DNA of 13,172 bases, from IMG/VR virus record IMGVR_UViG_2778261453_000011, positions 1-13,172 of that record; one strand, 5' to 3'. The notes beneath the pieces were generated by a model. It had not been told where the DNA came from. It did no database searches and saw only the letters and a program-made list of their open reading frames with translations. This DNA comes from a virus. Lineage: Duplodnaviria > Heunggongvirae > Uroviricota > Caudoviricetes. Made by a program: the position numbers and the translations under genes. Numbering within the stretch: the stretch's first letter is position 1; each line of letters begins with the position of its first letter. This document shows, piece by piece, positions 1-13,172 of this stretch.

Positions 1-332
1 ATTTCGCCGTCTGCCTCCGCAATGGCCACCGCCACATCCAGCACATCTTCCGCTTCACGCGTATCGTGTTTCACATCCTCGATCTCACGTAACGCCGCAC
101 GACGACCAATTTTAAAGTTCGTATCCAGCTGACCGATAATGGTTGCGCTAATCGCATTAATTTCTGACGTAAACGCGGACAGCGCAGGCTGATTACGCAG
201 TACCTGTTCGATCTTCGCTTTCTAGGAAGCCTCACATTCACCATCTGCACAGGCCACCAGGTAGGCAGCATTAATAACCGCCTGTGCCAGATCGCGTTTC
301 TCAAACTTTCCTTTTTCCGGTTAACATGACAT
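1..332 (-). pseudogene. TerB-like (tellurite-resistance-family) protein gene, 5' portion, continues beyond window start; frame contains in-frame TAA (321-323) and TAG (222-224)
   Basis: Minus-strand frame reads ...KFEKRDLAQAVINAAYLVACADGECEAS*KAKIEQVLRNQPALSAFTSEINAISATIIGQLDTNFKIGRRAALREIEDVKHDTREAEDVLDVAVAIAEADGEI, with the repeated hydrophobic-A-x-ADGE pattern of TerB-type domains. The only in-frame ATG (332-330) is followed three codons later by TAA. The alternative open frame (ORF track 71..412) translates to W/R-rich junk. Confidence 0.4.
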
Positions 333-425
333 ACCAATAACTCTTGTCTAAAAAGCCAGCAAGATAAAAAGCCAGTATTCACGACCACCAGCGTGTTTAC
401 TGTACTGCACAAGGTTTACAGGTAC

Positions 426-443
426 AAAAAAACCGCTCAGCGG
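426..443 (-). terminator. Weak intrinsic-terminator-like hairpin (CCGC-loop-GCGG followed by T7 on the minus strand)
   Basis: Plus strand has A7 (426-432) then CCGCTCAGCGG (433-443); on the minus strand this is a GC stem followed by a 7-T run. Sits at the boundary between the AT-rich island and the TerB-like gene. Confidence 0.3.
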
Positions 444-484
444 CGGGTTTAAGTTGTGTGGCGAAGTAACCACTCTTAACACGA

Positions 485-522
485 TATAATACTTTTTGCG
501 TACGCGTTAGGATTTTTATAAA
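485..522 (+). promoter_or_regulatory. Candidate sigma70 promoter region for the AT-rich cassette (perfect TATAAT at 485-490; TATAAA at 517-522; 8-bp palindrome GCGTACGC at 499-506)
   Basis: Consensus -10 hexamers in an AT-rich leader upstream of the ATG at 569; no good -35, so low confidence. Confidence 0.25.
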
Positions 523-568
523 CTATGCGTCCCCATTCTCGCTATCTTTAGTCGGTCCTGGAATACAC

Positions 569-1015
569 ATGAAAGTTAGAAGCATAGGATTTACAATAAA
601 TAACAATAACAAAAATATTAATACCGTTGACGTAATGAATGCTTTTATCAACGCATCAAACAGAGAACACAGTCGCACAGACTATACTCGTAAAATTCTC
701 ATTTCGGATGTGAATGATTTCTATTATGGATTAGTTGTCACATTCAGAAACCAAAAAAAGAACTGTAAGTCGCAATTTGTTGATGGTAAATTCCAGCTTA
801 AAATTGAAGATCTTCAAGGAAGTGACAAACTTGCTAATTTCAACTTTTTCTTAATTAAAAAATCTAATCTTTCTGGTCTCTATATGTATCACCACGGTTC
901 ATGCAGTCTGAACACTCTCTTTTCTCATTTAGAAACAATAAGTAATGAATTTATCAGAAATCAAAATAAAGAAGAAATAAAAAACTTGGTGATAAACCAA
1001 AACAAAAAGAAGTAA
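569..1015 (+). CDS. Hypothetical protein A (148 aa), N/K-rich, no recognisable motif; first gene of AT-rich cassette
   Basis: ORF in the ORF track; first ATG after the upstream stop; very low GC compared with flanking phage DNA; weak SD (GGAA). Confidence 0.55.
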   Translation: MKVRSIGFTINNNNKNINTVDVMNAFINASNREHSRTDYTRKILISDVNDFYYGLVVTFRNQKKNCKSQFVDGKFQLKIEDLQGSDKLANFNFFLIKKSNLSGLYMYHHGSCSLNTLFSHLETISNEFIRNQNKEEIKNLVINQNKKK

Positions 1016-1059
1016 CTGCAATAAATAAAAAATACAAAGAAAGACTGACTTTCAGCCTT

Positions 1060-1494
1060 ATGACAAATAAAAACAACATTCAGAGTGTTTTATGTCAATT
1101 CAAAGAGATTAAAAGCACAAGCTTTAAATTTAATTATATAGATTTTAAAGGTGGACCAATGACTGCGCTTGAACAATTTGTTAACACCACCACAATAGAT
1201 ATGAATTTTAATTCTAGCGACAGAACAAAAGTGCAACAACTATCTCAGAATCTTTCAAATATTTATAATTCTATGAGTGGAGTTGCTAAAGCACAGGTTA
1301 TTGCAGTAAACCATGCAGGAATAGAAAAAACCATTGATTTTATGAACTGCCCTGTTTTTTTTGAAACATACGATTTCGATATAATTGCCGATAAAGTCAA
1401 TGGATTGACAAACGATAATTATACAACAAACCCTGTTTTTGATATGATAAAAGAAGAAATGCTGAACGGGACGAATAAAAATGCCTTTATATGA
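1060..1494 (+). CDS. Hypothetical protein B (144 aa; alternative start ATG 1159 with SD AAGGTGG giving 111 aa)
   Basis: ORF in track; 3' end overlaps the next gene by 14 nt (ATG 1481 / TGA 1492-1494), indicating translational coupling and an operon. Confidence 0.55.
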   Translation: MTNKNNIQSVLCQFKEIKSTSFKFNYIDFKGGPMTALEQFVNTTTIDMNFNSSDRTKVQQLSQNLSNIYNSMSGVAKAQVIAVNHAGIEKTIDFMNCPVFFETYDFDIIADKVNGLTNDNYTTNPVFDMIKEEMLNGTNKNAFI

Positions 1495-2029
1495 ATGGCT
1501 AATAAATAAAAGATTGAGGTATCAGTACCTTACACTGCTTGCATTCTCGATCCTGGCATTGCTTGCACTTTACCTATTGTACAGAAACACACCTAAAGTA
1601 AGTGTTAACTTTTTTGAGTTTTATCATAAAAACTTACGAGGCTATCTCTTCTCCGGTTTTATTTCCGTGGGCTCATTTTTATTGAGCCTGCATACCTTTG
1701 TCATAATAAATTTACGCGATAAGGTTTTTGCAACTCAGGAATATAAGGAAATTTATAGCATTGCCACTGGTATACCTATTGACAAAATCAATGATAGTGT
1801 ACTTTATAAACCTTTAGACAATTTATCCTCATTTATTAATACATCAATATTATGTTCTATCACAACAGCAATTGCACAATTCACTATTGGACTTTCAACT
1901 AATTTATATGCATGCTTATTTTGCGTATGGCTTGCAATACTAACGGTATTTCTTTTATTACATTGCCTCATCATAATCAGACAAAATATTAAAATTTTAT
2001 TAAAGCAACAGAGAAAAAAAGGGGGGTAA
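1481..2029 (+). CDS. Hypothetical integral membrane protein C (182 aa), four predicted TM helices, basic C-terminal tail
   Basis: Hydrophobic stretches YLTLLAFSILALLALYLLY, YLFSGFISVGSFLLSLHTFVII, SILCSITTAIAQFTIGLSTNLY and ACLFCVWLAILTVFLLLHCLIII; tail RQNIKILLKQQRKKGG; coupled to the upstream ORF. Confidence 0.7.
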   Translation: MPLYEWLINKRLRYQYLTLLAFSILALLALYLLYRNTPKVSVNFFEFYHKNLRGYLFSGFISVGSFLLSLHTFVIINLRDKVFATQEYKEIYSIATGIPIDKINDSVLYKPLDNLSSFINTSILCSITTAIAQFTIGLSTNLYACLFCVWLAILTVFLLLHCLIIIRQNIKILLKQQRKKGG

Positions 2030-2038
2030 TTCCCCCTA
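2019..2038 (-). terminator. Intrinsic terminator immediately after Q (GGGGG-loop-CCCCC followed by T8 on the minus strand); possibly bidirectional
   Basis: Plus strand A7-GGGGGG-TAATT-CCCCC-T (2014-2037). On the minus strand the GC stem is followed by an 8-T run, directly downstream of the Q stop (2042-2044). The stem overlaps the stop codon of protein C. Confidence 0.55.
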
Positions 2039-2041
2039 ATA

Positions 2042-2383
2042 TTACAACATTGAAAGCACACCATCCAGAAAACCAAGAGCTGTTTGCAACTCTTTTCTTA
2101 TTGTCCCATCAGAACACTTCTGCTTCTTTGCAATAGTTCTTAGTGAGATGCCGATAACAAAATGAGCAATAACCAACTCATACTCTTCGGGCTTATATTT
2201 CCGCAATCGCGCAACACAGCTGTCAATCATGATTCCTTCATCATCATCGCATTGTTGGCGTGTTTTCTTTCCATGAGGTAGTAAACCTTTAAACCCTGCA
2301 GCAACAGGCTGCCAGTCCACACCACTGTTATCTGCTGCAGCCCATGCACCCCAGCGGTCCAATACTTCATACATATCACGCAT
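2042..2383 (-). CDS. Late antiterminator Q (small Q family, as in phage 21 / DLP12 QuuD)
   Basis: Translation MRDMYEVLDRWGAWAAADNSGVDWQPVAAGFKGLLPHGKKTRQQCDDDEGIMIDSCVARLRKYKPEEYELVIAHFVIGISLRTIAKKQKCSDGTIRKELQTALGFLDGVLSML; position at the end of the nin-like region after RusA; SD GGAGA 6 nt before ATG 2383 (ORF track extends to TTG 2398). Confidence 0.7.
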   Translation of the reverse strand: MRDMYEVLDRWGAWAAADNSGVDWQPVAAGFKGLLPHGKKTRQQCDDDEGIMIDSCVARLRKYKPEEYELVIAHFVIGISLRTIAKKQKCSDGTIRKELQTALGFLDGVLSML

Positions 2384-2400
2384 CAACTTTCTCCACAAAA

Positions 2401-3395
2401 TCAGGCCAGCACGCCAATTGCCAGTGCACGATCGATAAAACGAAATATCAGCTCCAGCTGGGAGCCATACTTCTCTTCAAATGCCACGGTATCCGCATGC
2501 AGCTCGTCGTGATGCTTTCTGCACAAAGGCAACACAAAGAGGTCATGCGCTTTTGTAGCCATTCCACCCTGACCGTGACCTATCAGGTGGTGGGGATCAT
2601 CAGCAGGTTTTCCACAACATGCGCACGGCTGCGTCTTAACCCATCGCGTGTACTTTTCATTAACCCAGCGGCGACGTTTTGGGCGTAACATAAAAGACTC
2701 CGGCGACTCCGGATCCACTTTCAGCGCCAGCACCTTTTTCGCTTTATCCTGGATGATGCTGGTGGCAGGAACCGAAGGCACAAGGTCACTTTCCCGGGTG
2801 ACAGACGGCACAACAGGCTTCGGTAATCTCAGTGCCTTACGGGCTGCACTTTCCGGTAAGGCATCCGCCAGATCATTACGAATCAGCCACCAGCACAGTT
2901 CCGGCATTGTCACAACGTGACTGTCATCAAAACCGAGATCCCGACGCACGACAGACAACACCCAGCGGGCACAGTTATCCGTTGCCATTGATTCCAGCCG
3001 TTCCGTGAACTGATCGCGCAGCTGGTTATCGCAGTGCCAGCACAGACGGATTGCGCCCGGCGCGTGTCGCATTGTGGTCATGTTCTCGCTGTGCCAGTCG
3101 GAATGAGGCCACTGACAGCCTTTTTCACGAAGTAACCAGCTTTCAAGACATTCCACGCCACCAGCACGACGGATCACTGCCTCATTGCGGAACACGGCCC
3201 GAACGGCAGGATCATCCGCCAGCGGTTGTGATGCCGCCGGAACGGCACCACTGGCGAAAGATGAATAACGTTCCGGCTCAGGCTCCAGCAGGACACGCCC
3301 TGCATAAACAGGGGCATCAGCTCTGAACCTGGCCTGAACAATACGATCCCCATACGCGGGGCAATTTCAGGGGTCAGTAGTGCTCTCACGGTCAC
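2401..3395 (-). CDS. DUF968/YdfU-like protein with C-terminal Cys/His-rich (HNH-like) motif; apparent -1 frameshift near its 5' end
   Basis: Main frame (to 3367) reads ...CACCGKPADDPHHLIGHGQGGMATKAHDLFVLPLCRKHHDELH... and is protein-like for ~57 codons upstream of its first possible start (GTG 3195). The only start with an upstream stop is GTG 3395 in the other frame; frames meet at a G4 run (3358-3361). Confidence 0.55.
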
Positions 3396-3396
3396 C

Positions 3397-4239
3397 TCAA
3401 TGAACGGTATCGAGCAGCTTTAACAGCTCAGGGAATCGGGATTCGAAGAAATGCGGCTGCGTCTCGCGCGGATTTGCAGGACTGGTGATGTTCTTGCCGA
3501 ACATGCAGCCTTTCGCCGTCAGCGACCAGAATTTTTTGATGTTGTTAATCGCGGTACGGCTGTATCGTTCGCGTTGTTCAACGATCCCCAGCTTCACCAT
3601 CTGGTGATATGCCTGATTAGCCGTCAGGCGGATACCATACTGTTTCAGCAGTGCACTCAGCGACAGCGTGGGGCGACTTGAGCCATCAGGCGCGTCAGCA
3701 GGAGCATCAATGGCATAGCGCGGTGCCAGATTCGGTAAGCCAACAGCCTCCTGAAGCTTCTGACAGGCTCCAAGCACTGATGAGTTAGACAGGTTTAATT
3801 CCCGGCGCATAAAGTCCAGCAGGATCACGCCAGCCTGCATCTTGTCAGCAGCCTGCCCGGATAATTTTTCCGGTGTGCTGGTTACCATATCGAAAGTACG
3901 GATCACCTTCAGATGGAATGACGGGCTGATCCACATTGCATAGGCATACACCAGTTCCTTGCAGACATACGTTCCTCCATTCCGCCCTTCTATTTTACTT
4001 ACTGGTTTACTACCCAAATTTTGGGTAGTTTCATTGAATGAACCGACACCCAAATTTTGGGTATCGATCAATTCCTGAACCAGCTCAGTAATCTGTTGGC
4101 TGGAAAGAAACTTTCCCGGCTCCTTAGTTCTGGCATTTGCACCAGATGCAACAGCAGCCCGATGCAGATCGTTCAGGCTGTAACGCCCATAAGCATCACG
4201 ACGAACTTCAATACCATCAATGACCATCAGATTATTCAT
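3397..4239 (-). CDS. KilA-N domain protein (antirepressor-like)
   Basis: N-terminus MNNLMVIDGIEVRRDAYGRYSLNDLHRAAVASG...GTYVCKELVYAYAMWISPSFHLKVIRTFD matches the KilA-N pattern; SD AGGAGA 8 nt upstream of ATG 4239 (ORF track extends to 4272). Confidence 0.7.
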   Translation of the reverse strand: MNNLMVIDGIEVRRDAYGRYSLNDLHRAAVASGANARTKEPGKFLSSQQITELVQELIDTQNLGVGSFNETTQNLGSKPVSKIEGRNGGTYVCKELVYAYAMWISPSFHLKVIRTFDMVTSTPEKLSGQAADKMQAGVILLDFMRRELNLSNSSVLGACQKLQEAVGLPNLAPRYAIDAPADAPDGSSRPTLSLSALLKQYGIRLTANQAYHQMVKLGIVEQRERYSRTAINNIKKFWSLTAKGCMFGKNITSPANPRETQPHFFESRFPELLKLLDTVH

Positions 4240-4258
4240 ACTTCGTTTCTCCTCTTGA

Positions 4259-4648
4259 TCAGGCGGCTGCACCCGCCGTTTTCTCGTACTTACTGATAGT
4301 GATCTCGACCTTCCCTTCCGGGATAACCGGTCCCCACTCCACCAGCATTCTTTTCACCTGACTGTCGTCTTCCCACACACCCGCGTGGGTCAGGGCGTCA
4401 AACAGCGCCTTGTTATAGTTGTCCAGATCGCGGATCCGGTTATCCGGAGGAAACAACACGATCTCCACTGAAGCAGGTGCCGACGTTGGTTTCGGCAGAC
4501 GACGTAACTGCTCAACTATTGCTGCACACGCCGCGCTCTGGAATTTTCGCCCCGCCGCGCTTATCAGGCTCTTACCTGCAAACGCCCCTTTGTTGGGGTG
4601 TCGCCAGTACGTGTTCACGCTGGGCGGAAAAGGCAGGATCAGCTTCAT
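4259..4648 (-). CDS. rusA: RusA-family Holliday junction resolvase
   Basis: MKLILPFPPSVNTYWRH...DLDNYNKALFDALTHAGVWEDDSQV matches the RusA family signature (LPxPPSxN, DxDN, DD); ATGA start/stop overlap with the upstream gene. Confidence 0.8.
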   Translation of the reverse strand: MKLILPFPPSVNTYWRHPNKGAFAGKSLISAAGRKFQSAACAAIVEQLRRLPKPTSAPASVEIVLFPPDNRIRDLDNYNKALFDALTHAGVWEDDSQVKRMLVEWGPVIPEGKVEITISKYEKTAGAAA

Positions 4649-4971
4649 GCTTTCAGGCCCCTCTCATGTAACCAGTGGGTTGCACGCAGCCTTGCGTTTT
4701 CCTCACCGGCAAGCAGTGAGCGGATAATCCCGACCGCCTCGCTGTCGTCGTCCTTCACCGCGGTATGAAGCGTTATCCCCCGGGCCACGCCACGCTTTAT
4801 CGTGATGAAGCCTTTTTTCTCCAGTGCGCGAAGATGCTCCACCGCTGCATTCACTGAACGGTATCCCAGCATGGTTGCCACCTCCTGATTGGTTGGCGGG
4901 AAGCCACGTTCTTTCTGATAAGAAATCAGCATATCCAGCACCTGCTGCTGGCATTGAGTTAACGTCGTCAT
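4645..4971 (-). CDS. LexA N-terminal DNA-binding-domain-only protein (winged HTH; no S24 peptidase domain)
   Basis: LTQCQQQVLDMLISYQKERGFPPTNQEVATMLGYRSVNAAVEHLRALEKKGFITIKRGVARGITL resembles the LexA DNA-binding domain as I recall it ([55 protein letters not shown]...); only 108 aa; ATGA overlaps at both ends. Confidence 0.7.
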   Translation of the reverse strand: MTTLTQCQQQVLDMLISYQKERGFPPTNQEVATMLGYRSVNAAVEHLRALEKKGFITIKRGVARGITLHTAVKDDDSEAVGIIRSLLAGEENARLRATHWLHERGLKA

Positions 4972-5621
4972 GCCACCATCTCCCTGACCAGTTTTTCCGC
5001 CTGCTGGCGAACCTGCGCCAGAAACGCCTCACCACATGCCTCAAGTTCATCGCGCCCGATGTAGCTGATTGCCGGTCCCTTCCAGGTCTTGTCAAAAACA
5101 GCAATAGCACCAGCGAAAAAAGCTCCTGTCGGTACCTGCTTCTCGTCTTTCGGGATAAACCATACAGGCAGTTCAAAACCAATACGCCCGCGAATAAAAG
5201 CAATATGATCTGCATCTTCCGGCCACCACACTTCGCTGGTGGCAGCTTTGATCAGGAAAACATAGCGCCCGCCCTTATCACGCATGGCACTGGCATGTTT
5301 CATGATGTAACGCATGCCGGTGATGTATTGCCCCTCATGCTGACTGGCGCGGCTGTATGGAGGATTACCAAAGGCAGCACCTTTAAGCTCCGCAAGGCGT
5401 TCTGACCAGTCATGCGCCAGCGCGTTGTCTTCCGCCGTGTAATACGCGGCACATTTGGCGTTATCACCGTCAGTGAACAGATCCAGAACAAACGGGCCAA
5501 ACAGGGTGTTAATTCCCCAGAAAATGTTGTCCGGCGTGCGCCACTGATCACCCACTTCCTTCAGTTCATGGGCTGGTTTGTTCCGCAGTTCCACCAGCTC
5601 CTGGCAATATTTATTACTCAT
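4968..5621 (-). CDS. Phage Dam-type N6-adenine DNA methyltransferase (orphan)
   Basis: NPPY motif (AAFGNPPYSRA), size ~217 aa, location in the replication/nin module; start ATG 5621 preceded by GGGGG (ORF track extends to 5666). Confidence 0.7.
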   Translation of the reverse strand: MSNKYCQELVELRNKPAHELKEVGDQWRTPDNIFWGINTLFGPFVLDLFTDGDNAKCAAYYTAEDNALAHDWSERLAELKGAAFGNPPYSRASQHEGQYITGMRYIMKHASAMRDKGGRYVFLIKAATSEVWWPEDADHIAFIRGRIGFELPVWFIPKDEKQVPTGAFFAGAIAVFDKTWKGPAISYIGRDELEACGEAFLAQVRQQAEKLVREMVA

Positions 5622-5715
5622 TAAGCCCCCACGTAAAAAGCATCCGCAATGTCTCCGGAAGTACAACCCGGATGGGCTTCAATGAATTTCTGAACGTCAT
5701 TTAACAGACTCATGA

Positions 5716-6708
5716 TCACCCCCTGAATCCTGCCGGGATCTGGCTGTAGTCCACGTTGTCGTAACTGGCTTTGAAGTACGGGTCTTCACGTTTTTCTGTG
5801 TGCGTGCTGACGGACGGCGATAAGCGCAGGGAAAGCTCATCCCATTTTTCCCGCAACTTCGACGGGCTGAGCACGTTACGGCACCAGAACGGATCGCGGC
5901 TGACGCGGCTGTACATCTCGCAGATTTGTTTGTGAGTACGACCATCCTGCACACACATCAGGCGAATTTCGTTTGCCCATGCTGTCCAGTTCGGTTCTTT
6001 GGGACGAACCACCTCGCCGTCACATTCGGCGGCCTGCTCGTACAGGGCGATGATTTTTTTCCAGAGCCACTGTGCGCAGGTCAAATCATCCTGCGTTCCC
6101 CACTGGCGCTTTTTAGGGCTGAATACAACCGCATCAGGATGGCGAGTTAAAAACTCCTGTTCAGCCGTTTGCGTGTCCGGTTGCGAAGCGTCCGGACGAG
6201 AAGAGGTTTTATTCTCTGTAGTAATCTCTGTTGTATTCTCTGTAAGATCATTGGGCCATTTTGACCCGATGACAGCGTGTCGTTTTGAACCAATGGATCG
6301 TATCATTTTGCGCCCATCCATCAGGTCACTTTGACCCGATGGAGAAGTGCATTTTGACCTGATGGATTCGTTCACTTTGACCTCTTCTAAAAGCTCACTT
6401 TCATAGTTGATCGTGTAGAAGTTGGTCATGTCACGCTTCGATTTATTGAGTTGCTCGCGACGCAAAACCCCAAGTGATTTCAGGCTTGCAAATGTGCGTT
6501 TCAGAGTGGACTCTGACCAGAACGGAAACTGCTCCAGCCACTGTTCTGTCGTGTTATAAACCCAGCGAATTCCGCCATGCTCAGTGCCTGAATTCGTTTC
6601 ATTCAGCCAGTAATGAAGCTGCTGCAACACAATTGCCTCATTCAGACCAATACGGCATGCAAGATCACGATTTATCACAATGGGCTGGGATGTCATTAAC
6701 AGGCTCAT
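5716..6708 (-). CDS. Replication initiator (lambda O-like replisome organiser) with iteron origin inside its coding sequence
   Basis: 330 aa; N-terminal HTH-like region ([24 protein letters not shown]); six ~23-bp-spaced iterons in the middle of the gene; position downstream of the cro/cII-like genes. Confidence 0.7.
   Translation of the reverse strand: MSLLMTSQPIVINRDLACRIGLNEAIVLQQLHYWLNETNSGTEHGGIRWVYNTTEQWLEQFPFWSESTLKRTFASLKSLGVLRREQLNKSKRDMTNFYTINYESELLEEVKVNESIRSKCTSPSGQSDLMDGRKMIRSIGSKRHAVIGSKWPNDLTENTTEITTENKTSSRPDASQPDTQTAEQEFLTRHPDAVVFSPKKRQWGTQDDLTCAQWLWKKIIALYEQAAECDGEVVRPKEPNWTAWANEIRLMCVQDGRTHKQICEMYSRVSRDPFWCRNVLSPSKLREKWDELSLRLSPSVSTHTEKREDPYFKASYDNVDYSQIPAGFRG
6257..6384. 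repeat. Iteron array (origin of replication): 6 copies of C(A/G)(T/C)TTTGACC(C/T)GATGG at ~23-bp spacing
   Basis: Copies start at 6257, 6281, 6304, 6327, 6350 and 6373; adjacent 12-bp-period TCTCTGT x3 at 6213-6243. Confidence 0.65.
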
Positions 6709-6877
6709 GACCGACCTCTATTTCCCTGAATTTACGACGAAACTGTTCGAGCGGACTGAAGCATTCATGTTCATAGCCTTCACGGAGGTAGATAACCCGT
6801 TGTGTTTCCGGCTCCCAACGAATGACTCTGACGGGCACTCCGTAGTGATCTTTGAACCAGCGGTTAACTTGTCGCAA
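6665..6877 (-). CDS. Hypothetical small protein (70 aa; TTG start with SD AGGAG) or C-terminal part of a frameshifted ~130-aa gene
   Basis: Globular-looking translation ...[69 protein letters not shown]; frame open upstream to 6904. Confidence 0.5.
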
Positions 6878-7056
6878 AGGACTGTCTCCTTCTGCCGGTT
6901 GAAATCACCCACAGCCCACTCTGCAAAGCTGTGGGTTACAATTTCCCTGTCACCTGGTACATTCACTGCATAGCAATACTCCACCTTCGCTTTTCCACCC
7001 GGTACAGGAAGCGCAATCAGTTGCGAGCGACGGTAGTGTGTTGTTAAACTGTTCAT
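6718..7056 (-). CDS. Hypothetical protein (112-aa ORF); the first ~50 codons look coding, the rest may be out-of-frame read-through
   Basis: ATG 7056 overlaps the YdaT-like stop (ATGA) with SD GGAGA upstream; the C-terminal 60 residues are S/N-rich, low-complexity and overlap the 70-aa ORF. Confidence 0.45.
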
Positions 7057-7610
7057 GCGTTAGTTTCTCCACAACCAGAAGCAATCGACGCCACGACGCC
7101 CGGAGCTGCACACTCGCGGGCGTTACTCTTTTCTGGAGCGCAGAAGATTTTGTAGACCAGTGCTGCATGCTCCTGGAGCTTCGAAATTGAGAGATACAGT
7201 TCGTCGTTAATTGCTGTCTTCTCATGCGGTTCCACTACACCGTCTTCGATTGCTGAACGAATCTGTCTGGAATAACTGCCGATCTGTTCAATGACTTCCA
7301 GCAGACGCTGGTTAATATCGGCGTTGTCCACATCCTCGACGTCAGGAAGAGACACAAAGACGCCATTTGCAGACTGCGCCACAGCGTCAGCAATGAAGTG
7401 AGTTCCACCAGCACGTTGTAAAATCATTGCCCATCCCAGCGGGAAAATCTGATCGCCATCGGCACGAAGGCGATTGAATAAAGCGTTCTCTGTTACATCC
7501 AGCCACTCAGCTGCTTCAGCGTAACCACCCGGCAACGCCGCGATAGTTTTTCTGACAGCTTTCACGTACCACTCAGGCTGTTTTTCTACTTTCCAGTGAT
7601 GCTTACCCAC
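7053..7610 (-). CDS. YdaT-like protein (CII-position early regulator)
   Basis: Immediately downstream of the cro-like gene; strong SD AAGGAG 6 nt before GTG 7610 (ORF track extends to ATG 7643, overlapping cro). Confidence 0.6.
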
Positions 7611-7632
7611 GGCTATCTCCTTAAAACTGTGG

Positions 7633-7881
7633 TTACTTTCCATCTGATAAGTCTTTAATCTTTTGAAAAATATCTGGACGTAATTTTTCTTTTGATACGC
7701 CAGTGGTCATTTCAATGAATATCGAGAGCTTTGCAGGGGGACGCTTTTCTCTGTTCAACCAGTTCCAGACATGTTGTTGCTTTACTAAACGACCACTGCT
7801 GGCTGTGAGCTTCCGAGCCAATTCTGATTGACCACCAGCCAGAGCGATTGCCTCTGATAAGGCTAATTGCTCAGGTGTCAT
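7633..7881 (-). CDS. Cro-like / YdaS-family HTH regulator
   Basis: 82 aa, MTPEQLALSEAIALAGGQSELARKL...IEMTTGVSKEKLRPDIF; divergent from the cI-like gene across the operator region; SD AGGAGA. Confidence 0.7.
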   Translation of the reverse strand: MTPEQLALSEAIALAGGQSELARKLTASSGRLVKQQHVWNWLNREKRPPAKLSIFIEMTTGVSKEKLRPDIFQKIKDLSDGK

Positions 7882-8018
7882 AGCTTTCTCCTATCTGTAA
7901 GTAGTAAAGTTGTTGATAACTTCGATTATACAACTACAACAACTTTTATCACAACTTTTAGATGTTGGAAAGCTAAAACATAAAGTTGTAACCTCAATAA
8001 AAACGAGGGGGATATGTT
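7882..8018. promoter_or_regulatory. Right-operator-like region: divergent promoters with repeated AAAGTTGT / ACAACTTT half-sites
   Basis: AAAGTTGTTGATAAC (7906-7920), ACAACAACTTTT (7936-7947), ACAACTTTT (7951-7959), AAAGTTGTAACC (7982-7993) between the divergent cro-like and cI-like genes. Confidence 0.6.
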
Positions 8019-8705
8019 GTGAAAACATTGGCAGAAAGACTAAAAAGCGAAAGAGAAAAAGCAGGAATGAGTCAGGCGCAACTAGCTGAAAAAATTGGAC
8101 TTTCACAACAATCCGTAGCGAAAATCGAGAATGGAGAAACTCAACAGCCTCGGAAAATTAAAGAGATTGCTAAAGTGTTAGGGGTTTCTCAAAAGTGGTT
8201 GCAATTGGGCATTGAGGATAACGCGTCTTTCCCAAACCTTGTTGTAAAGGAGGCTGAAAGTACAACATTAGATCCTGACATTTTTGCAAACATTCCTGTC
8301 CTAGATGTCGAGTTATCAGCGGGTAATGGATGTTTGGCTGAAATAGTTGAATCAACTGTAGACTGGTTCCCGCTAAGAAGGATTGATTTAAGGAAAGCTG
8401 GTGTATGTGTCTCCAATGCAAAGATCGTAAAAATTTGGGGTAATAGTTTACTACCTGTACTTAACAATGGAGATTTTGTTGCTGTTGATGTTTCCCAAAC
8501 AGTTCCTATTCGTGATGGGGATCTTTATGCTATACGTGATGGCGTATTACTTAGAGTTAAAATATTGATCAATTTACCTGACGGTGGTCTGATTCTAAGA
8601 AGTTTCAATAAAGATGAGTATCCAGATGAAATACTCACCTTCGAAGATAGGCGTTCCAGAATTCACGTTATAGGTAGAGTATTCTGGTCATCGCGCACTT
8701 GGTAA
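8019..8705 (+). CDS. cI-type repressor: N-terminal XRE HTH plus C-terminal S24 (LexA-like) autopeptidase domain
   Basis: HTH MSQAQLAEKIGLSQQSVAKIENGE; Ala-Gly cleavage site (LSAGNG); Ser in GNSL and Lys in RVK as catalytic dyad candidates. Confidence 0.85.
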   Translation: MKTLAERLKSEREKAGMSQAQLAEKIGLSQQSVAKIENGETQQPRKIKEIAKVLGVSQKWLQLGIEDNASFPNLVVKEAESTTLDPDIFANIPVLDVELSAGNGCLAEIVESTVDWFPLRRIDLRKAGVCVSNAKIVKIWGNSLLPVLNNGDFVAVDVSQTVPIRDGDLYAIRDGVLLRVKILINLPDGGLILRSFNKDEYPDEILTFEDRRSRIHVIGRVFWSSRTW

Positions 8706-8732
8706 TGCATCAAAAAACACTCCTTCAGAAAT

Positions 8733-8837
8733 TTAGTTACCATTATTACCCGCCTTTTCAATCTTCCTCCCGTGATTTGAGAGTTTCCAATCACGGAAGG
8801 AAAGTGTCCATTGTGTAATTAAAAGCGCATCGTCCAT
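8733..8837 (-). CDS. Possible small ORF (34 aa, MDDALLITQWTLSFRDWKLSNHGRKIEKAGNNGN) convergent with cI
   Basis: Perfect SD AAGGAGG 4 nt upstream of ATG 8837; contains a 12-bp inverted repeat (8767-8778 / 8789-8800); no homology recognised. Confidence 0.2.
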   Translation of the reverse strand: MDDALLITQWTLSFRDWKLSNHGRKIEKAGNNGN

Positions 8838-8879
8838 ACAACCTCCTTTTTTGATAACCCTAGCCCCCATTTCACATCC

Positions 8880-8945
8880 GTCAAAACCACATAAAGTTGT
8901 TGATAACAACCAAAACAACAACTAGATTACAACTTAAAGATGTTG
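8880..8945. promoter_or_regulatory. Left-operator-like region: second copy of the operator repeats, promoter of the plus-strand early operon
   Basis: Exact 15-bp AAAGTTGTTGATAAC at 8893-8907 (identical to 7906-7920) followed by ACAACAACT and ACAACTTAAAG. Confidence 0.5.
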
Positions 8946-9038
8946 CAGTAACGAACAGGCAGGACGCCCACGAAGTAGCCGCCGGTGGCGTATGAATGAC
9001 CGGATGATTCGTTAAATACTATGTGTAAGAGAGCGCAA

Positions 9039-9242
9039 ATGAACCGTTATTTCACATGCTCGTTTTGTGGCGCAAACGAGCTGCAGGCAAAAAAAATCAT
9101 CGCCAAAGGCGGAAAAGATGAAGTTGCTATCTGCTCTGAGTGCGTAGTCTTGTGTGTCGGGGCATTAATCAATATCAGCACAACTATTCATTTCACACCA
9201 AATGAGAATGCGCCTTTAGATGCGCGGAAATCTGGAGGTTAA
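9039..9242 (+). CDS. Small protein with ClpX-type N-terminal zinc-ribbon (C4) domain
   Basis: YFTCSFCGANELQAKKIIAKGGKDEVAICSECVVLCVGAL matches the ClpX zinc-binding domain pattern as I recall it ([32 protein letters not shown]); first gene after the left operator. Confidence 0.6.
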   Translation: MNRYFTCSFCGANELQAKKIIAKGGKDEVAICSECVVLCVGALINISTTIHFTPNENAPLDARKSGG

Positions 9243-9331
9243 AGAACAAAATGAAAGTCCAGATTTTAAACAATAGTGGTGAAGTCGTTTGGGCGTAAAA
9301 CATGACCGCGCGTAGACCAAGGGAGGAAAAA

Positions 9332-9508
9332 GTGGGAATAGTTAGAAATCAAGCAGATATATTGAAAATCAGCTCTGAATTGCTTGGAGTTTTGAAAAGT
9401 GAGCTCACCACACATGGCATCGAGCCCACTGACGAAAATTTAAGTTGGGTTTTGTCGATTATTCAACAATCACTCAAGCCCAGCCTCAGCAAACTTTTTA
9501 TCGAGTAG
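9332..9508 (+). CDS. Hypothetical small protein (58 aa from GTG 9332)
   Basis: SD GGGAGG 5 nt upstream of the GTG; 3' end overlaps a convergent minus-strand ORF by 39 nt. Confidence 0.35.
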   Translation: MGIVRNQADILKISSELLGVLKSELTTHGIEPTDENLSWVLSIIQQSLKPSLSKLFIE

Positions 9509-9661
9509 TGCTTCGAACTTATCGTAAAGCTTGCTTATGTCGTCTATCGGGTTTTCTGACGTACTGTAATTTTTATCTGATGTCATGGCAGCAGTCTGAT
9601 ATGCAGTGTGAGTCTTAACCGATAGTTGGAATAAATAAAGAATTTTTTCTTCTTTGGTCAT
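9470..9661 (-). CDS. Hypothetical small protein (63 aa, MTKEEKILYLFQLSVKTHTAYQTAAMTSDKNYSTSENPIDDISKLYDKFEALLDKKFAEAGLE)
   Basis: SD AAGGAAA 7 nt upstream of ATG 9661; AT-rich; opposite orientation to the surrounding operon. Confidence 0.4.
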   Translation of the reverse strand: MTKEEKILYLFQLSVKTHTAYQTAAMTSDKNYSTSENPIDDISKLYDKFEALLDKKFAEAGLE

Positions 9662-9780
9662 AACTATTTCCTTCTTGGCTATATGAAAACACCAAGATAC
9701 CACCGAGCCTGAAGTGGTGAAAAGACAGGCACATAACAGCTAAGTATTTTCAACCAGAGAGAATCCTTAGCGTTGTGGTG

Positions 9781-10060
9781 AATGCGGCTCAGCGCACGCG
9801 GGTTAAGGTTGAGGCTGACAGTCGACCTTCTGTGGATACCCACCCGTCTGGTGTGCAACCTTCGCCAGGCACCGGGAGGCACCCGGCACCACAACTTTAT
9901 GCTGTGTGTAGTCCTGGCGGTACCAGTTTGTACCCTTGCTTCCGGCTGGTACCGCTCTTTTTACAAAACAGAGAAGAGCATCACCGGACGACGGGCTCAT
10001 AACCCAATCCATCCGGGCGGCTGCCACCGCAGGTGTTCTTCTCTGTTTTGTGGAGAAACT
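9781..10060 (+). ncRNA. Candidate structured noncoding RNA / regulatory element (GC-rich; nested inverted repeats; internal intrinsic terminator)
   Basis: GC-rich island between AT-rich flanks; GGCACC x3 (9859-9883); 10-bp perfect stem plus T-run (9917-9962); 14-bp perfect IR ACAAAACAGAGAAG / CTTCTCTGTTTTGT (9963-9976 / 10038-10051); in-frame translation is R/C/H/W-rich junk. Confidence 0.3.
9917..9962 (+). terminator. Intrinsic terminator (GCGGTACCAG - 19-nt loop - CTGGTACCGC - TCTTTTT)
   Basis: 10-bp perfect inverted repeat followed directly by a T-rich run on the plus strand. Confidence 0.55.
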
Positions 10061-10099
10061 AACCGACCTTGCAGGGTCGATATGATGAGGAGCAGCAAA

Positions 10100-10462
10100 A
10101 TGGCTAGCGAACGCAGTACTGATGTGCAGGCATTTATCGGGGAGCTGGACGGCGGCGTATTTGAAACCAAAACCGGCGCAGTTCTCAGTGAAGTCGCTTC
10201 CGGTGTGATGAACACGAAAACCAAAGGTAAGGTCTCGCTCAACCTGGAAATCGAACCATTTGATGAGAACCGTGTGAAAATCAAACACAAACTCTCATAT
10301 GTTCGCCCAACTAACCGCGGGAAAATTTCCGAAGAAGACACCACCGAAACGCCGATGTATGTCAATCGCGGTGGTCGCCTGACTATTCTGCAGGAAGACC
10401 AGGGACAATTACTGACTCTTGCCGGTGAACCTGACGGAAAACTCCGCGCAGCAGGTCATTAA
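10100..10462 (+). CDS. yfdP: YfdP-like hypothetical protein (120 aa)
   Basis: SD GAGGAG 7 nt upstream of ATG 10100; MASERSTDVQAFIGELDGG...; position and size match the first gene of the CPS-53 yfdPQRS cluster (from memory). The ORF track's longer 9782 start is rejected. Confidence 0.6.
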   Translation: MASERSTDVQAFIGELDGGVFETKTGAVLSEVASGVMNTKTKGKVSLNLEIEPFDENRVKIKHKLSYVRPTNRGKISEEDTTETPMYVNRGGRLTILQEDQGQLLTLAGEPDGKLRAAGH

Positions 10463-10527
10463 TATCGTTCTTAATTAACTGATTATTTATCTCATCACTG
10501 AATATCTTAATATAGTGAGGACTTATT

Positions 10528-11352
10528 ATGTCTCAGAACTTAGACGCAACCGCAATTAATCAAATCCATGCCCTTATTTCTGCTCAGGGTGTTAATGAAA
10601 TTATCAGTAAGATTGGTGCCGATGCTGTGGCATTGCCTGAGAATTTCCGCATTCATGATCTGGAAAAATTTAATTTAAATCGCTTCCGTTTCCGTGGTGC
10701 GCTTTCCACTGCCTGCATCGATGACTTTACCCGTTATTCTAAAGATCTTGCAGATGAAGGCACCCGCTGCTTTATCGATGCCGATAATATGCGAGCCGTC
10801 AGTGTGCTTAACCTGGGTACTATTGATGAACCAGGTCACGCAGATAACACCGCCACTCTCAAACTGAAAAAGACAGCACCGTTTTCTGCTCTGTTGTCTG
10901 TTAATGGCGAGCGTAACTCCCAGAAGTCACTGGCAGAATGGATTGAAGACTGGGCCGACTACCTTGTGGGCTTTGATGCTAATGGTGACACCATTCAGGC
11001 AACCAAAGCGGCTGCGGCAGTCCGTAAAATCACGATTGAAGCAAACCAGACCGCTGATTTTGAAGATAATGACTTCAGCGGCAAACGCTCCCTGATGGAA
11101 TCTGTCGAAGCGAAGACCAAAGACATTATGCCAGTGGCATTTGAATTTAAATGCGTTCCGGTTGAAGGCCTGAAAGAACGTCCGTTTAAATTACGCCTCA
11201 GCATTATCACTGGCGATCGTCCTGTACTGGTTCTGCGCATTATTCAGCTGGAAGCAGTGCAGGAAGAAATGGCTAACGAATTTCGTGATCTGCTTGTTGA
11301 GAAATTCAAAGACAGCAAAGTAGAAACCTTTATTGGTACTTTCACCGCCTGA
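10528..11352 (+). CDS. yfdQ: YfdQ-like protein (DUF2303 family), 274 aa
   Basis: Long clean ORF with SD GTGAGGA; size and position before the HD-domain gene match CPS-53 YfdQ (from memory). Confidence 0.7.
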
Positions 11353-11364
11353 TTTCATTACTGC

Positions 11365-11386
11365 AAATGCCCCTGCGGGGGCATTT
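11365..11386. other. Symmetric hairpin AAATGCCCC-TGC-GGGGGCATTT between yfdQ-like and yfdR-like genes (possible attenuator or terminator)
   Basis: 9-bp stem with 3-4 nt loop directly after the yfdQ-like stop codon. Confidence 0.3.
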
Positions 11387-11480
11387 ATGGAAACGTAATT
11401 AACTCAATAATCGCCGGATGGTGCGGGATTCCTTTTACCCGAATTCAGCGCGGTGCAGCGCATATAAAGTGGAGAACAAA

Positions 11481-12017
11481 ATGTCATTTATTAAAACTTT
11501 TTCCGGGAAGCATTTTTATTATGACAAGATAAATAAAGACGACATCGTGATTAACGATATCGCGGTTTCCCTTTCAAATATCTGTCGCTTTGCAGGACAT
11601 CTTTCACACTTCTACAGTGTCGCCCAGCATGCGGTGCTTTGCAGCCAGCTGGTGCCGCAGGAATTTGCTTTTGAAGCGTTAATGCATGATGCAACAGAAG
11701 CGTATTGCCAGGATATTCCCGCTCCACTGAAACGCCTTCTTCCTGACTATAAACGGATGGAAGAAAAAATAGACGCCGTAATCCGTGAGAAATACGGGTT
11801 ACCCCCGGTTATGAGCACGCCTGTGAAATATGCCGATCTCATCATGCTGGCAACCGAACGCCGCGATCTCGGGCTTGATGATGGCTCTTTCTGGCCAGTA
11901 CTGGAAGGTATCCCGGCAACAGAAATGTTCAAAGTTATTCCTCTGGCTCCGAGCCATGCCTACGGGATGTTTATGGAGCGCTTTAACGAGTTATCGGAGT
12001 TACGCACATGCGCATGA
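11481..12017 (+). CDS. yfdR: HD-domain phosphohydrolase, YfdR-like 5'-deoxynucleotidase (178 aa)
   Basis: H...HD motif (SVAQHAVLCS ... ALMHDATEAY); SD GGAGA before ATG 11481; 178 aa matches YfdR as I recall it. Confidence 0.8.
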   Translation: MSFIKTFSGKHFYYDKINKDDIVINDIAVSLSNICRFAGHLSHFYSVAQHAVLCSQLVPQEFAFEALMHDATEAYCQDIPAPLKRLLPDYKRMEEKIDAVIREKYGLPPVMSTPVKYADLIMLATERRDLGLDDGSFWPVLEGIPATEMFKVIPLAPSHAYGMFMERFNELSELRTCA

Positions 12018-12358
12018 ATGTTTTCGAAATGGAAGGGTTTCTTCGCGGGAAATGTGTACCGCGAGATCTGAAAGTGAATGAAACAAATGCTGAGTATCTG
12101 GTGCGTAAATTCGATGAAGTACGTGCTGAGGCTCGCAACGAGGGTATTAACTATACCGCAAGCCGTCTTGCTGCTGCTTTCAATCACGGATTTATCAATA
12201 AGCCTTTGGCTGAAGTTTTCGACGTTACACGCATGATTCTGTCAGCGAAAGAAGAGTTGGCTAATGAACCGCATCCGATTGATGGCCTGTCTGGTGAATA
12301 TGCGGAGAAATCCCTTGAAGAATGGGCGGAACAGATTCGCAAAGGAGGCAACCAGTGA
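12008..12358 (+). CDS. yfdS: YfdS-like hypothetical protein (116 aa)
   Basis: Overlaps the yfdR-like stop; SD GGAG 8 nt upstream; followed by an overlapping GTG start of the next gene. Confidence 0.65.
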   Translation: MRMNVFEMEGFLRGKCVPRDLKVNETNAEYLVRKFDEVRAEARNEGINYTASRLAAAFNHGFINKPLAEVFDVTRMILSAKEELANEPHPIDGLSGEYAEKSLEEWAEQIRKGGNQ

Positions 12359-12840
12359 CTGGACATGCAGCAATCCTCGACATGTGCTGTGGCAGTCGCA
12401 TGTTCTGGTTCGATAAGAAGGACGACCGGGCGATATTTAGCGATATCAGAAAGGAAGAGCACACATTGTGTGATGGACGGCGCCTGATTATCAGTCCTGA
12501 CCTGATAGCTGATTTTCGTGCACTACCATTTGCAGACGCATCTTTTTCGATGGTTGTATTCGACCCTCCGCATCTTGAGCGTGTCGGTGATAACGCCTGG
12601 ATGGGAAAGAAATATGGACGGCTGAATAAAGACACCTGGCGTGATGATTTGCGGCAGGGATTTAAAGAAGCCTTTCGTGTGTTGCGTCCATACGGCGTTC
12701 TGATTTTTAAATGGAATGAAACGCAAATACCTGTTCGCCAAATATTGGTACTGACCGACAGAAAGCCTGTTATCGGTCAACGAACAGGAAAGGGTGACAA
12801 GACCCACTGGATTATTTTTATGAAGGAGGGCAACCAGTGA
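12355..12840 (+). CDS. Small SAM-dependent (probably DNA) methyltransferase, DPPH motif (orphan)
   Basis: Motif I-like AILDMCCGSRMF and motif IV-like VVFDPPHL; SD AAAGGAGG 6 nt before GTG 12355, which overlaps the yfdS-like stop (GTGA). Confidence 0.65.
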   Translation: MTGHAAILDMCCGSRMFWFDKKDDRAIFSDIRKEEHTLCDGRRLIISPDLIADFRALPFADASFSMVVFDPPHLERVGDNAWMGKKYGRLNKDTWRDDLRQGFKEAFRVLRPYGVLIFKWNETQIPVRQILVLTDRKPVIGQRTGKGDKTHWIIFMKEGNQ

Positions 12841-12989
12841 GCAAGATTGATTATCAGGCGCTACGGGAACGTTATTCACCTAAGCCAGTACCTGAATGCT
12901 CTGTTTGTGGCGAGGAAATGTCAATACAGCGTATATCTGGAGCACATGTCGTTTATGCCTGCTCCAGTTATGGTGGTGATGGAGATTAG
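12837..12989 (+). pseudogene. Small CxxC-containing ORF truncated by the IS2 insertion (stop codon supplied by the first 3 bp of IS2)
   Basis: GTG 12837 overlaps the MTase stop; MSKIDYQALRERYSPKPVPECSVCGEEMSIQRISGAHVVYACSSYGGDGD then TAG = first bases of the IS2 inverted repeat. Confidence 0.4.
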
Positions 12990-13172
12990 ACTGGCCCCCT
13001 GAATCTCCAGACAACCAATATCACTTAAATAAGTGATAGTCTTAATACTAGTTTTTAGACTAGTCATTGGAGAGCAGATGATTGATGTCTTAGGACCGGA
13101 GAAACGCAGACGGCGTACCACACAGGAAAAGATCGCAATTGTTCAGCAGAGCTTTGAACCGGGGATGACGGT
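12987..13172 (+). mobile_element. IS2 (IS3 family) left end, partial; continues beyond window end
   Basis: Left inverted repeat TAGACTGGCCCCCTGAATCTCCAGACAACCAATATCAC from 12987, then insC starting [31 protein letters not shown], both matching IS2 as I recall it. Confidence 0.85.
13078..13172 (+). CDS. insC: IS2 transposase OrfA (InsC), 5' part
   Basis: ATG 13078; N-terminal peptide identical to my recollection of IS2 InsC. Confidence 0.85.

Follow-up and report, generated by a model that had tools for sequence, protein, structure and literature searches.

LexD, a LexA DNA-binding-domain-only protein of lambdoid prophages, as a possible RecA-insensitive surrogate of LexA

Between the genes for a Dam methyltransferase and the RusA resolvase, the early-right operon of a lambdoid prophage encodes a 108-aa protein that resembles the DNA-binding half of LexA and ends in a short tail of its own. 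We call this protein, encoded at 4645–4971, LexD, a name coined in the present analysis. Our leading interpretation, to which we give somewhat less than an even chance, is that LexD is a RecA-insensitive, dimeric surrogate of LexA which is produced from the early-right operon and acts on CTGT-type operators. The gene, the fold of its product, the missing S24 domain, the place in the operon, the selection and the distribution are shown here, while its dimerization, its DNA target and its physiological effect are things that we infer.

The window, i.e., the whole 13,172-nt stretch of viral DNA that was analysed (IMG/VR record IMGVR_UViG_2778261453_000011), comprises the part of a lambdoid prophage that carries its immunity and early-right genes. 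On the plus strand, 8019–8705 encodes a cI-type repressor (HTH plus S24). The early-right operon lies on the minus strand, in the order cro (YdaS-like), cII-like, DUF4222, O-like replication protein, Dam, LexD, RusA, KilA-N, DUF968/HNH and Q. The features of the operon that surround and include LexD are as follows:

7925–7954, minus strand: pR-like promoter TTGTGA-18-TATAAT, upstream of cro (promoter prediction)
2042–7881, minus strand: early-right operon with LexD (ORFs, Pfam, PHROG)
4968–5621, minus strand: phage N6-adenine DNA methyltransferase, Dam (PF05869, E=1e-45; TIGR01712, E=1e-76)
4973–4984, minus strand: Shine-Dalgarno-like GGGAGATGGTGG, within the 3' end of dam (sequence)
4968–4971, minus strand: ATGA overlap of the Dam stop codon and the LexD start codon (sequence)
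4645–4971, minus strand: LexD gene, encoding the 108-aa LexA DNA-binding-domain-only protein (ORF with ATG start; PF01726; PHROG 362)
4645–4648, minus strand: ATGA overlap of the LexD stop codon and the rusA start codon (sequence)
4259–4648, minus strand: RusA Holliday-junction resolvase (PF05866, E=6e-15; PHROG 34)
2020–2037, minus strand: strong intrinsic terminator that closes the operon directly after Q (terminator prediction)

The initial annotation described the gene as translationally coupled between Dam and RusA, and the overlapping stop and start codons at both junctions bear out this position. On inspection of the sequence, the LexD start is preceded by a Shine-Dalgarno-like GGGAGA at -13 to -8 and the rusA start by a Shine-Dalgarno-like GAGAGGGG at -17 to -10; translation of LexD may thus be coupled to that of its neighbors. 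The mechanical dam ORF extends to a TTG at 5666, the mEp460 homolog is 654 nt long, and the start of dam is likely the ATG at 5621. With regard to transcription, the pR-like site (7954–7925) was the only promoter-like site upstream of LexD on the minus strand, and no internal promoter was predicted on this strand between 7925 and 2042. Because a single pR-like promoter lies upstream and the terminator is found only after Q, LexD should, judging from its position, be a delayed-early gene which is silent in the repressed lysogen and is made upon induction or infection.

The similarity of the LexD head to LexA is, at the sequence level, far beyond chance. Residues 1–65 matched positions 1–65 of the 65 positions of LexA_DNA_bind (PF01726) in Pfam (E=3.2e-19, 68.9 bits vs a cutoff of 23.7), and all PDB matches of LexD were LexA structures (1LEA, 1JHH and 3JSO, E about 1e-15). 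An alignment to LexA, which had been proposed as a check on the initial annotation, gave 42% identity to the E. coli protein over 90 residues (BLASTP, E=2e-22). The lexA equivalog model of NCBIfam (TIGR00498) was aligned only over positions 1–91 of 203, with 70 bits, below its cutoff of 110.95; since the alignment stops at position 91, LexD lacks the C-terminal half of LexA. We found no PF00717 match that would indicate an S24 peptidase domain with its Ser/Lys dyad in LexD, which stops at residue 108 and is followed by the RusA ORF. In PHROG 362, a family of about 106 aa named phage 'transcriptional repressor', residues 1–107 of LexD correspond to positions 1–105 of 106 (E=2.8e-59). These sequence comparisons place LexD in the PF01726 domain family and in PHROG 362, but not among the LexA orthologs: it has no S24 domain, its equivalog score is below the cutoff and it has no conserved cleavage site. 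A PADLOC match to a CARF-associated winged helix (17.8 bits, E=5e-4) was also obtained; it was weak, and we read it as generic similarity among winged HTH proteins and not as a defence system.

An AlphaFold2 (AF2) model of LexD, built from 19 family sequences, had a mean pLDDT of 82.8 and divided the protein into three parts:

4765–4971, minus strand: LexA-type winged helix-turn-helix, codons 1–69 (AF2 and Foldseek)
4750–4764, minus strand: flexible linker, codons 70–74 (pLDDT below 50 at residues 72–74, AF2)
4663–4749, minus strand: helical hairpin, the proposed dimerization module, codons 75–103 (AF2 pLDDT 88–90)

In the model the winged HTH is formed by helices 6–22, 28–35 and 40–53 and wing strands 56–58 and 66–68. 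The top Foldseek match was the LexA-DNA complex 3jso, with an rmsd of 0.9 A over 68 residues and 48% identity, and the residue numbering of LexD and E. coli LexA is the same up to position 69. The view of LexD as a LexA N-terminal winged HTH without S24 is therefore upheld by the full-length PF01726 match, the partial TIGR00498 match, the LexA-only PDB matches and the 3jso overlay. So is the claim that the protein could not cleave itself, as the S24 autoprotease is missing; because this domain is absent, RecA* should likewise be unable to trigger LexD cleavage.

The tail is confidently predicted to form two helices, 75–88 and 93–103, and going by the AF2 model this hairpin would dimerize LexD. 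Its hydrophobic pattern, in which Ala97 and Leu101 are invariant, is kept in relatives down to 41–50% identity. It is conceivable that the tail instead binds another protein, so that LexD would titrate or recruit a host factor such as RNA polymerase, ClpXP or LexA. Consistent with such a role, the head has changed less rapidly in evolution than the tail (pN/pS of 0.03 vs 0.42, see below), some relatives do without it (the Edwardsiella phage relative is a 71-aa, tailless form), and the HMMER alignment to LexA runs on through the linker and cleavage-site region, where LLAGE is opposed to VAAGE. However, the tail searched alone against NCBIfam (E<=10) gave no family match, and the Ala88-Gly89 pair of the E. 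coli alleles, which lies within a predicted helix, is not conserved across the family. With these two results, the tail as a relic of the LexA cleavage-site region was rejected as independent evidence. The C-terminal domain of LexA mediates dimerization and RecA* contact. LexD does not have this domain, which speaks against a binding partner of this kind. The initial suggestion of a decoy has no support, given that it is the missing domain that engages RecA*. We regard a tail-directed protein partner as quite unlikely.

If the hairpin is a dimerization module, a LexA surrogate could be assembled from the parts present in LexD. The pR-like promoter would transcribe the gene within the cro-cII-rep-dam-lexD-rusA-kilA-DUF968-Q operon, giving a product in which a winged-HTH head (residues 1–69) and a short linker would be followed by the two-helix hairpin in place of the S24 protease/dimerization domain. 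The hairpin would pair two heads, and these could recognize CTGT-type half-sites arranged as an inverted repeat, at a half-site spacing fixed by wing contacts as in LexA. Once the early operon is switched on by infection or induction, LexD would sit on LexA-type operators, most probably the SOS boxes of the host, and SOS-controlled functions might be held off or switched off again; candidate targets would be the SOS genes of the host and whatever functions LexA controls on rival prophages or colicin plasmids. In the system of Dmitrova 1998, as described in PMC7160566, sulA-lacZ is not repressed by an isolated LexA DNA-binding domain, whereas fusions of this domain to any homodimerizing domain do repress it. 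The fixed half-site spacing of LexA has been attributed to wing contacts between the DNA-binding domains and not to the C-terminal domain (PMC8565304). Since dimerized heads repress sulA and the spacing comes from the wings, the surrogate model is a reasonable one.

For the SOS-box binding and dominant SOS modulation considered in the initial annotation, the residues expected to touch DNA do not point in a single direction. Residues of helix III that contact DNA in E. coli LexA are Ser39, Asn41, Ala42, Glu44 and Glu45 (PMC3091678). Four of the five (Ser39, Asn41, Ala42 and Glu45) are kept in LexD at identical numbering, and so are His46 and the wing motif Arg64-Gly65-Ile66; Glu44 is replaced by Val. 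The replacement is general in the family: none of 13 tail-bearing LexD relatives has Glu44, the position being occupied by Val, Ala, Phe, Thr, Leu or Tyr, whereas 14 of the 17 closest full-length LexAs keep it. This family-wide loss at a base-contact position may, on sequence grounds, indicate altered specificity. It is thus possible that LexD has the LexA fold but recognizes an operator of its own in phage or host, and serves as a phage-specific repressor or activator in the manner of GIL01 gp6, which provides a direct precedent (PMC6182141). Such a diverged-operator regulator is nearly as likely as the SOS-surrogate reading. The loss of Glu44, otherwise conserved in LexAs, agrees with it, as does the identity to LexA of only 42–48%; on the other hand, Ser39, Asn41, Ala42, Glu45, His46 and the wing have been retained. 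In lambdoid phages the late genes are switched on by Q. Since Q already does this, a late activator similar to gp6 would be superfluous here.

The initial annotation had suggested a scan for CTGT-N8-ACAG boxes; when carried out on the window, it detected no perfect box, and one-mismatch matches, all in coding regions, were at chance level (7 vs 4.6 expected). Half-sites CTGT and ACAG at spacings of 0–20 were compared with 200 dinucleotide shuffles of the window, and no clear excess was found; spacing 13 had two sites (8482 and 12767, both coding), which equals the largest shuffle count (shuffle mean 0.22). In the intergenic regions 1–600, 7860–8030 and 8690–9320, the only inverted repeats were one that is probably of the cI/Cro operator type and one that resembles a terminator hairpin. 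These results, with no clearly enriched CTGT palindrome and unremarkable intergenic inverted repeats in the window, also provide no candidate for a diverged operator and count against that alternative. We then compared 80 IMG/VR loci that share the same RusA. The SOS-box density was 0.56 per 10 kb with the LexD gene vs 0.70 without it, in a set where only 8 loci are without LexD and many are near-duplicates. The occurrence of SOS boxes among related phages is thus not associated with the LexD gene, as might be expected of a protein with an operator of its own. Good SOS boxes are nevertheless found in related phages; in mEp460, two SOS boxes are located upstream of a dinI-like gene, one inside the repressor gene and one at a methylase gene downstream of Q. 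Should LexD bind sites of the LexA type, these probably belong to the SOS regulon of the host or lie beyond the sampled region.

To examine selection, we assembled 54 distinct alleles (the window, mEp460 and IMG/VR loci sharing the RusA of the window). The pN/pS of the LexD head was 0.03 with a pS of 0.09, and that of linker plus tail was 0.42; pS was about 0.07–0.09 in head and tail alike. At position 55 the window allele carries Phe, a rare residue, in place of the Val of other alleles. Strong purifying selection acts on the DNA-binding domain, and because the head is almost frozen, DNA binding is what selection maintains. At the same time, the gene is not present in every related locus. In 8 of the 80 IMG/VR loci (~10%) the Dam stop is joined directly to the rusA start and LexD is missing, and it is likewise missing from an E. 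coli prophage whose identity to the window is ~97% elsewhere. The hexamer GCATGA flanks the LexD gene at both ends, and the breakpoint of the LexD-less loci is exactly at this sequence, such that the variants lack precisely the DNA between the two copies. LexD is therefore a dispensable, self-contained accessory module. One might argue from its absence in some prophages that a captured lexA has lost its function and is decaying in the form of LexD, but this is very improbable: besides the low head pN/pS at that level of pS, the frame is intact in 54 of the 56 distinct sequences recovered, thousands of genomes carry the gene (see below), and synteny of LexD relatives is conserved down to about 45% identity. 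The selection data effectively refute a pseudogene or relic.

LexD is also far from rare. The initial annotation regarded it as unusual cargo for a nin-type region; this was wrong, because the gene is common, already annotated and found in the same slot among relatives of 47–51% identity. Megablast at >=95% identity detected it in 2223 of 5426 complete E. coli genomes (41%), with at most 4 copies each and with O157:H7, O104:H4 and O145 strains among them. Tblastn (E<=1e-5) found it in 61 of 50,697 phage records, i.e., about 60 phage genomes, and the organism tally of these 61 included enterobacterial hosts and phages only. Isogenic natural variants with and without the LexD gene exist. Carriers include mEp460, SfV (orf42), SfII, SfIV, cdtI, 15 Stx2c-converting phages and Stx2a_WGPS2; LexD is 99% identical to mEp460_046, which is annotated as 'LexA DNA binding domain protein'. 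As a sequence feature, then, LexD is already known, with annotations that number in the thousands for E. coli prophages and in the dozens for phage genomes. Our literature search found no experimental work on the lambdoid LexD family, whose family names are predicted only. When 1.8 billion representatives were scanned without a profile, 5243 matches were obtained, and most of the best 150 of these 5243 were shorter than full LexA. Short LexA-domain proteins are present in many other phage groups, and there are natural proteins in which two LexA DNA-binding domains stand in tandem and S24 is missing; the latter fit a need for two heads.

Gene order raises a further possibility, that LexD is a non-transcriptional accessory factor which targets or modulates the Dam or C5 methyltransferase, RusA or the DUF968/HNH nuclease. 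Relatives at 47–51% identity occupy the same operon slot with 4-nt overlaps, and the methyltransferase-LexD-RusA order with such overlaps at this identity (mEp390, L087 and L088) would agree with it, as would other relatives that adjoin DUF968/HNH genes. The order is replication gene, LexD relative and RusA in mEp390; Dam, C5 methylase, LexD relative and RusA in the Logan contig L087; and PerC, Dam and LexD relative, followed by a reverse gene, RusA, DUF968 and an antiterminator, in the NCBI genome L088. A PerC/YfdN gene separates Dam and LexD in other genomes. The upstream neighbor is thus variable (Dam, PerC/YfdN, a replication protein or a C5 methylase), which counts against such a role. 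Neither Dam nor RusA requires LexD, because some 10% of loci join an intact dam to an intact rusA. In lambdoid nin regions, modular exchange conserves gene order regardless of function. We consider an accessory role of this kind unlikely.

Returning to LexD as a LexA surrogate, the evidence against it includes the lost Glu44, the absence of an SOS box in the window, the lack of association with SOS boxes, the dispensability of the gene and the gp6 precedent; our confidence in it stays a little short of even. A stronger version, possible but doubtful in our view, would make LexD a RecA-proof anti-SOS mini-LexA of phages, present in ~40% of E. coli strains. LexD would then refill host SOS boxes vacated by cleaved LexA after induction or infection. 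This would silence the SOS regulon and, among LexA-controlled rivals, colicins, the LexA-dependent antirepressors of prophages in the same cell and defences that SOS induces. The plasmid protein PsiB is an anti-SOS function with which this version may be compared. Were LexD a surrogate of LexA that cannot be cleaved, phages would have in it a widespread means to override the DNA-damage response of their host, with relevance for the induction of Shiga-toxin phages, competition among prophages and SOS-driven mutagenesis; an anti-SOS role might affect Shiga-toxin output and the outcome of prophage competition.

As a sequence feature LexD is ordinary, and a domain-only phage LexA has a characterized precedent. 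To our knowledge, gp6 of GIL01 is the only characterized phage protein of the DNA-binding-domain-only LexA kind. This truncated LexA homolog of a Bacillus thuringiensis tectivirus binds at P3, a late promoter, to a site distinct to it and activates transcription from there (PMC6182141). Both proteins are phage-encoded, consist essentially of LexA's DNA-binding domain and, in the case of LexD presumably, are made early and act in trans on DNA. However, gp6 has no helical-hairpin tail and derives from a Gram-positive LexA, whereas LexD is tailed and resides in a Q-controlled lambdoid phage. No sequence link between them was detected, as no Bacillus phage or tectivirus was among the 61 matching records of 50,697 (tblastn, E<=1e-5), and the LexA-domain proteins of Tectiviridae are similar to LexD at the fold level only.

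Much closer is the family of PHROG 362, named 'LexA family transcriptional regulator' at NCBI (mEp460_046, SfV orf42, cdtI and Stx2c phages), to which LexD is 94–99% identical over its full length; its difference from this family is limited to the rare Phe55. Engineered fusions of LexA's DNA-binding domain (Dmitrova et al. 1998, strains SU101/SU202) have the same layout of head, linker and dimerizer and repress the sulA operator (PMC7160566). They carry a wild-type LexA head, whereas LexD is a natural protein whose head differs at about half of its positions and whose dimerization would depend on the predicted hairpin. E. coli LexA itself and LexD are alike in the winged HTH, in numbering up to 69, in 42–48% identity and in an rmsd of 0.9 A. 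The Ser119/Lys156 dyad, the dimer interface and the RecA* response of E. coli LexA are all absent from LexD, since it has no S24 domain; LexD has Val in place of Glu44 and, after the linker, a predicted two-helix hairpin, and its gene belongs to an early operon of a phage, whereas E. coli LexA is encoded at the lexA-dinF locus.

The gene for LexD, the 108-aa protein consisting only of a LexA DNA-binding domain, is bounded at both ends by the hexamer GCATGA (window 4645-4648 and 4968-4973). In loci without LexD, exactly one GCATGA was found, and it links the dam stop codon to the rusA start codon (L006, a related E. coli prophage, 23427-23430; also loci L018, L022, L033, L042, L049, L055, L069 and L078). 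The LexD locus is a clean case of gain or loss of a phage-operon gene at overlapping stop and start codons. At codon 55 (4807-4809), in the first wing strand, the window's own allele has Phe. This residue is rare here, since Val occurs in 52 of the 54 LexD alleles and in E. coli LexA. Many E. coli prophages carry an additional gene of ~400 bp, coding for a PerC-family (YfdN-like) regulator, between dam and LexD (e.g., NZ_CP143627.1), and a PerC-family gene is located upstream of dam in an NCBI genome with a LexD relative (L088 3590-3826). PerC-type proteins regulate virulence loci of EPEC and EHEC.

LexA heads also occur in tandem. Several metagenomic proteins of 140-220 aa (P0139, P0150, P0152, P0172, P0131 and P0136) have two consecutive LexA_DNA_bind domains and lack the S24 autoprotease domain. 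Judged by this domain composition, each would amount to a LexA-head pseudo-dimer in a single chain; to our knowledge, such proteins have not been described.

At the left edge of the window, the following features lie beyond the terminator of the Q operon:

Window 1-359, minus strand: counterpart of the 5' portion of the TerB-family (tellurite-resistance-like) gene found in the related prophage of E. coli SCPM-O-B-9504 (L006 17928-18359)
Window 500-2030, plus strand: AT-rich block, 30-32% GC versus about 50% in the flanks
Window 569-1015, plus strand: ORF matching the N-terminal half of a 308-aa family of unknown function, PHROG 2802
Window 1060-1494, plus strand: ORF matching the C-terminal half of the same 308-aa family, PHROG 2802
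Window 1481-2029, plus strand: ORF for a hydrophobic protein of 182 aa

The AT-rich block lies just past the terminator and is oriented opposite to the Q operon. As its first two ORFs match the two halves of PHROG 2802, they represent either one gene that has been split or a gene in two parts; the third had no match in Pfam, PHROG or PADLOC. The block looks like a moron, or possibly defence cargo, at the Q-lysis hotspot. In the SCPM-O-B-9504 prophage, the interval between Q and TerB is instead occupied by tRNA-Ile and two tRNA-Arg genes. This prophage is located at a tRNA-dihydrouridine synthase gene that is truncated, and the lexA-dinF locus of the host is only a few kb away.

SOS boxes were detected between Q and the lysis genes in phage mEp460 (L001 13599-13614), in 17 of the 80 IMG/VR loci that share the window's RusA, and in Klebsiella phage ST846-OXA48phi9.1 (L003 3996-4011). 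In mEp460-like phages one such box is found where a 'DNA methylase' gene begins, and in the Klebsiella phage the box is upstream of a reverse-oriented gene pair. These positions suggest that morons at this hotspot are under LexA control. A perfect consensus-like SOS box, TACTGTTTTTACATACAGTA, or ...TATATACAGTA, was also present in mEp460 (L001 4548-4563; JQ182728 about 31972) and likewise in 30/80 IMG/VR loci. It is internal to the gene for the mEp460-type S24 immunity repressor, in coding sequence ~170 nt from the gene start, and the match is far too good for chance; the window's own repressor allele does not have it.

Two further features were found on the plus strand:

Window 9021-9242, plus strand: ORF of 73 aa with only a ClpX C4-type zinc finger (PF06689, E=1e-10)
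Window 12322-12840 and 10528-12017 (neighbours included), plus strand: second DNA methyltransferase, orphan or type II-like, in the early-left region (PADLOC MTase_II, E=3e-74)

The homologue of the 73-aa protein is named 'ClpX C4-type zinc finger protein' in RefSeq, and the ORF is, next to LexD, this prophage's second 'domain-only' copy of a host regulator. LexA fragments and lambda O are both degraded by ClpXP, so the protein might interfere with substrate or adaptor recognition by ClpX. The methyltransferase adjoins homologues of YfdQ (DUF2303) and YfdR (5'-deoxynucleotidase), the same neighbourhood as in the CPS-53 prophage of K-12.

Follow-up and report, generated by a model that had tools for sequence, protein, structure and literature searches.

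What would a lambdoid prophage gain from a free copy of the N-terminal zinc finger of ClpX, encoded beside its repressor gene? This question is raised by the window analyzed here, a stretch of 13,172 nucleotides of viral DNA (IMGVR_UViG_2778261453_000011) that belongs to an E. coli prophage of the SfII/CPS-53-like lambdoid type, and to which RefSeq genomes carry 98–99% identical DNA. An earlier note, made from the sequence alone, had placed a protein of 67 amino acids here and described it as a stand-alone ClpX-type zinc-binding domain (ZBD), and the coordinates that it gave are borne out: the open reading frame starts with the ATG at 9039, ends with a stop codon at 9242 on the plus strand, and is translated as MNRYFTCSFCGANELQAKKIIAKGGKDEVAICSECVVLCVGALINISTTIHFTPNENAPLDARKSGG. 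We refer to this protein as ZnF throughout, and the features of its neighborhood are collected in Table 1.

Table 1. Features around the ZnF gene (window coordinates; "." denotes no strand).
Feature	Position	Strand	Basis
Cro/YdaS-type gene	7633–7881	-	genomic neighbors
cI-type repressor (HTH_3 and Peptidase_S24; annotated as XRE family regulator), co-directional upstream neighbor of the ZnF gene	8019–8705	+	Pfam, PGAP
Hairpin 3' of the repressor gene, no U-tract on either strand	8764–8802	+	inverted repeat I3, 17-bp arms
OL-like operator repeats (candidate), overlapping the promoter candidate	8885–8946	.	repeats recur in the cI/cro intergenic region
PL-like sigma-70 promoter candidate, TTGATA-17 nt-TAGATT	8900–8928	+	consensus scan
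Structured leader RNA between promoter and ZnF gene, 64 nt	8950–9013	+	alignments A5 and A6, covariation counts
Leader helix P1 (outer)	8950–8955/9008–9013	+	covariation
Leader helix P2 (small hairpin)	8958–8960/8966–8968	+	alignment
Possible H-type pseudoknot in the leader	8975–8980/8987–8993	+	alignment
Leader helix P3	8982–8986/8999–9003	+	covariation
Shine-Dalgarno-like AAGAGAG, 5 nt 5' of the ZnF ATG	9027–9033	+	sequence itself
CDS, stand-alone ClpX-type zinc-finger (ZnF) protein	9039–9242	+	ORF list, Pfam, PGAP, purifying selection
Zinc-binding domain proper, residues 6–40	9054–9158	+	Pfam match region, PDB alignment, AlphaFold2, Foldseek
Variable C-terminal tail, residues 46–67 (probably disordered)	9174–9239	+	pLDDT, lineage divergence of tails

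An alternative in-frame ATG at 9021 would extend the protein to 73 residues; this codon is not kept among the homologues, all of which share the start codon that opens the reading MN..., and PGAP likewise calls a protein of 67 residues. GGAG-type sites occupy the position of the Shine-Dalgarno-like element in the homologues. Across the 45 codons of the conserved core, comparison of the window with the Salmonella and Nissle 1917 homologues gives dN values of 0.16–0.27 at saturated synonymous sites, and dN/dS is 0.10–0.25 wherever it can be computed. Residues 1–45 are under strong purifying selection, and the combination of low dN with synonymous saturation shows that ZnF is a real gene.

The earlier note had named a search with the zf-C4_ClpX profile as the check on a ClpX-type C4 zinc ribbon, and this search supports the assignment, as PF06689 matches the 67-residue protein with 41.3 bits (E 1.4e-10) against a gathering score of 27, and its homologues with 26–41 bits. 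The zinc ligands are C7, C10, C32, and C35 (CSFC and CSEC, 21 residues apart), and these four cysteines are invariant across all intact family members. The description as stand-alone holds as well: an AAA+ module is lacking, and NF003745 and TIGR00382, the NCBIfam equivalogs for ClpX, match an N-terminal stretch only (model positions 6–43, 25.7 bits against a cut-off of 359). Among PDB sequences, phmmer finds ClpX as the sole match, with 2ds5/1ovx as the best (E 3e-4). A single-chain AlphaFold2 model built from an alignment of eight family members has moderate confidence in core residues 1–40 (pLDDT 73–84), falls below a pLDDT of 50 in tail residues 52–67, and folds as a beta-hairpin (residues 20–32) followed by a helix from residue 33. 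When this model is compared with the PDB by Foldseek, the top six matches are all ClpX ZBDs at a probability of 1.00, five of them 2ds5/2ds6/2ds8 ZBD chains (TM 0.77–0.82 on the target, rmsd 1.4–1.7 Å) and the remaining one the full-length CLPX integrative model 9a5x, and the seventh-ranked match has a probability of 0.33. The resemblance to the ClpX ZBD is far above chance, and ZnF presumably also binds zinc and dimerizes.

RefSeq names near-identical proteins "ClpX C4-type zinc finger protein" (WP_033545897.1, the PGAP annotation at a locus, L001, that is 98.8% identical to the window). The identity of the gene is solid and already annotated there, and it is reasonable to infer that ZnF may interfere with ClpXP proteolysis. 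ZnF falls into PHROG 5259 (E 1e-31) and its longer form into PHROG 20296, both labeled "unknown function", and a fold search in BFVD returns only uncharacterized phage proteins, including a 65-residue "Clp protease" of Pseudomonas phage PP9W2 and gp683 of Bacillus phage G. NCBIfam holds no dedicated model for the family, PADLOC-DB defense models give no match to the short or long forms at E <= 0.1, and full-text literature searches found no described function for any family member. YdaE of the Rac prophage, a "zinc-binding protein", was considered as a relative and rejected, as its Cys/His pattern differs.

Upstream of ZnF, the cI-type repressor gene is flanked by a Cro/YdaS-type gene, beyond which the minus strand carries genes of the CII(CP76) type, for a replication protein (5716–6708), and for a Q-type antiterminator. 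From this gene order around cI, the plus strand beyond cI is the leftward (PL) direction. The PL-like promoter candidate on this strand is overlapped by repeats of which ACATAAAGTTGT (8889–8900), TAAAGTTGTTGATAAC (8892–8907), and ATTACAACTTAAAGATGTTG (8926–8945) all recur in the cI/cro intergenic region (7905–7989), and because of this recurrence we take the repeats within 8885–8945 to be candidate OL operators. The earlier note had called ZnF the first gene of the early operon; the promoter-like site, the operator-like repeats, and the synteny described below support this placement, by which ZnF would be the first open reading frame of a leftward early (PL-like) transcription unit. The stable hairpin that follows cI (fold z-score of -2.6 for region 8700–8830) possibly marks where the cI transcript ends; it could be a terminator of atypical form or a site at which RNA between cI and PL is processed.

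We note in addition that a 15-codon reading frame directly beyond ZnF (MKVQILNNSGEVVWA and a stop codon; 9252–9299, plus strand) is the 5' remnant of a gene for about 98–120 amino acids, which is intact in related phages (MKVQILNNNCEVVWSYDIAAPVDQSGDSW...; loci L014, L074, L088, and L128) and truncated also in SfII, and the inserted ZnF gene separates this remnant from the leader RNA. Further on lie two small, overlapping reading frames on opposite strands, 9302–9508 (+) and 9470–9703 (-), both with strong PHROG matches (phrog_15476, E 4e-49, and phrog_2605, E 3e-33, are cited for the pair), and only the minus-strand frame is annotated by PGAP and by the SfII authors.

Between the promoter candidate and ZnF lies a structured leader RNA, which is 83–98% identical in 53 sequenced temperate phages of Escherichia, Salmonella, Shigella, Yersinia, Pectobacterium, Klebsiella, Citrobacter, Providencia, Pantoea, and Aeromonas, and which in these phages always stands shortly 3' of the repressor gene. 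A pattern scan of IMG/VR finds it at no fewer than 120 loci (L014 onward), with further copies at L002 5001–5064, L007 2501–2560, L008 2501–2564, L009 2501–2547, and L010 2501–2552. In 46 diverse copies, 95% of the cells are paired in the structure of three helices and a possible pseudoknot, compared to 30–38% when the partners are slid, and 11 pairs have changed on both sides (5 of the 6 in P1 and all 5 in P3). The covariation score of 0.438 (0.152 in shuffles) is reached by none of 500 shuffles, and is to be read with the caveat that the single-stranded core at the center was prescribed by the search pattern. The P3 loop GGC(R)UAYGAA and the junction CACGAAGUAGC are invariant. Gathering and permissive searches of Rfam 15 return no family for either the leader or the ZnF gene.

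Each phage has a single copy of the leader, and the genes 3' of it vary widely, which fits an operon-level role, with put-like processive antitermination as a candidate. The put RNA of HK022 is likewise a structured RNA of about 65–70 nt at the start of the PL transcript, in a lambdoid phage without a recognizable N gene; however, put folds into two stem-loops and the leader into a three-way junction with a possible pseudoknot, and HK022 has both putL and putR where the leader occurs once per genome. We reconstructed HK022 putL from the genome, with numbering in agreement with PMC9378689. An identity of the leader with putL was rejected, as the two show no sequence similarity and have no core motif in common, and covariance model R1 has no match in HK022, and the KilS sRNA, considered as a possible relative, is unrelated. 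Being widespread, covarying, absent from Rfam, and located at the position of HK022 put, the leader RNA may matter more than ZnF itself.

In a leader subtype with a CCACC/GGTGG outer helix, the sequence immediately 3' reads as an arginine-rich peptide (...TRSRFKRSAGRR...) that is conserved between loci (L053, L057, L070, L106, L108, L113, and L115 of IMG/VR), and that may be an arginine-rich motif like that of N, or may simply show that the conserved RNA extends further.

How widespread is the gene itself? ZnF or its 75%-identical Nissle-type variant is present in 131 of 5426 complete E. coli genomes, and 263 viral contigs of IMG/VR carry a relative. SfII shares the leader and the DNA downstream but lacks ZnF, and about 95% of the phages with the leader RNA lack the gene, which is on these grounds accessory and dispensable. 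This distribution bears on the idea that ZnF is a nucleic-acid-binding regulator, an N-like or Com-like zinc protein acting on the leader RNA or on DNA: ZnF does occupy the position of gene N, and it stands right 3' of the leader in 72 of 73 IMG/VR loci, but the leader dispenses with ZnF in that large majority of its carriers, the Enterobacter and Mu-like lineages have ZnF without the leader, and the protein is near neutral (7 basic and 6 acidic residues). Nor is the arginine-rich motif of lambdoid N-type antiterminators found in ZnF, which has 2 Arg and 5 Lys in 67 residues and a net charge of about +1. As each occurs alone, neither the leader nor ZnF needs the other; we rejected an N-like RNA-binding role for ZnF on this basis, and we consider a nucleic-acid-binding regulator of any kind very unlikely.

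ZnF keeps its place behind a repressor gene in other phages. In Salmonella phages 118970_sal3 and F1055, as in the Nissle 1917 and SZQ1 prophages, it is the gene immediately 3' of the repressor gene and points in the same direction. A co-directional reading frame, mostly for an S24 repressor, ends within 500 nt upstream of ZnF at 60 of the 73 evaluable IMG/VR loci, and across these loci the same 67-residue protein stands behind repressors of at least four clusters, less than 70% identical to one another. In an Enterobacter/Citrobacter lineage, a 56% identical ZnF follows the repressor gene without the leader RNA, and has a strong promoter-like TTGACC-17-TAGATT directly 5' of it (L135), stronger than the candidate in the window. 

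A further case is a Mu-like prophage of Oleidesulfovibrio (L137 3425–4277; JBKEBF010000007.1), where a ClpX-type finger is the last gene. This finger is 43% identical, has the extended hairpin and the VAIC and LCV motifs of the ZnF family, and lies 76 bp 3' of the repressor gene and directly before repeated TTTCTCATTTTGG end sequences, in a prophage with genes for a MuA-type transposase and for Ner-like and repressor HTH proteins. The finger gene has no evident promoter of its own, and its position suggests that it would be co-transcribed with the repressor in the Oleidesulfovibrio lysogen.

Such an arrangement invites the reading that ZnF is read through from the repressor promoter and guards the repressor, or some other protein needed for maintenance, against ClpXP, thus stabilizing lysogeny. 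ZnF is co-directional with the repressor gene and 76–420 bp away from it in every case compared, in the Mu-like prophage it sits promoterless, as far as is evident, between repressor gene and end repeats, and the hairpin after cI in the window has no U-tract, all of which speaks for this reading. The lambdoid cases, however, have a putative promoter and operator repeats between repressor and ZnF, as in a classical repressed PL, and the same ZnF follows unrelated repressors. S24 repressors, moreover, are inactivated by RecA-stimulated self-cleavage and not by ClpXP, and taking these points together we regard a role in lysogeny as unlikely.

The reading that we tentatively favor is that ZnF is a mimic of the ClpX N-domain, competing for N-domain-dependent substrates or adaptors. 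The PL-like early operon would yield ZnF as its first product once the cI-type repressor leaves OL; the small zinc-ribbon dimer would then present a surface like that of the ClpX N-domain and, in competition with the N-domains on the ClpX hexamer of the host, would bind the proteins that dock there, whether adaptors of the SspB, RssB, or trigger-factor type or N-domain-dependent substrates of the lambda O or MuA type. During early lytic development, ClpXP would thus degrade a different set of proteins for a time. We infer when ZnF is expressed, as well as each step in which ClpX or one of its clients takes part.

Mimicry is suggested by a homology that is specific to ClpX, and by a core that is constrained while the repressor, the replication module, and the tail change. 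This constancy of the core across unrelated repressors and replication modules makes a conserved host component the more likely partner of ZnF. That both lambdoid and Mu-like phages carry ZnF by the repressor points the same way. These are two classic cases of ClpX-N-domain-dependent biology, and in Mu the stability of the repressor and the remodeling of the MuA transpososome both depend on ClpX. A further argument for mimicry is that the isolated ClpX ZBD, as reportedly found by Wojtyra et al. in 2003, inhibits the degradation of lambda O in trans. The earlier note had proposed a decoy or adaptor that alters ClpXP proteolysis, and the decoy idea is plausible. A narrower part of this proposal, that the protein might stabilize the O-like initiator of the phage, finds no support, since ZnF carriers differ in their replication modules and ZnF travels with several of them; the N-terminus of the initiator in the window is, we presume, also unlike the N-terminal tag of lambda O.

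How closely, then, does ZnF resemble the domain that it would mimic? The conserved core of the family comprises residues 1–45 and follows the pattern M-x-x-(Y/F)-(Y/F)-T-CSFCG-x-x-E-x-x-AK(K/R)I(I/V)AKGG(K/R)DE-x-AICS(E/D)CV(V/I)-x-CV-x-x-(L/M/I)-x-N. The ZBD of E. coli ClpX (1OVX, 2DS5-2DS8; PF06689) has the same C4 pattern and spacing class and the same fold of a beta-hairpin and then a helix (rmsd of about 1.5 Å), and the two share CSFCG, K(K/R)(I/L)(I/V)A, ICxxC, and the non-ligand Cys43. Their identity of only about 37% is too low for ZnF to have been captured recently from the host, and this counts against mimicry. In ClpX, F16 and I46 form a hydrophobic pocket for trigger factor, SspB, and RssB (PMC7804408). 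Phe16 of this docking pocket corresponds to Phe9 in ZnF and the position of Ile47 to Leu, Met, or Ile, whereas the equivalent of Ile46 is variable in the family (A/V/T/I/K/L) and Tyr34 is replaced by an Ala that is invariant throughout. The ZnF hairpin is, in addition, longer than that of ClpX by three residues, invariantly so in the family (AKGGKDEvA versus AGPSVY), and its helix is more hydrophobic (VVLCVGAL versus VDLCNDII). ClpX continues into a linker and an AAA+ module, while ZnF lacks both, has a variable tail or an extra domain in their place, and is encoded by an early gene of a prophage. Judged from these replacements, the ligand surface of ZnF appears to differ from that of ClpX, and this apparent remodeling (hairpin insertion, Tyr34 to Ala, variable Ile46) is the main evidence against mimicry.

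Also to be counted against mimicry are the dispensability of the gene and the abundance of ClpX-type fingers in non-phage contexts. Searched with the profile, 1.84 billion cluster representatives yield 611 clusters at E <= 1e-3, and the best 150 of these are nearly all short proteins of 27–305 residues with one to four fingers, only three clusters being of ClpX length (416–465 residues); more distant relatives of the finger sit in ordinary chromosomal, non-phage surroundings. The free ClpX-type finger is a common architecture, known though unstudied, and given the abundance of stand-alone and tandem fingers outside phages the fold evidently has other uses as well. As an observation in its own right, 37 separate stretches of a protein of 2505 residues (P0016) match the ClpX-finger profile (256 bits), and many proteins of 100–300 residues hold two to four ClpX-type fingers in tandem (e.g., P0024, P0027, and P0176), so that repeated ClpX-type fingers are recurrent outside ClpX.

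The main rival to mimicry is a fold that serves as a generic zinc-stabilized scaffold for dimerization or interaction, acting on another host target as do the many small takeover proteins, Kil among them, encoded at the head of PL operons, with no link to ClpXP. Both the hairpin and the pocket residues that differ from ClpX and the stand-alone chromosomal fingers just described are in line with this, as is the content of the slot 3' of the leader RNA, which in other phages holds a wide variety of unrelated small genes, some of them KilR-like. The forms of 112–121 residues, in which the finger is followed by an extra helix-rich C-terminal module, point in the same direction, as the finger is here fused to an unrelated module that is also found alone as a first gene. 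Against a scaffold of this kind stand the sequence and fold similarity, which is specific to ClpX and not to zinc ribbons in general, and the Mu-like occurrence, which fits a link to ClpX; no data point to an alternative target. We consider such a scaffold nearly as likely as mimicry, though short of probable.

Concerning the longer forms, the Nissle-type protein of 121 residues (L005 6001–6366) joins the finger to a helix-rich module of about 60 residues, and this module stands alone as the first gene 3' of the leader RNA in another phage (L075 and L035 are cited). Finger and module are annotated as separate reading frames in 118970_sal3 and are fused (112 residues) in most Salmonella genomes. 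The module matches no known family, and the predicted structure of the 121-residue form (mean pLDDT 49.5) is too poor for a fold search. The reading frame at 9302–9508 of the window was considered as a split-off copy of this module and rejected, as BLASTP finds no similarity.

A conserved core with lineage-specific tails or an added domain is also the architecture expected of an adaptor or poison, in which the finger would heterodimerize with the ClpX N-domain, and the tail or C-terminal domain would deliver cargo to ClpXP or block its pore. The ClpX ZBD homodimer is very stable, which makes an exchange with a partner of 37% identity doubtful. Much of the interface is formed by the helix, and this helix is more hydrophobic in ZnF. 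That the ZBD is a dimerization domain (Pfam description; PMC7804408) nevertheless speaks for heterodimers. The tails themselves are wholly different between sub-lineages and without a common motif, and frameshifts sometimes swap them while core and gene are kept, which argues against this reading. We consider an adaptor or poison distinctly unlikely. 

Neither do the tails look like known ligands of the ZBD. The ClpX-binding peptide of SspB, of the XB type, is LRVVK. The ClpX beta-hairpin is said to pair with this XB peptide, following Park et al. in 2007. A consensus for ZBD binding is LKxh (PMC7226468). The tail in the window, STTIHFTPNENAPLDARKSGG, contains neither LRVV nor LKxh, and the tails of several lineages end in beta-strand-like sequences (IDISFPDAP, ITVKFGDAP, LSVKFDYAP, and GEITKISL), none of which fits LKxh. 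This absence of an XB-like motif counts against mimicry.

Returning to mimicry, its general form would be that temperate phages of Enterobacteria and at least one Mu-like phage of Desulfovibrionales encode, early or adjacent to immunity, a mimic of the ClpX N-domain that titrates N-domain-dependent adaptors or substrates, a generalization that we regard as rather doubtful at present. ClpXP controls lambda O, MuA, the Mu repressor, sigma-S, LexA fragments, UmuD', and ssrA-tagged proteins. If mimicry holds, ZnF would be a natural, genetically encoded off-switch for N-domain-dependent proteolysis that leaves the ATPase untouched; if it fails, ZnF is another small early-gene product.

The closest precedent in lambda is functional. 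CIII, a product of the PL operon of lambda, inhibits the host protease FtsH by competition. Like ZnF as proposed here, CIII is a small protein of the leftward operon that blunts a host AAA+ protease, but CIII acts as an amphipathic-helix pseudo-substrate on FtsH and has no sequence or structural relation to ZnF, whose effect on a protease is hypothetical. IraD, IraM, and IraP, as well as T4 PinA, are likewise small proteins that alter the substrate choice of a host ATP-dependent protease, as ZnF would; the Ira proteins bind RssB, PinA binds Lon, and their folds are unrelated to that of ZnF. None of these copies a domain of the protease itself, and ZnF, if it acts as a mimic, would be the first viral modulator of ClpXP to copy the protease's own recognition domain, and would add a new phage strategy beside CIII with FtsH and PinA with Lon.

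Follow-up and report, generated by a model that had tools for sequence, protein, structure and literature searches.

The closest described relatives of the element analysed here are the RNAs of the STnc100 family (STnc100, PasD1, PasD2 and EcOnc27), prophage RNAs that have been detected with Hfq and CsrA. PasD appears as a discrete RNA on Northern blots and its stability is Hfq-dependent, EcOnc27 is bound by Hfq, and PasD2 is the most abundant chimera partner of CsrA. Late-type members are located between the Q gene and the lysis genes, tandem arrays of them are seen, and many carry a sigma-70 consensus directly upstream (e.g. TTGACA-17-TAAATT, read by eye in cluster representatives). Of 101 unique family sequences, 73 have a terminator detected no further than 110 nt away. 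The promoters, terminators and tandem arrays of the late type together form a pattern that fits sRNA genes.

Other phage RNAs offer partial parallels. sRNAs are made at the terminators of antitermination-controlled phage operons in the case of StxS and of lambda LPR1/PreS at tL2a. The element would share its origin, a stop at an internal terminator of such an operon, with StxS (the PR'-tR' RNA of Stx phages), lambda 6S RNA and LPR1/PreS, the last of which also comes from an early-left operon; these RNAs differ from it in being 68-194 nt long, in having no large pseudoknotted domain, and in being unrelated in sequence and structure. HK022 putL and putR, which we located by eye in the early leaders and then folded, are likewise leader RNAs of the early operons in an N-less lambdoid phage, upstream of terminators. 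However, put consists of two simple hairpins (~60-70 nt) directly after the promoter of both early operons, whereas the present element is found in the left operon only, as a single copy in the window (the whole 13,172-nt stretch of viral DNA analysed), and a relationship to put was rejected. HK022 itself gave no STnc100 match with Rfam (20000-40751) and none with our model R1 (whole genome). The lambda nutL-N leader shows the same order of promoter, RNA recognition element, long irregular hairpin and Shine-Dalgarno sequence of the first gene, and helix P5 of the window, a 5-bp stem with a pentaloop, has the geometry of boxB. It differs in that the window has no N gene, no conserved boxA, an AGGCA loop that is not GNRA-like as in boxB, and a terminator between element and hairpin. 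A lambda-type nut site was also rejected: no N-like protein was found among the PL-proximal ORFs, and the boxA look-alike at the terminator (CGCUCUUUUUAC; CGCUCUU, 9953-9959) is not conserved in ST64B or e14 and is taken as a chance match. Outside phages, the eps-associated RNA (EAR) of Bacillus is a structured operon RNA of ~120 nt that favours read-through at terminators further downstream; it folds differently, is found in a different phylum and is not phage-borne.

A composite RNA leader related to STnc100

Positions 9772-10079 (+) of the window are a folded non-coding RNA leader at the head of a prophage early-left operon. Four RNA modules follow one another: a pseudoknotted domain, a linker, a terminator, and hairpin 2 together with the small hairpin 3 (Table 1). 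The leader is a composite of a known RNA family and a separate hairpin module. The original prediction is upheld where it saw, at the start of the early operon, a structured element that is non-coding and contains a terminator; its treatment of the region as a single element is not. Its start at 9781 also has to be moved upstream, to 9772 for the closing helix and 9742 for the Rfam match. The features that it listed are all present: three copies of GGCACC (9868-9873, 9878-9883 and 9885-9890), a raised GC content (0.54-0.57 in the region against ~0.40 on either side), the perfect 10-bp stem with its T-run, and, after the terminator, a long inverted repeat (9963-9987 with 10027-10051, 15 perfect outer pairs) whose extension by wobble pairs folds as a continuous basal stem of 20 bp. 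A third conserved hairpin, at 10064-10079, had been missed.

Table 1. Coordinates of the leader modules and of neighbouring promoter and gene features in the window.
Feature	Positions	Strand	Basis or remark
PL-analogue early-left promoter, TTGATA-17-TAGATT (8900-8928)	8892-8940	+	promoter scan; repressor-controlled
Operator half-sites AAGTTGT flanking the PL analogue	8894-8900; 8929-8935	+; -	sequence read
Possible weak own promoter, AAGACA-17-TATTTT, 8 of 12 consensus positions	9722-9750	+	read from sequence; not conserved
STnc100/PasD-like pseudoknotted domain, 124 nt, five helices	9772-9895	+	Rfam match, MFE fold, covariation, permutation test
P1 closing helix, perfect 9 bp, GTTGTGGTG with CACCACAAC	9772-9780 with 9887-9895	+	inverted-repeat pair
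J1/2 (AAU)	9781-9783	+	
P2 (GCGGC/GC-A-CGC variant)	9784-9799	+	
Pseudoknot, 5' strand AAGGUUG with 3' strand CAACCUU	9805-9811 with 9856-9862	+	3' strand inside the P4 loop
P4	9846-9853 with 9863-9870	+	
P5 (CCGGG-AGGCA-CCCGG)	9872-9886	+	
Single-stranded linker UUUAUGCUGUGUGUAGUCCUG, 21 nt	9896-9916	+	alignment of early-left sequences
Intrinsic terminator, 10-bp GC-rich stem (9917-9926 with 9946-9955), 19-nt loop, UCUUUUU (9956-9962)	9917-9962	+	
Hairpin 2, 20-bp purine/pyrimidine basal stem with two apical hairpins (three-way junction)	9963-10051	+	fold, covariation
Unpaired conserved spacer GGAGAAACUAAC	10052-10063	+	nearly all alignment columns invariant
Hairpin 3 (CGACCU-UGCA-GGGUCG)	10064-10079	+	ends 7 nt before the yfdP Shine-Dalgarno
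Shine-Dalgarno GAGGAG (10087-10092) and yfdP CDS (10100-10462, 120 aa), first gene past the leader	10087-10462	+	translation, PHROG 204

The Rfam model RF02076 (STnc100) matches the window at 9742-9964 over its full length (model positions 1-206 of 206) with 44.6 bits and an E value of 4.5e-7, which is significant yet under the gathering score of 47 bits. Other early-left copies score 40.6 (phiES15), 37.5 (118970_sal3), 35.1 (ST64B) and 29.2 bits (e14). The core architecture of the family is found at 9772-9895, with the GGUG/CACC closing helix, AAU, a variant P2, P4 and P5; more than 100 other copies in the family share its 22-nt core (CACCGGGAGGCACCCGGCACCA) without a difference, and the terminator begins 21 nt past P1, the family median distance being 25 nt. 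In common with STnc100, PasD1/PasD2 (EPEC) and EcOnc27/sRNA103 (EHEC), the window copy has the GGUG...CACCA closing helix, the AAU junction, P4 and the complete P5 of Table 1. It further shares with them a linker and intrinsic terminator downstream and, like them, lies in a prophage, in sense with an operon under antitermination control. In contrast to them, it falls below the gathering score, its P2 is another GC-rich hairpin with a bulge, it lies early-left behind cI and not in the interval from Q or stx to the lysis genes, a clear promoter of its own is lacking, its linker is conserved within the subfamily, and two extra conserved hairpins follow on its 3' side. In the searchable literature there is no experimental detection of the early-left copies, and a discrete Hfq-associated sRNA is known for late-type relatives only. 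Judging by these sequence comparisons, the RNA of 9772-9962 is a divergent relative of the prophage RNAs STnc100, PasD and EcOnc27 and belongs to an early-left subfamily; an sRNA or a leader function is its candidate role.

Covariation and conservation of the modules

The folding energy of the core is marginally better than chance (z ~ -1.9), and the real support for its structure comes from homology and covariation. The folding and covariation analysis proposed along with the original prediction gave the Rfam family match and showed that the helices covary across the family, also with the window sequence included. With an alignment made by MAFFT only, the nested helices score 0.213 against 0.114 in shuffles, and none of 500 shuffles reaches the observed value. 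When 77 copies are aligned by fitting to the model, changes on both sides are seen at 19 of 25 pairs and the score is 0.270 against 0.125, with a maximum of 0.098 in slid controls; this alignment favours the structure, and the MAFFT-only alignment points in the same direction.

The pseudoknot, which the consensus structure displayed with the Rfam match lacks, is supported by covariation. It occurs as 35 distinct duplexes, and the mean longest complement is 6.40, compared with 4.59 +/- 0.14 under permutation (0 of 2000 as high). The permutation was carried out in fixed windows, as shuffling of each sequence is uninformative given the too large search space. Within the early type, AAGGUUG/CAACCUU is replaced by AAGGCUG/CAGCCUU in phiES15. 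The STnc100/PasD family thereby gains a covariation-supported pseudoknot, and is shown to occur in two distinct phage contexts. Covariation also supports the terminator and both downstream hairpins.

The linker motif UGC..GUG.AGUC.U is invariant in six early-left sequences (window, e14, ST64B, phiES15, LLS and L081), making the linker more conserved than the terminator stems, which differ among the five types that those six sequences represent. The stem sequence is wholly different in ST64B, phiES15, LLS and L081, with the hairpin and U-tract kept in each. The linker is a candidate seed or factor-binding site; apart from its own antisense strand, no complement to it is found in the 13-kb window. 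A look-alike of ops (GGCGGTAC) at 9916-9923 is conserved in neither ST64B nor e14 and is likewise taken as a chance match.

Hairpin 2 is a second conserved RNA structure, one without a family in Rfam. The segment 9963-10099 folds with -54.7 kcal/mol (z = -3.99), 98% of the alignment cells of the basal stem are paired, and the pair 62-131 occurs as GC, AU and CG. Throughout its 122 occurrences in viral contigs, hairpin 2 stands behind a core variant and terminator. With a conserved basal stem of 20 bp, it has the ~20 bp or more of double-stranded RNA expected of an RNase III substrate, and it is a plausible RNase III or processing signal, cleavage itself being a prediction. In the spacer that follows, GGAGAAAC (10052-10059) was part of the collecting search pattern and is invariant by construction, so that only the AAC end is independent. 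The position of hairpin 3 is occupied by four different stem sequences, ahead of different first genes, and four of its six pairs have changes on both sides.

Operon context and transcription

The leader lies ~840 nt downstream of the PL-like promoter, on the sense strand, ahead of yfdP-yfdQ-yfdR. The operator half-site AAGTTGT occurs eight times in the window against 2.2 expected, with clusters in the cI/cro intergenic region (7907-7989) and at the PL analogue. In all nine phage types compared (window, e14, SfV, ST64B, 118970_sal3, phiES15, mEp460, LLS and L081) the element is found downstream of a cI-like repressor gene, on the same strand, and before the early-left genes. In LLS and mEp460 no ORF or other feature precedes it on the PL transcript, whose predicted start lies ~190-270 nt upstream.

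A convincing own promoter is absent from every early-left copy examined. The candidate at 9722-9750 falls under the scan threshold, nothing that could serve as an own promoter passes the promoter scan, and the -35 region of the candidate is altered by a 1-nt indel in 6 of the 10 close relatives. Reg-Seq recorded a start site upstream of e14 ymfH in one condition, in one replicate only. With no convincing promoter of its own, the element is expected to depend on PL for expression and to be repressed in the lysogen.

No N-like antiterminator was found in the early-left lambdoids e14, SfV, ST64B, phiES15, mEp460 and LLS. That no N-like gene is visible in the operon had been remarked from the sequence, and the Pfam and PHROG scans agree, as does the LLS literature, whose authors note the missing N and propose a put-like RNA mechanism. 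According to Pfam and PHROGs, the PL-proximal ORFs encode a ClpX zinc-finger-like protein beside others whose function is unknown. The leader marks the exact site where ST64B- and LLS-type lambdoids without an identifiable N must control early-left transcription, and so provides a concrete experimental target for how they do it.

Proposed release of an sRNA and competing readings

Among the candidates put forward in the original prediction, most support goes to a prophage sRNA with its 3' end at the terminator, as the domain and terminator match the Hfq-detected STnc100 sRNA family. We regard it as evenly balanced whether termination does release an sRNA of ~200 nt, read-through transcripts being processed into yfdP mRNA. 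Transcription from PL, perhaps aided by the weak promoter at 9722-9750, would mostly stop at 9962 and set free the ~200-nt RNA, which, if started at PL, must be a processed product. In the manner of its Hfq- and CsrA-associated relatives, this sRNA would use the conserved linker to act in trans, and the folded 5' domain would be a platform for stability or protein binding. Polymerases that read through would transcribe hairpin 2, whose 20-bp stem may be an RNase III or processing signal comparable to that of the lambda N leader, and hairpin 3 would become a protective 5' stem-loop of the yfdP mRNA. The strong conservation of hairpins 2 and 3 and the position behind the repressor gene in nine of nine phage types suggest that the read-through transcript matters, and hence that termination control matters, which counts against a reading as an sRNA alone. 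Weighing against it as well are the Rfam score below the gathering score, the dependence on PL, the lack of a linker complement in the window, and two changes that the K-12 e14 copy has in the most conserved hairpin.

Termination control is central to the main rival, retained from the same prediction and ranked below the sRNA: a cis-acting antitermination or attenuation device, analogous to nutL or putL with an unrelated fold, that lets RNA polymerase pass 9917-9962 and later terminators. We consider such a device possible, at clearly less than even probability, and hold the same tentative view of its mode of action, in which the domain, with or without the linker, acts on its own polymerase or recruits a host or phage factor. 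It would account for the constant placement behind the cI-like repressor and at the very front of the PL transcript in LLS and mEp460, directly upstream of a conserved terminator that has to be passed for yfdPQR and, in e14, for xis and int; it also agrees with the lack of an N-like protein in Pfam and PHROGs and with the put-like suggestion of the LLS authors, and hairpins 2 and 3 would be conserved cis structures on the read-through RNA. However, the homologous late-type RNAs do end at terminators of their own, build up as discrete sRNAs and form tandem arrays, and the element has no sequence or structural similarity to put, no conserved boxA, and no second copy in the early-right operon of the window, unlike nut and put. 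We think it rather unlikely that the composite leader supplies the early antitermination or attenuation function missing from the e14/SfV/ST64B/LLS lambdoids and is a new class of cis-RNA unrelated to nut and put; if it were, the free-standing STnc100 and PasD sRNAs would be spin-offs of the leader fold. A riboswitch-like sensor, in which formation of the neighbouring terminator would depend on binding of a small molecule or an ion, is very improbable. Its appeal lies in the aptamer-like architecture (closing helix, multi-helix junction, pseudoknot, invariant unpaired AAU, GCGnG and AGGCA loop) and in the terminator coming next, at a median of 25 nt, but no conserved alternative pairing joins the 3' part of the domain to the terminator's 5' arm (complementarity of 4.53 compared with 4.75 +/- 0.12 in permuted pairs), terminators and linkers are generic and unrelated between subfamilies, the context is one of phage operons rather than metabolic genes, and the relatives accumulate as stable sRNAs.

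Two further readings do without an RNA, and the sRNA reading is preferred to both. A DNA-level element (a miniature inverted-repeat element, recombination site or origin) could explain the long inverted repeats and the mosaic exchange of modules at sharp boundaries, such as the homology from 9915 in mEp460 and Stx2c phages. It has almost no probability in our judgement: pairing is kept through G-U wobbles, which are relevant in RNA only, the element always runs in the sense direction of the operon, only one strand carries the U-tract, and the unit is not surrounded by target-site duplications or terminal repeats. The earlier suggestion of a small inverted-repeat DNA element was accordingly dropped, the stems changing sequence yet still pairing in a strand-specific unit that ends in a U-tract terminator. 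Hardly more credible is a protein, either YmfH (a 75-aa ymfH-like ORF at 9775-10002) or an N-terminal extension of YfdP, the ORF 9782-10462 being open in frame with the yfdP start at ATG 10100. These open frames exist, contrary to the prediction that there is no convincing one, and comparison shows that neither is coding, which bears that prediction out in substance; a coding frame conserved across homologues, which would have spoken for a protein, was not found. In favour of a protein, all 15 homologues examined have 189-378 nt of open frame ahead of yfdP, RefSeq annotates ymfH in K-12 e14, and the variable sites of the extended yfdP frame (5/4/10 by codon position) show a weak third-position excess. 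But the E. coli version is separated from the Salmonella one by indels of 1, 1, 20 and 1 nt, by which the frame shifts from one conserved block to the next, the open length varies (189, 243, 279, 318 and 378 nt), and variable sites are distributed 10/5/4 in the ymfH frame against 1/3/15 in the true yfdP CDS. Further, PGAP calls ymfH homologues "frameshifted" pseudogenes, SfV and ST64B have no CDS annotated at the locus, there is no Pfam match, yfdP has its own GAGGAG 7 nt before its ATG, and the paucity of stops in all six frames is an effect of composition.

What is called "ymfH" in e14 of E. coli K-12 is a decayed copy of the leader RNA on which an ORF has been annotated. RefSeq names the homologues of the window yfdP as yfdP, and the yfdP and ymfH literature makes no mention of an RNA at the locus. 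A scan of contigs with the 15-mer TGTGGTGAATGCGGC gave one true E. coli match among the 120 matches listed, the rest being almost all chance. The sequence is widespread: of 5426 complete E. coli genomes, 2864 have a match, and in 1742 of these it spans at least 80% of the query. Its relabelling as RNA takes in e14 ymfH as well as many calls of "frameshifted hypothetical protein".

Setting and extent of the leader

The flagged observation is real: the element is a structured RNA belonging to a known sRNA family, with a conserved unpaired linker, a real terminator and no coding capacity, and the read-through RNA carries two conserved structures. As the STnc100 family is already known, the element is not a new class. 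What is new is an early-left subfamily with a fixed position behind cI, a pseudoknot in the STnc100 family, the re-assignment of ymfH as RNA, and a conserved three-way-junction hairpin (hairpin 2) without an Rfam family.

The window belongs to the e14/SfV/ST64B type of lambdoid prophage, and its yfdP-yfdQ-yfdR layout, downstream of the repressor, is also found in near-identical E. coli prophages and in phage SfV. The operator half-site AAGTTGT occurs eight times in the window against 2.2 expected, with one cluster in the cI/cro intergenic region (7907-7989) and a second at 8894-8935 that flanks the promoter TTGATA-17-TAGATT; these sites define OR and OL. The promoter, downstream of cI, is the PL analogue, and the flagged region, ~840 nt from it, therefore lies within the leader of the early-left operon.

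The original prediction started the region at 9781; the region stands, but this start is too late, given a perfect 9-bp helix whose 5' strand begins at 9772. The three GGCACC repeats and the perfect 10-bp stem followed by a U-tract are present as described, and the long inverted repeat folds as a 20-bp basal stem with two apical hairpins (hairpin 2). An extra small hairpin (hairpin 3) lies just 5' of the yfdP Shine-Dalgarno sequence. Folding is strong for segment 9963-10099 (-54.7 kcal/mol, z = -3.99) and only marginally unusual for the core (z about -1.9); the case for a structured element rests on comparative data.

Features of the window and of the comparison loci
Feature	Sequence	Positions	Strand
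cro-like gene (CII/CP76-like gene next)	window	7633-7881	-
OR, between cro and cI	window	7900-7990	
cI-like repressor gene (HTH, S24 peptidase)	window	8019-8705	+
OL, downstream of cI	window	8892-8940	
73-aa ORF	window	9021-9242	+
63-aa ORF	window	9470-9661	-
STnc100 match	window	9742-9964	+
Core domain	window	9772-9895	+
9-bp helix	window	9772-9780 with 9887-9895	+
Pseudoknot AAGGUUG/CAACCUU	window	9805-9811 with 9856-9862	+
Linker	window	9896-9916	+
Terminator	window	9917-9962	+
Terminator stem	window	9917-9926 with 9946-9955	+
Hairpin 2	window	9963-10051	+
Hairpin 3	window	10064-10079	+
yfdP (then yfdQ, yfdR)	window	10100-10462	+
e14 copy	L002	4097-4219	
mEp460-type core	L127	2855-2989	
LLS-type core	L350	2318-2452	
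L249-type core	L249 and related contigs		
Tandem array	L058	4379-5461	
Tandem array	L019	372-989	
Tandem array	L027	1725-2342	
Tandem array	L011	2325-3351	
C4 antisense RNA and isrK	L003	1409-1597	-
C4 antisense RNA and isrK	L126	96-284	-
C4 antisense RNA and isrK	L127	323-511	-

Past the PL-like promoter, the product of the first ORF is 73 aa long and contains a C4 zinc finger of ClpX type (PF06689, E 1.4e-10; PHROG 5259). Salmonella phage 118970_sal3 has a homologue at the matching place. A ClpX zinc-binding domain in free form might disturb ClpXP substrate or adaptor recognition. The 63-aa ORF, which has a good Shine-Dalgarno sequence and belongs to a conserved phage family (PHROG 2605, E 1e-33), lies in the interval that separates PL from the RNA domain and runs antisense to the PL transcript; in e14 the equivalent place is occupied by ymfI. 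Convergent transcription here could alter the amount of PL transcription arriving at the leader. The closest genome match, E. coli O18ac:H14 strain 873.10, carries at about 10040-10700 of its locus (L001) a ~655 bp insertion that contains a hypothetical ORF of 91 aa. The insertion falls between the RNA domain and the small ORF on the minus strand, which makes the upstream part of the leader a hotspot for inserted cargo.

Family membership, helices and pseudoknot

An Rfam scan of the whole window, one of the checks originally proposed, gives a single match, to the full STnc100 model (RF02076), with 44.6 bits, below the gathering score of 47 (E 4.5e-7). Same-position copies in Cronobacter phage phiES15, Salmonella phages 118970_sal3 and ST64B, and E. 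coli K-12 prophage e14 also match below threshold (29-41 bits). In a scan of viral contigs, the 22-nt core CACCGGGAGGCACCCGGCACCA occurs at more than 120 loci, in ~25 sequence clusters that have little in common beyond this core and the GGUGAAU-CCCCC...GGGGG start. Covariation, another of the checks proposed, supports P1, P2, P4 and P5: in a MAFFT alignment of 32 representatives, 80% of cells are paired, compared with 42-51% with slid partners, and the covariation score is 0.213 versus 0.114 in shuffles. The covariance model R1, built on this alignment, finds 77 copies in the comparison loci. In the model-fitted alignment, which is biased towards the structure of R1, 19 of 25 pairs have changed in both partners, and the score reaches 0.270 (shuffles 0.125, slid partners at most 0.098). 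The window's R1 score of 78.1 bits is partly by construction, because it sat in the seed alignment; the independent evidence for its membership is the Rfam match.

The segment directly 3' of P2 is complementary to the P4 loop in nearly all clusters, although the sequences differ (CCAGUC/GACUGG, CCAGAC/GUCUGG, AUCAGC/GCUGAU, ACUGGAU/AUCCAGU and AGACUGACAAA/UUUGUCAGUCU, among 35 distinct duplexes in 53 non-redundant sequences). The mean longest complement is 6.40 nt versus 4.59 +/- 0.14 with loops swapped among sequences, a value as high being reached in 0 of 2000 permutations. phiES15 carries a compensated pair, AAGGCUG/CAGCCUU, and does not keep the rival local hairpin of the minimum free energy fold. 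The Rfam consensus structure line given with the STnc100 match is without the pseudoknot.

The window's copy is of the early-left type, which in nine of nine phage types (the window, e14, SfV, ST64B, 118970_sal3, phiES15, mEp460, LLS and contig L081) follows the cI-like repressor gene on its strand and precedes the first early-left genes. On the PL transcript of LLS and mEp460 it comes before any other feature, ORFs included. Early-left copies have a variant form of P2, and none has a convincing promoter of its own. Their linker motif UGC..GUG.AGUC.U, which does not vary among the six aligned sequences (five sequence types), shows higher conservation than the terminator stems; these are wholly different in ST64B, phiES15, LLS and L081, with the U-tract retained.

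At least three other core variants occur at this locus ahead of the same terminator and hairpin 2 module. The mEp460, L249 and LLS types, all outside the R1 seed, retain the P1 helix and AAU junction and match R1 weakly (LLS 24.6 bits, E 3e-4; mEp460 24.5 bits, E 0.003; L249 16.9-21.6 bits, E 0.002-0.02). P5 of the LLS type is GGUGG-AGGCA-CCACC. In the L249 type P5 is missing, while P1, P2 and P4 are retained along with the pseudoknot, here GUAUGG/CCAUAC. A kissing-loop contact is suggested for the mEp460 variant, where the loops of P2 (GCUGAU) and P5 (AUCAGC) are perfect complements.

Hairpin 2 has no match in Rfam. It occurs 122 times in viral contigs, always 3' of a core variant and terminator; among 22 aligned sequences, 98% of basal-stem cells are paired, with one pair seen as GC, AU and CG and several GU-to-GC or GU-to-AU switches. 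Its sequence is also largely conserved, including the apical motif GACGGGCUCAUAACCCAAUCCA. The spacer GGAGAAAC on its 3' side is conserved among the collected sequences by construction, since it belongs to the 17-nt pattern that gathered them. Hairpin 3 has four unrelated stem sequences at the same position before different first genes (yfdP, xisE and two others). Across the 50 pairs of the terminator and hairpins 2 and 3 jointly, covariation is 0.132 (shuffles 0.086, slid partners no higher than 0.077), with a bias in favour of the structure, as it was taken from the window's own fold.

Coding capacity and the ymfH annotation

The leader region is stop-poor in all six frames, and every homologue has an open frame upstream of yfdP. 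The protein-coding reading is nevertheless rejected, and the original view that there is no convincing coding frame is borne out by open-frame lengths (189 to 378 nt), by indels of 1, 1, 20 and 1 nt between E. coli and Salmonella leaders, by codon positions, and by the lack of any Pfam match. Among close relatives, variable sites by codon position are 1/3/15 in yfdP; the leader gives 10/5/4 when read in the ymfH frame and 5/4/10 when read as an extension of yfdP. Across its 124 nt the core varies at only 2 sites, compared with a density of about 5 per 100 nt in yfdP. PGAP calls ymfH homologues frameshifted pseudogenes.

K-12 "ymfH" is therefore an ORF call over a decayed RNA copy. The e14 copy, annotated as protein YmfH, scores only 29 bits with Rfam, and its P5, a hairpin that is invariant elsewhere, has lost an A and carries a G-to-A substitution (CCGGG-GGCACCCGA); in this defective prophage it has probably decayed.

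Small RNA or cis-acting signal

Among the functions originally proposed, the strongest support, from STnc100 family membership, is for a prophage sRNA whose 3' end is at the terminator. STnc100, PasD1/PasD2 and EcOnc27 are prophage sRNAs without assigned function in the literature, detected by Hfq co-purification, RIL-seq and Northern blot, and PasD2 is the most abundant partner among CsrA RIL-seq chimeras. Late-type copies are flanked by a Q-like antiterminator gene on one side and by holin, endolysin or esterase genes on the other, and have the appearance of autonomous sRNA genes: many have a near-consensus sigma-70 promoter directly upstream (cluster representatives, by eye), and they form tandem arrays of three to five units. 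Of 101 unique sequences from the whole family, 73 have a terminator no more than 110 nt away (median distance 25 nt). The arrays have ~250 nt spacing, most units have their own terminator, and linkers differ; P1 shows compensatory changes between neighbouring copies (e.g. GGUG/CACC to GAUG/CAUC).

The best reading, which is as likely to fail as to hold, combines an sRNA made by termination with a processed read-through yfdP mRNA. Most transcripts would end at 9962, giving an Hfq- or CsrA-type sRNA with the linker as seed; hairpin 2 would be the site at which read-through RNA is cleaved, within its 20-bp stem, leaving hairpin 3 as a 5' stabiliser on the yfdP mRNA. The lambda N leader with its RNase III site is a precedent for the layout of such cleavage. 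sRNAs made at terminators of antitermination-controlled phage operons have been described, namely StxS and lambda LPR1/PreS at tL2a.

The main rival, less likely than the sRNA reading, is that these phages use the domain in cis as an antitermination or attenuation signal. The remark that no N-like gene is visible agrees with the loci scanned, in which none was found near PL, and the authors of the LLS study report no N homologue and propose a possible put-like RNA. However, late-type homologues do terminate and accumulate, the domain has no similarity to put, and the early-right operon is without a copy. The sRNA and cis-acting models are compatible rather than mutually exclusive, and if the leader were an N-independent antitermination device of this phage group, it would be of much greater interest. 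A classical riboswitch is unlikely, because a conserved antiterminator pairing is absent, and the suggestion of an inverted-repeat DNA element is rejected.

In ST64B, 118970_sal3 and mEp460, a C4 antisense RNA (RF01695, 80-84 bits) adjoins isrK (RF01394, 64-67 bits), within or beside an antirepressor/regulator gene (ImmI-like module); these pairs are unannotated in those records.

Follow-up and report, generated by a model that had tools for sequence, protein, structure and literature searches.

The locus described here raises the question of whether a short sequence that joins one gene to the next for translation can also be the place at which phages exchange the genes on either side of it. 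In a 13,172-nucleotide stretch of DNA from a tailed phage (Caudoviricetes; IMG/VR record IMGVR_UViG_2778261453_000011), the whole of which is called the window below, a 161-aa methyltransferase (MTase) gene is bracketed by near-identical direct repeats of 17-18 bp, each carrying a Shine-Dalgarno (SD) sequence and an overlapping stop and start codon. The initial annotation had reported this arrangement, with coordinates and sequences that are exactly right, and had further proposed that the repeats form a cassette junction at which the gene is gained or lost through short-homology recombination. We call the repeated word J and its two copies J1 and J2 (Table 1). The reading that we prefer, with a probability of about 0.6, is that the MTase is a promoter-less single-gene cassette set within a boundary word for translational coupling, and that J together with the codons adjacent to it would serve as portable homology for exchange.

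Table 1. Features of the methyltransferase locus, with positions in the window (an asterisk denotes a stop codon).
Feature	Position	Strand	Description
Upstream ORF (ORF116), YfdS position	12008..12358	+	116 aa, ends ...AEQIRKGGNQ*
Tail codons 5' of J1	12323..12341	+	consensus TT.GCcGC.cAGCTTCGCA across left-flank types (position profile -1 to -19)
J1	12342..12358	+	AAGGAGGCAACCAGTGA; SD AAGGAGG, 6-nt spacer, MTase GTG start overlapping the TGA stop of the upstream ORF
MTase cargo gene	12355..12840	+	161 aa, ends ...MKEGNQ*; predicted class I SAM-dependent; motif I ILDMCCGS, motif IV FDPPH
J2	12823..12840	+	AAGGAGGGCAACCAGTGA; one extra G; SD, 7-nt spacer, ead/Ea22 GTG overlapping the MTase TGA
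ead/Ea22-like gene, 5' part	12837..12989	+	MSKIDYQALRERYSPKPV...; PF13935 Ead_Ea22 at 8e-9; cut by IS2
IS2 left end (IS3 family)	12988..13172	+	truncates the ead gene and the rest of the array

The methyltransferase gene and its neighbours

The 161-aa product is a predicted class I SAM-dependent methyltransferase, with DNA or another molecule as its substrate. It matches Methyltransf_11 at 22.6 bits (cut-off 21.2) and phrog_954, 'DNA methyltransferase', at 1e-87, and searches of PDB and NCBIfam returned no informative or close characterised relative. The ORF that precedes it is a chimera, the N-terminal part being YfdS-like (aa 1-42 match phrog_583) and the C-terminal part, from about position 12116, being common to genes annotated as ead or Ea22-like (aa 36-116 match the C-termini of phrog_614/14548/368); a cluster of homology breakpoints lies inside this ORF at 12110-12119. 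On the other side of the MTase the ead/Ea22-like gene is interrupted by IS2, identified from aligned matches annotated 'IS3-like element IS2 family transposase', and homology to uninterrupted alleles ends at 12987. Escherichia coli CFSAN004176 is 100% identical over 11950-12987 only, lacks IS2 and carries IS600 upstream, and is therefore a relative; in the RefSeq annotation of its identical stretch the GTG starts correspond to 12355 and 12837, each forming a GTGA with the preceding TGA. Other ORFs in the window include a CI-like repressor, Cro/YdaS, CII, RusA and KilA-N. The array belongs to the operon running out from the repressor side, as befits the early, accessory and non-structural genes of a lambdoid-type temperate phage.

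A scan of 11300-13000 found no promoter-like site, and the terminator-like matches were only weak and intragenic. The ends of the cassette have no terminal inverted repeats and no attC-like hairpin, and RNA folding around J gave z-scores of +1.3, -0.7 and +1.2, with nothing beyond the shuffled sequences and no structure that would sequester the SD. Given this absence of a promoter, a convincing terminator, terminal inverted repeats and special RNA structure, the MTase cassette would depend on the operon and on the boundary word. An inverted repeat at 12480-12499 and 12842-12861 (85%) was judged to be a chance match around the palindromic TGATTATCA.

Sequence and position of the boundary word

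The stop/start overlaps are GTGA at 12355-12358 and 12837-12840, with AAGGAGG 6 and 7 nt 5' of the respective GTG. The sequence has the features of a translationally coupled pair, since the GTG overlaps the upstream stop and a properly spaced SD lies inside the upstream coding sequence. In the mechanism that we propose, J packs the upstream gene's closing codons (K-G-G-N-Q-stop), a perfect SD, a 6-nt spacer and a TGA-overlapping GTG into 17 nt, and because all of these occupy one stretch, it would hand ribosomes over between successive promoter-less genes. The initial annotation had each copy encoding a G(G)NQ C-terminus. This holds for G-N-Q-stop, the only reading that the copies share, but AAGGAGG is read in different frames, as K-G-G in J1 and as K-E-G in J2. 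Through the same J word the 3' end of the MTase reads MKEGNQ*, MKEATSEQD*, MKEATSE* or MK* in different alleles, and there J is conserved as DNA and not as protein.

The exact core common to J1 and J2 is 12 nt (GGCAACCAGTGA), with AAGGAGG in addition beyond a 1-nt indel. This core has two exact copies in the window and three when one mismatch is allowed, against 0.08 expected for up to one mismatch, and 0 of 200 shuffles reached 3. A 12-nt repeat alone is not rare, about 5 pairs being expected by chance per 13 kb, and it is the same functional position of both copies, their identical 6-nt spacer outside the SD and GTGA, and the comparative evidence below that make the pair non-random. In a repeat search of the whole window the pair was absent from the top 20 families, owing to the 1-nt indel and many chance repeats, and a targeted search was needed to see it. 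The exact match between J1 and J2 is 7+11 nt in the window allele; in most related MTase-bearing alleles J1 is ...GGCAGCCAGTGA and the match is only 7+7 nt, which makes the allele in the window the most favourable one. Some of the likeness is imposed by function, namely that in the SD, in the GTGA overlap and in the K-E/K-G codons conserved where the MTase ends.

Alleles with and without the methyltransferase

A cassette junction led the initial annotation to predict an allele that lacks the MTase and keeps a single copy of the repeat, and one was found in E. coli KFu019. Here the same, orthologous left and right flanks surround a single J, in an array that sits between replication protein P and NinX, and the sequence matches the predicted deletion product in one piece. 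A further arrangement without the MTase is seen in TOE17, where an ORF116-type gene leads through J directly into another ead gene. Among 5,426 E. coli genomes the left tail was found in 737, the tail plus MTase in 303 and the MTase in 855; that is, the MTase adjoins the left flank in 303 of the 737 genomes carrying that flank.

One explanation of these alleles is that J1 and J2 recombine directly with each other, deleting or inserting exactly the MTase and one J. The route would be recombination of the short-homology or illegitimate kind, slippage during replication, or excision of a J-MTase mini-circle able to enter another J. KFu019 is exactly the expected product, with a 482-bp difference from the MTase-bearing arrangement and one J left, and its J is the 'GGCAGCC' J1 variant found in most MTase-bearing alleles, as a crossover within the terminal CCAGTGA would leave it. 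J-MTase circles would also have a precedent in the mini-circles formed between nearby regulatory repeats, the PeSLs, of T4-type phages (PMC2839356). However, roughly 30 bp is quoted as the minimum for Red-beta (PMC3945230), and the exact match of J1 to J2 falls below this in the window allele and further below it in most others. The flanks of KFu019 are moreover 5-8% diverged from all eight sampled MTase-bearing alleles, so that it is not a recent deletion derivative, and two crossovers in the longer homologies of the flanks would lead to the same end state. Direct recombination between the two copies, the short-homology event originally proposed, is on this evidence unlikely.

The same divergence from every sampled MTase-bearing allele means that gain and loss are not distinguishable and that no recent clean event is documented; among the nine alleles compared, KFu019 and the eight with the MTase, there was no nesting that would give a polarity. 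The sequence to the left of the J1-MTase-J2 unit is of at least 4-5 kinds and that to its right of at least 6 kinds, and MTase genes of 92-100% nucleotide identity have as left neighbours the ORF116 tail, other Ead tails or DUF977 and as right neighbours at least 3 ead genes, an MSNYLYW gene or non-coding DNA, with a J-like word on both sides.

Distribution of J in phages and prophages

In IMG/VR phage contigs the 128 sites with the exact J word represent 74 pairings of about 25 left with about 32 right flank types, whereas a control word from the neighbouring overlapping yfdR junction (45 sites) joins 1 x 5. True stop/start overlaps between ORFs of at least 40 codons account for 136 of 174 J-like sites, and shuffled sequences contain about 0 such sites. 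J is mostly the boundary between tandem genes of the Ead/Ea22 family (tail ...LRKGGNQ*, head MSKIDYQALRE...), and most genes upstream of it share a homologous tail, ...A(Q/E)LRKGGNQ*. These counts identify J as the general boundary word of the Ead/Ea22-type accessory-gene arrays of temperate phages and prophages of Escherichia, where it joins dozens of different genes and is not specific to the MTase. The view of the repeats as a cassette junction is thus retained in part, in that breakpoints pile up at J1 and J2 and the unit occurs in many contexts, but the repeat is not a feature of an MTase cassette. The initial annotation had allowed for the opposite outcome, in which all homologous loci contain the MTase and the repeats are simply conserved C-terminal codons; half of this is the case, as J does represent conserved C-terminal codons (...LRKGGNQ*) for most upstream genes, but loci without the MTase exist.

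When species-representative genomes (596 Gb) were scanned with the 17-mer, 82 matches were obtained against about 70 expected by chance, and only two of them, both in Escherichia, are real. Among these genomes J is restricted to Escherichia, and the scan is usable only as a statement of host range. A prophage locus has only 1-3 J-like sites and the arrays are consequently short, which we count against the preferred reading.

Homology breakpoints and the extent of the shared tract

Of 101 breakpoints relative to the window, 31 fall at 12330-12359 (J1), 19 at 12840-12869 (J2 and the head codons) and none within the MTase, although the loci were ascertained by the exact J word or the MTase and the statistics are biased towards J. 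BLAST match ends fall at query positions 394-409 and 892-910. The shared tract is longer than J. In the alignment of MTase contexts it begins at TTCGCAAAGG, which extends the homology leftward of J1, and the Ead head codons (12841-12868, about 28 nt 3' of J2; profile +1 to +28) are conserved and extend it rightward.

Because J and the conserved tail and head codons recur at many junctions in many phages, J with about 20 nt of tail codons and about 28 nt of Ead head codons would constitute portable homology, and the likelier substrate for recombination is this tail-J-head tract of about 35-65 nt and not the J copies alone. Homologous recombination, by a phage enzyme of the Red/RecT/Erf type or by host RecA, would swap, insert or remove whole genes at J, and such an exchange would spare reading frames and expression. 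Phage recombinases have been found in experiments to carry out homologous recombination of a relaxed kind (PMC3945230); the evidence for exchange at J itself is comparative throughout. Placement of the cassette within a tail|head boundary would explain why J lies on both sides of the MTase. Two points count against the preferred reading here: J alone is shorter than the length quoted for Red-beta, and for non-Ead cargo the shared tract is J alone, with tail codons on one side.

Counterpart words in other host genera

In other prophages, Klebsiella-type and Cronobacter-related ones among them, different repeated words flank the MTase homologues: AAGGCGGTGCCGCATGA, AGGGGGCCAAATGA and GAGGCCAGCAATGACTAA. 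Two of these words trace to Cronobacter-related and Klebsiella phages and combine very widely (95 x 97 and 46 x 34 flank types), and in the GGAA* word set unrelated upstream proteins (95 left types) end in the identical word. Exact boundary repeats of at least 12 nt were present in 10 of 70 MTase contexts, compared with 1.2% of cross-locus pairs. That flanking repeats of this length occur in only 10 of the 70 is a further point that we set against the preferred reading.

Perhaps, and this we put forward as a distinctly tentative idea, the phage lineage of each host genus keeps its own 'house' word of about 15-18 nt for recombinase-free cassette shuffling, the words acting as a lineage barrier or passport. 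The word would be ...AAGGAGGCAACCAGTGA in Escherichia, ...GAGGGGGCCAAATGA in Klebsiella-type phages and ...AAGGCGGTGCCGCATGA in Cronobacter-related ones. It would be a ribosome hand-over signal and at the same time homology for phage single-strand-annealing recombinases; promoter-less accessory genes, methyltransferases included, would be shuffled through it, and this recombination would keep the word uniform within a lineage (concerted evolution).

The counterpart words also bear on the explanation that J has no role in recombination, its likeness between junctions reflecting functional constraint (a strong SD, optimal spacing and GTGA coupling) and selection for the conserved C-terminal RKGGNQ peptide; random illegitimate recombination would create the mosaic joints, of which those at gene boundaries alone would persist, as in Hendrix-type models. 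The SD and GTGA make up 11 of the 17 positions of J, the homologous tail is present in most upstream genes, an AAGGAGG-like string arises in every lineage from the conserved end of the MTase itself (F-M/V-K-E/G), and boundary sequences are not findable at most mosaic joints (PMC3029335). However, function does not require the spacer CAACCA, which is nonetheless the same at unrelated junctions and varies with the host genus; the word is retained at the MTase 3' end despite a changed frame and peptide; the upstream proteins of the GGAA* set have the same terminal word although they are unrelated; and the neighbouring overlapping junction has no such combinatorial use. We regard constraint without recombination as quite improbable, and we infer that recombination at J, rather than selection after random joining, produces the pattern.

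Autonomous mobility of the MTase, as a transposon, an integron-type cassette or a homing element whose repeats are a target-site duplication or sites of site-specific recombination, deserves almost no credence: direct repeats do flank a single gene found in many contexts, but the 482-bp unit contains only the MTase ORF, with no transposase, integron integrase or homing endonuclease, its ends lack inverted repeats and an attC-like hairpin, and hundreds of junctions that have never contained the MTase already carry the word. Three specific candidates were rejected: a transposon with target-site duplication, from the content of the unit, the lack of terminal inverted repeats and the presence of the word without the MTase; an integron cassette, as there is no attC inverted repeat, no structure and no IntI-type gene among the window ORFs; and a moron in the sense of Juhala and Hendrix, with its own promoter and terminator, as there is no promoter-like site and the MTase overlaps both neighbours.

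Relation to known systems

Clark and co-workers, in 2001, reportedly described seven 'short conserved boundary sequences' in connection with HK620. It is an established idea that such sequences are foci of recombination in lambdoid phages, where they lie at the joints of lambdoid/P22-like modules and have been proposed as sites of homologous recombination (Susskind and Botstein 1978; Clark 2001; as cited in PMC3029335). J is a further instance of this idea. Like the lambdoid boundary or linker sequences, it is conserved at joints of exchangeable genes while the flanking sequence is unrelated between phages, it lies in the non-structural part, and homology breakpoints coincide with it, in loci ascertained by J or the MTase. 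Unlike them, it works at single-gene resolution within an accessory-gene array, doubles as SD, stop/start overlap and terminal codons, and has host-genus-specific counterparts. The J word and the tail peptide were absent from the papers that could be searched, a set outside which the text of Clark 2001 falls, and papers on phage epsilon34 and phage L contain nothing on the J boundary. Judged from its sequence, the MTase locus is a clear but unsurprising case of phage gene shuffling at conserved boundaries.

In T4-type phages, PeSL cassettes have repeated expression signals that flank non-essential genes, and insertions, deletions and replacements in hyperplastic regions between related phages map to these repeats (Arbiol et al. 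2010, PMC2839356; Comeau et al. 2014, PMC4122927). As proposed for J, an expression signal there doubles as recombination homology. The PeSL, however, is a promoter with a stem-loop terminator and acts at the level of transcription, whereas J is a ribosome-binding stop/start word with no promoter or structure. The start-associated sequence (SAS) found in mycobacteriophages of Cluster K (Pope et al. 2011, PMC3203893) is, like J, an asymmetric, lineage-specific short repeat with an SD core, lying a few nt 5' of the start codons of unrelated non-structural genes and sometimes including the upstream stop. It differs in being 13 bp, of another sequence and host, with 93 sites across Cluster K genomes, compared with 1-3 J-like sites per prophage locus, and no proposed role in recombination, and J always has the overlapping stop/start and a conserved protein tail.

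Work on the Ea22/Ead genes of lambda and Stx phages (PMC10834534) concerns the same gene family and region as here. These proteins share an N-terminal segment and a coiled coil (the Ead_Ea22 signature) and have swapped C-terminal domains, and two variants share a 16-aa C-terminal segment; that study covers mosaicism of protein domains, and not a nucleotide boundary word or non-Ead cargo such as the MTase. Integron cassettes resemble the present array in consisting of promoter-less single genes that have a repeated element at their borders and rely on a promoter further upstream for expression, but at the MTase locus there is no IntI and no attC imperfect inverted repeat or hairpin, and exchange would occur by general and not by site-specific recombination.

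Significance

The mosaicism of phage genomes has been debated in terms of homologous recombination at short linkers versus random joining and selection, and well-defined, abundant linkers have been lacking. J is a defined linker of 17 nt for which nature provides hundreds of recombinant contexts, matched alleles bearing and lacking a cargo gene, and independent counterparts in other host genera, and these properties make direct tests possible, for example of tract length, spacer sequence and recombinase background. Exchange at J would also account for the presence or absence of the MTase among otherwise similar E. coli prophages, including relatives of O157 and Stx phages, and it marks the Ead/Ea22 array as a probable site of routine accessory-gene swapping.

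The repeated word at the boundaries of the methyltransferase gene

J1 and J2, the two copies of a gene-boundary word (J) that bracket the methyltransferase (MTase) gene, were found on re-reading the window at the positions and with the sequences that the initial annotation had described. A perfect SD in J stands 6-7 nt before a GTG overlapping the upstream stop; in both copies this GTG lies four bases before the end, the next gene begins on GTGA, and the starts are exactly those annotated by RefSeq for the identical stretch of E. coli CFSAN004176. The exact core common to the two copies is 12 nt (GGCAACCAGTGA) and occurs exactly twice in the window, with AAGGAGG 5' of it in both and one extra G in J2. 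Allowing at most one mismatch, the core has three matches in the window against 0.08 expected, and three were reached in 0 of 200 shuffles. A 12-nt repeat in 13 kb is unremarkable by itself (about five pairs expected by an arithmetic estimate), and the signal lies in the same functional position together with a common spacer that function does not dictate. The shared peptide end proposed earlier stands only for G-N-Q-stop, the only common reading, because AAGGAGG encodes K-G-G in the frame of J1 but K-E-G in that of J2.

Features of the window (C-terminal ends are given up to the stop codon)
Feature	Position	Strand	Description
J1	12342-12358		AAGGAGGCAACCAGTGA; closes ORF116, end AEQIRKGGNQ
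J2	12823-12840		AAGGAGGGCAACCAGTGA; closes MTase ORF, end HWIIFMKEGNQ
ORF116	12008-12358		116 aa
Ead-type tail	12192-12341		upstream of J1
MTase	12355-12840		161 aa
ead	start 12837		Ead/Ea22-family, downstream of MTase; PF13935; interrupted at about 12988 by IS2
ead TAG stop	12987-12989		generated by IS2
IS2 left end	12988-13172		IS3 family; inserted in ead
CI-like repressor	8019-8705	+
Cro/YdaS-like, CII, Dam, RusA, KilA-N, DUF968 genes		-
Second MTase gene	4968-5666	-	Dam-family (PF05869) N6-adenine DNA methyltransferase, 1e-45
330-aa ORF	5716-6708	-	no Pfam match
Direct repeats	6249-6364		three copies of 15-23 nt (CATTTTGACCCGATG and variants), spacings 70 and 23 nt

The window is a lambdoid-type prophage, with the operon order yfdQ-yfdR-ORF116-MTase-ead directed away from the repressor side. 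Judged from Pfam Methyltransf_11 (22.6 bits, cut-off 21.2) and PHROG 954 'DNA methyltransferase' (1e-87), the cargo gene encodes a small class I SAM-dependent methyltransferase; no informative relative was found in PDB or NCBIfam. Neither a promoter-like site, a convincing terminator, terminal inverted repeats nor an unusual RNA fold was found at the MTase cassette in the window, and integron, transposon and moron readings of it were ruled out by anatomy.

ORF116 is a chimera, itself recombinant. A single PHROG family, that of a YfdS-position protein (as in K-12-type CPS-53), accounts for the N-terminal ~40 residues; residues 36-116 correspond to the C-terminal ends of several larger families, and in other genomes the DNA encoding them belongs to genes with the annotation ead/Ea22-like. 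Elsewhere in the prophage, the second MTase gene is unrelated to the first and adjoins LexA-DNA-binding-like, RusA and KilA-N genes in the rightward operon. The direct repeats inside the 330-aa ORF might be origin-of-replication iterons of the lambda O kind, which lie within the gene for the initiator.

Alleles with and without the methyltransferase

The segment 11950-12990 was compared by BLAST with 5,426 complete E. coli genomes and with phage records. Matches end or begin at both repeats (query positions 394-409 and 892-910). Among the genomes the best match was CFSAN004176, which ends at 12987 with an uninterrupted ead and is accordingly not the strain from which the window came, and the IS2 insertion in ead was not found among the 5,426 genomes in this search. 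In strain TOE17 the same 116-aa gene is followed directly by an ead gene, with the junction cagattcgcaAAGGAGGCAACCAGTGAgcaagattga.

The predicted deletion product, 12109-12358 joined to 12841-12987, was then searched and was covered by 16 genomes. In 15 of them the match falls into two pieces that span 879 bp, and these genomes have the MTase. The remaining genome, KFu019, gave one contiguous match with a single J (attcgcAAAGGAGGCAGCCAGTGAgcaagattgattatcagacgctacggg). The MTase-less allele with one repeat copy that had been predicted therefore exists between orthologous flanks. The single J of KFu019 is of the J1 'G' type, which is compatible either with a crossover within the terminal CCAGTGA or with an allele in which the MTase was never present. 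The KFu019 flanks differ by 5-8% from those of all MTase-containing alleles sampled. Among the 5,426 genomes, the 150 nt directly upstream of J1 occur in 737, contiguous with the MTase in 303, and the MTase itself in 855, so that the tail is common both with and without the MTase, as is the MTase following other neighbours.

MTase pseudogenes were seen in O157:H7 JEONG-1266 (locus L003, 1904-2377; internal stop), VE-V11-M (L004, 1503-1859; truncation) and UID2404240032 (L532, 692-1131; frameshift), suggesting cargo that is often decaying rather than maintained.

The methyltransferase as a probable moving cassette

We fetched 80 loci encoding MTase relatives and read both boundaries. Within the MTase clade (at least 90% nt identity), the left neighbour is an ORF116-type tail, another Ead tail (ending FAAQLRKGGNQ or FAAELRKGGNQ), a DUF977 gene (CAGGAGGTAGCGCAGTGA) or another gene (GCAGGAGGTAAACAGTGA); on the right are at least three different ead genes, an MSNYLYW gene, or non-coding DNA. 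The J1-MTase-J2(+G) unit is unchanged in at least four flank combinations (window/L126, L127, L128 and L131).

The J2 alleles AAGGAGGGCAACCAGTGA, AAGGAGGCGACCAGTGA, AAAGAGGCAACCAGTGAGTAA and AAATAGGCATCCAGTGAGTAG give the MTase C-termini MKEGNQ, MKEATSEQD, MKEATSE and MK, respectively. One extra G in the G-run sets the end: the gene either stops at the GTGA overlap (MKEGNQ) or, in another frame, runs 1-3 codons on to MKEATSE or MKEATSEQD (window versus L534, L002 and L133), and both states are common among alleles. Since frame and peptide vary, the word is preserved as DNA, which argues against purely protein-level conservation at the MTase 3' end.

Breakpoints were mapped by local BLAST of 10500-12990 against all fetched loci. 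These were ascertained by J or MTase, so that the map is supportive, not unbiased. Among 101 internal breakpoints, 31 fall at 12330-12359, 19 at 12840-12869 and none inside the MTase. A further 31 fall at 12110-12119, a site within ORF116 that has no J-like word.

Use of the word beyond this locus

IMG/VR was scanned for exact J, with one optional base allowed, giving at least 120 contigs and at least 128 sites, and 150-nt flanks were clustered at 80% identity. The 128 sites among the matches listed comprise at least 25 left and at least 32 right clusters in at least 74 combinations. Among these listed matches, the majority of the upstream genes have the ending (F)A(A/E/D)(Q/E)(L/I)RKGGNQ, and the Ead/Ea22 head MS(K/E)I(D/N)YQ starts 18 of the 32 downstream flank types (75/126 sites); the other 14 types, the MTase among them, are unrelated cargo diverging straight after J. 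A control word from the neighbouring overlapping junction yfdR/ORF116 gave 1 left and 5 right flank types at 45 sites. At typical J junctions conservation extends ~19 nt leftward and ~28 nt rightward, a tract of ~60-65 nt. J-like words (at most two edits) number 1-3 per prophage locus and essentially none in shuffles, and 136 of 174 are true ORF/ORF overlaps. When each of 185,579 species is represented by a single genome, the J 17-mer has 82 matches, about the chance expectation, and the genuine ones are in Escherichia only. The cassette junction suggested earlier is right in outline, but this combinatorial census makes the repeat a general array boundary, not one specific to the MTase.

The Ead-type tail upstream of J1 was also found at 201 places on plasmids, in phage records of ~80-115 kb (PH444, vB_EcoM-813R1, vB_EcoM-Ro157c2YLVW) and in lambdoid, Stx, phiV10-type and Rac-type phages, which suggests that array and word are shared across phages of very different types.

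Around more distant MTase homologues (72-77% nt identity) the repeated boundary words are other ones: AAGGCGGTGCCGCATGA at the left and right boundary in L170, L180 and L188, AGGGGGCCAAATGA in L146 and GAGGCCAGCAATGACTAA in L144. An exact string of at least 12 nt is common to both boundaries in 10 of 70 unique contexts versus 1.2% of cross-locus pairs, and a shared string of 10 nt was reached in 0.2% of shuffles. In IMG/VR, AAGGCGGTGCCGCATGA (tail GGAA) has 127 sites with 95 left types, 97 right types and 109 combinations, and CGCGAGGGGGCCAAATGA (tail LREGAK) has 120 sites with 46, 34 and 84; the MTase head directly follows the latter at 24 of its 120 sites. The nearest named phages are those of Cronobacter for AAGGCGGTGCCGCATGA and Klebsiella for CGCGAGGGGGCCAAATGA. 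The observations on these other words refer to L170, L180, L188, L146 and L144 and to L289-L487; many proteins unrelated to one another receive an identical GGAA end from AAGGCGGTGCCGCATGA. On these comparisons, such boundary words are general in accessory regions of this kind and specific to the host genus, and the window holds the Escherichia version.

Mechanism and relation to known systems

Combinatorial use of J, homology between relatives that breaks at J, and alleles with and without cargo were all observed. J would couple the translation of consecutive genes, and together with the conserved codons of the neighbouring tail and head may provide the homology for cassette exchange by general recombination. 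The latter proposal is in line with the boundary-sequence model of lambdoid phage evolution (Clark 2001; Susskind and Botstein 1978, as cited in PMC3029335) and with the relaxed homologous recombination that phage recombinases have been demonstrated to perform (PMC3945230). The short-homology recombination between J1 and J2 put forward in the initial annotation is probably not the main route. Their exact match is 7+11 nt in the window and 7+7 in most alleles (where J1 reads GGCAGCC), below the ~30 bp quoted as the Red-beta minimum (PMC3945230), and direct recombination would therefore be possible only as a rare event. The edges of the moving unit, a tail+J tract of 23-35 nt and a J+head tract of 35-45 nt, are more plausible substrates.

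The lambdoid boundary or linker sequence is the closest concept, and J shows those of its features that were tested; neither the J word nor the tail peptide was found in the searchable literature. In PeSL cassettes of T4-type phages an expression signal likewise doubles as shuffling homology, but these, unlike J, are promoter-terminator units (PMC2839356). The SAS repeats of Cluster K mycobacteriophages are, like J, lineage-specific SD-containing words before unrelated genes, with no recombination role proposed (PMC3203893). Mosaicism of Ea22 proteins with a common N-terminus has already been published (PMC10834534). The locus is a well-documented further case of an already known phage genome organisation, valuable mainly because it offers a tractable system in which to test the linker-recombination model.
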